The notes under the pieces are model-generated. The model was not told the origin of the DNA. It worked only from the letters and a program-made list of their open reading frames with translations, and did not search any database. Both the position numbers and the translations under genes were made by a program. This document shows, in pieces, positions 1 to 64,000 of a DNA stretch of 64,000 bases (the stretch's first letter is position 1; every line of letters starts with the position of its first letter). The DNA is from Camelus ferus. Lineage: Eukaryota. Location: assembly GCF_009834535.1 (NCBI RefSeq), contig NC_045696.1, forward strand, positions 50,904,001-50,968,000. The letters are read 5' to 3'.

Positions 1-779
1 GTCACCTCAAAGGGGCCTCCTCTTTCCCTGACCAGATCTGTGTTCTTAGGTCTTTCCCTGAGAATTACTACATAACATTTAAATGTACGTGACTTGTCTA
101 AGATCACCAAAAGATATACACCTCTAAGGAACATCCTCTCTCAACCCACTGTTCTTTCTATAAACTCATGTAAACATTTATTTCACAGATATAATTCTTC
201 CTAGTGATACATAAGGTCAAGATTTTCATATTTCACTAAGAAGCCTGATGAATTCCTCAAAAGACAGAGTGTCACTTAAAGCTACAGTAGAAGGTCACCC
301 AGACAGCCAAGTGCAATAACCTTCAACACCGAATAGGAAGCAGCACTGAGCAAGAAAAAAAAAGGACATTTCTTTTATATTGATTTCAGCCCAAATAAAA
401 GGTTTTTTTTGCTGTAGTTTCCTCTTATTTCCCATATTGTTTATTCTGATTACTTATTCAAACACCTCCATCCAGCAAGAGATTAAGCCAAAGACAAGTG
501 GCTTACTAACTTCTTAGACAAGCACACAACATTATTTTTTTTTTTTTGGTAAAGTAGTCTAACAGCATGGCTATTAGAACTGAGAAAAATATTTATAGCA
601 ACTTATATATATATATATATATAAATATTATATATATGCCATATATATATGTGGCACTAATTATGTGCCAAAGACTATGTTCATCACTATATTAGTATTT
701 TATCACTGAATTCTCAAAACAATACAATCAGGCAAATAGTATTATTCCAGTTTTAAAGATCAGAAAATTCAGGCTGAGA

Positions 780-925
780 GGGGAGGGTATAGCTCAGTGG
801 TAGAGCACATGCTTAGCATGCATGAGGTCCTGGGTTCAATCTCCAGTACCTCCATTAAATAATAAATAAACAAACAAATAAACCTAATTACCCCGCTCAA
901 AAAAAAAAAAAAAAAAAAAGGAAAA
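780..925 (+). mobile_element. tRNA-derived SINE, Vic-1-like (camelid), inserted in a MIR remnant
   Basis: Head GGGGAGGGTATAGCTCAGTGGTAGAGC (A box) and GGTTCAATC (B box), tail AAATAAACCTAATTACCCC plus poly(A). 18-bp TSD with one mismatch: AGAAAATTCAGGCTGAGA (762-779) and AGAAAACTCAGGCTGAGA (926-943). Confidence 0.9.
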
Positions 926-1171
926 AGAAAACTCAGGCTGAGAAGTTAATTTAAGGTCATGTGGCTAATAAGCTGTAGGGCAGGAATTCAAAGCACCAGA
1001 CTAGACTCTAATTGTCACTCTTCCTTTCTTCGAAAGTCCATATGTGGATAGTTGAATGAGGACACAATAATAACTAGAGTCTCTCCAATGTGAATCAAAT
1101 ATGGAGGGAAAGAGAGAAACCTACTTATCCCTTCTTTTCCTAACTCTACAGATAATGCAGTTTAGCATTAC

Positions 1172-1315
1172 CTCCTTCATGATAGACAATCTCCTTTTCT
1201 CAAGATTAGAAATTTCTGGTTTCTGCTTCTTCCATTTTCTCTTCAAAGCTTTTTCTTGGAGCTCCCAGTGTACTAATGCTCTATTCTTCGATTTGTGTAT
1301 TTCATGACGACGTAT
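1172..1315 (-). CDS. SPICE1: SPICE1 third coding exon (144 bp): [48 protein letters not shown]
   Basis: Minus-strand translation matches the remembered SPICE1/CCDC52 N-terminus. Acceptor tatag|ATA, donor GAG|gtaatg, phase 0-0. Confidence 0.95.
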
Positions 1316-1705
1316 CTATATAGAAGAAAAAAATTTACAAGAATATTTCAGAGACAAAGAACTTGCCTATTCAGATGATAGGACCATCTAATGTAGTCTA
1401 TCTTTGAAAATTTTTTCTAGTCCAACATATGTATATTTATATATATTCACAGCCATTTTCACAATCTTCTAAATTTTCAAAAATGATTTACAAAAAGAAG
1501 TATCTAAAACTAGTAGACCTAGCTAAAAGACAAAATGAAAAGAATGTTAATTTCTACTTCTTTTGTACAAGCCTATCCAATAAAGCAGTCTTTTTCAAAC
1601 TGCAGTTGGAGACTTAGTTAATGAGTGGTAAAATAAACTAGTGGATCAAATATTTATAAAATAAAACAAAATATAAAACAGCAAATATTAAGAATACATT
1701 GCACA

Positions 1706-1813
1706 GAAGAATATGAAAAGTAATATACGTATGTTCATGTATGACTGAAACATTGTGCTATACACCAGAAATTGATATAACATTGTAAATTGGCTATATT
1801 TCAATTTAAGGAA
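1706..1813 (+). mobile_element. Short 5'-truncated L1 3' end (artiodactyl-type)
   Basis: TATGACTGAAACATTGTGCTATACACCAGAAATTGATATAACATTG is homologous to the element at 55685-55930. Degenerate TSD AGAATACATTGCACA (1691-1705) / AGGACACACTGCACA (1814-1828). Confidence 0.7.
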
Positions 1814-2949
1814 AGGACACACTGCACATAATGAAAGTTGAAAATTGTTTTGTTAAACTTTTCAGTTACATATGTGTGTACATGTACAATTACACACATA
1901 CAACTGACTTGAGTATAACATAAAAGGCACAAAACCCACTGAGTCATCTTTGGCAAAGCCACACCCATTCCATGATATTCACATCACCACCAAGAACTAA
2001 CAGTGCAGTGTTTCTATAGCCCTGCAATGGCTGCACGTGGAAGTGGGTCACTGGAGACACAGGACTCCAAGGAAGTGGAATTCCTGAAGCAGAAGCTGAG
2101 ATATGAGCCACAGCTTAAGAGTTAGAGGGGAGAAATTTGCTAAGGTTGTTAAGGAATAAAAGCAGATATTGGTTTTACAAGCACTCCGGCATTCAGAACT
2201 ATAAATATGAACAAAACCTGTATGTCACCTGATAAAATGTATTGCTGAGTTTGCATCATGTAAATAAGAAATCAGTCCATTAAGAGACTAACAACCAAAT
2301 ACTATGTAAGGATTCTAATTCACAAAAACAAATGAAGATGACATTTTTGAGACTATCAGGGATATATGAATATGGACTGGAAATTAGGTAATACCAAAAA
2401 TTAATGTTACTTTTGTCAGGTATGATAATGGCATTGTGATTATATATAAGAAAATGTCTATTTTTTATAATGCAAACTGAATATGTAGGCACAAAATGAC
2501 ATGTTCTCTGGGCTTTGCTTTAAAATGCTACAGTGAAAAAGGTATGATAAATGAAACAATTATGGCAATATTTTCATAACTTTTACATCCAAGTGAACAG
2601 TACATAGGAGTTCTTTACACTTTTAGTCTCTACTTTCATGTGAGTTTGAAATTTTTCATAATAAAAAAAATTTTAAGTCAGTTGGACATCATTATTATCC
2701 TCAATAAACATTTAATGAGTACCTACTAGGATTACTATTCCTAGATCCACAAAGACATATAAGATATGGCCTCTATCCCTCCAAAGCATTAATAATCTGC
2801 CCAGGGAGATTGGACATATGCATATAAAGATAAATGACATGCATTAGAGGGCATATGCTCAATGCCTTATGTTAGTAGTTAAGTATAAGGACAGTTCAGA
2901 GGAGATAGCAACTGTTGGGCAGCTTCAAAAAATAGGACTTCAAACTTAC

Positions 2950-4290
2950 TGTAATACTCAAGAGAGTATGGTACTGGCAGAAGGACAGACATATAGATCA
3001 GAAGAATAGAAATGTAAGTCCAAATTAGCCCTCATATTTACAGACAACTGATCTTCAACAAGGGTGCCAAGATAATTCAATGGGGAAAGAACAGTCTTTT
3101 TAATAAAAGGTGCTTAGACAACTGGATATTCATTTGTAAAAGAATGAAGTTGGACCCCTTCCTCACACCATACACAAAAATAACTCAAACTGGATGAAAG
3201 ACCTAAACATAAGAGCTAAAGTTTTAAAACTCCTAGAAGAAAACATAGAAGTAATTTTTGAACCTTGCTTAGACAATGGTTTCTTACATATGACACTAAA
3301 ACCACAAGTAAGAAAAGAAAAATTACATAAATTAGACTTCACCAAAATTTAAAACTTTTATGTTTCAAAGGATACCACCAAGAAAGCAAAAAGACAACCA
3401 ACAGAATGGAAGATAATATTTGCAAATCACGTATCTGATAAGAAACTTGTATCCAGAGTATATAAAGAACTCCTACTACTCAACAATAAAAACATAAATA
3501 ATCCAATTTTTAAAAAAGTTTTTTGCATTTCTCTTTTCATCAAGTCCAGTTCATTGTAGTCACATCTTTCCTCTGGTAATTTTTAAATAACTAAGGGATT
3601 CGAACAAACATTTCTCCAAAGAAGATACAACAAATGGCCAAAAAGCATACGAAAAGATACTCAACATCATTAGTCATTAGGGAAATGCAAATCAAAACCA
3701 CAATGAAATTCTACTTTATACCCTCTAGGAGAACTAAAACCAAAAAGATGACAATGATAAATGTTCACAAGGGGTATGGAAAAACGAATCCTCATACATG
3801 CTGGTGAGAATGTAAATGGTGCAGCCGCATTAGAAAACCCTTTGGCAGTTCCTTAGAAAGTTAAATATAGAGATAGCATATGACTCAGCGGTCATACTTT
3901 CATGTATATACCCAAGAGAACTGAGCGTATGTTCACACAAAAACCTGTACACAAATATTCAGAGCAGCATTATTCATAACAGTCAAAAATTAGAAACAAC
4001 CCAAATATCCAACAACTGATGAATGGATAAATAAAATATAGTATATCCATACAATGGAATAATATTTGGCAATAATAAGGATGAAGTATTGATACATGCA
4101 GGGAGGCATAAAGAGTGACTGTTAATGGGAAAAGGATTACTTCTGGGAGGGTGATAAAAATGTTATAAAATTACAAAGTGATGATGGTTGCATAACTGTG
4201 AATATACTAAAAGGCAATAAACTGTACACTTTAAAAGTGTAGATTTTATGGTATGTAAATTATATCCTAATAAAGCTGTTTAAAAATAAA
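2950..4290 (+). mobile_element. Old L1 (L1M-type) ORF2 3' region and 3' UTR, degenerate
   Basis: Typical L1 motifs (GGTGCCAAGATAATTCAATGGGGAAAGAACAGTC, GAAATGCAAATCAAAACCACAATG), ending AATAAAGCTGTTTAAAAA. Confidence 0.85.
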
Positions 4291-4796
4291 CTTATAGTAG
4301 AAACTTAAAAAAAAAAAAGTAAGACTTGAACTAGTATAAGGAAGCAAAGTTAAGACTCGGACAGGTGGAGAAGAAGGTAGGGAAACTTCCAAGTAAAGAG
4401 AATAGCATGAACTGGGGCACAAATGTGGAAATATACATGGCACAGTTTGAGAAAAAAATTACTATGTATATTTGTGTAGAGAAATAATAGTAAATAATGC
4501 CAGTGATATCTACAGCTAGAAAAAGACCATAGATGTGTAGAGGACAATACAAGACTAGAGAGATTTGAACAGTAAACAGATCCTATCTAATAAAATTCTA
4601 ATACATGCCAATTGATATCCCTAGGTAAAATAAGGAAGTCCAGGACACATGCTTTTTGATTTTATATAGACATAAACAAGATTAAAATTAACTGAATAAC
4701 TTCCAAGAAGTGCTTCTGGTTTTTATTCTGAAGGTCAGAAACCAAGTATCAAATAAAACATGTAACAAATCCCGCAACTTTCCATAGTAAACATAC

Positions 4797-4844
4797 CAGA
4801 TCTTCAGGAGTTGCCCGATGAACTGTAAGATCAGTCATAGTATT
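4797..4844 (-). CDS. SPICE1: SPICE1 second coding exon (48 bp): NTMTDLTVHRATPEDL
   Basis: Acceptor ttttttgcag|AAT, donor CTG|gtatgt. Peptide continues the SPICE1 sequence in phase 0 between the flanking exons. Confidence 0.95.
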
Positions 4845-5374
4845 CTGCAAAAAAAGATGAACTTTCTTTAAAAAGTAAAAAAGGTTTCTTATAAAATATT
4901 AGTATGTGCTGGATTTTAATGGCTGAAAATGGATTCAAAATCCTGAGACCAAAACATCTTTCTTTCGAGGAAGCAATCAATATTCTCAATTTAAATATTA
5001 AAATGGATTGATTACTTTTAGCTGTCTTGTAGAAAATAACAGACTATTTTTAGGTGTCTTACAGAAATTAAGCACTAAACTCACCAAGCAGGCACACATT
5101 ATACTAAAACAGTGAATAAAACAGGATAGTATATAATTCAAAATGAGTTAGTTTAATTGAAGTTATAGTTTTCAAATGATAGTCCATGGAATGAGGCAAC
5201 TTTAAAGATTCCTAAAAGATAAACTGTGATCACTTTAGAGAGGTTCAGTTTGTGTCCATGCAAACACCTTAAGCACAGAACCTATCATAATAAGAGATGA
5301 ATTTTGAGGGTATTGTGTAATTTCATAAAATGTGAAAATAGTTACTCAAGTAAAAAGGCACTAAACCAACATGG

Positions 5375-5490
5375 CAGGGCTTCCACACTGCACAACTCCA
5401 GAAGGTACCATTAATATCCTCGGTCATGTAAATAGTCCCCCCTTGGAGTCGTGCAGGCTGTGCACTGCACGACTCCAAGTAGCAGCCCCA
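5375..5490. mobile_element. MER91-like hAT MITE remnant containing a perfect 15-bp hairpin
   Basis: CAGGGC...CTGCACAACTCC...GGAGTCGTGCAG...GCAGCCC layout resembles MER91 from memory. Inverted repeat at 5442-5456 / 5465-5479 is seen directly. Confidence 0.6.
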
Positions 5491-5852
5491 CAATTTGGTC
5501 CTTCCCAAAATGACTCCAGCCACTTTGTTATACAGATTTGGTAAGGCAGGGAACAAAAGAATGTAGAGTTTTAATTCTAAGAGAAATATAGAGACCTGAG
5601 TCTAGTGAAATCATTTCTGATGTGTTCAAAGACTTAACTTTTTGGCCACAGCTTAAATTTAGCTCAAGGATTTTATATACTAAAATCATATTCCTTTCAT
5701 ATTGATTTAGAAAAGTACAAGATACAACTATAAGATCACAAGAATTGTTTTTAATAATCATAATAAGAATTCAGGCATATAAGTGATATGCTTGGAATTA
5801 GTTCTCATGGAAGAAAATATGATTTCATTAATACCACTATTGCTTAAAACTA

Positions 5853-6263
5853 CAGTTGACTCTTGAATAACATAGGTTTGAACTACACAGGTCCATTTAT
5901 GTGTAGATTATTAGATAAATACATACTACAGTGCTACACAATCCACAGTTGGTTGAATCCACAGATGCAGAACTAGAGATATGGAGGACTGACCGTAAAG
6001 TTATCAGTGGATTTTTTCTGTTTGGTTGGTTTTTGGGTTTTTTTTTTTCTTCGGGGGGACGGGAATAATTAGGTTTATTTATTTATTTATTTATTTATTA
6101 TTGTTATTTTTTATTTAACTAATGTATTGGGGATTGAATCCATGACCTCATGCAGGCTAGGCATGTGCTCTACCACTGAGCTATACCCTACCCCCCATAA
6201 GTGGATTTTTGACTGTGTGGAGGATCGGCACCTCTAATCGCCGTGTTGTTCAAGAGTCAACTG
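5853..6263. mobile_element. TcMar-Tigger MITE (MER8/Tigger2-like), interrupted by a SINE
   Basis: TIRs CAGTTGACTCTTGAATAACA and TGTTGTTCAAGAGTCAACTG, flanked by TA on both sides. Confidence 0.85.
6017..6199 (-). mobile_element. tRNA-derived SINE, Vic-1-like
   Basis: Reverse strand reads GGGGGGTAGGGTATAGCTCAGTGGTAGAGCACATGC...AAACCTAATTA then an A-rich tail. TSD AGTGGATTTTT at 6006-6016 and 6200-6210. Confidence 0.9.
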
Positions 6264-7454
6264 TATTTCCTTCTGAAATTGCCTTTAAATCTAATTTATA
6301 AGCCATTTCAGTAAATATCTCGGTATCAAAGAAGTATTATTCAGTTGATCTCTCCTCCCTCATTTACCATTCACTCCAAATGACTTATAACTACTTTCAC
6401 GTTCAGTCTACCTTCAAAAAACAAAGTTTTTTCCAGCACTGGAAATACAAAAAGTAAGGGAGGAAGGTTCTGAATGAAATTTCAAGTGATGGCTTTCAAT
6501 TACACTTTGAGCAACAGCAGCACATCAAAATAAATACTGAACTTCCCAAAGTAACCACTCTGAAGGAGACAACTTATGTTATCATGTGCATTCTTTCCCC
6601 TTTTAATCAGTTTCATTACCTAAGAATCACATCTTTATACTATTTTATAGCCAATCAAATGATAACAATGCAATCTAAACACAGAGAAATCCCCCTGTTC
6701 TACTTTCGAAAGCTGTAAGTTTGCCCAGGATATCTTGGCCACAACCCAGAAGGTTCCAAGTCCAAAAGGATCCCTAAGATCGAAACTGGTCCCTGACCCA
6801 TTACTCTGCACAAGAGAAAGGAAAGTTACTAAAGGTCTCATGGTCCAAACCAAAGGACCAGGCTGCAAAAGATAAAAATCCCCTTGGTAATACCAAGTGG
6901 TATTCAGGGTAGGAGCCAGGGATCATGTCTCAGGTACTTGAGACTTGTCTTCTATCTGATGAGAACCTTTGTACTGAAACTGACCACCCTCACTCTGGGG
7001 GTGAGCAACAAATACTTCAAGAGGTAAGAGAGCAAGGATCATCCACTTTTTCAGTCAAACATGCCACTCACATGATTATGGTATCACAGGTTGCTATGGG
7101 CAAATCTAAAAAATGTACCCAAAAATTTCAGACTGGGTTAGCTAGAGTTGCCTTAAAGCAGTGAGTTCTCAAAGTGGAAATAGGGGGACTTTTTAAAAAC
7201 ATGCTCTCCACCCCCTTAAGATCTCAGTTCTTCAAAGGAGACAGAGGCTATAGCCTCAATATGTATATTCTAAAAAACTCCCCAGAGTCTACTCTTCCCT
7301 CCAAGACCTTGGATATGCCATGCCCAGAAACCCATCCCACCCTACCGCACGTGGGAGCCCCATTCAGAGCACCATCCTGAGTGACTAGGGTCACGTCATC
7401 ACATCTGTTCCTTCCGTGTAAGGTTACACTGTTCATCATCCCACCTAGACTTAC

Positions 7455-7553
7455 ATCCCATTCTTGCTTCACTGACGTTTTCTTCTTCTTTACTTTCAGT
7501 GTTTTCCTTCCTCCTCCCCGCGGACCATAACGGTTCACTCTGACAAATGACAT
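7455..7553 (-). CDS. SPICE1: SPICE1 first coding exon (99 bp): [33 protein letters not shown]
   Basis: Matches the remembered spindle and centriole associated protein 1 N-terminus. Acceptor ttcctag|ATG, donor GAT|gtaagt. Confidence 0.96.
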
Positions 7554-8739
7554 CTAGGAATAATAATCATATCAAATTTTTAAAATAAGTTAAAAACTAA
7601 TAATTAGTCATCACCCCAGGGGGGGAAAAGATACCTAGGAAAATAAAATTTAAAACATCGGAAGAAAAACTGACTCACAATGAAAGAAACAGGCTACCAA
7701 AAGACTTGGTTCTTTAATGTCGTAGTTATTAGAAAATTGATACTGATAACTTTGATAAAAGAGGTTTCAAGTCAACAAATTAAATATATGTAATTAAAAA
7801 AGAACTCTAGGAATGTAGCAGTTATGACCTAAAGCAGAGATCTAGGACAGTAGTCATAAGCCTTGTCACCCGTTCACAAATTCACAACAGAGGAAATGTC
7901 AGTCCCATGTGAAAATACGAACTTCTCTTAAGTTCAGAGATAGCTGGTGTTCTTTTTTAAGCACTCCAGCACTCAAAATCACTACCAGATACATATGTAC
8001 TCACCTTAAAATAAAGGTGGCTAAATTTTAGAGAATGAATGAGTTATGATACCATTTCTAGTATATTTTTCACATAATACTAAATGGGGGTGATTATCAA
8101 TATTAAGCTAGAATTTGAAAATTGCCAACATTTGCTTGGTACTCTTAAAATAGCAATGCTAAGGACACTGGACTAAACATACAAAATGAGAAAAAGACTC
8201 ATAGTCTCTGAACACTAGGATTTTAGAATGCATATATGATTTTTAAAAAGCAACACATGGACATGACTCCTATTCCAGACCTTCTTTACACACCTAAATA
8301 ATTACAGGACTTTCCAACTGAACCCCTTATTCCAAATTATCCTAGAACATTCTAGTAGTTTCCTTAAGTACATCTAAAAAAAAAAATTAACTAGTGTACT
8401 GTGATAAAGATGACTAAAGGCAAGTATTTTTCTCGATAGTTTTTAAACATGGTATCTAATTTTAAAGTGTACAATCCAGCAAAGAAGATAAATCACATAC
8501 AAGTTAGAGAATAACATTTAAGTTTTAGTGATGGTGGTAGTAATGATGGAACGAGCAAACATACAAGCCAGCTACTGTTCTAAGCTCTTCCCATATACTA
8601 CCTCCTTTAATCCTCACAATAATCCACTGAAGTTTTATACTTGTTATTCTTTTTACAGGTGAGAAAACTAAGGGACAAAGAGTTAACTAACCGTGAAAGC
8701 CACACAGTTAAGTGTCAGAGCCATAAATACCATTTTAAA

Positions 8740-10100
8740 AGACATGGAACGGAACAGAACTAAGAGTTCAAAACAAACCTTTACGTTTATGGTCAGTTTA
8801 TATTCAACAAGGGTGACAAAAAACAATTCAATGGGGAAAGAACAGTCTTTTCAATGAATGGTGCTGGGACAAATGGATATCCATATGAAAAAGAATGAAG
8901 TAAGACCTCCTACCTCACAATATACATAAAAATCAACTTCAAATGAATCCACAGACTTACATGTAAGGGCTAAAAATAAAAACTCCTAGAAAACAAGCAT
9001 GAATCTTGGATTAAGCAATGGTTTCTTAGAAATGACACTAAAAATGTAAGCAACCAAAGAAAAACTAATCTGGACTCCATCAAAATTAAAAAATTTTGTG
9101 CTCCAAAGGACATCATCAGAAAGTGAAGAAAACAAAAAGAATGACAGAAAACATTTGCAAATCATACATCTAAGAGGTAACTTGTATCCAGGATACATAA
9201 AGAACTCTTACAACTCAACAACAAAAGAATCCAATTTTAAAATGGCTAAGGGATTTGAATTGACATAGCTCCAAAGAAGATATGACAAATGGCCAATAAA
9301 TATGTGAAAAGACATTCAAGATCATTAGTCATTAAATGCAAATCAAAACCATAATGAGATGCTACCTCACACCCACCAGGATGGTTATAATCAAAAAGAT
9401 GGAAATAAAAAGCTTTGGAGGGAATGTAGAGAAACTGGAGTCCCCAGATACCACTAGTGGGAATGTAAAACAGCATAGCCACTTTGGAAAACAGTTTGGC
9501 AGTTCCTAAAAAAGTTAAGCACAGCATTACCATACGACCTAGCAATTCTAGTCCTAGATATATACCCAAAAGAATTGAAAACATATGTCCACACAAAAAC
9601 TTAGACATGAATATTCATTGCAACATTATTCTTAATAGACAAAAAAGCAGAAACATCCCAAATATGCATTAACTGAAAAAGGGATAAATAAAATAGTGTG
9701 TATCCATACTATGTAATATTATTTGGCAATGATAAGGAATGAAGTACTGGCACATGCTACAACATGGATGAACCTTGAAAACATTATGCTGAGAGAAAGA
9801 AGCCAGACACCAATGGCCACATATTGTATGAATCCATGTATATGAGATGTCCAGGACAGGCAAGGCTGTAGAGACACAGAGTAGATTAGTGGTTGGGAGG
9901 ACCTGGGGGAGGAGGAAATGGAGAGTGACTGATAATGGGCAGGGGTTTCTTTTGGGGATGATGAAAATGTTCTGGAATTAGATAGTGGTGATGGTTATAA
10001 AACTCTGTGAACAAACTAAAAACCTCTGAATTGTACACTTTAAAGGGCTAAATGTTATGGTATGTGAGTTATATCTCAATAATGCTGTTATTAAAAAAAG
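8740..10100 (+). mobile_element. Old L1 (L1MB-like) ORF2 3' region and 3' UTR
   Basis: Homologous to the L1 at 2950-4290; ends ATCTCAATAATGCTGTTATTAAAAAAA. Confidence 0.85.
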
Positions 10101-10376
10101 ATACGGAAAAATATAATAGTTGTGCAAAAAAGGTTTCTAATGTGTTTTACTCTTTAACCACTCAGATCTTGAATTTACTTGGCAGAAACAAAGGGGAATC
10201 ATAAAATGTCGGTAATCTGTATGATGAATTATGCATTCTTTAAAATTATATCAAAAAGAATATTTAATGACACAAGAAAATACATAAAAAGTTCACTGTA
10301 AAAAGTAGAATATAGAACTGCATATACAGTATATTTTCAATGATGTTAATATACCTCATTATTAATAAAGCTTTTA

Positions 10377-11226
10377 TCTGTGCTGTCTGTGTGAGGACAC
10401 AGCAAGAAGGTGCAGGCTGAGAACATGAAGAGGACCCTCACCAAAACATGACTGTTCTGGTGCCTTGATCTTGCACTTCCCAGATACAGAACTTTGAGAA
10501 ATAAATTTCTGTGACTTATAAGCTCCTCGGGCTCTAGTATTTTATTACAGCAGCCTAAATGGACTAAGACAATATATAACTTGCTTTTTTTTTTTCCTTC
10601 TTCAATTTAGCCTAGCAAAGCTGGCTGTGATCACCCTAAGATAACCCCAATGAGCTGTGCCATTGTATAACCCTTTCCCCTTGAGTTTGGGCAGGACCCG
10701 TGACTGGCTTTTTGAGTCTTGTTTTGTTTTGTTTTGTTTTTCCCCTGTGACTTGTTTTATCCAACAAAACACAGCAAATGTGAGGACATGTCATTCCTGT
10801 GATTACATTATGTTATACAAGTCTCTCTCTGAGGACAACAGAGCAAGAGATTCTCTCCTGCTGGCCTTGAAAAAGCAAACTGCCATGCTGTGACTCCCTA
10901 TGAAAAGGACCACGTAGCAGGGAACTCAGAGAACTGTGGGCAGTCTCCAGCAGAAGTCAGTAAGAAGCCAAGATTGCTCAACCAGACAGCCCCAGAGAAA
11001 TGAGTCTGCCAACCTGAGTGAGGTAAGCCTAGCAGATTTTTCCCAGGTTGAGCCGCCAACTTGGGAAAAATGCAGACTGCAGACCACCAACACCTTAATC
11101 ATAACTTTGTGAGGCCTGAAGCACAGTACCCAGCTAAGCCACAGGTACTGTGAGATAATACATGTGCACTGTTTTAAGCCACTAAGTCTGTGGTAATTTG
11201 CTACACAGCATAGGAAAATAATGCAC
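10377..11226 (+). mobile_element. Two adjacent MaLR (MLT1/MST-type) LTR remnants
   Basis: MaLR-type 3' ends GAGAAATAAATTTCTG...ACAGCAGCCTAAATGGACTAAGACA (~10570) and TTTAAGCCACTAAGTCTGTGGTAATTTGCTACACAGCAATAGG (~11215). Confidence 0.7.
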
Positions 11227-11649
11227 TGGTCAACCCTAAATTCCAGTCCGTGTATGGTATAATGAAGCTGCTATCCCACCTCTGACCTTCCCTTCACCGA
11301 CAAACATCATGAAGGAGAGGCCTATTTCAGCACTTCTATTTACTAAGCCCCAGTTACACTTCAAACTTTTATAACACAGGAACCACCTCTGCACTGAAAA
11401 GTGATCTCCTGAACAACACCTGTAACAGTGACAATATCTTGCTTGACCAAGGATCAGACTTTGTGGCCTAACAAAGGGATTTTGTGCCACTTAAAGAAAC
11501 CAGGGATCACAAGGGAGCTATAGTTTACATGCTGAAATGTGAGACTATAGAGATATTTTGATGGTTTACGGGGCTGGGAAGTCAAATAATAAAAGTAGCA
11601 TAGCCCAGAAAATCTAGGCTTGCTTGGAGAAAATCTAAAATACTAATAA

Positions 11650-13520
11650 CTTCCAAATTGCTAAAATTATTGGTCCCTTATTTCTCAGGCCCCTTCCATC
11701 TCTAGAGACTCCACTCCTAGAGGCTCTCCACTCCCTTGGCTTCCATGACACTATTTCTCCTGGTTTCTCTCCTATTCTTTTCCCCTTCTCTTTGCAGGCT
11801 CTGTTGGTCCCTCCTCACATACTATACAATCAAGATCTTCACTCGGTTCTATCCCAGTCCACTTTTCTTTCTATTGGACACCCTCTCTCTTCATCCAATA
11901 ATTGTTTTTGAGAGACTGCCACATGCCAGGCACTGGCCAGGCACTGGCCAGGCACTGGAGATTCAATAGTAAACAAGTCTAATATGGTGTCAGCTCTCAT
12001 GGAACTTACTTTCTAGATCACCAAGGGGGAGTTTACATCTTCCCTTAGTGAACTCACCTACTCCCTTGAGCAAAGCTATCAATGCACTGGGCACACAAAC
12101 ACACTGTGAAAATGAGTCCCAAATCAAGGATTCACACCTTTCCTCAAAACACCTAATGCTCATTTCCAACTGGCTTCTGTGCACATCCCCCAAATATCTC
12201 AAATACAGTATGACCAATATATAGCTTAGTACCCACACCCCCTCTCCACCAATCTCTAGTTCTTAATGTATAATCTGCTTGCTCAGTAGATGTCTGCTGA
12301 ATGACACTGAACTACAGAGTTACCATCCTTCTAGTTGCTCCAGTTTAAAATCTTAGCATCACCTTTTCTTCTTTCCTGTGAATCTATTCATTCTTTCCCT
12401 GAAATATCTCTCTCATGTCTCTTCTTCATCTCTACCGAGAATGTTTTTGTCCAAGTTCTCTTTATTTCTCCTAATTGATCTTCCTTTCACTCATTTCCTC
12501 ACCCACTTCATCATCGGTCTATTATTTCAACAGGTATTTTGAAAGCACCTGCCAAGAGCCAGGCACCAGATACAGCAAGAAAGTAGAATACTCTGCACCC
12601 TCACAGAGCTTAGAGTCTGTCCCACCACAGTTAAATGAGTAATTGCAATAAAAGGCTAATGTAGGAAGTAAATTCAGGGTCACAGAAATACCTAACTTAC
12701 TCTACACAGTGAGAAAATGCCACCTCCTCCCTCTAATTCCCCTAAAAATGTTTAAGCTGAACTATGAATAAAAGAATTTGGGGAAAGCAGCTCCAGGTAG
12801 GGGGAAAGGTATTTACAAAGGGTTTGAGAGGTTCAGTTTGACTAACAAAGATTTGAGAGGATAAGAGGCTAGAAAGAGGATAAAAAAGAAAGGCAGAGGC
12901 CAGATCATGGCCTTGTGAGCCACAGCAATTTGAACACTATCCTAAAGACCTATAGCAAGCCACTGAGGGACTTTACCCAAGGTCAGTTAGGATGTGATTT
13001 AGCAAATCCACTCTGGCTAATGAAAAGTTGATCACAGGGAAACAAGACATCTTTCCAAACACTGTCCCGTCAGTCAATCCTACCCAGACATATGGATAGA
13101 GTATAACTCTCAACACTTTCCTTCATTCCTCAAAAGATTTTAATGGCTCTCCCCTGCAGAGAGGAATGCAACTCGGCTAGGCACTCAGGCCCTCTCCTCC
13201 CTCCTTGTAACCCAGCTGCCCTTTCTTTCTAGCCTTTTCTCCTCTTATATCTCCCACACATCCTAAAACACAGCTCTCGCCCTCACATACAGTTCCAGCC
13301 ATTCCTTACGCTCTGCTTGGAACACCTCTCAAATTTCCACTCCCTTCACGGAGTTAACTCCCACTCACTCCTCAAAATTCACTCAAGCGGCCCCTCCTGA
13401 TAAATCCTTTCCTAACCATCAAACCGACTCAAATGACCCTCCCTGTCCCCAAGTACCTGGGTAGTTTGTCTCTCCTGCTGGACTGGAAATTCCTTGAAAG
13501 CTACACGAGGATACCCCCAT
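11650..13520. mobile_element. Fragmented L2 remnants in both orientations
   Basis: L2 motifs such as CTTGGCTTCCATGACACTATTTCTCCTGGTTTCTC and TGCCAGGCACTG...CTCTCATGGAACTTACTTTCTAG. Confidence 0.6.
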
Positions 13521-13539
13521 TTCTAGCTCTGTGCAGAAG

Positions 13540-14080
13540 CTCCCAAAAGCGCTGCGCACGATGCTCCTAGAGGAAGCGAGCTAGGCACAAACACACGCGC
13601 AGACACGCATCCTGACACGCACAGACACTCGCAAAGCGGAGTCGCGAGTGCACTTTCTGTAGTGAGGCTCCTCAACCCAGGCGCCTGGATCCCTAGGAAA
13701 CAGAAAGGAAGACGCCACCACCGTTCTCCCCGCCCTGTAGCCTCGGTCCCTTAGACTCGGCGGGTCTGCGGGTGCAGGCCTCCGTCCCGTAACCACAACC
13801 TGCCTTGCTGCTTCCCGGCTGCTGCGTCCACCACGACTAAAACCTCCGGCTTCAGAACCGCCCGGCCCGCCACAAGTCAAGGCAGCCTCCGCTTCCGGGA
13901 TGTTGCCTAGGTTACCGGAGCCCCGCCCCATTCCCGCGCGTATATCCGCTGAGGCCAGTGCGCAGGCGCCTCCCAAAGTCTGGTTTGGCCTGTGGCCTAA
14001 GGGATTAAAAGGCTTTGATGTATCCGGCTTTGATATGTAATGCTTTGGCCTGTCTGTGCCGTCGGCAGGGCTCCGGGCAA
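13540..14080 (-). promoter_or_regulatory. SPICE1: SPICE1 CpG-island promoter with RFX X-box, ETS, GC box, E2F-like and NRF1-like motifs
   Basis: CpG-dense island. CTTCCGG 13892-13898; GTTGCCTAGGTTAC 13902-13915; CCCCGCCC 13921-13928; TTCCCGC 13931-13937; TGCGCAGGCGC 13959-13969. Confidence 0.85.
13800..13900 (-). other. SPICE1: Probable SPICE1 non-coding exon 1; 5' end approximate
   Basis: Lies in the CpG island upstream of the ATG exon. Candidate donor GGCAG|gttgtg at 13800/13799. A 5' exon is required because the ATG exon begins at a splice acceptor. Confidence 0.6.
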
Positions 14081-15242
14081 AACTGTGGAGGATAAGTGTG
14101 TAGCATTAGGCAGCATCTTGTGAATTCTCGAAAAGATGTGGTTCTCCACAGCAAGTTTCACATAGCACACTTACTTGCTTTCACCTCTGCTTATTCAAAA
14201 ATGTTTACCACCTACCAAAGTGCCAGAGATTGTTAAATTCAGTGGGATCTAAAAATAGGCAAAGTCCGTCCTCAGGAAGCTTATTCTATAGTAGCAAACA
14301 GCTATTAAAGATATAAATGTAAAATTAAGACTGACAGGTGCTGAGGAGTAGGCGTACTGACCAGACACTAAGCTTATAGGAATATTTGAATTACCAGAAA
14401 AGCTGAAAAGCAAGGATGAGTAAGCTACTAAGGAAGAGTAGAGCATTCCTGCAGAGGGAGTCACATATGCAAAGGTGTGTGGCAAGTGCAAGGACATTGA
14501 AGAAATCCATTTTGTCTGGAGTTGAGAGAGCAGTGGGAGCTTGGTATAAGGAAGGCTGCCCTAGCTGGGTGGAGCCAAGACAGGCAAAGCTGTGTAGCCC
14601 ATATTAAGAATTTTAAAAAGCACTTCATTGGAAAACAGTTAATTTGCTCCAGTAACACAACCTCCTTTAGCTCTTAGTTTTGTACTGTTAAGACACACTC
14701 ATCCACGGATCAGCAAATACAATATTCAACATCTTCTAGATGCAAAGAACTGCCTTCTAATATTTTCCACTCTGGTTGAGGAGGTTAGATGTAGTTATAT
14801 TTAATGATCTATCAATATAATCAATATAATCCTGCATACATCCTCAACTCCCTGCCCTTCTCTGAGTTACGGTAAACTTGGCAAAAACCACAATCCTGGC
14901 TATTTCAACACTGTATTTACTAAGTGCCTGCACCCTTACAGCTGAAACTGGAAGGAGAAAAACACTTAACCATGCTGACTTTAAATTCATGATCACCAAT
15001 TTTAAGTGGGCCTTTAAAGATGACTGAAGACCGTATTACAATTCTCTGATCCATTAATTCTCCTACCCTCCTATGTGACAACTTTATACCTTCTCTCATG
15101 CTCAGTATCTCTTCCTCTGTCCTCAGCCTCAACCAGTGACCTTGCTTCCTACTTTATTGACAACACTGAAGCAATCTGAATAGAACTTTCATAAGCTTCC
15201 ATCACTAATTCAATCCTCCGTCAGCATTTTTACCCACAAACC

Positions 15243-18200
15243 TGACTTCCAGAAGCTCAACAAAATCCAAACACAAAAAACATGAAGAATATTACATCAA
15301 GATACATAATTAATTGCTCAGAACCAGTAATAAAAAAAAAAAATCTTTAAAGCAGCCAGAAAGAAGGCATTACAGAGTAGCAATCATATTTCTCATTAGA
15401 AACACAGAAAAAAAAAAACAGTAGAAAATCTTAAATGCATTAAAAGAAAAAAAAATCTGCCAACCTACAATTCTATATCTGTCAAAAACATCTTTCAAAA
15501 ATGAGGATGAAATAAAGATGCTTCCACACGTAACTGACAGAACTTATGACCAGCAGACCCCCAACTAAGAGAAATGTTAAAGTAGTCACTTGAAGCAGAA
15601 GGAAAATGATACCTGATGGAAATCTGGGTCTACATGATGAAAAGCACTGGAAAAGCTACAGGAGTAAATATATGAAAGTATGTTTCTAGTTCTTTAAATC
15701 TCTATAAAAGATAATTGAATACTTAAATATAATAAAATGTACTATAAGGCTTATATTACATGTAAAAGTAAAATGCATGGCAACAGTAACATAAAGGCCA
15801 GAGGAAGCATATTACTGTAAGGCTCTTATACTATTCCTGATGTGTTATAAAATTACTTGAAGGTAGAAGAAAATTATTTGAAGGTAGACTGTGGTAAGTT
15901 AAAGATGTATACGATAAACCCTAAAGCTGTCACTAAAGTAATGAGTTAGAGCTAAAAGAGATGATATCTATAAAAAGAGATACTAGGATCCACTTGGTGA
16001 CCTGAGAGTGAAGCTACAAGAGTGGACTTCTCTTCAGACAACCAAGCCTACCTCAAGACACCAGGCTGGAGAGAGGCATTTCTGTGGTGTTCTGATCACA
16101 CATTTATGGAGTTTCTGAAGGGCAGTGGAGAGTACTGCCATTCACAGCAGACCTCTGTGCAGACAGGTGAACAGTAGAAATTCGTTACTACTCCACCAAG
16201 AAGCCCCCAGAAGAGTGGCTAACCTGGACATAGAAGTGTTGAATTGAAATCCACAGAGCATTTTTTACAAGAGTTCTTACCTGGGTGGGGTAATCCTCAG
16301 TGCACTTTCTTTCTATTGCCTCAGTATTACTGGATTAAAGAATAGCTGCTTCTTATTAGAAGATTCATTTCATTTTCCATTACTTCCAACTTTATACTCA
16401 GAAGCACTGAGAATTTCAAATGGAGTATATTGAAGTAGGCTCAGTTTCTTTGCATCATTTCTGTATTCAATCTTTTTAATTCTTTCATAATCCTACTGAG
16501 TGTTTTTTAACTAAATTAACATAGCTCAAATGAACTGCCCAGCTCCTGTGGAAGTCACATACAAGAACATGAGATTTCCTATTACACACAACTAATGTGA
16601 CCTTAAACAAATGTATGGAGGAACCTAAGTATGGAGTTACACAATAATAAGGGTATGTGAAGCAACTTATGACACTACTCTTGTGGAGAAAGAAGGCAGC
16701 CAGTTCTCAACTGGGCTTTTGGTGATGGTGCACCACCATCTAACCAGATTGTTGATGATTATTAAGTCTTGTGAAAATTCAGTTTCATGAAGACCCTTGT
16801 TATATTGCTGTTCATTGAGTTGCAGGCCTTGGGAGAGCTCCAGTGCTTGTCGCCCTAGCATTAATTGAAGGTGGAATGAAATATGAAGATGCAGTATAGT
16901 TCGTAAGACAAAAATAGTGTGGCACTTTTAACAGCAAGCAGCTTTTGTATTTGGAGAAGTATCGTCCTAAAAATGTGGCTGCACTTTAAAGACTCCAATG
17001 GTCATAGAAACAATTGTTGCATTCAGTAAAACTGGGGTGCCTGATGCCATTGCCTTGAAGTGGAACTTGAGATGGGACTGAATTTGTCATACATATTAGC
17101 CAACACGTTGGCTTGATGAAAAGTCTACTGAAGCTTCCATAGGAGTGTTGAAAAGCAGTTTTACCAGACCACAAGCCTGGCAGAATTACAGCCTCTATGT
17201 TTGGGTTATGATCAATCTATTTGGACACTTAGCAAAAGATTCTTGCTGTTCAGCATTTTAAGTGTGCTTATCATTTGTATCAACTGACCGTTCCTGAAAT
17301 CACACAGTATTAAGTTGTCTTTAAATCTGTTCCCATGCCAGAGTCTTATCAACATGTAAGAAATTTAGAAAGATTAGGTGCCAAAATACCCAGCACAATA
17401 CTTGTATATTGTTAGTATCATGTAGAACTAAAATCCCAGGAACTCTGGACACTCTGGACCTTCTGTGGTTTCTTCCTTCCATCATTTCACACATAAAAAG
17501 TATGGCCTGTATGGTTATTTGCTCACAGTATGTTTACATCTCCCACATTCATACCAGTGTACATCAGATTTGCTCCTTTTTTCTTTTTATTAACCAAGTC
17601 TTACTACGATTATTTAATGTCTTTCTATAAATCTCCTTTGCACTGTTATGAAAAACATTCATTTGAAAAATCTACATTGTATAGAAGCACATGTCTCCAG
17701 ATAAAAAATCCTTACAGTTAATTTTATTGTTTGCACTTCAGGGTGCAACTTACAGGAAGGGCCTGAAAAAAGAGTGGGAGGAGGCTATTAAGTATTTTTA
17801 GTAAAATGTTGCCTTTGTCTTGTGCAGAACATGTAGAACATGCACTTTAATTTAGTAAATATTTTTAAAAGGTAGAAATATTTTGTTATTGTAGCTAAAA
17901 CAATTCTTAATCATAAAATTTCTGAAACTCTTGTAATCCTTTTTCATACTTATCTGAAGTTGTTTACCAACATATTTTTGTTTGAAGTGTGATTACCAAC
18001 CTCTCTTGCAAAAAAAAAAAAAGTGAATTTCTGCTAATGAATTAAGCAGACATTAATATTCTATATGCATTTTGGGCTATGTAACTTAATATTTGGATAC
18101 TTGACAATTTGTTTTATTATGTAATTGATAAAATGGTGATGTGTGTTAACAAGACTGCAACCATATAATTTATACTGTCTGGGAACATACAGTTATAGTT

Positions 18201-20270
18201 TTGTGGGAGAAATAGTTTATCAGTGTTCACCAGCTTGTAAAAATCTAGTGCAAGAGCTTAAATATCAAATAAATAATGAAATGCAAAAAAAAAAGAGATA
18301 TTGTAAAAGAGATAAAAAATACTTGATTGATCTAAAAGTAGGCAGAAAAATGCAAAACAGGAAACAAGGAACAAATGAGAGAAGTAGAAAACAAATAACA
18401 AGATGATAGACACATATCAATTATTGCATTAAGTGTAAATGGTCTAAACACTTCAATTAAAAAGTAGAGTTTGTCAGATTGGATTTTTTTAATTGCTGCC
18501 TATAAGAAGAAATACACACTTAATATAAAAACGCAAGTAAGTGTACAAAGATGGAGAAAGATATATCATTCTAACACTAATCAAAAGAAAGCTGGAGTGA
18601 CTTAATTAATATTAGACGAAATAGATTTCAGAGCAAAGAATATTACCAAGGGTAAATACAATCATTTTATGATAGTAAAGGAGCCATTAAATTAAAAAAT
18701 ATATAACAATTCTAAACATTTATGCCCCTAATAAGAGAGCTTCAAAATAAATGAAGCAAAAATTGATAGAACTGCAACGTGAAATAAAGTCAGAAATTTC
18801 AGTGGCCTTCCCTGAACAACTACAATACAAGTAGGTAGAGAATCAGCAAGGCTATAACAGGCTTGAACAACATTATCAACCATCTTGACCTGATTCACAT
18901 TTATAGACTACTACTACAACAACCAGCAGAATACACGTGCTTCTCAAATAGATATAGAATTTTTAGCAATAATCTAAACCATAAAGCAAGTGTCAATAAA
19001 TCTAAAAGGATAAAGTCATACTAGGTATGTTCTCTGACCATAGTATAATTAAATTAGAAATCAATAACATAATGATCCTTGGCAAATTCCTCAAAATTTG
19101 GGGGAGGAAATACAGTTTTAAATAAGCCATCAAATAAGAAATCAGAACAGAAAATAGAATATATTTTGAACTGAATAGAAATGAAAATACAGAATATCAA
19201 AATTTATGGAATATAATTGAGATAGTACTTTAAGAGACTTGTAGCAACACCTATATTAGAAAAGAAAGTCTCAAATCAGTGAGCTTAGCTTCTGCCTTCA
19301 GAAATTAGACAGAGTAAGTTAAATCCAAAGTAAGAAGAAAGGAAAGAATAAAGATTAAAGCCGAATCAATAAAATAGAAAAGCAAAAACCAATGAAACTA
19401 ACGGCTGAATCTTTGAGTAGATTAATTAAAACTGATGAACTTATAAACAAATTGATTAGGGGAAAAATTACATATAAATTACCAGTATCAGAAATGACAG
19501 AGGTGACAGATTCTACAAATACTTAAAGAATAATATAATACTTTGACCCTTAGTGCAGTAATTTTAACATTGTAGAAAAAATGGACAAATTCCTTGCAAG
19601 ACATAGATTACCAAAGCTTTCTCAAGAAAAAAAAATGTGGATAATTTGAATAGCCCTATATCTATTAAGGAAATTAAAACTGCAATTTAAAAACACCTTA
19701 CCACAAAGAAAACTACAGGCCTAGATGGCTTCACTGATGAATTCTATCAAACATTTGGGGAAGAAATATTAACAATCCTATATACACTCTTTCAAAATAT
19801 TGAAGAGAAGGGAACACTTCCCAACTCACTCTGTGAGGCCGGCATTACCCTGATAGCTAAAGCAGAGAGAGGCATTACAAGAAAAGAAAATTACAGACCA
19901 ACATCCCTCATGATTTCAGATGCAAAAATTCTAAGCAAAATTTTCATAAAACTCATTTAACAAAATAACTATGCTGAATGAAAGAAGCCAAACAAACAAA
20001 CAAAAAAGGGCACTTACTGCATGAGTCCATTCATAAAAGTCTCTAGAAAATGAAAGTTAATGTAGTAACAGAAAACAGACCACTGGTTGCCTGGGAATGC
20101 AAAAGAAGCAGGGAAGTAGGAGAGAGGTTTAAAGGAGGAAGAAAACTTCAGAGGATGCTGGATATACAGAGGATGGTTTCACAGGTATGTGTGTCTATAA
20201 CACAGGTGAAATACATGCTTTAAATATGTGAAGTTTGTTGTGTGTCAGTTACACCTCAAAAAAGCTGTTT
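15243..20270 (+). mobile_element. Old L1 (ORF1 end, ORF2 endonuclease region, internally deleted, 3' UTR) split by the PTP4A1 retrocopy
   Basis: L1-like sequence at 15243-15971 resumes at 18301 (TAAGTGTAAATGGTCTAAACAC; CCTAGATGGCTTCACTGATGAATTCTATCAAACATTT) and jumps to a 3' UTR near 19965. Confidence 0.8.
15985..18289 (+). pseudogene. PTP4A1: Processed pseudogene of PTP4A1 (PRL-1 phosphatase) with 5' UTR, CDS remnant 16521-17029, 3' UTR and poly(A)
   Basis: Intronless. Translates in pieces to PAPVEVTYKNMRF, RVCEATYDTTLVEKEG, VAGLGRAPVLVALALIEGGMKYEDAV and KDSNGHRNNCCIQ*. Start codon is ATA (16521); stops at 16816, 16897, 16915; several indels. AATAAA 18268-18273, A-tail from 18285, TSD AAAAAGAGATA at 15972-15982 / 18290-18300. 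Confidence 0.95.
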
Positions 20271-22068
20271 ATTTAGCTTTCTCTGGGTGGTCCAGATATG
20301 AGCCAGATAAGCTCCCCAAGCCATAAGACCCCCCATTTCTGCTTAGCCCACCTCCAATTTCCCCATTCCAAATTCTAATCCGAGTATTTCTGAAGTCTTC
20401 CCTTCACTATAAAGCTTTTCTACTCCCCTCTTTTCTTTGAGTCTCTGCCAAATGCAAGTGATGGAGGATGATCCTTCCTGTATCATGCTCTGAATAAGTA
20501 GCCTCTGTTTATTCTCAAGTCGATAGTCTTTGTTTCCACAACTGCTTATATTTTTCATGACATTGATTGTTTTTAATATGGGGAAGATTTGTCTCGAGTA
20601 TTACTATGAAAAGAATCATACTTTTCGTAAATTTTGATTTTTGAGATGTAAAAATACCTTAACTGGGATATAAATCTTATGGATCTCTTGTTGGTTGTGG
20701 GGAGCAAAATATAGGGAAGCTGGCCATCATAACCGAATCATGACTATTCTGGGCTGATTGTTGCAGAGGTCACGGTTTGGCTTCCTGGACTGATTACTAC
20801 AGAGATTGTGGGTCAAGTTCTGTTGTTATATATCATCTGCCATTGTCTGTTTGAATATTCAGTCCCAGACCCCACCATAACTAGCAAACAAGAAACCAAG
20901 AGCGATGCAATTGTCTACCACTGCTCATGCCAATGAGTTGAGACTGGTATTCCTTCTAGATCTTATGTGGTATCATTCATAACTTCTGCCAGAGTTAATG
21001 ATAAATTTGTCTTACAGTCTTTTCTATTTGTATAATTCTCACCATTGAGAAAACTGCTTTGATTGTTAGGATAAACAATGAGTCAGCAACTCCTCCACGT
21101 AGAGTACCTAAACAATCAAGGGTGGTCTTCAGAATTTCCATCCTTGGTGGTTTATAGAACTAGAGTATCAATGTATAAACAAGTCTTTGGATAGTATTAC
21201 TAATATGCATAAAGTCTTAGTCTGAGGCAAACAAGACTACGTGTTCTGGCTGCAAAAGAAGTAGTAGCCTTTAGGGGCCCTTGGAGATCAAGCAAAAAGA
21301 TTTTATAATATGAAGTCTGAACCAAGAACTTATATGGTTGGATCTCTCTTAGTCTCTTCAAGATGGCAAGTATTTGGCCCGCCACCCTACAAAGGTTGTT
21401 GAATTCAAATTTAGAATTACCAGGGGGTCTGATCAATAGATTGTAATAACTGATTCTTTTTCTGGGAGAAGGGAAATTAGCAAAGTCATGAGTTAATGCG
21501 TTTAAGGTAATTTGTCCATGGAGGTGCAAGTGGAATGCCCATGGCTATAATTCTCTATGATCTCATTTGATGAGACTAGGATAGACTATAGGTTTTCATC
21601 GTGGGGATTCAATGATAGATAGAATATCAAATAGTAAGACTGAGGGCAGAGGGTACTATCTGGAACAATCTAAGAATAGTGTTACAATGAGTATGTTCTG
21701 ATCGAACAATTATAAGAAACAGCGGGGGAAAGGAGAGAAGGGACCATTATGGATAGAAAACATCAGTGATCTATATAGCAAATGAAAAGGGGAATGACTG
21801 TAAGCAGGTCAAAAATAAAATAGGAATTAGATAGGGGTCCTGGTGCAATGTCTTAGTTGGAAGCTGTCCATTTTCTAAGCCTGTGTCCTTGTTCCAAAGG
21901 TCTTGGGTCAACTGTTTCCAAAGATCAGCTACTTCTAGAGAATCTGTGACAATCCTCAGCTTGAAGTCCCCTATTGGAGTAGCTGTCCAGTTATATGAAA
22001 CTCAGTTGTTTCTTTAGCTGTGTTAAGTCAAAAGTTGACTTGCTGAAGTTTCACTAATAAATTTGTTG

Positions 22069-22427
22069 TGTTAAAAATGATTAAAGAAGACAATTCAGGT
22101 GACAAGCTTTATTTAACATTTCATGAAGTAGTCTCCTTTTGGAGAACTGCAAAGTGAAGTAGAAGGAAGGAAGCTTTTATAGGATAAAGAATAAAGAACA
22201 AAAAAGAGAAAAATAGAAAATATCTGATTGGCTGGGGCAACATAGTCAACCATGTTTGGATAAGAAGGCCGAGAGTTGGCTTGCATTTGAGGATTGATTG
22301 AATGACTAAGATATTTCTGGTCAAGTAGAGCATTTGCAGGGACGCAAAATTATCCAAGCTTTGGTTCATGATTGTGGCACCCTAGACAGAAGTGACTCCA
22401 ACTTGGGCCTAGAAAGGTATTACAACA
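22069..22427 (-). mobile_element. Solo ERV1-type LTR nested in the proviral integrase C-terminus
   Basis: TGTT...AACA termini and 4-bp TSD GTTG (22065-22068 / 22428-22431). The integrase reading WKGPSYVLLTT|NLLVKLQ continues across it. Confidence 0.85.
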
Positions 22428-24289
22428 GTTGTTAACAGTACATAAGAAGGTCCCTTCCAGTGCAGTTCAAGAGGGTTTTTTATTCAATGTCTCTTCCATT
22501 AGATGAAGTTTCCTAGATGATGATCATGAAAACTCAATTTAAGAAGTGTCGTGGGAAGCTGGCCTTAACTTGTTCATTAGAGGACTGGGTACAATATTGC
22601 AAGTACTCCCTTGCGATATTTTGCTATATCTGCATGCAGCAGCAAAGAGTCTAATATCAGGGGTGAAATTTCTAGAAGTATGGGCCTTCCTGTCAACGAT
22701 TCATAAGGATATAACCGATGGGTCCCTGAGAAAATGGATCATATGACCAAAAGAACTAGTGAGAGTATCTTTAGCCAGGAGAGCTCAAGGATTTCCAAAA
22801 GTTTTGCTAATTTTAATTTTAAAATTCCACTGGTTCATTTGATCTTTCCAGAAGTTTGTGGGTGGTAAGGACAGTCTAGTGTTTGAGAAAGACTAATGCC
22901 TTACAAAGTTCTTTTATAGAGGTTCACGTAAACCATGTGCCTTGATCACTTGATATAAAAGTTGACATACCCCAGGTTGGAAACACAAAATCAAGCAACT
23001 TTTTAGAGGCTGAAAAGAATTCTCAGCAAAGATTTTCAGTAAGGAAATGCTGTAACTTATCCTAAAAATAAACCCCATGGAGAGTGGGAGCTGGATAAAA
23101 TCCACCTGAAGGTGCTCAATGGTCCTGGAGGCTTTGGTTCCTCGCTGGGCCTCATCTGTACAGTTTTTCTAGGATTATGTTGTTCACAAGTAAAGCATGT
23201 CCCCAAAATAATCTCAGCTGTCTTTTTAAAGTTTTCCCACCAATGTTGATTTAAGACAGTAATCAATTTGTCTTTACCATGATGAGTAGTTCCATGGAAA
23301 AATGCAGGTAACATCAACTTGAAGTCATCTAGTGCCACCAAATGGCTATCTCGAGGGTCCCAAGGATTATCTGAGTGAAGGAAACACCACATTTCTTCCA
23401 TTCTTCCTTTTCCAAATCATGAAATTTTGAGGTGGATATTTGACAATGGCTTCTTTGACTCAGTCCAGAGATTCTTCTTTTAGGGGTTTGGCTAGTATTA
23501 TAACCTTGGTTAAGGATGCTAGTTTGGCAAAATGATCTACTAGAGCATCTTCTATCTCTGTTACCACAGGCCTCCATCTTTATAATAACCATCTCACTGG
23601 GAAGCAGAAGTGCATCTAAAACTTCCTTAACTCGTACACTTTTGATGGGGATTCCAGCAGAAGTGAGAAAACCTTTTTGTTTCTAAAGCATTATGTCCTA
23701 CTCCAGAAGCTCATCTACTATCTGCATATATGTTTACTCTCTGGTCTTCAGCTAGTTGACAAGCTCTAATAAGTGTTATAAATTCTGCCATCTGGACTAA
23801 CTGCCCCTCAGGGAGAGGGCTATCCTGTAACAGAGAGTTCAGATCAGTGATAGCATTAGTGATAGCGTGAGCATCTCCAGCTTCAATTTTGAAGTATGAC
23901 TCATCAACAAATATCAAGTCAGGATTCTCAAGGGGAGTCTCTAATAAAGCGGAGCGAGGTACAGAAAGCTCCCTAAGATGATTGTGAAGTACCCCTTCTT
24001 CTTGTAAGGGCAGGGGAGTGGCAGAATTCAGGGTGTTGTAGCAGTTGATAGTAATGTAAGAGCGAGAGGGCAACACAAGTTCCTAAGAGGTTAACTGACT
24101 GACTTAAAAATGTTGTGTGTCCACAGTGAAGTCTTTACTCCATGTGGAACCATAAGGTCAAGCAGGGAGCCTAGAACTAATTCAGGAGAAGCGTCAACAA
24201 GTTTTGCAGTGGTAGCGTTACCCCAGGACAAGGGGTATCAATCAACCCTGCAACTGGAGTGAGGGTGAGGCTACATTAAGTGGTTTCTT

Positions 24290-24418
24290 TTTAACTTAAA
24301 TTTTTTATTCTGAGATAATTATAGGTCTCATGCAGTAGTAGGAAATAATACAGAGAAATCCCATGTGCCCTTGACTCCCTGTCTCCCAAAGGCAACATCT
24401 TGCAAAACTATACTGGTA
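24290..24418 (-). mobile_element. Short L1 3' UTR fragment nested in proviral pol
   Basis: T-rich tail followed by GAAATAATACAGAGAAATCCCATGTGCCC...AACATCTTGCAAAACTATA, an L1M-type 3' end. Confidence 0.6.
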
Positions 24419-26059
24419 ATAAAGTTCACACTTTAAAAAGTGATGAGTTTTTGATGGTTCTCATGAAGTCTGTTTAAAACCAAGGTGTGTCTAGAACACT
24501 CATGTATAAATTGACAAAAGGGTTTGTTGTTGTTATTGTTGTTAGGGATATCTAGGGAGGCGGGCTGTTGAAGAGCTTTCTTCAGATTATAGAAGGCTTG
24601 TTTGATACTTGGGCTCCCAGAACAGAGTGGCTCTTAATGAAGACTTAGCCATTTCATAAAGTGATGTCACAATCTCAGAAAAATTGGCACCCACAGTGTG
24701 AAATATCCAGGTAGACCTAGGTGTCAACTTAAGTGAAATGTTGTGAGAAGTCTAGGACAAATTTGGATAGTCTTCATCCTGTCATGAGAGAATGTTTTTC
24801 CCTCCTTAAATAGGTCATGCCCTAAATAACGGACTGTGTTTTGGCAAAATTGCAATCTACCTTTTTTTGAAAGTTTATGCCCCTGTTCTGCTAAGGCTGA
24901 GAGCAAGGAAGTGGAATCTTTTTTTATCTGAATAAAATCAGATATCATCTACATATTATATCAGAACTGAATCACAAGGGAAATTTGGATCTTTTACTTC
25001 CTGATTAAGGCCTTAAAAAGAAAGGAGGGGGCTTCAGTGAACTCTTAGGGCCTAGCTGTCCATGTAGAGTGTTATCCCATCAGTTGAAGGCAAAAAGGTA
25101 TTGACTGTCCTGGTGTAGAGACACACACCAGGAAAGGCAGTCAAAGACCCAAGGGTTGTACTTAAGGGCCGGAAGATTAGGAAAAACCTGTGAGTTATTT
25201 TGAATACCTACCACTTGTGTGCTATGTCTACACCAACGAAGAAGTTGAGCAAAGATGGCAGACCTTAGTGTAGAAAGATTAGTGTTGTTGGAAAATATTT
25301 TCTAGTTTATCCCAAAATCTCCTATAGTTTCATCTTTTTGCTTGTTGCATGATTGAATTATGCAATCAACTCTTATTGGAAATGTTTCAGGTGTGGCTTT
25401 TAGGAGATTTTGACCTACTTTTATGGCTTTTTTTTTTCACTCTAGAGTTTATTGAGTTTTGAGCCCTCTGATTGATCCTGCATTGGAAGCAGGGGCAAAA
25501 ATTGGGGAAGTAGGCAGTCATTGACCAAGTCCTGACTTTTCTGGGTTATTTGCTGCATTTGTGGTCTAACTTCTCGAACTGGTTGCTGCAAAGGTTGTGG
25601 GTCCAGGGGCTATTGTCATATATGGTCTGGCCATTGTCTGCTTGTATGTTCAGTCTCTCACAGTGCAAGCTTGTCATTGATACTTTTAAGGCCTGGCTGG
25701 TAGACCATGTTTTACATGTGAGCTATTGAACTATATAGGTATATATATAATAACAATATTTGGACATACAGCATTTTATACTTTCTAATACAACTTCAAA
25801 TACATTCTTCCCCTCTTTTATCCTTACAGAAATCTTGTGATCTGGGAGGTTAATTACCTAAGGTCACTCATAGGATTTGGGCTAGAAGTAGAGGAGTCAG
25901 TCATCATATAGGCTGATTTGTAATCTAACACTCAAATTGTCTGGTATAGCTATCACCTATAATGGCTTTAAAATAAATATCTTGGGCTCTGTGCGCTGAT
26001 AAAATGTCTGTTCCAATTGCTTCTAAATTCATTATTTAAAGTTAGGATAAAGCCTTGAA

Positions 26060-26300
26060 GGGTTATAGCTCCCTTCAAATACCTACAAGGCTGTCATGTG
26101 GAAGAAGGATTAGGTTTATTCCTATGGCTCCAGAGGGCAGAATTCACAGCAGTGAGTGGAAGAGAGGCAGATTTCAATTGAAATTATGAAATATCTTTCT
26201 AATAATGAGACACCTGCACCCAAAAGAAGGGGCTGCCTTGTGAAAGGGCCAGTTCTTATCTCTCTTAGTGTCTTGAGTAGAACTCCATGATTCCATACCT
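26060..26300 (+). mobile_element. L3/CR1 LINE 3' remnant
   Basis: CTTCAAATACCTACAAGGCTGTCATGTGGAAGAAGGATTAG...GCTCCAGAGGGCAGAA...GAGGCAGATTTC resembles the L3 consensus from memory. Confidence 0.65.
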
Positions 26301-27759
26301 CTAGAGAGTGCTTGAACTGGCCAGGTCAGCTAATCTCAAGGGACATCACAAATTTCAAGTTTATTAAATGTTTTTAAATCATAAAAAGAGGCATAGACAT
26401 TTTAAATCCAGCCATTTAACATCATTTAAATTCTGGATGAAATTATTATGTTTCTCAAAAACAGCTCTATTTTAAACTTTACCCCTAGACTCTTCCTTGA
26501 ATTATTAATTTTGTCCTTATGCCCATATATTTTCCAAAAACATTGTTTAAAAAGTGGGGGGGGAAAAGTTAAGTCTTAATAAAAGTCCTAATAGGAAGTC
26601 ATCTGATTCAATCTTCCATCTGCATCATTTTCTGATGGCACAGTTATAAAACTTTATACCAAATGCATTGCTCTTACTTTTGGGTGTTTTAATAAATTGT
26701 AAGAATTCAATGAGGTTTCAAAAAGAGAGAGAGAAATCCCTTCCTTTGAATGGTAAATGCTATGATTTTAATCTGTAATCGTAACTCTTTGAACGTGATC
26801 TTTTTCTTCTTTGTGGCTTCTTTTTTAATGCTCCCTCAGGTTAAACGCAGTTATATTCTTTTCTAGTTTACAAATAACTTGAAGCTGAAATACAACAGTG
26901 AGTCCCCTTCTACATCTGAATTGTGATTGTTTGATTTTGTTTTGCAAGGACTTCCGAGGAATCCTCTTCTCAATCTATCCTTTACCTGCCCCTTTTAACT
27001 GTTTACATTGAACCCCCTAATTTTTGCCTGGAGGTACTTCTTTTTGATTTTGGGTTCCTCTCTTTTGAAAGACAATATAGAATCCCGGGGATTCTGCCAA
27101 ATCTAAGAAGTCATTGCAGAAGTCAAGAGGACAAGAAGCTGGGGCAGAAAGAAATGCCCTCTGCACAAATCCAGTTGCTCTGAGTCGTCTTTGACAACTT
27201 CCGGGACCAGACTTAAGGTGGCATTCGAACTGTTTTCATTACTATGTCTATATAGTTTTACATGACTGTAATATTTACATATGTATACGTATGGCAAGTG
27301 GACAGAGAAAGCAATGACGTGAGGCTCCTTGAGAATAGGTGGTGATAAGGAAATAAAACAGGTGTTTGGAGAGGGGTTCTGTAAGAGAAGGGAGAACTGA
27401 GAGTTAATACCCATCATTCAGACAGGCAGTTCTCTACAGGTAGCTGACTGGAAATGTGAACTCGTGCACCCTCTTTGGGGACAGGCTGTGTTGCTTTCTA
27501 TTTCTTTGCTTGCAGCCAGGTGCACATTTATTTGAAACGGAATGAATTTTCTGCTCAATGGCCGGTCAGGTTAACGCTTCAAGACTAGTGGATATTTCTT
27601 TTTAATGTCTTCAATGCTATTTTTTCCTTTTTTTTTTTCTTTCTTTCTTTCTTTTTGAGATTGAGGAGGAAGAGCTCGGTTTAAATTCTGGTTGGGTAAG
27701 TGGGGGATTCTCAGAAATGAGAAAGGGGGAAGGAAACGGACTTAAAAGCCAGAGAGCAA

Positions 27760-28560
27760 AGCACCAGCCCTCGGCCCCCACATCCTGCGCACCCCCTACC
27801 TCCGCCCCGTGACCTCCCGAGGAGACCCCAGGCGGCTGCATCAATATTTGATCAGCTTTTCACCAGCGCGTTGCCAGCACTCGTCGGCGGGGCTTGCCAG
27901 GCATCGCCCGCGCTACGCTGAAGCCCGCGCCGGCGCCCGAAGGGGCTTCGGAAGGACCGGCTCTGCGCTCGCCCTCTCCGCAGGACGGCTCGGCTTCGCG
28001 GCCGGGGCGCGGCGCCCACCATGCGGGGCTGCACGCGGCTCGCGCTGCTCTGCGCGCTGCCCTGGCTCCTGCGGGCGGCCGCGCCGGGGCGCACGGCACA
28101 ACCCCTAGCGCAGCGCCGCGACCCCCGCGACCCCGCCAGGGGCGCCGACTTCGATCGCATCTACAGCGGGGTGGTGAAGCCTCAGCACCGAGAACATCTA
28201 CTCCTTCAACTACACCAGCCAGCCCGGCCAGGTAAGGCACTCGCTCCCCTCGCTCGACTCCCAAGAACTTGCCAGATGTCAGATCCTGTTGCTGCTCTAG
28301 GTCCCCTGGGAATCGACCGCGGGAGACCTCAGGGGCAGGGGACCCTCGTTCCCTTTCTCCTTCAAGGCAATCACTGCCTTGCTCGAGCTGCTGCATCCTC
28401 TGCCACCGGCCTCAGGGACAACTCCGCCTCCTCTCGCGCCTCCCCTGGCCTGGTCGCTGGCGTTTCTGGGCTTTGCAAAGGAGCTGGTTTCCCCGCACTG
28501 TCTGCGGGTCCTGGCCCCCTGCTGGCCTTTCTCTAGGAAGGTCACGATTTCTAGGGCTGC
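27760..28560 (+). promoter_or_regulatory. SIDT1: SIDT1 CpG island spanning promoter, 5' UTR and exon 1
   Basis: Very high GC and CpG density, GC box CCTCCGCCCC near 27800, Kozak context GCCCACCATGC at 28021. Confidence 0.85.
28021..28231 (+). CDS. SIDT1: SIDT1 coding exon 1 (signal peptide and start of the luminal domain), with a +1 frameshift near 28177 as sequenced
   Basis: MRGCTRLALLCALPWLLRAAAPG...ARGADFDRIYSGVV, then SLSTENIYSFNYTSQPGQ only in the shifted frame. Donor CAG|gtaagg at 28231/28232. Length 211 = 3n+1, whereas exon 2 starts in phase 0. Confidence 0.93.
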
Positions 28561-31500
28561 GGAGGGAAAGGACCGCACCTCTGTTCCTAATCCCCTGCGA
28601 GGAAGGAAGCTCATCCCATTTGGATGAGTCTGCCAGACCCTTCTATTTCATAGAGCATGGGGAGGGAGAGCTGCTCAGAATCTAAAATGGGAACGTGTGA
28701 GAATGGACGCAAGCTGCAGAACCTATGTGCATGCGAGTCACTTCCTGCGTTTCTGTACCCTTGTCACACGTATGTGCTTCAGAGAAGCTAGAGGACCCGG
28801 CCAAAGATATCGGGACTGCAGCCATCAGCCGATCTATCCAGGTTTTGATTTCATGTCAGAAGGGATAGTTGTCTTAAAGTTCTAGACCCATTTATGATGA
28901 AAAATTGAGGTTAGATAAGGGGAGGAAATGACTGTTCTAGCAACTATTCCTTTGACACATATACTGATTGTATAAGGTAAGAAAACGCATAGTTAGCTTT
29001 TCCCTTCTAATACGGTGTCCTCTGAGGCACAGAGAAAACTCCTCCGTGTACTTGCCTCTAGACCTTCTTCCCAAATAAATGTATGTAAATGTATATGTAT
29101 ACATATGAATGAATGTATATGCATCCCTTTCTATGCCAGTATTCCCTACTCCCTCAGGAAATTCCAGAACCAGATGATTAGGATACCAAGATATGCTTCT
29201 CTCTGTGACTCTTACTTAGGAGCAGAACTCAGAAACCTGGGCGCTTGGGTAGTACTGAGCCAGAGCGACCAATGTGCCCATCACCACTCCCAGACATTTA
29301 CCGAGTGTGTGTACTGAGCAAGTGCCCCATCTCCAGTGTGGCACCAAATCCTAAGCTTGGTCCTCACCCAGTCCTGTCCCCTGCTGACCTTCAGCGCACG
29401 TCCTGAAGTGAGCAGAGTGGCTGTGTGCGGAGTCATTCCATTGAGGATAAGTGGGAGGGGCAGTTTTTACTCCCCAGGTTCCTTGTAACCCACCTCTTCC
29501 AGTCCAGTGTGCAGAAATTGGACCAGCTGCCATTGTACATGAGGTGTGTTCCCAGCCTTCTGACTGGCTCAGAACAAATGAAACCTCATGGTCTCTGGGT
29601 GTCTGTCACTTTTTCCCTAAACCACTGGTAAGGAAACTCAAATGATGTGTGCAAACTAAAACCTGGCATCAGGCTTCAGTGTTTCTTGCACTTCTACTCG
29701 GAGATAGAGTGACCACTTTTTAACTTTTGCTTGAGCCTTTCCGCTGGTAGTATTGGGTGAGCTCCTCTTCCACAGCACAGGTTGCACTGTTTGCAGTTGG
29801 GGTCACCTGATTGACCTTCCTAGAAAACCAGGAGATACTGAGGACGGGGCAGAGTCCTGTTCATCTCTGTACCTTAGTACCTAGCACAGTGCTAGGCACA
29901 TAACAAGTTTACTGATGTTTTTGAAAAAAATGAATAAATAGGGGAAGAAAGATTTAAGGAATCTTTAAGCTAAAACTAAATAAAATATATACTTTTTAGT
30001 AGGTTAAACGTGAGATCATTTCATATAAAAACAAATTTTTAAAATTGTTCTGAGATTATACCCTTTCCATTTTGCCTGTATGTATGTATAAATGTTCTTT
30101 ATTTTATGAAACAGTGGTGATAATTCATTTTTTAAATATCTTTGCATAATACAGGAGAAAGCTACCAGCCCCTAAAATTTTACTAGTCTGAGAAATACAG
30201 TTGGGAACCATGGGACTGGCAGATAACTCGAGTTTTTTAATTATTTTAATGCCAGTATGCAATAATATGAACCAGATGTCCTCAAATCTTACAGCTTTCG
30301 GAGACCTCTCTTTAATACGCAAGTAAGACAGTGGAACCCTCAGTCCACTTATTCTGGAATATTGTCCTCCTCTCCCTCCAGCCCTGTATTCCTGTCCTTT
30401 CTCCAGAGACAGCATTTTCTGAGCTAGCCATCCAAACCATTACTCTGTTTCTCTTGATGGCCTCCTCTCTTCTTGGTCTCTTTTGCTTGTGTTGGATACC
30501 AGCACTCCTTCCAATACCATGAACACAATGCTGTTGGATACAGCAGAATTTTACTGAAGGTGTGCAATACCATAAGGGAATTGCAGAACAGCACAGGACA
30601 GTAACAGATTTAATCAGAAGCCTAAGCAACACTGTCCTAACAGTTTCCAGCTATTCCCCCACCAGGAGGAATTTCAAAATGGCAGCACATCTTCTTGGCC
30701 ACCCCTCACCCCATATACTAGCCTCTCAGTCTCTAAATTTTTGTTACTCTCTCACATCAAGCAGTTTTGCCTCCATTACCAACCCCAAACTCACTAAAGG
30801 GCTCTGCTAAATAAAGATCTATGACCCCAAGAGCAGAAGCTTGGCGATGACCTTTTTCCTTCAACCTGAACAAAGTCTTGGCCCGGGCTCCCTCCCCTGA
30901 ACGGGTCATTTCTCATCTACCTTTCTTCAGTGCAACAAAGAATTTGGCTTAGAAAAAAAAAGGCTAATTTTTTTTAGTCTTAATCATTTTTTTCTTTCCT
31001 CTTCAAGCCATTAATATGTTTGCCGTTATTTTTCCTTCAGCTGGGAGGAGAAAGGCTATACTAAGTTTAGTTTCAGGGAAGAGAGGAAACTGCTGTGGGA
31101 GAATTTGCTCCTAATCTTTCCTGTCAGCCACTGCGTTACCCAAGCGTGTCATGCTAATTAACCAAGCTCGGCACCAGGAAAAGTCTCACATGCCTTCTAG
31201 GCAGAGAATAATGTAAATATGAAGTTGCCATTAAAAAAAATATATCACTGAAAGAATGGAGTGACTGGTTTAAAGAAGGATAATGAAAATAATGGTGGAA
31301 GGTGCAGGTTAGGCAAGATCGTGGTTCATTTCAGTACCCTGAAGGGGTAGTGTCTGGAGACTCCTTTTAAGGGGTGCAGGGTTCATTATATCAAACAGGA
31401 TGTTCCATAACTGCAGGGCTAGGGCCAAACTAGAAGGAAATCACCTTGTTGAGAAAGTCACCAGGGATATGTTTGACTGGGACAGAGGGCACAAAAGCAG

Positions 31501-32117
31501 GTTTATTGGGAAATGAGAATAAACTTGTAGAGACAGGTGGTGACAATAATCAGATGTTTCATATGAGCTAGATGGTGATAAGCCCTTAAATAAAAATCTA
31601 ACCATCCCCCAACAAGATGTCTTCTCTGAGGCTTGCAGTAACAGAACTCATTGTTCGCCACAGATTTTTGCATTTGAAATGTTTACCTGGAAATATTTCT
31701 TTTATTTTGCTTAGTAAACTGAGGCATTTATTTTAATGACATATACTTTTCTATGCCCAAGGAACAAGCTTTGGCCTTATGAATGTCAACCAGTAGTTGT
31801 ATATCTAGAACCAGTTATAACAGCATCTCAGATCTAGATTCAAAAAGCCTATCCAGTTCTCATGAACAATGAAATATATGTCAGGTCATTCCAGCGGTAA
31901 CTTCTAGCCTCATGCATTACTACTTACGTAGAAGAATTAAAAACTTAGATGTGACAGCCTCAGTTCTCCCAGTCTGGTAGGTGCTCTCCCTGTATTCTTT
32001 ATAAACTAAGGCAGAGAAGCCTCCTCTACTGTCCTCCCACATCTTCTTACTGAACTGGACTGTGTTTGTGATGAGAGAATCATCTCATTAGCGCATTATC
32101 TGGGTGATTGGTTACAA

Positions 32118-32490
32118 TCTCCGTCAGTTTGGGCTGTTAAGAGTACCATACACTGGGTGCCTTAGAAAACAATCATTTACTTCTCACAGTTCTGGAGGCT
32201 GGAAAGTCCGAGATCAAAGTGTCAGCAGATTTGTGTCTGGTGAGAGCTGGCTTCCGGGCTTGTAAACAACACTTACCACTGTGTGTTCACATGGCCCGGA
32301 GGAGAGCTGAGAGAGAAGTAAGCTCTCTCCTGCCTCTCCTTATAGGGGCACCAATCTCATCATGAGGGCTCCAACCTCATGATCTAATTACCTTCCAAAG
32401 TCCCTACCTCCAAATACTATCACCCTGGGGATTGGGCTTCAGCATAAGAATCTGGGGGGTGGGGGGACCACAAAGATTCAGTCTGTAGCA
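32118..32490 (-). mobile_element. MaLR MLT1-type solo LTR
   Basis: TTCTCACAGTTCTGGAGGCTGGAAAGTCCGAGATCAAAGTGTCAGCAGATT...CTCATGATCTAATTACCTTCCAAAG...ATTCAGTCTGTAGCA. Confidence 0.85.
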
Positions 32491-32645
32491 GTCACCTCTC
32501 ACATTTTCCCCTGCAGCTCTGAACATGTCATAAGGGTGTTTAGGGGATGACATTCCTCCAGTTATGAGTCTGATTTTATGGGGAACCCATATTCTGTCTG
32601 CCTTGACCTGATCATCATATGCTAAATTGTATAATGAATTCTGTA

Positions 32646-32963
32646 AGCGTTTGCTGTCCAATGTGGTAGCCACTATCTACAAGTGACTGTCAAGCAACTG
32701 AAATGTGACTAGTCACAGAATGAGATGTACTGTGTAGAACACACACCAGATTTTGAAGACAGTATGAAATAAATAACATAAAATGTGTCATTAGTGTTTT
32801 TAGTGATTATATGATTAAATGCTAATATTTTGGATATATTAGGTTAAATAAAATGTATTAATACAAGTAACTTCGCCTGTTTCTTTTTACTTTCTTAATG
32901 TAGCTACTGGAAAATTTTAAAACACATACGTGGCTCATATTATATTTTTATTGGACAGCACTG
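32646..32963. mobile_element. hAT-Charlie MITE (MER33-like)
   Basis: Inverted ends TGCTGTCCAAT and ATTGGACAGCA around an AT-rich MER33-type body. Confidence 0.75.
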
Positions 32964-33109
32964 CTTCAAGTACTGCAAGACTTTAGAAAAGTCATAATGT
33001 CCCACAGATATCTTTGTTGGAGGAAACAAGGCATGAAAAGGTCACGACAGATAAGCAGAACTTGGGTAGGCAGAGAGAAAGGGGAAAGACCTTTCAGATA
33101 CGGAAAAAT

Positions 33110-35200
33110 ATACCCTATTTCTTTTTTGGCAAGACTACATCAGAGGTGGTGGTGTGTATATTCCTACCAGGAAGCACATAATGTCTGGTTGTTTCTTTTT
33201 TGTGGTGATAGACATCACTGATCATGACTGCCTAGTTTCATGAATTCATTAGGAACAGTAAAATAATATTTAACTGTGTCCTTTATTTTTTTCATTTATA
33301 AACTGGAATACGTCTATAATGAGAAACCTCTCGTCATCAGCTATTTGGTTGCCTTAAGCTACTGTTTGTAACAAACATGGAATAAAATCTTCATTTTTCA
33401 CCTTTATTTACCAATTTTCAAAATAATGAGTTGGTCTCCTAGCATCCTATGACTAGTGATCAATGAGATTTTATTTAGTGTTGTCAGGAGCTCATGAGTT
33501 TAAACATATTTGATATATTTCAATCCATGGTAGTTACTATCCTTATTCAAGTTCCAAGTGTTCATGTCTGGCCAGTGAAAGCCAACCTGCTTTGATAAAA
33601 TCTAAGTGCTCTCTGCCATCTTCTGGGCTTTCTGGCATGAAAAGTTATTCCAAGCTCAACAGGCTCAGTGCCTGTCTCTGAACTGGAATCAGCCATTTCT
33701 CCAGGAAGGTCAGGTTCATTTTAAGTGAGCAGTAGTTTTTAGAGACCATAGTTTGAGAACTAGAGGCCATTACTGCTAGCTGACTTATAATTTTTTTCTA
33801 AGCCTTTTCAGTGGACAGAACTAAGGAATACATAATGGGAGTTCATACCAGTACTTCTAATTTAGATTCAGAAATGCAGGTGTTTTATTTAACCTCAATT
33901 GATTTTACATCTATATTTCATTTCCTTTCTCCTGTGCCAGAAATCTTAGTTCTCAACTAAGTTACTCATTTGCTTTTCACCCACAATATACACAGAACAG
34001 TTTTAGATAACAGTACCAACATCACCACCAACAGTAAGATTACTGGCAACACTTTAAGCTTTATTTTCACAGTTCCTTTTACCTTAGGGTATGTTTCATT
34101 ATGAATGTTGAGTCAAATTACTGTATTTTTAAGTAATGTAGCATAGTTTCTTTCAGTGCAGCTATGTTATCAGCTTATTAGGGTCATTTGTTTCATTTTA
34201 CTTTTGAATTTTAGGGATACTTCTTAATTTTGTTTGAAAATTAAGAAAATTCTACAAAACATGGTGTATTCAAAGATTTGGGGGTTTGTCATTTTTAAAA
34301 ATTTTTGTTAATTTTAAATTTTGATATATTAGTCTAAAGTGTCCATTTTTTTAATATTATAATAATGCTTCTATTTAATCTACAGACCTTATTCAAATTT
34401 CATCAATTTCCCAATATTGCCTTTTAGAACAGTAACAAAAAAGTATTTTTTTTTTTCCTTTTTGATCCAGGATCCAATTCAAGAATACACACTGCATTTG
34501 GTTGTCATGAATCTTTAATCTCTTTGATCAGAAACAGTTCTTCATTCTTTCTTTGTCTTTCAGGACCTCAACACTTTTGAAGAGTACAGCCAGTTACTTT
34601 ATAGATTGCCCCTCAATTTGGATTTGTCTGATATTTCCTCAGGATTAGATTCAGGGTATGCTTTTGGCAGAATACCACAGGAGTGATGTATCCTTAGTGC
34701 ATCATAGCAGAGGCACCTGATGGTAGATTTTCCTATTACTAGTGAGGGTAACATTGATTGTTTGGTTAAGAGTCTCTCCCAGGTTTTTCCACACTGTAAA
34801 GTTACTATTTTCCTTTTGTGATTGAAAAGTAGTTTGTGGAGCAATACCTTGAGATTCTGTAAATATCCTATGCCTCATCAAAGCTTCATCCATGAGTTCT
34901 AGCATTTATTGATTATTCTTGCCTGAATCAGATATTACTACGATGGTTTCCAGCTTGTGATTTTCCTTAATTTCTTATTCCTTCTATATTTACCGGTTGA
35001 CATTCTACTGTAAGAAAAAGCTTTTCTTCTTCCCTATGTATTTATTTATTCTTTATTTATATCTGTGTGGGCTCAGATTCTTTTTCCTGTTTAAAAATTT
35101 TTTAATTGAAGTATAGTTGATGTACAATATTAGGACTCATAGATTGTTCTTTGATCCAAATACTCATTGCTTTAATTTACATTAAAGTTTTGTTATAAAT
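33110..35200 (-). mobile_element. Old L1 (L1MC/MD-type) 3' UTR fragments
   Basis: Motifs GATCCAGGATCCAATTCAAGAATACACACTGCATTTGGTTGTC and TGGAATCAGCCATTTCTCCAGG. Confidence 0.65.
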
Positions 35201-35293
35201 AACCTATAACCTATAATTCTAAGGATTATGTGATTTTTTTTCCTCTTCAGATTAGTCATACTCTACTATTATGGGCATATTAAGAATCTCTTT

Positions 35294-35380
35294 GGGGGGA
35301 AGGGAAATAGCTCAGTGATGGAGCATATACTTAGCATGTATGAGGTCCTGGGTTCAATCCCCAGCACCTCCATTAAAAAA
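35294..35380 (+). mobile_element. Short tRNA-derived SINE (Vic-1-like head only)
   Basis: TAGCTCAGTGATGGAGC...GAGGTCCTGGGTTCAATCCCCAGCACCTCCA plus poly(A); AATCTCTTT duplicated on both sides. Confidence 0.85.
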
Positions 35381-35434
35381 AAAATCTCTTTCACTCTAAC
35401 CTAGGAAGCAGATTTCTCCTCTTTCCTTCTTTCC

Positions 35435-36265
35435 TGTGATGTTGTGATTTATAATAAGAAATATACATTTGGTCTTTCACCCCATTTCTATCACAGCATT
35501 CCTAAAACACTTGGAATTTCCTGAGTTAAGAGTGATAAAGGCATCTTGTTATTCAAACATTGAGTGTATGTTAATGATGTGACTTTGGGAAAGCCTCTAA
35601 GGGGTATGGTTCTAGTTGCCAGGGGAACCAAGCAGGTGATTGGAAGGTTGGAACTTTCAGACCCACCACCTTAACCTTTGGAAAGGGGTGGAGGGGAGAG
35701 GGGCTGAAAGTTGAATCACTTGTCAATGGCCAATGATTTACTCAATTATGCTTAAGTAATGAAGCCTCCATAAAAACCCAGCAGGACAAGGTTCAGAGAG
35801 CTTCTGGGTTGGTGAGCACGTGGAGACTGAGGGAGAGTGGTGTCTCCAAGAGCATGGAAGCTCTGTGTCCTCTACCCCTCCCAATACATACCTTGCTTCA
35901 TGCATCTCTAATATCTGGCTGTTCCTCAGTCGTATCCATTGTAACAAATGGGTTATCTAGTTAAGTAAAATGTTTCTCTGAGTTCTCTAAGCTGCTCTAA
36001 CAAATTAATCCAACCAAAGGAGTGGGTTGTTGGAGACTGATCTATAGTTGGTCAATCAGAAGCACAGGTGACAACCTGTACTTCCAACTGGCATCTGAAG
36101 GTGAGGGAGGGCAATCTTGTAGAACCCTTAACCTTTGGGATCAGATGCTATTGAGGTAGATAGTGTCAGAATTGGGCTGACCTGTAGAACATTCAGCTAG
36201 TGTCTGAGAATTGCTTGGTGGTGTGGGGGAATAAAACTTCACATTGTAATTGGGGGTGCAGAATT
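35435..36265 (+). mobile_element. MER21-like solo LTR
   Basis: Starts TGTGATGTTGTGAT...CCTAAAACACTTGGAATTTCCTGAG; shares AAGCCTCCATAAAAA and AGGTAGATAGTGTCAGAATTG blocks with the element at 52886-53790. Confidence 0.75.
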
Positions 36266-37899
36266 ATACCTCCTATCACTAGCAAAATATTTCAATGACT
36301 TTTAAGGAATCAGAAGGGAAAATGACATCATTGATTATCTTCTAAGTCATCTATGGGGACCTATTATCTAGATCATCTGGGTCTCCCGAGCAGATCTGCC
36401 TTTAGACCACTTAATAAGTACAGTAATTCTCAGTTTTGAATTTGCAGTTAAAAGGATAGTCATATAATTCTTTTTTTATTCATGAGAAATTGAAAGCCAG
36501 AATAGTAAAACAAGTTATATGAGTGATAGCTGAGGCTAGAATCCCTGAGTATCTTATTTCAGGTCCATAATTTTATCCATAGTAAATCCTGGACTATAGA
36601 GTTCTTGGGATTTTTTTTAAATGTAGGTTTTCATCACTGGTTTCTGAAATATGATAAACTTTGCATGAATATGATAAACTCTCTGGGTGGTGAGATTATG
36701 AAGTATTTTAATGTTCTTTTCTGTATTTTCTAAATATTTCACAATAAAAGTTAAAAAAAAAGGAAAATTTTACTTTTACCCAAGGCAAGGATAATAAACA
36801 ACCAAGGGGCCGAGCAGGACTGGGGAAGAGCACTGGGTGTGGCACAAGGAGATGTTTGTTTTTATCCTTTTAACTATCTGCGTACCTCCAGCAACTTCTC
36901 TTCCCTCCCTCTGTTTTATTTTCCCCACTGAGAAGAGAAGATTGCATTTTTGATCCTTTTTCAAGCACTAAGATTCAGTGAGTGCTCTGACTTTTTTCTA
37001 CCATGTATGAAACTGTAATTTTTTTCTTAACTATAGATAAGAAGTTTTTTTCTTGCCAAAAAGATCATTTCTCTTTGTCATATAAAAATAAGTAAGTGAA
37101 AACTTTAAATTACTGTTTCCAAAAAACTACTCTTTTTTTTTTGTATTTTTTTTGAGAAGTTTCCCATAAGGCTCTTCACTGCCTGGAAGTGGTTTTGTTT
37201 TGTTTTGTTTTGTTTTTTTCCTCCAACTTTGCTACATGTGCTGAACTTGGATTCCAATTCCTTTTTGTTTCTTGCTGAATGTGCTATGTCAATAGGCTTA
37301 CTGTAGTATTGGATTTGGTATTTCAGTTGTTTCGTGTAGATTTTACTGCTGTGATGGTTCCTTCTGGGGGGTATTTGAGGTTCTTATACAATATGTTGCG
37401 ATCTTCAGCCATTCTGCCTTTGCTGAGCTGGTGTTACCTGAAGTATCTCCTAAGTCATTTCTCACTGTTGACTTGAATCTAAAAAACCAAGGGACTTGGA
37501 GATACTAGTGATACTGTGAAACCTCTTTGCTGCTAGAAGTGCCAGCACTTCTTTCTTTTTTGCAAATAGAAGTAACCACACCTTGTTGATAATTACACGT
37601 TGCCATGAAGCACCCCAGAGTACGTTAGCCAGCTCTTCCCACATTGTTTAATGCTGGAGATAACTCAAGTTCCGTGTCAACACACCAAGATGGAGCGTTA
37701 ATGATTTAAAGGCACATCTAATGAGCTATTTGAACTGGGGCCTCACCATCCTTCCTGCTTATTTGCTAAGAAAAGTATCAAATATATCATGGGCCACCAG
37801 ACAATACAGTCATAGTGTTTTCTATTTTGCTAAAAAAAAAAAAGATAAACGTTGATTTTTTTTTCTTTTCTTGATTATTTAAAAAATGGAAAACTCTGA

Positions 37900-38050
37900 G
37901 GGGGCAAGTATAGCTCAGTTGTAGAGTGCATGCTTAGTTTGCATGAGGTCCTGAGGGGTTCAATCCCCAGTACTTCAGTTAAAAAAGTAAAATAAATATT
38001 AACAAGTAAGCCTAATTACCCCCCCAACCAAAAAAACAAAAACAAAAAGG
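37900..38050 (+). mobile_element. tRNA-derived SINE, Vic-1-like
   Basis: TATAGCTCAGTTGTAGAGTGCATGCTTAG...GGTTCAATCCCCAG...CCTAATTACCCCCC, A-rich tail, degenerate TSD TGGAAAACTCTGAGG / TGGAAACTTTGAGG. Confidence 0.85.
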
Positions 38051-39079
38051 AAACTTGGAAACTTTGAGGTTTTTCCAGTACATTAATTGGCCATGCAAAC
38101 CAAAACAAAACCTAAGGACCATGTTATACTTAAAACCTAAAGTCAGCAGTAAGAACAACACTGTATTTCATTAAGTCCTCAGTCTAGGATCCTTCAGTTT
38201 TTCTATAGAATAATAAGTTTCTAAGAGTGTATGTAAGTTGATTTACATATTAGCAGGTAGTGCTCCATTCCTGGAGAAGGAAGACCAAAGCTGAGTGTTA
38301 CATAGCAAATGTAAATGATACATTAAATGTTATTAGTAATAAAATTAATTAAAATTAAATTGCTCTAGTAATTAATTACTTCAAATTCTTATTACCCTAT
38401 CTCCTCAGTTTATTTGAAGTGACAGTAATAGCCAAAGACATTGATTTTACTATTGGGAAGAAGTTTTACGCAGATGTTAATTTTGTTACCAGATTGAACA
38501 AGGGAGTTTTCAATGGGTTAAACAAGAAGAATGAAGCTGGTTTGAAGGTGTCTGATACTGAAAAATGTGTCCAGAGGAAGCTGAATTATAAGCCTTCTTT
38601 CCTGATAAGAAAGATATAGGAATCTTCTTTGTCACAGCTCTCAAGAACTGGGAAATCTCTCTGTTTAGACCACTGAAAAGCTTTTTAGGGGCTAGTTCTC
38701 AACCCATGACTTTAAGGAACTTTATTTTGGACCCAGCCTTCTACAGTTGATCCCAAGAATGGCCAGAGGGTGTCAATATGGAATTATGAAAGTATTGGCT
38801 AATTAAAAGTGAATATCACCTATGTTTTGGTTAGACGCAAGTGTTTGAATAAAATACTTCATTTCTGAAAGCGGTGGCAAAATTAAAGTTTCTCTAACAT
38901 CATCAAGTAACATGTTGTTCTAAGTAAAAGCATCCTCTGGCCACTTAGGGTACTTACAGTTGACACTATGGGCCTTTAAGTGTACAGATAAAAGTTCTCT
39001 TCTCCCTCTGCCTAATCTGGAATGCAAAAGATTTTTGACTTTGTTAGCTTCCTCACTGCTCCCCCACATGTATATATTT

Positions 39080-40530
39080 TTAACTAGGCTTTATTTTTCA
39101 CAGCAGTTATAGGTTTACAGAAAAATTAAGCAGAAAGTTCAGAGTGTTCCCATATATCCTCTCCCCACTGTCACACAGTTTCCCCTATTATTAATATTTT
39201 GCATTAGGATGCTACATGAACTGATATTGATGTTATACTGGCCTAAATTATTACTAAAGTCCACAGTTTACATTAGGTCCACTCCTGATGTTGTACAGTT
39301 CTGTGGGTTTGAGAAATGCATAGTGTCATGAATCCATCATTATGGTGGATTGTACAGAATAATTTCACTCCCATAAAAATCCCCTGTGCTCCACCCTTTC
39401 ATCCCTCCTTCCTTTCCCTCAAACTCTAGCAACCAATGATTTTTTTAAACTGCCTTCATAGTTATGCCTCTTCCAGAACATCATACAGTTGAAACCATAC
39501 AGCATGTGGCCTTTTCAGACTTGCTTCTTTCACTTAGAAATACGCTTTTGAGTTTCCTCCATGTCTTTTCATGGCTTGATCGCTTATTTCCTTTTAATGC
39601 TAAGGAATAATATTCTATTGTTTAAATGTGCCGTAGTTTGTTTATCCATTCATCTATGAAAGACATCATGGTTGCTTCCAATTTTTGGTGGTTATGAATA
39701 AAGCTACAGGAAACATTTGGGTGCAGATTTTTGTGTGGACATAAGTTTTCAACTCATTTGGGTAAACACCAAAGAACTTAATTCCTAGATCATATGGTAA
39801 GAGTATGTTTAGTTTTTAAGAAACTGTCAAACTTGTCTTCCAAAGTGGTGTACCATTTTGTACTCCCACCAGCAATGAATGAGAGTTCCCATTGTTCCAC
39901 ATCCTCACCTGCATCTGGTGTTGCCAGGGCTTTAGATTTTAGCCATTTTATAGATGTATAGTGATACCTCATTGTTTTAATTTGCAATTTCTAATGGCAT
40001 ATGCTACTGAGTATCTTTTCATATGCTTATTTGCCATCAGTATATCTTCTTTGGTGTCTTTTCAGATCTTTCGCCCACTTTTAAATTGTTTTGTTTCTTT
40101 ACTATTGAATTTTAACTATTCTTTGTAGATTTTGGGTACCAGTCCTTTATCAGATACAAGTTTTGCAAATAGTTTCTCCTTGTCTGTGGGCTTGCCTTTT
40201 CATTCTCTTAGTAGAGAATTCACAGAGCAGACGCTTAATTTTTTTTTAATTTGAGGAATTAAAATTAAATGATCAATTTTCCCCCCGTGGATCATATCTT
40301 TGGTGTTGCATCTAAAAAGTTGTCATAAAATCTAAAATCACTTAGATTTTCTCCTATGTTATCTTCTGGAAGTGTTACAGTTTTGAATTTTAAATTTAAG
40401 TTTATAATCCATTTGGGATTAATTTCTGTGAAAGGTATAAGGTCTCTGTCTAGAGTTTTTGTTTGTTGGTGTTTTGTTTTTGCATATGATGTCCAACTGT
40501 TCCTGCATCATTTGTTGAAAAGATCACCCT
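39080..40530 (-). mobile_element. Old L1 ORF2 3' region and 3' UTR
   Basis: Minus-strand ORF 39790-39987 (MQIKTMRYHYT...GEDVEQWE) is the L1 ORF2 C-terminal signature. Confidence 0.85.
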
Positions 40531-42273
40531 ATATTTTTAGTATTACAGTACTGTGCATGTGTATATACATTTATAGCCCGCCTTGGACCAAAGAGTTTGA
40601 AGCATCTCCTTACTTGGGGCTCATTGTTCTTACCACTGTTCCCAACCTTCTCCTCTGTTACCACCACCCCTGATCTCTACTGTTCTCTTGTTGCTCCTTT
40701 TTTCTGTGTATCTTGTGTCTCTCTGCATCTTCCATCCTTTTAGTCTTTCAAATGTTCTGTGAACACTGTGGGCTCATCAAAGGTCTTCCTCTTCTCTGGT
40801 CATTTGAGGCTTTGCTATTGGCAAAGATATTCCTTCTTCTGCATCTCAGGACATATGTTTGGTTCCTTCCTTCCTGATTCAGAGCCATGATGAATACTCT
40901 CAGTCACTGGAGATCTGGTCTCCCAATTTTTAAGGTTTTGCTATAGACTATTAATAATACCAATGGTGTAGGATGAAGAACATACATTATTTGGCCAGTC
41001 AGTATTTATTTCTGTTGGCTTCATGTGCCATTATTTCCTTTATTCAGATCAACAAGATTTTCTTTGTCAAGTCTGCTTAGCTAGAGAAGTGTGTAACTGG
41101 TTTTGCATTTGAGACTTTTTTTCTGTTTCTTTTTAATCACTAAAAGAAACATAAAATATCCCTCAAAACCATAAGAAAGGGATAATTGTATTTTAAACTT
41201 AAGAGCTAAAAGGACCTCTTAAATCACCCAATCTCTTCTCACTTAACAGAGAAAACTGAGTTGGTAAAATTAATTGCTTGTCCAAGTCCTGTAACTAGTT
41301 TGAAACAAAGCCAGGAACAAAGATCAGGTTCGTGAGGACATTTCCTCAGGATATTCCTACTAAACCACTTTCCCTCCCACAAGAGAATATCTGTCATGCT
41401 TTTCAACGGCAATAAAAATAATTTTTAAACACCATAGTTATACTGTCACAGTCAGGTCATTTGATCATACAATTTAAGGGCTTCATGTCTGACTCTCTTA
41501 CAATACTGAAAATTGAAAAGATGATTCTCACTTTTGTTTTTCCCCATGAGTTGTCCACGCATCCATTTGCCTGTGTAAGTCAGGCAAGCAATGCTGACAC
41601 TAAGTAAAACTGCAAGTGTGACAGGTTTTCTTCATTGTTTCCCAGAGCCACAGCCACCCACCAACCATGATCTTACCCTGACACCCTGTGGACCAGTCTT
41701 CATCTTTTCTGGGCTTTACTGTCATTGATGCTGGGTTCCTTCTTTGTGCCAGACACAGGGCAGCTTGGAGACCTAAGCAGTTAACCTGTTACTCTAGGGC
41801 AGTTGATTAATCCTGAGAACTGGTATTTCTGGATCCCCACCGAATAGCCATGAAGATAAGCCATAGCAAACAGGAATAACTGACTACTTCTGTCCATCCA
41901 GACCCAACTGCCCTTGTGTGGACAAAGTGACTCACAACTATTTTAATTTATCTAACTGAGAGTGTACGTTATGCTCCTCCCCAAATTAACATGTAAATGC
42001 TCATGGTTCTATTTTATCCTCTCCAAGAAAAGGGATCCTATATTTGTCCCCGCTCTCTCCCCACTTCATCTTCACTGAAAGGGGGTAATTATAGGTTTTT
42101 GGGAGAAAGACAATGTTCATCTGGGTAATAAAGGGATAAAAAGTGGAGGCTAAGGAGAGAGGCAAACAGGGTGAAGTCTGAGTGTGCAGACGTGGATTGG
42201 AGAGATCTGCGGACAGTAAGGCTCAAATTAGTTGTCGGGTATGAGTGAAGTAGAGAAGGAAGGAGGATGTGGG

Positions 42274-42770
42274 GTCAGGCAAGGTTACTGACTGCAAGCA
42301 ACAGAAATCAACTGGCTACCATAAACAGAAAAAGAATTTACTAGGAGGCTATTGGGTAGCACCCAAACCTGAGTGACCAAGCTCATGCTCTGGGGACTCA
42401 GAGAGACTACACTGCAGGAAACCATAGTCACGCAGCAGGAATGGTTTGGTCAGGATGCTCATCCAGGTACCACCACCTCCTCTGTCATTGGATGTGGTCA
42501 CCCTTCGATGCTGCCATGGTCCCTACTGGTGTCATCATTGCCAGTGAATGTTAAACTCTCCCTTCATCTTTGTATCATTTAATCACCATTGAAAGTACCA
42601 AGTGGGAGCATCCAGCTATCTGAGTGTGGGCCTCATATCTGCCCCTATGGCGTCCAAAGGCAGCCTCGCCTCCCGCAAAACTCATCCAGGGAGGTGGAGG
42701 GGAGGAAGTTCCTCTAAAGGATGCAGGTCATTTGGATGCTGGGTAGCCCCCAAATCAACCCTACCAAAAG
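42274..42770 (-). mobile_element. Old MaLR LTR (MLT1J/K-like)
   Basis: GACTGCAAGCAACAGAAATCAACTGGCTACC...GAAAAAGAATTTACTAGGAGG. Confidence 0.55.
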
Positions 42771-45700
42771 TCTTCACGGGGTGTTCCCAAGCTCGGGCAT
42801 TGTGGGAAGGCAGCTCTACGGACCCAAACATAAGTAATCAGAACCAAGATATGACAAGGAATATGAAAGAAATCTGGGCTGCTGCAGGCTTCTTTGCCGG
42901 TTTAAAGAAGAACATCTCATCTGAGTGTCAGAGAAGAATTCAAATCGTATATATCATCCCTGCCACAGCGTTTACTCCATGATTAGGAATAGTTTTGTCT
43001 CTTAAATGTGGCCTTCCCTGAGGCCTCTGCTGCTTGTCTCAGGACATTTTCTTTGAAGATTTTGAAGAGGAAGAAGTTTGCAGCTGATAGGTTTTGTCTT
43101 GTTTAGAAAGCAGTTTCCTTTAGGTAATATTTATATCCTGACAAAGCTTATTTAAAATTGTAAGTGGCGCCAGTCCGGCAATAAACACCACTACAGAAAT
43201 AAGCAGCTGATAAGCATCAGCTCCTAACTCTGACAATCATAACAGTTTTGTGGTGCGTTTCCATCTTTAGAGCATGAATTAATTAGGGCTCAGAATAACG
43301 CTGGAAGAAACGAGCCTGCAGAGCAATCACTCAGCAAGTGGATAAAATCCTGGGAGTAGATCCTTGCATTCTGCCTTGAACCATAAAATAATTCTTTCTT
43401 CCTGTTCGATCCCCTCACAGGATAAGGAGTATAAGCAGGAAATAGAGAGGAAAAGACAGAAAAGAGGAAAAGGAGTCACACACAGAGATGCGCAGACTCG
43501 GGGACCTGAGAGTTGGTGAACTAGCAGAGGCCCCGGCTCTTTCCCAGGAGCCAAGCCCGGAGAAGCCTCATGCCAGAGGGAGGGCAGCGGGAGGGAGGAA
43601 CCAGTGCAAAGTGTGTGAGAAGCCCTCGAGAGACAGAAGATGGTCGGCTCCTGGCGTGAGAGGCCCTGGGTAAGGAGTGGGTTGGGGGACAGCTTTCTCC
43701 TGGTGCTGTTCTGCCCTCCTCATGTTGGCCCACATGGACTGCCGCCTGGCCTGCCTCCTCATCCTTGTGAGGGAGGAAACTGGCAGCACCAGCCCAGGGC
43801 TGGCTGGGCTCACGGGATAATGTCTGTGGAGGCTGGAGTGGAGAAGAATAACCACTGTGCCCTTGACCACCTGACTCTGAGTGATCCCTGCTTCCCCACT
43901 GCCCTCTTCGCAGGGCAGAGGACAGCAGATAATGATGGGAGCAGGAACAGTGGGGACAGAGAAGTAGAAGTCAAATTACCAGCAGGGGGTAGAGGGGTGG
44001 GCAGACTGGATCCCTGAGGGCAGGTAAAAGGGGCTCTCCAGCCTCCCAGTTCCTGCTTCTACTCTGAACTCTCCTCACATTTAGCTCCTGCCCTTTGGGG
44101 TTCTCAGTACTACCTCAGGTAGCTGATACCCCACAGAATCAGAACTCACAGGAGAAAATAACAATAGATCTGCAGAAAGAAGTCACGTGAGAAACGTCAG
44201 CCTTTACCAAATGTAGCAGAATTAATGAGCAGAAAGAATAAGATCTCAAAATAAGCAAGTATCTTCGAAGAGATACTGATAGGGGAACACCATTAAGATG
44301 AAACAGGTTATAGTTATAAAGATGAAGCAACTGGAGCTCCCAGATTTAAAAAAAAAAATCATCCTGCCCACATAAAGACCTCAGCAGTGGGTTGGACATT
44401 AGAATGAATAACAGATTAGAGAACTGAAGGGTCCAGAACACAAACAGATGAGGAAATCGGGAGGGCAGACCCAATTATGATGTCAGCAGGGGCCCCACAA
44501 GAAGAAAACAAATGGAGAGAAAAGAAAATCTGTAGAAAGAATGCTGAAGAATTAAGAACAGCCACTTCCCTGATGTCCTGGGGTGTTTTTCAGGACTTGT
44601 CGGAAGCTACAACCTTAGCTGGGCTACCTCACTCATATAAAAACAGTAATGATGTGTAGTGTGTGTCCTAAGAGTCAAAAGCATGCTTGACTCCAAATAA
44701 GTCACAGATAAAATCCTCAAAGGGGACAAAAGAAACACATGGAACAGTTAGCAAATATTTAAAAAAACATGAAGATATGATGTAATTGAGTGCTAAATTG
44801 GGTAGTACGGGCCATAAGTTTTATGCAATTAAACGGCGAGATTAGGGTCTGTTAGGGTCTTCACTCGACTTGACACCAGTTCTTGTGAAAAAAAAAACAT
44901 CTAGGCCAGCATTTCCCAAAGTGTGTTCTTGTGAACCCTTGTTCTGTAGGACAGTCTTGGCATTGGATGTGAAAGGGTTTCCAAGTGTAGTAGAATTTGG
45001 TCGTGTTTTAGACTGCCCGACATTGAGCCCTATTCCTGTAGTTCTGGGGGGAATTCCTCATTCATGAGTCTGCACTGGAGGCAGAACTCCTTCCACTATA
45101 GAAGTGGAACAGCAGGCATCTGCTTTCTCGCCACCCCCCCCCAACTCCCACCAAGCTCAGGCTTGGGCACGCAGCTCCCATGCTGCCAATCAGATCTGCC
45201 TTCCCCAAACTTTGCCTTGGGAGACAGTGATGCAGGGAAGCAGCTGCTCAGCAGCAACAGAGGCAGCGCTGGTGTCCAGGAATGGCCATGGCATTGGGGT
45301 GGTAGCACTTAAAACCTTCCAGAGGCTTTCTATTGTCCTAAAAGTAAATCCCCCATCTCCCTGACATGACTTTAAGACTCTTCAGTACTGTCATGGCCCT
45401 TCACGCACATCATGGTTCAGCCAAACTGATTTTCCCTTAATTCTTCAAACTTGCTTCTTGCCTTTCTCTCCCTCTGTCTCTCTCTCTCTCTCCCCGCCCC
45501 CCTCTCCCCTACTCTCTCTACCCCCCTCTTCCCTCCTCCCCTCTCCTTCCTTCTGTCTGCTACACTGCTCCCTTTGTTTGGGCATTTCTCTTGCTCTGTC
45601 CTGCATTTTCTGGTTAATTCCTACTCATCCTTTGGGAAAATATTCCCCCTGAAAGTCTCCGTCATGCCCTTCCACAGGAACCCGAATGTTAATGCACTCG

Positions 45701-46991
45701 TCCATTGAACTGGTATTCTATGTGCATACCTGGGATCTCAGTGAGGGCAGAGGCTATGTCCACACTGCTTAGTAATGTCTCCTGGGCCCAGAACAATGCC
45801 TGGCACAGGAGGGAAAGTCAAATGTTTACTGAATGAACAAAGTTCATTCTAAAGTAGCTGGCAGAATCCAGACTGTGTAGGGTTCTATATTCCTGGCCTG
45901 CCAACTATTATGCCTCTCTTCAGTGACCACCCATGCTTTTATTGGAATTGAAATGTTTAAAATAAAATTTAAATCATAAACCAAAAGAGGAAAGCCTCTT
46001 TGAATTTATTTTTGTCCAGATTATTGTTGGCATAATGAAATTGGTGAGATGGGGTCTGTAAAGGAAAGTGCCCTGAATACAAAATGCTAAGAATCTAAAA
46101 GTATAGGGAATAAATAGCTCCCAAGGGATAAACTGCTCTTTTCAATGAGATGAATGAGCTGGTCCAGGAAAGCCAGAGGCCAAGTGTGAAAGAAAATTAA
46201 TATCCTACGTCAGGTGGACCACATAACCTTCTCCACTGCCAGGGGCAGTTGTGCTTATAAGTGTGTCTCCACACATGGAAAACAGTCAGTAACCGATTGA
46301 TTGGTGAGTGTGTGGGACTGGAAAAGCACTGCCCCAGCCCGGAGCCTGGGTGGGACGGCTCTGCCTTCTGGTCTGCCTGGTGCCCAGTAGGTCACAAAAC
46401 AATGGTCACCCATAGTCTAGGGAGGTGGGTAGCCTGGGTGTTACTGTTCCCATTCTACAGGTGAGGAAACTGAGACCCAGAGAATTTAAGTGATTTGTTC
46501 AAGGTCACCCAGATAATAGAGGTTAGTGCCAGAAATAAAACCCATATCTTTCTTCACTAAAGCATAAGTTTATAGAAGATGGCTTTTCAAAGCTGAATCA
46601 GGCAAGGGAGGTTTTAAACAGTCACATCAATAACTACAGGAATTATTTTAATGCTTTTCTTTAAAAAAAAAAAAAGTATAACCTGTGATTAAAGCAGCTC
46701 AGTTCCCTGCAGTAGTTATAAAAATTGTGGGATGAAATGTTTCATTTACTAGGACTTTCTAGCCTTTAGTAAAAAAAAAAAAAAAAAAAAGATTCAGAAC
46801 TGCAAGGCCACTTTGCTCTGGGGCAGCTGTTTTGATGCAACAGTCACACAGTGGACTCTCCCAGCAGGCCTGCCATCATTCAGCACAAAGGCGCTCGGCA
46901 GGTGGGCACAAGTCAGCAGTAAGCTGCTGGTCAGGGAGAAGTACTGAGTCTTGGAGAATGACTTCATTTCTTAAAAATCCTACAAGTCTAA

Positions 46992-47471
46992 TGCTATGGG
47001 TTGACTTCTGTCCCCCCATAATATATGTTGAAGTCCTAACCCCTGGGACCTGTGAATGGGACCTTGTTTGGAAATAGGGTGTTTGCAGATGAAATCAAGT
47101 TAAGATGAGGTCATTAAGGTGGGCCCTAATCCAGTGTGACTGAAGTCTTCAGGAGAGGGAAATCTGGACACAGGCAGGCACAGAGAGGAGAACGGAACGT
47201 GGATCAGACACACAGAGAGAGAACGCCATGGGGACAGAGGCAAAGGGCACAGTGATGCAGCTACAAGCCAAGGAACATCAAGGATTGATGGTCACCACCA
47301 GAAGCTAGGAAGGGCAGGGAAGGATTCCACCCAGGGTCTCAGAGGGAGCATAGCCTGACTGATCTTGATTCCAGACTTCTAGCCTCCAGAACTGTGAAAG
47401 AACACATTTCTGTTATTTTAAGCCACCCAGTTTGTGGTACTTTGCTATGGCAGCCCTAGGAAAGCCACACA
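46992..47471 (+). mobile_element. MaLR MLT1-type solo LTR
   Basis: TGCTATGGGTTGA...TTTGGAAATAGGGTGTTTGCAGATG...TTTTAAGCCACCCAGTTTGTGGTACTTTGCTATGGCAGCCCTAGGAAA. Confidence 0.88.
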
Positions 47472-48016
47472 CCCAATAACATGGAATCTCGGGGGCACAT
47501 TTCTGTCCAGTGCAGCACTAGCTCCATCTTCATGTTTCTTTTCCAGGGAGAACAGTGGAGAAATGAGCCCTGTTAATTAGATCAAAGACAGTGCAAAGTT
47601 CTGCAGCTGGCTGGGGGGGGGGGGGGAGAGACACGCACACTGTAATCAATGAAGTCAGCATAAGCAGGTCAAGCATTAGTAAAGATGGACTATGGCAAAA
47701 TGAGCCAGGAAAGCCATGAGAGTATGTTTTGAGGACTGAGTGCCATATTTCTAAATAACAAAGAACCTGTATAAAGTGAGAGTTGTTGCTCAGAAGTGGG
47801 CAAACACAAACACCAGCACATCGTGACTTATTTATGATGGTGAGGATGATGACGATGGTGATGGTGATGAAATTTTCAGACATATAAACAAGGACAGAAA
47901 ACGAAACGAACACCTATGTACCCACAAGTCAGCTTAGGAAACAAACAAACAAACAAAATTTAAATTCCTGCCTTACCCCCACTCATCCTCTTCTTTCATC
48001 CCCCAAAGTAACCATT

Positions 48017-48460
48017 TTGGGGAGGCGGTTTTTCATAGGTCTCCTGATTTCTGCATATCTTACAGAAAGATACTGACTGAAAATTTTCTATTCTGTTCTT
48101 TCAAGGACATTTGTATAGAGAACAGGCTCGGAAGATAGAGACAGTGTCCCTCTCTGAAGCAAAAGTCAGGCAGGTTTACTGCCCGTTATAAAAGATGCAG
48201 TTTCCCTAAGCTCACAGCTCCTCTCCTGTAGTTCAACCCACTGCACGTATGTAGGCATCCAACTGGGCCCATTTACATCCCCTTCATGGCACTCAGGGGC
48301 AAGAGGAACCGATGCAAATGTGAGTGTGGGTGCTCTTGATGCATGCTGTGACAAGACCAATAAAGTCTTGCCTCTAACCCAGGGGTCTGGGTCTTCTATC
48401 AGTTATCGATGGAACTGGAAAGTGGGGTAAAGTCTCAGATCCTTCAAAGCTTTTGAAAAC
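48017..48460 (+). mobile_element. Solo LTR (family uncertain) nested in a minus-strand L1 remnant
   Basis: TATA-like TTATAAAA near 48187 and poly(A) signal AATAAA near 48359 in LTR-type order. Confidence 0.55.
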
Positions 48461-48509
48461 AACTACCTTAATTTCGATGTTTATTACTTCCATGTATGTA
48501 TATTTTACT

Positions 48510-48511
<2 letters not shown>

Positions 48512-48560
<49 letters not shown>
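48512..48560. repeat. (AGAT)12 microsatellite
   Basis: Perfect tetranucleotide array read directly. Confidence 0.97.
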
Positions 48561-48562
<2 letters not shown>

Positions 48563-49761
48563 CATTTTACTTCTTTACAGACTTTATGTAAATGGGATCA
48601 TGCAGTGTATCCTTCAGCAACCTGGTCTTTCTTTTTTGGGGGGGGTAGATAATTAGTCTTTCTCTTAATTTATCTTCTTCAGGGTTATCCATGCTGATCC
48701 ATATTCTAGTTCATTCATTTCATTCTTGTTCATGACTCCTTGTGCGTATGTAAGAGTTTTTCTGGTGTGTAAACTTAGGAGTGGAGATGCTGGAATGTAT
48801 TGTGAACTCCTCTTCAGCTTTAATAGATATTGCCAACTTGCTCTCTGAAATGGTTGTACCAAGTAATGTTTTCGTAAGCAGTATGCTAGAGTCCCTAGTT
48901 CTCAGCATCCTTGCCAATGCGGTGTTGTCACACTTTGGAGGCTTTACCTTTCTGGTGAGTGTGAACTGTTAACATCTTTTCGCTTGTTCTTTGGTCATTC
49001 TTCTCTTCAGTTGCCGTTTATATCCTTTACTTGATTTTCTATTGTGGTGTTGTGTTTTTCTACGAGTTTTAAGGATTCTTTCTATATTAAAGATACTGAT
49101 ATTTTGTCTGTTAGATATGTACAAATAACATCTCCTGTTCTGTCGCTTGTCTCTCCCTTTGCTCATGTTGTTTACATAGCTTCTTGATTTCACAGTAGAA
49201 TAGCAGGAGAAGCCTATATCCCCAGTGGTGTTCAGTGGAGTCGGGAATTCAAATAGTGATAATAACATGATCTGACCAAGCACTGTGCGGAGACTGGGAT
49301 GTAAGAAGCTTGGGGTGTAGTCATGGTTCTTCAATAGCTGAGCATCCTTGAGGAAGTCACGTCACCTCTATGTCTCGGCTCCTCTTCTATAAATGGAACC
49401 TTTGGACTAGATGATCTCCGAGTCCCTTTCCAGATGTACGGTCCTCTAATACTGTGAGTCAGGGTCATGTGCACCAGGCAGGCAACAGCAGGACCTACAT
49501 GAACAAGCCCAGCTTCACTATAACTTGGGAAGTAACTGACCAGCCTATGTGGTTTTTCCCGTCCTCTGGGTGCCCACAGCACCTGCTCACATTGCTACTA
49601 TATCATCACATTATGCTTTTGGGGATAACATCATCTGTTATCCAGATCATGAGCTCCTGAAGGACAGGGTTGCCTTTAAGATACCCTTAGTGCCTCCCCA
49701 AACTCCTGACTCAGTGAATGTTTGATGAATGATGGAGGGAGAATGGGAGGGTAAGAAGAAA

Positions 49762-49912
49762 GAATGGAAAGAGGGAAGGAAGGGAAGAAGGAAAGAAGGA
49801 AGGAAGGAAGGAGGGAAGAAAGGAAGGAAGGAAGGAGGGAAGAAAGGAAGGAAGGAAGAGAGAGGGAGAGAGGAAGAAGGGAAGGAGGGAGGAAAAAGGG
49901 AAGGACAGAAGG
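49762..49912. repeat. Polypurine (GGAA/GAGG)-rich low-complexity tract
   Basis: Nearly pure A/G run adjoining an L2-type tail (TGAATGTTTGATGAATGA). Confidence 0.92.
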
Positions 49913-51090
49913 ACCAAAGAACCTAAACACCTCCAAGATGTACACCCAGTGAACATAACACAGTTACTGAAACAGTTACCAAGTTATATTTGTGTTTGTA
50001 ACAAATTTGTTTTACAATGTTTGTTGGATGAAGGAAGAGAACCATTAGCAAATACTATTGTAGCTATTTCACAAATGGAGTCAGTTTTTCAAGATCACAC
50101 TGGAAAACAATGGTATGGCTAATAATGGAAACCAATAATCTCTGATTCTTAATCTGATGTTCCAACTAACAAAGCCTACAGTCTCATTATTTTAGCAAAA
50201 CCAAACTCAATTTTGAAGCAAACTCATTTTCATCCTCTTTATGCAACAGAACTATATTACTTATAATTTTGAACTTTTCCCTACTGACATGTTCTAAAAG
50301 ATTAAAAAGGGACTGTCTAAGCTTTAAGACCTTTCATAATTCTGTTCTATATAATATTAGAGATGGGAGCACTTCAATAATTCTTCTGTCTTAGTTATAA
50401 TGCAATTCCCTGCTTGTAGTAAACATAGGGAAAAAACAACATATATATATAATAAAATTGCTCTTATTGTCATGACAACAGGAAAAAGCAACAGGAGGGG
50501 AAAAATCTTGGCTCTTAAGAATGGTCTGTTACAAGGTGTCAGAGTCCATTATGCATTGTCAATACCTTCATTTAGTTTTGCCTTCATATGGTTTACTTCA
50601 GGGCTGTAAATGTAATCCAACTTTCTCAGTGGCATTTAGCCTCTGGAAAAGCAAAGCAAAATTTGAACAGGACTTTTTATCCTTTCCTGGGGTGGTGCAT
50701 TATCTGCTCATTTTGAAAAACTGCCCAGTGTTTTCTATCTCCTACTCTAATGTATTTTTTTAAATTATTATGTGAGTATCTCTGAGTTTTAAAATTATAA
50801 TTAGTAAGATCATCATTAAATAATAAAAAAGTAAGTGGATTACAAGAGCCAGACCAGGAATAATAGGGTGTGGAGATAAAGAGCAGACTGCAGTAACCAT
50901 GACAGTGACACATCTGCTCTGCTCTTCTCCCAGAACACCTACCTCCTGCTGGCCCAGTTTCAGCCCCACCAGCCCCACCAGCCTCTAGACGTGCTAGTGA
51001 TGTTGGTGATCTCATGGTTGTGCATCTCGGAATAATGGGCCCTTGGTGAGTTGCTGACAAATGGGGCCATCCGCTCGATGGTTTCTTGGA

Positions 51091-51262
51091 ACAGTACTTC
51101 CAAGGTGTGGGCTGCAATCCATGTGCATCAGAATCCCCTAGCAAGCTTATGAGAAACACATTGTTTTTAAGTTTTATTCCTGATCTGCCAAATCAGAAAT
51201 GCTGGGGGTGGGCTTGAGGAATTTGAATGCTAAAAGGCACACTAAAATTTGAGAATCACTGC
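51091..51262. mobile_element. MER5A-like hAT MITE
   Basis: GCATCAGAATCCCC...AATCAGAAATGCTGGGGGTGGG...TTTGAGAATCACTG. Confidence 0.7.
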
Positions 51263-51627
51263 CTTAGGGTAAAGTGTGAAAAAGAAAAAATGGAGGGGAA
51301 TCCCTTCTGGCACTAAGTACCTACGAAGGGAGGAGGAGGCTGCAGCCTAGGTAACGAAAAGGGAAGCAGACAAGCTAAAGATGAAGCTGGCCTAGTTCAC
51401 AGCTTTCCTGATGTTTTTACCTCGGTTCTGACTGCCATAGATTTAAGCTGGAGAAAGTGTGCTCTAAACACATGTGATGTGTACAATGCTGGCGTGTGTT
51501 TGTGTTATGCACCTCAAAAGTGAGCCTGCTTCTAAGCTAATTAATTTTGCCAGCACCAAGGATGCCAAAGGTGATGTTTTTCAGCTTCCCAGAAGAGCCA
51601 GGCAGGTAAATAGTTAGAACATGGTAT

Positions 51628-52818
51628 GGTCCACAATGAGACAACACTTCACACCCACTAAGATGATTATAATCTAGAAGACAGACAGTACTAAGTGCTG
51701 ACAAGGATGTGGAGAAATTGGAACCTTTCACATTGCTGGTAATGCAAATTGCTAGAATATAAAATGATGCACCTTTTTGGAAGACATTTTGGCAGTCCCT
51801 CAGAAAGTTAAATGTAAGAGTTACAGCATCGTCCAGCAATTCTACTCCTAGGTAAACACTCAAAAGAATTTAAAACATATGTTCACACAAAAACTCGTTA
51901 ACAAATGTTCATAGCAGCATTGCTTGTAACAGTCGAAAGGAGACACAACCAAAATTTCCATCAACTGAAGAATAAACAAATGTGGTGTATTTATACAATT
52001 GGAATATTATTACTAATAATATTTCAAAACTTGACCTAGATGAAACCTGGGTGTGGCAGGTTGAGACCTTTCCAAGAAGGGTCTAGTGGTCTAACATCCA
52101 TTTTCTGAAACCCACTGTTCCAAACTGACCTTTGTATTCTCACTATTGTATCTTACACAAAGTCATTTGTGAAAGGAGTCTGTACCAGAGAAGAAGTCCC
52201 TTTCAGGAAAGTCAGGTGCTAGCAGACTTTCCTCTAAGGCTACTGGACTGAAGGTGGCGTTGGTGGTTTCCGATGCACGTGTGAGTGAATGGAAGAGTGT
52301 TTTAAAAAGGTTTATTTAATGTGGATTGATATTGTAATGGAAGGCTTAACTCGGGATCCTGGACTGTCACTTGCTCCTTTGTTCTCCACCCCCTGAAATG
52401 TACATGTGCTTCAATAAATTTTTCTCACTTGTCAAAAACAAACAAAAAAACCCCCATGAAAACCAGCAATAAACAGAAATGAAGCATTAGCACATGCTAC
52501 AACATGGAAGAACCTTGAAAACATTATGCTAAGTGAAATAAGCCAGATACAAGAGAGCATATATTATATTATTCCATGTATATGAAATAGGCAAATCCAT
52601 AGAGACAGAAATTAAATTAGTGCTTATTAGGCTTTGGGGAAGGAGGGAATGAGGTGTGAGTGCTAATGGGTACTGAGCTTCTTTTTGGGGTGATGAAAAT
52701 ATTCTGGAATTAGGTAGTGGTGATAATTGCACAGTTCTGTGAATATACTAAAAACTTCTGCATTCTACACTTTAAGAATGGGTTGTGTGGTGTGTTAACT
52801 ATGTCTCAGTTTTAAAAA
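51628..52818 (+). mobile_element. L1MB-like 3' end interrupted by a non-L1 polyadenylated insert (52012-52463)
   Basis: Colinear with the L1 at 8740-10100 on both sides of the insert: GGAATATTATT | CAGCAATAAACAGAAATGAAG. Confidence 0.8.
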
Positions 52819-52885
52819 GTCATGGAAGAAAAGTCTAAGAAAAAAGGAATAAATTTGACTACATTAAAAAAAAATGCTTTGTAGT

Positions 52886-53790
52886 TGTCTAGAGGAAAAG
52901 CTATCTTCTGTTCTCTTCTACTCACACTCACGATACTTCCAACACCAGATGTGTGGGTCTTCCACACATCAAGCAGTTTTGTGACACCGGCTGGATGTCC
53001 TACAATTGAATTCAGTTCTGACACTGTCTACCTGGTATTCACATAAGAGCTCATAGGTTAAGGGGTCAGTCCTACAAGACTGCCCACCTGCTACCTCAGA
53101 TGCCCATTACAAGTCCAGATTGTCACCTATGCTCTGACCAACCATCTATAAATTGGAGGTTCTTGTGACCCACCCCCCAGGTTTGTTTAATTTGCTAGAG
53201 CATCTCAGAGAATTCAGGAAAACATTCACTTATTAGATTACTGGTCTATTATTAAAGGATATAACTCAGGATGTGCAATGTGGAAGAGATGCACAGGGTA
53301 AGGTCCAGAGGTGTCCCGAGCACAGGAGCTTCTGTCCCCATGGACATGAGGTGCTCCATACTCCTGGCATGTGGATGCATTCACCAACCCAGACGTTCTG
53401 CAAACTTTGTATCTGGGGAATTTTTATGGAGGTTTCATCACATAGGCAAGACCAATCATTAACTCAATCTCCAGCCCTCTCTCCTTCCTGGAGGATGGGA
53501 GGTAGAGCTGAAAGCTCCATGCTTCTAATCATGGCTTGGTCTTTCTGGTGACCAGTTCTCATGGTGAAGTTCTCCAGGAGCCCACAAGTTTCTTCATTAG
53601 AATGAGAGAGACTCCTATCACCCAGGAAATTACAAGGGATTTAGGAGCTCTGTCAGGAGCCAGGGGAAAGACCAAGTATTAGAACCAAAGATGCTCCTAG
53701 TGTTCTTATCACTTAGGAAATTACAAGGATTTTAGGAGTTCTGTGCCAGGAATTGGGTGCAAAGACCCTATTTTTTTCTATTATTTCACA
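52886..53790 (-). mobile_element. MER21-like solo LTR
   Basis: TGT...ACA ends, near-TSD GTAGT / GTGGT, homologous in inverted orientation to 35435-36265. Confidence 0.8.
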
Positions 53791-55684
53791 GTGGTAGTAA
53801 CATAGAATATAGAGGTAATCAGAGGCCACATGGGGCTCCCCGCAAGGGAGGGACACCTACTTATTTGGTAGGATGGGGCAGTATTAGGGAAGACTTCCCC
53901 AAAAAGGAAGAAGGGATGAAGAGGAGAGTAGAAGGCCAGTTACTGGGGATGGTGCCCTTGTGAGAAATAGCAAGTAACTGGGCTTTGGGGGCTTGGCAGA
54001 CAAAGAAACTAGAGGAAGAGGCAGTGACGGAGAAGAGCCTGGAGGGATTCAGATCAGTGGAGAAAAGATTGACTTGTTAATAGGTGGTGTTGGGACAACT
54101 GGAGAGCCATGTGGAAAAAAAAAATCATTCCTCATAACCTATGTTAGTATTAACTACAAAGGAATAGAGATTTAAATATTAAAAATGTGATGCCATAAAT
54201 GACTAGAAGAAAAATAGGCCTCAGTAACCTGGAGTGGTGAAAACTTTGACTCTAATTCGAAATCTAAGCAGAAGTTTGAGAACTGTGGTTACTTGAATCT
54301 AGTCAAGCCTCTAGCTCTAACTGCCTGTCTACAGGAAATACAGGAGATAAAAGATCCTGTTCAATGACACCACAGAGTGCAATCAGCAAAATGTGGAGCC
54401 TGGGTACCTCAGGTTTGTACTGCTCCTTTGTGAACTGCTTTCTTTAACAAATAAATGCAAAAACAGAAAAAAAGGAAGGAGGGTTACTTTTAGATTAAAA
54501 GATGCTCAAAATACATATCAACCAAATGCAATCTGTGGATCTTGTTTGCTCCCCCCAATTAAAAAAAACTGAAAAAAAGCACAACTTTTGAAACAAATGA
54601 AGAAATTCAAACCCTATGTGGATATTGGATAATTTTAAAGAATTGTTATTAACTTTATTAAGTATGATCATGGTAATGTGCTATGTTAAAAAGAGGAGGC
54701 CTTATCTCTTAGAGATATAGACTGATTTACAGATGAAATGGTATGATCTTTGGTATTTACTTTAAAATAATCCAAAAAGGATATGTGTGGGAAATGGGAG
54801 GTAGAAATGAAGTAAAGTGGTATGTTTGTTAATAATCATTAAAGCTGGATGGTAAGTACATGTAGATTCATTATTCTATTTTATATTCTTATAAAAATCC
54901 TGTTCTCATTCTTTTGGGAATAAATCTGAAAATTCCCAGAGCCCCTGAAGGCCTTTTCAGCAGGAAAATGCCAAGATGAAACTGGCATCTGAGGGGTATA
55001 GCCCTGGGGCTAAGAAGACTAGATAAGGTGCTGTCAGGAGGTGATGGTGATAAGGGACTGGATGAGGAGAATGTCGAGGTCAGGGAGGGGAGAGTCAGGG
55101 TACGGACAGTATGAAGGAGGCAGAAGAGGCAGAACCTGATGACCATGGACTGAGAAAGCTAAAGAAGTAGGAAGCAAGGGTGACTCTCAGGTCTCAGGCT
55201 CAGATGAACGACTGTGTGCTGAGACCATTCAACAAGCAAGGAAATCCAGAAGAAATTAAAGTTGAGGGTGAAGGAAGTGATAGGTTCCATTTCAGACAGG
55301 CTGAGTTTGAGGTGCACATGGAACATCCAGAGCTTAGGAAAGAGATCTGCACCAGAGATGGGGTGTTGGCAATGATCAGCTGCCGCAAAATTTCCATGGT
55401 AGCATGTAGAGTGTAGGCACAAGTAAGCGCTCCTGTCAAGAGTGAGCACTTCTTATCAAATTAATAAATTACTCCTGGACCGTTGTTACATTAAAAAAGC
55501 AAAGTGGCTTAATCAAGAATGATAGCAGAGACCCACACAGTAATAATCTGTGACATCCATGCTGCTCTGTTGCCTCTCAGTTTTCACCTTGAACATGTCA
55601 TAGATCTCCAGGGTTTAACTGCAAGCTTTTCTTGTTTCATTTCTTTCCCCTGATAAAGGTGTTTTCAAGAGAACACTAAGGCTT

Positions 55685-55930
55685 GAGTGGGAAGGGATAA
55701 ATTGGGAGTTCACGATTTGCAAATACTAATTACTATATAGAAAATAGATAAACAAGTTTATACTATATAGCACAGGGAACTATAATTAATATCTTGTGGT
55801 AACCTATAATGAAAAAGAATGTGAAAACATTCTTGTATATGTATGACTGAAACATTATGCTGTATTCCAGAAATTGACACATTATAAACTGACTATATTT
55901 CAATTAAAAAGAATGCAAATTTTAAAAGAG
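55685..55930 (+). mobile_element. Relatively young 5'-truncated L1 3' end (artiodactyl-type)
   Basis: Perfect 17-bp TSD AGAGAACACTAAGGCTT at 55668-55684 / 55931-55947; body TATAGCACAGGGAACTATA...GTAACCTATAATGAAAAAGAA. Confidence 0.88.
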
Positions 55931-56853
55931 AGAGAACACTAAGGCTTTAGTATATTGGGGGAAAAGAAACATCATGAGAAAGATCAATTTTTTCTTTTAC
56001 ACTTCACCTTTTTCCTATTGTTCTTTCCGTGTTGCCCATGGTATTATAAAAACTGAAGGAAAACACCAAAACCATCTAGATCCAGGGGCACAGTTCAATG
56101 TCCTGTCTTTTAAACAGCCGTGGTAGCGTTCAGTCCTTGGGATGACATATGTATTCAGAAGGAGCCATGCGGCTGCTGGTGTAAAACAGCATTTTGTTTC
56201 AGGGACTGATTTATGCCTTGGAATAGGGCAAAGAGAAGACGACTCATCCCCTCTGGTATCTGTTGTTGGGGGAGCATCAGGCCATCTGCTGGGCTTTAAT
56301 AAAACGTGACACTAACATTTTGGTTTGAAGCACAGAATAATTTTCCAAACCAGAATTAAAGTTTGTCAGCAGTTGAGGCACTTGCAGGTCTTTTTTTGTT
56401 TTGGGGTTTGTTTTTTTTTAATAAAGATATTTGCATCTTTAGTATTTACATTCAAATAAGAAGAGAAGCACATTACTCTCCTTTTTCTGTCCTGGGCTTA
56501 TTCTTGTAATCTTGTGTTGACTGCCCAGTCCAAGCTTCTTGGCCCAGCATTTAAGGCCTCCATAATTTGGCTTCACCCAAGACCACTTAAATCAGAATTT
56601 TGGTGGGTTGGACCAACATCAGTTTTAAGTCTCCCCTGATGATTTCGTTGTGCGATCACTGTTGAAACCATCAGTGGTTACAACGTGAATGTGGAGAAGA
56701 CAGCGAGGGCATTTGGATTATTTATCTTATTGATCAGAAGCAAATGTGAGAAATTAAAGTTTTTCAGAGCTTCAGATGGCAGCCACGATGTTTGATGTAT
56801 ATGCATGTGCATGGGTGTGTGACTGGTGTTACCGCTCTCTGTCCCGGCTGCAG

Positions 56854-56975
56854 GTGAACGCTGTGCGGGTGTATGTGAACAGCTCCTCGGAGAACCTCGA
56901 CTACCCGGTCCTGGTCGTGGTTCGCCAGCAGAAAGGGGTGCTGTCCTGGCAGGTTCCTCTGCTTTTCCAAGGACT
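56854..56975 (+). CDS. SIDT1: SIDT1 coding exon 2 (122 bp): VNAVRVYVNSSSENLDYPVLVVVRQQKGVLSWQVPLLFQG(L)
   Basis: Acceptor ctgcag|GTG, donor CT|gtaagt, phase 0-2. Peptide matches remembered SIDT1. Confidence 0.96.
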
Positions 56976-57978
56976 GTAAGTGGATCTTTCCCCAACAACT
57001 TCATTACACTTGTTTTCTTTCAACATCCTAGACCTTAATTGGTTTTTTCCTTAATGAGGAGAAACCAGACATTCGGAATGCGGACATATTATGCATGCTA
57101 AGTGCAAACAGTGGTCATGGTGCATGCCCCCAACCTGCTCAGCTCTGTTTTGTTTCTGTCTTCTTTGAGGTGCCCATAAGCACTCTGCCTAGATTTGTAG
57201 CATCTGGAAGAACACTTAGCATTTTAATACTATCCAGAATGTTCTGTTGTTCTTGGTTGGTTAGTGGGTCATCCACTGAGTATTTAAGTCATACTCAACT
57301 TAAAGGAGTAACACCTCCCCCATTCTTTACAATGTTTACCACGTGTGCTTTCTTTATCTTGTAATATTTATTGAGCACTACCAAGTGCCAGATGCTGGGG
57401 ACACAGTAGTGGAAAACAACAACAAAGTCCCTGCCTACTGGAGTTTATATTTTTGCAGGGAAAACTCTCCAAGTCACTAGAGCACTAGTAAGAGCAAACC
57501 CAGAAGGCATGCAGACATGGGCACATAGTACAGTGTTTAATCATTTTTGGAGGTTGAGGAGTTTGAAGATTGAAATACTCTGATAGCCTTGACTTGGACT
57601 CTGGGGCTTACTTTACATTCATTTAGAAAAACCTTGAAGAGTGGGAAAAGGAAATCAACTGGTTGTTTTATCGGAAGAGTTTCCCCTTCAAAATCCGGTA
57701 TTTTTTCCTGATTTAATTAGAAGGATGGTTTGGCGTGTTCACAGCCTAAGTGAACTGGCCAGCACTCAACAGTCCTCTCATCCCTGTTACCACGCCACAC
57801 AACCCTGTGCCAAACACACTAGCTCTGCAATTACTATCAGTAAGTCCAGTATGAAATTTTAAATGTAAGGACTTGAAATGAAATTTAGGGAGAAGTGAAG
57901 TGAGGTGTTTCTTTCCCTGCTTGTTCATGGAGTCTCTTTCTACTTCTGGCTGGTTTTACCCTCGTTTGGCTGCTGCAG

Positions 57979-58149
57979 ATACCAGAGGAGCTACAGCTAC
58001 CAGGAAGTGAGCCGCACCTTGTGTCCCTCGGAAGCAACCAACGAGACAGGACCTCTGGAGCAACTGATCTTTGTGGATGTAGCATCCATGGCGCCCCTGG
58101 GTGCCCACTACAAACTGCTGGTTACCAGGATCAAGCACTTCCAGCTGCA
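57979..58149 (+). CDS. SIDT1: SIDT1 coding exon 3 (171 bp): YQRSYSYQEVSRTLCPSEATNETGPLEQLIFVDVASMAPLGAHYKLLVTRIKHFQL
   Basis: Acceptor ctgcag|A, donor CA|gtaagc, phase 2-2. Intact; matches remembered SIDT1. Confidence 0.96.
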
Positions 58150-59444
58150 GTAAGCGGGACTCCTTGCAGCTTTTCTCTGTTCGCTTGTCAGCACGTCCTG
58201 CGCTTGCGCATGCGCACTTCAGCTGCCTTGCTTCCTACCTTCTTTCCAGATCAACTCTCAAGAAGGAATTCATCCGCGTAGCATATTGTCTTAGCACGTT
58301 CTGAATGCTGCTGCTCCCAGCTGGGCGGCAGGGCCTTACTCCGTGCAGTGGGGAGGCAGCAGGGGGCTGGAGGAGAGGGGAAGGGTGTCTGACCTCAGAG
58401 GTGTATCTGTTTCCCAGGGTCTGTGAGGGCCCTGTCCTCTCTGTCAGGGCCCTGTCTTCTCCGTCGTCCAAGCAAGAGGCATTGGTGACGGGTGCTTTTG
58501 TGTTACTCACCAGTGCCACTCTTCTGAAGGAAGATCTTAAGCTATTTTTTATTTTTTATCATTAATACTAAGGAACTGGAAGTTTTCTCCTTCCGGTTAG
58601 GAATGTTCATAGGTTGAAAGTAATATCGTTATACGGCTTTGTCCTTTGTGCAAAAACTAATGACTATTCCCTCCTCCTTGCACTTCCATCCTTGAAATCA
58701 AATCAGTTGGGATACAGCATCTCAAATTGTTTATATTAGACATGGAGTATAATAAAGTTCAGTTGAGGGCATGGTCTCTAAAGAATCTACGTTATTCCTA
58801 TAAAATATTGCATAAATCTGTGTGAAAATGTGAACAGAGAGGCTAAGGTTATTCCTTCATAAGGGCCAGAAAATTCAGGGAGTTTCCAGTCCTGTCCTAC
58901 TCTAAGCCTTCTCAAGAGTTCAAACCATTTCCTCCCCTCTCTGTATTTTAAATAAATTTTTAAAAGATGTATTGTTAAATGGTTATATGAAAATTGGGAT
59001 TTTTACTCATCAAAAGGTATCATTAAGAGAACAAAAAGACAAGCCATGGACAAGAGAATATATTTCCAACACACATAACTGACAAAGGGCTCATATGCAG
59101 AATATATACAGAGCCCCTAGAAATCAATAAGAAAAAACAGGCAAGCTCTTGGCTCCTGTCCCCAGTATCACCTATTCTTCTGTAGCTCTGGCTTCTTATG
59201 GGCAAGAATTTTGGAGAATATGAGTCTGGACCCTGCTCAGAGTTGAGGCTGGCACCCAGTTGGGTGCAAGGCCAGACTCAGCTTCAGTGGAACAAATAGG
59301 TTTTCTGAGGCAAAATTGTGGCGATCTTAGGAGCAGAAAATATACTTGAGAAAACAATCTTGTGACCTGGACCTCTCACTAGAACTCTGGGACAGAGACA
59401 GAAGAATCTCAGATGGGGAATCAATGTTTATATTTACCCATTAA

Positions 59445-59508
59445 ATATATATATTTATATATATATTTATACACACACACACACACACACACATATGTGT
59501 GTGTGTGT
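59445..59508. repeat. Compound (TA)n(CA)n(TG)n microsatellite
   Basis: Read directly; the CA and TG runs are mutually complementary. Confidence 0.9.
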
Positions 59509-59938
59509 AATACAAATGGACTCAAATATGCCAAGTAAAAGACAAAGAATGTCAAATGAGATTCAGAAAAAAAATACTAAATATATGTTGCTTACAAGAG
59601 TACAATCTTTTAAAAAGAATGTATAAATGTAAATAAAAGGATAGTAAAAGAAATACCACACTCTAATACTAACCAAAAGAAAGTTGGTGCAGTATGTCAT
59701 ATTATACAAGATATTTCTTAATTCAAGGTGCATTACTGGATATAGAGAGGTATTTCATATCTTTAAAAGAATCATTTACCAAGAGGACAAATTTAAATTC
59801 CAAATTTGTATGTACCCCATAATGTCACTTAAAATATATAAAGCAAAATTGCAGAATAAAAAGAACTAGACAAATCCATCGTCTCTGTTAAAGACTTCGT
59901 AGCTAATAGAATAGTGGGCCAAATTTTAAAATATACAT

Positions 59939-60308
59939 ACAAGATTCCCCCACTATGTGAAAGTAGAGCATTTCTATCAAACCTTTTACAAGCTGACTGG
60001 CATAAAGCAAAGAAGCAATTCCCTTAGGATACATCTTTCTAATGGATGCATAAAATAAATTGAGAAAAAGCACAGATGCTCACAGACACAGTTCAAAGGT
60101 ATGGCAGCTTTGGTGCGTAGATGCTGAGTATAGTTCCACTATCACTGCTCAGAGTGCACACTGCAAAACAAACGCTGAGTACTGTTTTTACTTTTCACCT
60201 TTTTTCGTAAAAGCAAAACTCTCCAGATTTCTTTTGGTTAGTGAAAGCAGGTACTAACTAGAGAAGTGGCATAGAGCAAATTTTTGAAAAATGAGGAATA
60301 ACAGTATA
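59939..60308. mobile_element. TcMar-Tigger-type MITE, degenerate, nested in L1 remnants
   Basis: Decayed termini and internal TTTTTCGTAAAAGCAAAA...GGTTAGTGAAAGCAGGTACTAA resembling a Tigger consensus from memory. Confidence 0.55.
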
Positions 60309-60320
60309 CAGTAATTAGAA

Positions 60321-60480
60321 CAGACATTGGCAAACTATGGTCCACAGACTGGCCACTGGTTTTTATAAATAAAGTTTTATTGGAAAACAGCTCTACCCAT
60401 TCATTTACATATTGTCTCTGGCTGCTTTCACACTACAATGCCAAAACTGAGTAGTTGGGATGGAGACATTCTGGCCCTCT
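60321..60480. mobile_element. MER58A-like hAT MITE
   Basis: TTGGCAAACTATGGTCCAC...TTTTTATAAATAAAGTTTTATTGGAA...CATTCATTTACATATTGTCT. Confidence 0.75.
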
Positions 60481-63299
60481 AAGAAACATAATTAATGAAC
60501 TTGAGCTAATTAATGTATTTTGAAAACTGTATCTCAATATGATAGAATGCCTAAACATTTTAAGTGTAGATGCAACCTTTACCAAAATTGCCAAGCTCTC
60601 GTGCATGTCTTGATATATTTCAAAGGACTGAAATCCTTGTATATGGAATTCAGATAGAAATCAACTACAAATTGGTATCTAGAAAATCCCCAAGGGTTTG
60701 GAAGTTAAGTAGTCTACTTCTAAATAACTTATGAGTCAAAGAAATCAAAATTAAAATTAGAAAATGTTTTAAACAAATGATAATGAAAATATCCAAGCTT
60801 CTGAGATGCAAATAAAGCACAGCTTAGAGAAAAACCTGTAGCTTTCAAATGTATATGTAAGGAAAGAAGAATGACTCAAAATCAAGGTGTTAAGTAACCA
60901 TTTCAAGAAGTTGGAGAACTGAAAATAAAATTCAAAGAAGGTAGAAGGAAGTACTAAAATAAAAGCACAAAACAATGAAACATAGAACAGATTGACAATG
61001 GACAAAATCAACTAAACCGCAAATCAGTTATTTGAAATATCTAGTATTATTTTTGTACCTGTGTAAAAAAAAAATTAAAATGGCTTGCCCATGGAAAAGA
61101 GACTTGAACAGACACTTCACAAAAGAAGTTATCCAAATGGTCCAAAAACACAACTTCATTAGCTATCAGAAATGCAAATTAAACCTATAATGAGATCCCA
61201 CTGCGCTTCCCAAATTGCTACACTTTGAAAGAACCAACAATGTAGTTCCACTCTAGTTATATACCCAACTCCTAGATATAAAATTGTGCTATTCATTCAA
61301 TGGAATACCACACAATAATATAAATGAACAAACTACTGCAGTCCCTAACAACAATAAATCTCACAAATACAATGCTGAGCAAAAGAAGCCAGACAAAAGA
61401 AATACATACTGTTTGATTGCATTTACATAAAGTTTAAAAACAAGTGAAACTATTTTGTAATGTTAGAAGTTAGGACAGTGATACTTTTCAGCAAGAAAGA
61501 AGAGGTGCATGATTATGCTGACTTGGTGAGAATTCATTTAGATATATACTTACGATTTTTGCATTTTTTTTTGGTTGGAAAGAAAGGTGCTTTATTCAGG
61601 AGGCTGGCAACTGGGGAGAAGGTGGACTTGTGTCCAAGAACCAACTCCCTAACTTTTCTAGATGTTTGTTACACTTCAGTAAAAAAGTTACTTTTTGAAG
61701 AATCAGAATATTTAAAAATATTTATATGCTACTTTTTTGCAGCTTGTTTTCCATATCAGAATTTTCTGTTCTGGTACAAAGCATTCCTCAAATTTTATAA
61801 AGCAATTTATTCTGAAGTCTGTAGCCAGTGGAGTTGCTAATAGGAATCAAATATCTGTCTTGGTCTTCTCTACAGCCCTTGACAGTATATACCCTTAGAT
61901 GGACAGGTGGATTAATGAAAGATCAGAAAGATGGAGAAGTAGTTACAGCATTTTTTCCAAGTCACTCCATTAATTTTGGTGTAGAAAAAAGTGACATGAT
62001 AACTTCAAGAGCAAAGAATCCCCCCACCCACCAGAAGAAAAAGACAGAAAAAGATCAATTAAATCGAAGTCTCTAGGAGGGAGGTTTGAGCATTATAGAA
62101 TATATATTTTTTAAGTTCCCAGGTGATTTTAATCTGCAGCCAGAGTTAAGAACAAGTACATTTGAACAGTTTCTACATATGGTGCTTATGTTTGTTTTAA
62201 TAGTAAATTTGTTTATGATATTAAATAATGTGGGAATTTGTGCTTGTAACTTGAAGGAGGTAGCAGCACATTACTGCTCTGAAGTGCAGACTGAACTTCA
62301 GAGAAGCCTTAGCTTTACTAATTGGTCTCTGTATCTGACCTGTCACTGTCACCTGGGAGCAGTGTACTTGAATTCTAGGGCTGGTATCTGTGAGGCTAAT
62401 TAGACCCTTTGGAGAACTGAATTCTGTGACACTGAAGTCATAAGGTCACAACTCTGTGCGAGTGTTAGTGAATGAGATGCGTGTGGTGAAACTGCAAATC
62501 TATTCCCTCATGTTGTCTTCTGTTTCCATCTCTCACAATGTGACTTGACCTCAGCAACCAGACATTTAGAGAATTTCAAAATGCACAGTTACCAGGGCTT
62601 TTATGAGACTAAGATAAGCCTGAGAAGAGATGGTAACTGAGATCTTTGTGTCTCTTCCTCCCTGGCTCTGGATTGTCCTATACAAGCCTTGCTGGAAACC
62701 CAGAAATCCAGAGGATGATGGTAAACAGACCAGAACTGAGGGCTGTGGTGAGATCTGGCCTCACGTTGCAGTCCTTGCTGTATGTTTTTCAGCAGCAGAG
62801 TAGAAGGTATATGAAACACATTCTGGGATTTTTTTTCTCTAGAATCATAAATCTTAAGAACAGAAGGATCTTTGGAAATCAAATCCACTCATTTCATTTT
62901 TACACGTGAGCAAACTCATGCCCTGAGAGGTTAAATGATTTGTCCAAACACACAACTATGAAACGGCAAAATTAAGACTAGATTTGCCTTCTGACTTCCA
63001 GTTCTGTGCTCTTCCCACTGTAACATGCTATTTCTATTTTCTGTTGAAAATTGTCCTCCTAATTTTTGTTGCCCTAAATATGTTTCTCAATTCCATGAAG
63101 TATTTATTTAAATCCTGCTTAAAAAATAAAACTCTGCCTTAAAGCATTACTCCTTGCCATCTTAACTCTCCCCTACCTGCCTCCACATACACATACACCA
63201 GCTCTGCCACCGCTCCTTTTCCCAGACCCCACTGCCCTGGTGTTCAGTGCTGCAGAGTGTGACGTTGCAGACAGGGAAGGGCAGGAGGCTGTAGGGACT

Positions 63300-64000
63300 G
63301 GCAGGCACCTGATCCTGGGGTGAGAGGAGCTTGGAAGGGCTGTTAAGAAATGCAGATAGTTGTCTAAATTGTGACAATTGTGTGGAGGATGGATTCGAAG
63401 GGGACAAGACCAGACGCAGAGAAATTAGAAGGTGATGCAGTGGTCAAGATAAATAATGAGATGAGTCGAAGAATTTGGAGGTGAAATTGACAAAACTTGA
63501 TTGGATACGAGGAGCAAGAGAAACGGGAGAGTCAAAGATGACCTTCTAATTTGTCGATGGCGGTGCCACTAAAAGATGAGAATTTTGAGGAGGGGAGGAA
63601 GAGATCAGTTCACTTTGGGACATGTTGAACTTGTGCAGATGCCCAGCAGAGTATTGAACATATACCAGCATGACGATCAGGAGAGAGAGCTGAGTTACAG
63701 AGAGCCGGCTGAGTAGAAATGCTTTAAGAAGGCTGGGCCACGCGATGCCTGAGGCGGAGTTACCCGAGATAAGGGGAGAGACAGGCAGTACTCAGCCCTT
63801 GATCTCTGAGATCTTGTATGCTGCACCAGGGAGTTTAGACTTCACCTTTTAGATCATGGGAGCCACTAAAGGATTTTAAGCAACAGAATATCATGAACAG
63901 ATTTGATTTTTAGAGATGACTTTAGTGACCATGTGGAAGATGAACTGGAGAGAGAAGAGGCAAATACACACATGGGGATAATTTAGTAATTCAAAAAATA
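63300..64000 (+). mobile_element. L2 remnants
   Basis: GATCAGTTCACTTTGGGACATGTTGAAC and GGGAGCCACTAAAGGATTTTAAGCA are L2-type motifs. Confidence 0.6.

Follow-up and report, generated by a model that had tools for sequence, protein, structure and literature searches.

Has Camelus ferus lost SIDT1, or does its genome assembly carry a false frameshift in an otherwise sound gene? SIDT1 has a reported role in the absorption of dietary microRNA (PMC8026584) and has also been linked to the endolysosomal release of double-stranded RNA (dsRNA) to RIG-I-like receptors and to lipid hydrolysis, its transport mechanism being described in a 2025 review as unsettled and disputed (PMC12684396). If the lesion seen in its first exon were real, it would provide a natural SIDT1 knockout in a large herbivorous mammal, in which the dietary uptake of microRNA and the dsRNA roles of the protein could be tested, and it would bear on the genetic load of the population concerned. 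If it were an error, gene-loss screens and variant calls based on this assembly would count SIDT1 as lost when it is not. We analysed a stretch of 64,000 nucleotides around the locus (here, the window), to which all coordinates refer. The frameshift is present in the assembly file; it is probably not a feature of the animal.

The coding part of SIDT1 exon 1 lies on the plus strand at 28021..28231 and is 211 nt long here, whereas the 70 codons of its relatives imply 210. Read from the ATG at 28021, the frame gives the SIDT1 N terminus through codon 52 and diverges thereafter; from 28178, one base further, the conserved SIDT1 continuation resumes. The frame that is correct downstream is shut immediately before this continuation by a TGA (28175..28177, plus strand), with another stop further upstream. 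When one base is stepped over, the 70 exon 1 residues align over their full length with human SIDT1 (PDB, E 1.1e-29), a score that, together with the exact identity to a camel protein described below, excludes a chance match. The initial annotation had described this break and put the skipped base at 28177-28179. The one-base shift stands, and its position can be refined: with Ser53 in all five camelid records examined, the surplus base is either A of the AA at 28177..28178 (plus strand), which lies between codons 52 and 53; the sequences of relatives call for only one A there. The alternative of an Asn codon at the break, which had also been entertained, fits the human protein but not the camelids (Ser53 in 5/5).

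This is the only lesion counted in SIDT1 exons 1 to 3. Exon 1 ends at a GTAAGG splice donor (28232..28237), and exons 2 (56854..56975, 122 nt) and 3 (57979..58149, 171 nt), both also on the plus strand, are intact and flanked by AG and GT, which makes every one of the five internal splice ends of the three exons canonical. The window holds no N bases, and tblastn with the SIDT1 protein gave no match beyond residue 168 within its 64 kb; exons 4 and later, which encode the SID-1 transmembrane domain (PF13965) and the zinc site, fall beyond it. Judged by exons 1 to 3, the gene is an ordinary orthologue of SIDT1. Much of the initial description is borne out by this structure: a 211-nt exon with a single, uncompensated lesion followed by two intact exons, a TGA that closes the downstream-correct frame and no rescue from upstream (the 33 open codons preceding 28021 contain no ATG). 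The scan for further lesions that had been proposed found none in exons 2 and 3 within the window. The next in-frame ATG after the break lies in exon 3 at 58088, as had also been stated, and corresponds to residue 148. The Met matching this ATG is the start of predicted isoforms without the N-terminal leader in sheep, goat, deer, tiger, and pangolin (examples among these annotation predictions are P0167, P0168, P0207, P0240, and P0391).

How the site reads in relatives was assessed from a protein search, using the best 120 of 284 matches, among which nearly all the named ones were mammalian SIDT1. The listed members of the protein clusters behind these matches included five camelid records from three species: C. 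bactrianus (P0161, P0159), C. dromedarius (P0157, P0153), and V. pacos (P0156). All five continue through the site with Ser53 and without an X, and the names shown carry no low-quality label. The comparison with other camelids recommended at the outset, made here at the protein level, therefore gave an intact exon in 5/5 records. The C. bactrianus SIDT1 isoform X1 (XP_074219778.1; P0161, 823 aa) has the same 167/167 residues over exons 1 to 3 as the window (52/52 upstream of the break, 18/18 downstream of it in exon 1, and 97/97 across exons 2 and 3), that is, no amino acid change in a protein-level comparison, but its codons 52 and 53 are unbroken where the window has one base more. This protein bears the Pfam domain SID-1_RNA_chan (PF13965) at residues 180 to 823. 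Because both flanks of the break and exons 2 and 3 match P0161 perfectly, the gene shows no further sign of decay. The dromedary (XP_031311456.1; P0157) and alpaca (XP_031536974.2; P0156) proteins are both intact, with the same exon 1 residue length and Ser53; the window differs from the former at residue 154 and from the latter at residues 5, 98, and 117. These comparisons assign the window to a two-humped camel. Human SIDT1 (PDB 8jul, 8jun, 8kcw, and others), to which the exon 1 product aligns across all 70 residues, differs in having four extra residues before the ectodomain and Asn where the camel has Ser53.

The same picture was obtained across a larger set of 430 database proteins, which are isoforms and relatives and hence not independent tests. 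Anchors flanking the site were matched in 384 of them, all with an identical spacing of eight residues; one more, P0282, has the same spacing as judged by eye, and in the remaining 45/430, which comprise alternative starts, fragments, and open reading frames (ORFs) in another frame, the segment is missing from the frame in question. The junction between the correct and the shifted frame occurs in none of the 430. Six genomic ORFs from other mammals, which span the site in a different frame, lack the extra base, in agreement at the DNA level. A search with the shifted genomic frame returned seven matches, all at ≤66% identity, and is uninformative on either allele since the unshifted camel ORF was also missed. 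No Camelus ferus SIDT1 record was present among the best 120 of 284 matches or the best 120 of 1660, nor among the 15 of 48 members listed for the camelid cluster or the listed members of ten more clusters, an absence that means little.

Since the Bactrian, dromedary, and alpaca records carry an intact protein, an assembly error is a likelier reading of the extra A than gene loss, and we consider that it is very probably a consensus indel error. The probabilities expressed in words for this and the three other readings discussed below are judgements and were not computed. A single A would have been called twice in the first exon and left uncorrected; in the living animal, the coding exon would then be 210 nt long and undamaged, and the SIDT1 protein normal. 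The setting is consistent with such an event. Exon 1 has a GC content of 73% versus 39% for the whole window, and it lies with the SIDT1 promoter in a CpG island (27501..28500; two 500-nt bins with GC of 0.54 and 0.68 and observed/expected CpG of 0.93 and 0.82), as expected from the GC-rich island noted in the initial annotation. The extra base is a doubling of the neighboring A, so that both marks of an error-prone context, a GC-rich 5′ exon and a doubled neighboring base, are found at SIDT1 exon 1. Against this reading, the duplication of a neighboring base is also the commonest type of real 1-bp insertion.

The SPICE1 gene, the divergent (head-to-head) neighbor of SIDT1, served as an internal control without lesion. 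Its three coding exons in the window (7553-7455, 4844-4797, and 1315-1172, minus strand, within 1172..7553; 99, 48, and 144 nt) are intact and in phase with AG/GT ends, which also counts for an assembly error in SIDT1. In vertebrate assemblies, false indels that mimic gene loss have been reported from first coding exons rich in GC, an example being PCDH17 of the zebra finch (PMC9516821). Like camel SIDT1, the cases described there have a small insertion in such an exon. They differ in that they come from other vertebrates, in older assemblies built on Sanger and Illumina data, and were proven by reads and a second assembly, whereas the camel SIDT1 case rests on sequence comparison. For camel assemblies, moreover, uncorrected PacBio indels have been treated as a matter of quality (PMC7468183).

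The best surviving alternative to an assembly error is that the extra A is real and marks a null allele of recent origin, either confined to the sequenced animal or found at low frequency in its population; we regard this as quite improbable. The mRNA would then be read correctly for 52 residues and out of frame from there to a stop located past exon 3, and nonsense-mediated decay would be its probable fate. A single lesion with perfect flanks would also fit a very young allele. Sidt1-null mice reach adulthood and have been used as adults in feeding experiments (PMC8026584), and a true null would therefore probably be survivable. Set against this are the absence of the shifted junction from all 430 database proteins and the location of the base in a kind of setting where false indels are reported to gather (PMC9516821).

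Public sequencing runs bear on the same question. A run index was queried with the region 27700-29200 of the window, sampled as 168 words, 20 of the 24 rows being indexed. The highest share seen was 0.98 of the words, in 15 of the 20 indexed rows (contig sets from five studies, organism A). Nine of these 15 carry a flag as the potential origin of this DNA; excluding those, six rows from two studies remain. Of the 1471 31-mers, 30 would be missing from a sample that lacks the extra A, giving an expected share of 0.980, equivalent to 3.4 of the 168 words. The observed share of 0.98 corresponds to three or four words lost, at positions not localised to the extra A, and could also be obtained from one substitution elsewhere in the 1.5 kb or from sequence filtered by the tool; its agreement with the expected 0.980 is suggestive but indirect. 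A carrier otherwise identical to the assembly, whether heterozygous or homozygous, would be expected at a share of 1.00. No indexed row (0/20), including the nine possible-source rows, contains all words, which argues against a null allele private to the sequenced animal. The RNA rows (shares of 0.67, 0.54, 0.54, 0.24, and 0.08, together with four raw-read runs) were not counted as evidence. The shares of RNA runs X16-X18 (0.54 to 0.67) exceed the expectation for exon 1 alone, perhaps because these runs contain unspliced or upstream transcripts or carried-over DNA.

A further possibility, which we hold to be very improbable, is that SIDT1 was lost, or that a null allele became common, in a two-humped lineage (the wild camel) since its split from the domestic Bactrian. 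The compared proteins do not separate wild from domestic animals, the intact records being those of sister species, and no wild-camel SIDT1 protein was found among the matches and cluster members listed, both of which would be compatible with such a loss. However, a fixed allele predicts a share of 1.00 in resequenced animals of that lineage, of which there is none among the 20 indexed rows, and a lost gene would sit uneasily with the lack of a second lesion and of any amino acid change in 167 residues, although no such change would be expected after a recent loss. The features by which a unitary pseudogene is recognized point the same way. Exons 1 to 3 have neither several lesions nor decayed splice sites, and the lesion is not shared by relatives or individuals (5/5 camelid records intact; 0/20 rows at 1.00). 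The argument that intact exons 2 and 3 and their splice sites speak against old pseudogenisation, made when the break was first noticed, holds well, with canonical ends and 97/97 residues identical. Literature on SIDT1 in connection with pseudogenes or camels mentions no SIDT1 loss or camel allele in its titles and abstract openings, subscription papers and supplements aside.

We consider it unlikely that a natural SIDT1 null, postdating the split from the domestic Bactrian, is carried by wild two-humped camels as a whole or by a section of their small population. Of the two outcomes offered in the initial annotation, assembly error or recent null allele, the evidence favors the former (three camelid species intact, no row at 1.00), while the latter finds no support.

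The idea that the base is real but bypassed by the cell, either by a programmed +1 shift of the ribosome or by use of an in-frame splice donor shortly before the break, has a probability close to nil: GT dinucleotides at 28171 and 28174 would yield in-frame exons of 150 and 153 nt, but the shift is common to no relative examined, an internal-donor isoform is found in 0/430 proteins, and internal-donor splicing would delete the start of extracellular domain 1. Programmed frameshifts are normally conserved, and no conservation of this one was found among relatives. To our knowledge, the context of the SIDT1 break resembles none of the +1 sites of antizyme, Ty1, Ty3, or prfB. Rescue by an internal donor or by an upstream start was accordingly rejected, there being no such isoform among the 430 proteins and no ATG among the 33 codons that are open upstream. 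In a sequence with a single A, the GT at 28174 would read GTGAG, a better approximation to the donor consensus than the window offers.

In human SIDT1, residues 1 to 43 are disordered and are followed by extracellular domain 1, which carries glycans at Asn57 and Asn67 (PMC11137008). If the base were real, the SIDT1 product would thus be predicted to end early in this domain, after 52 residues. The shifted frame itself is free of stops across the rest of exon 1 (28178-28231) and exons 2 (56854-56975) and 3 (57979-58149), and the premature stop would therefore lie beyond the window. An equally open shifted frame arose in 469 of 5000 synonymous shuffles. This openness looks like a chance consequence of the small number of T-ending codons (12/114), and a hidden overlapping gene, considered as a candidate, was not supported, the openness being within chance (469/5000).

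The surroundings of the gene are otherwise unexceptional. On the SPICE1 side, the Pfam family SPICE (PF15678, E 6.9e-20) was recognized in the minus-strand exon ending at 1315, while no Pfam family was found for the exon at 7553-7455 taken alone. The placement of SPICE1 beside SIDT1 presumably matches the human gene order, and a CpG island bin at 13501-14000 is probably the SPICE1 promoter. SIDT1 intron 1 contains two tetranucleotide microsatellites, a perfect (AGAT) x12 array at 48512-48560 and a degenerate (GAAG) x39 array at 49755-49913.
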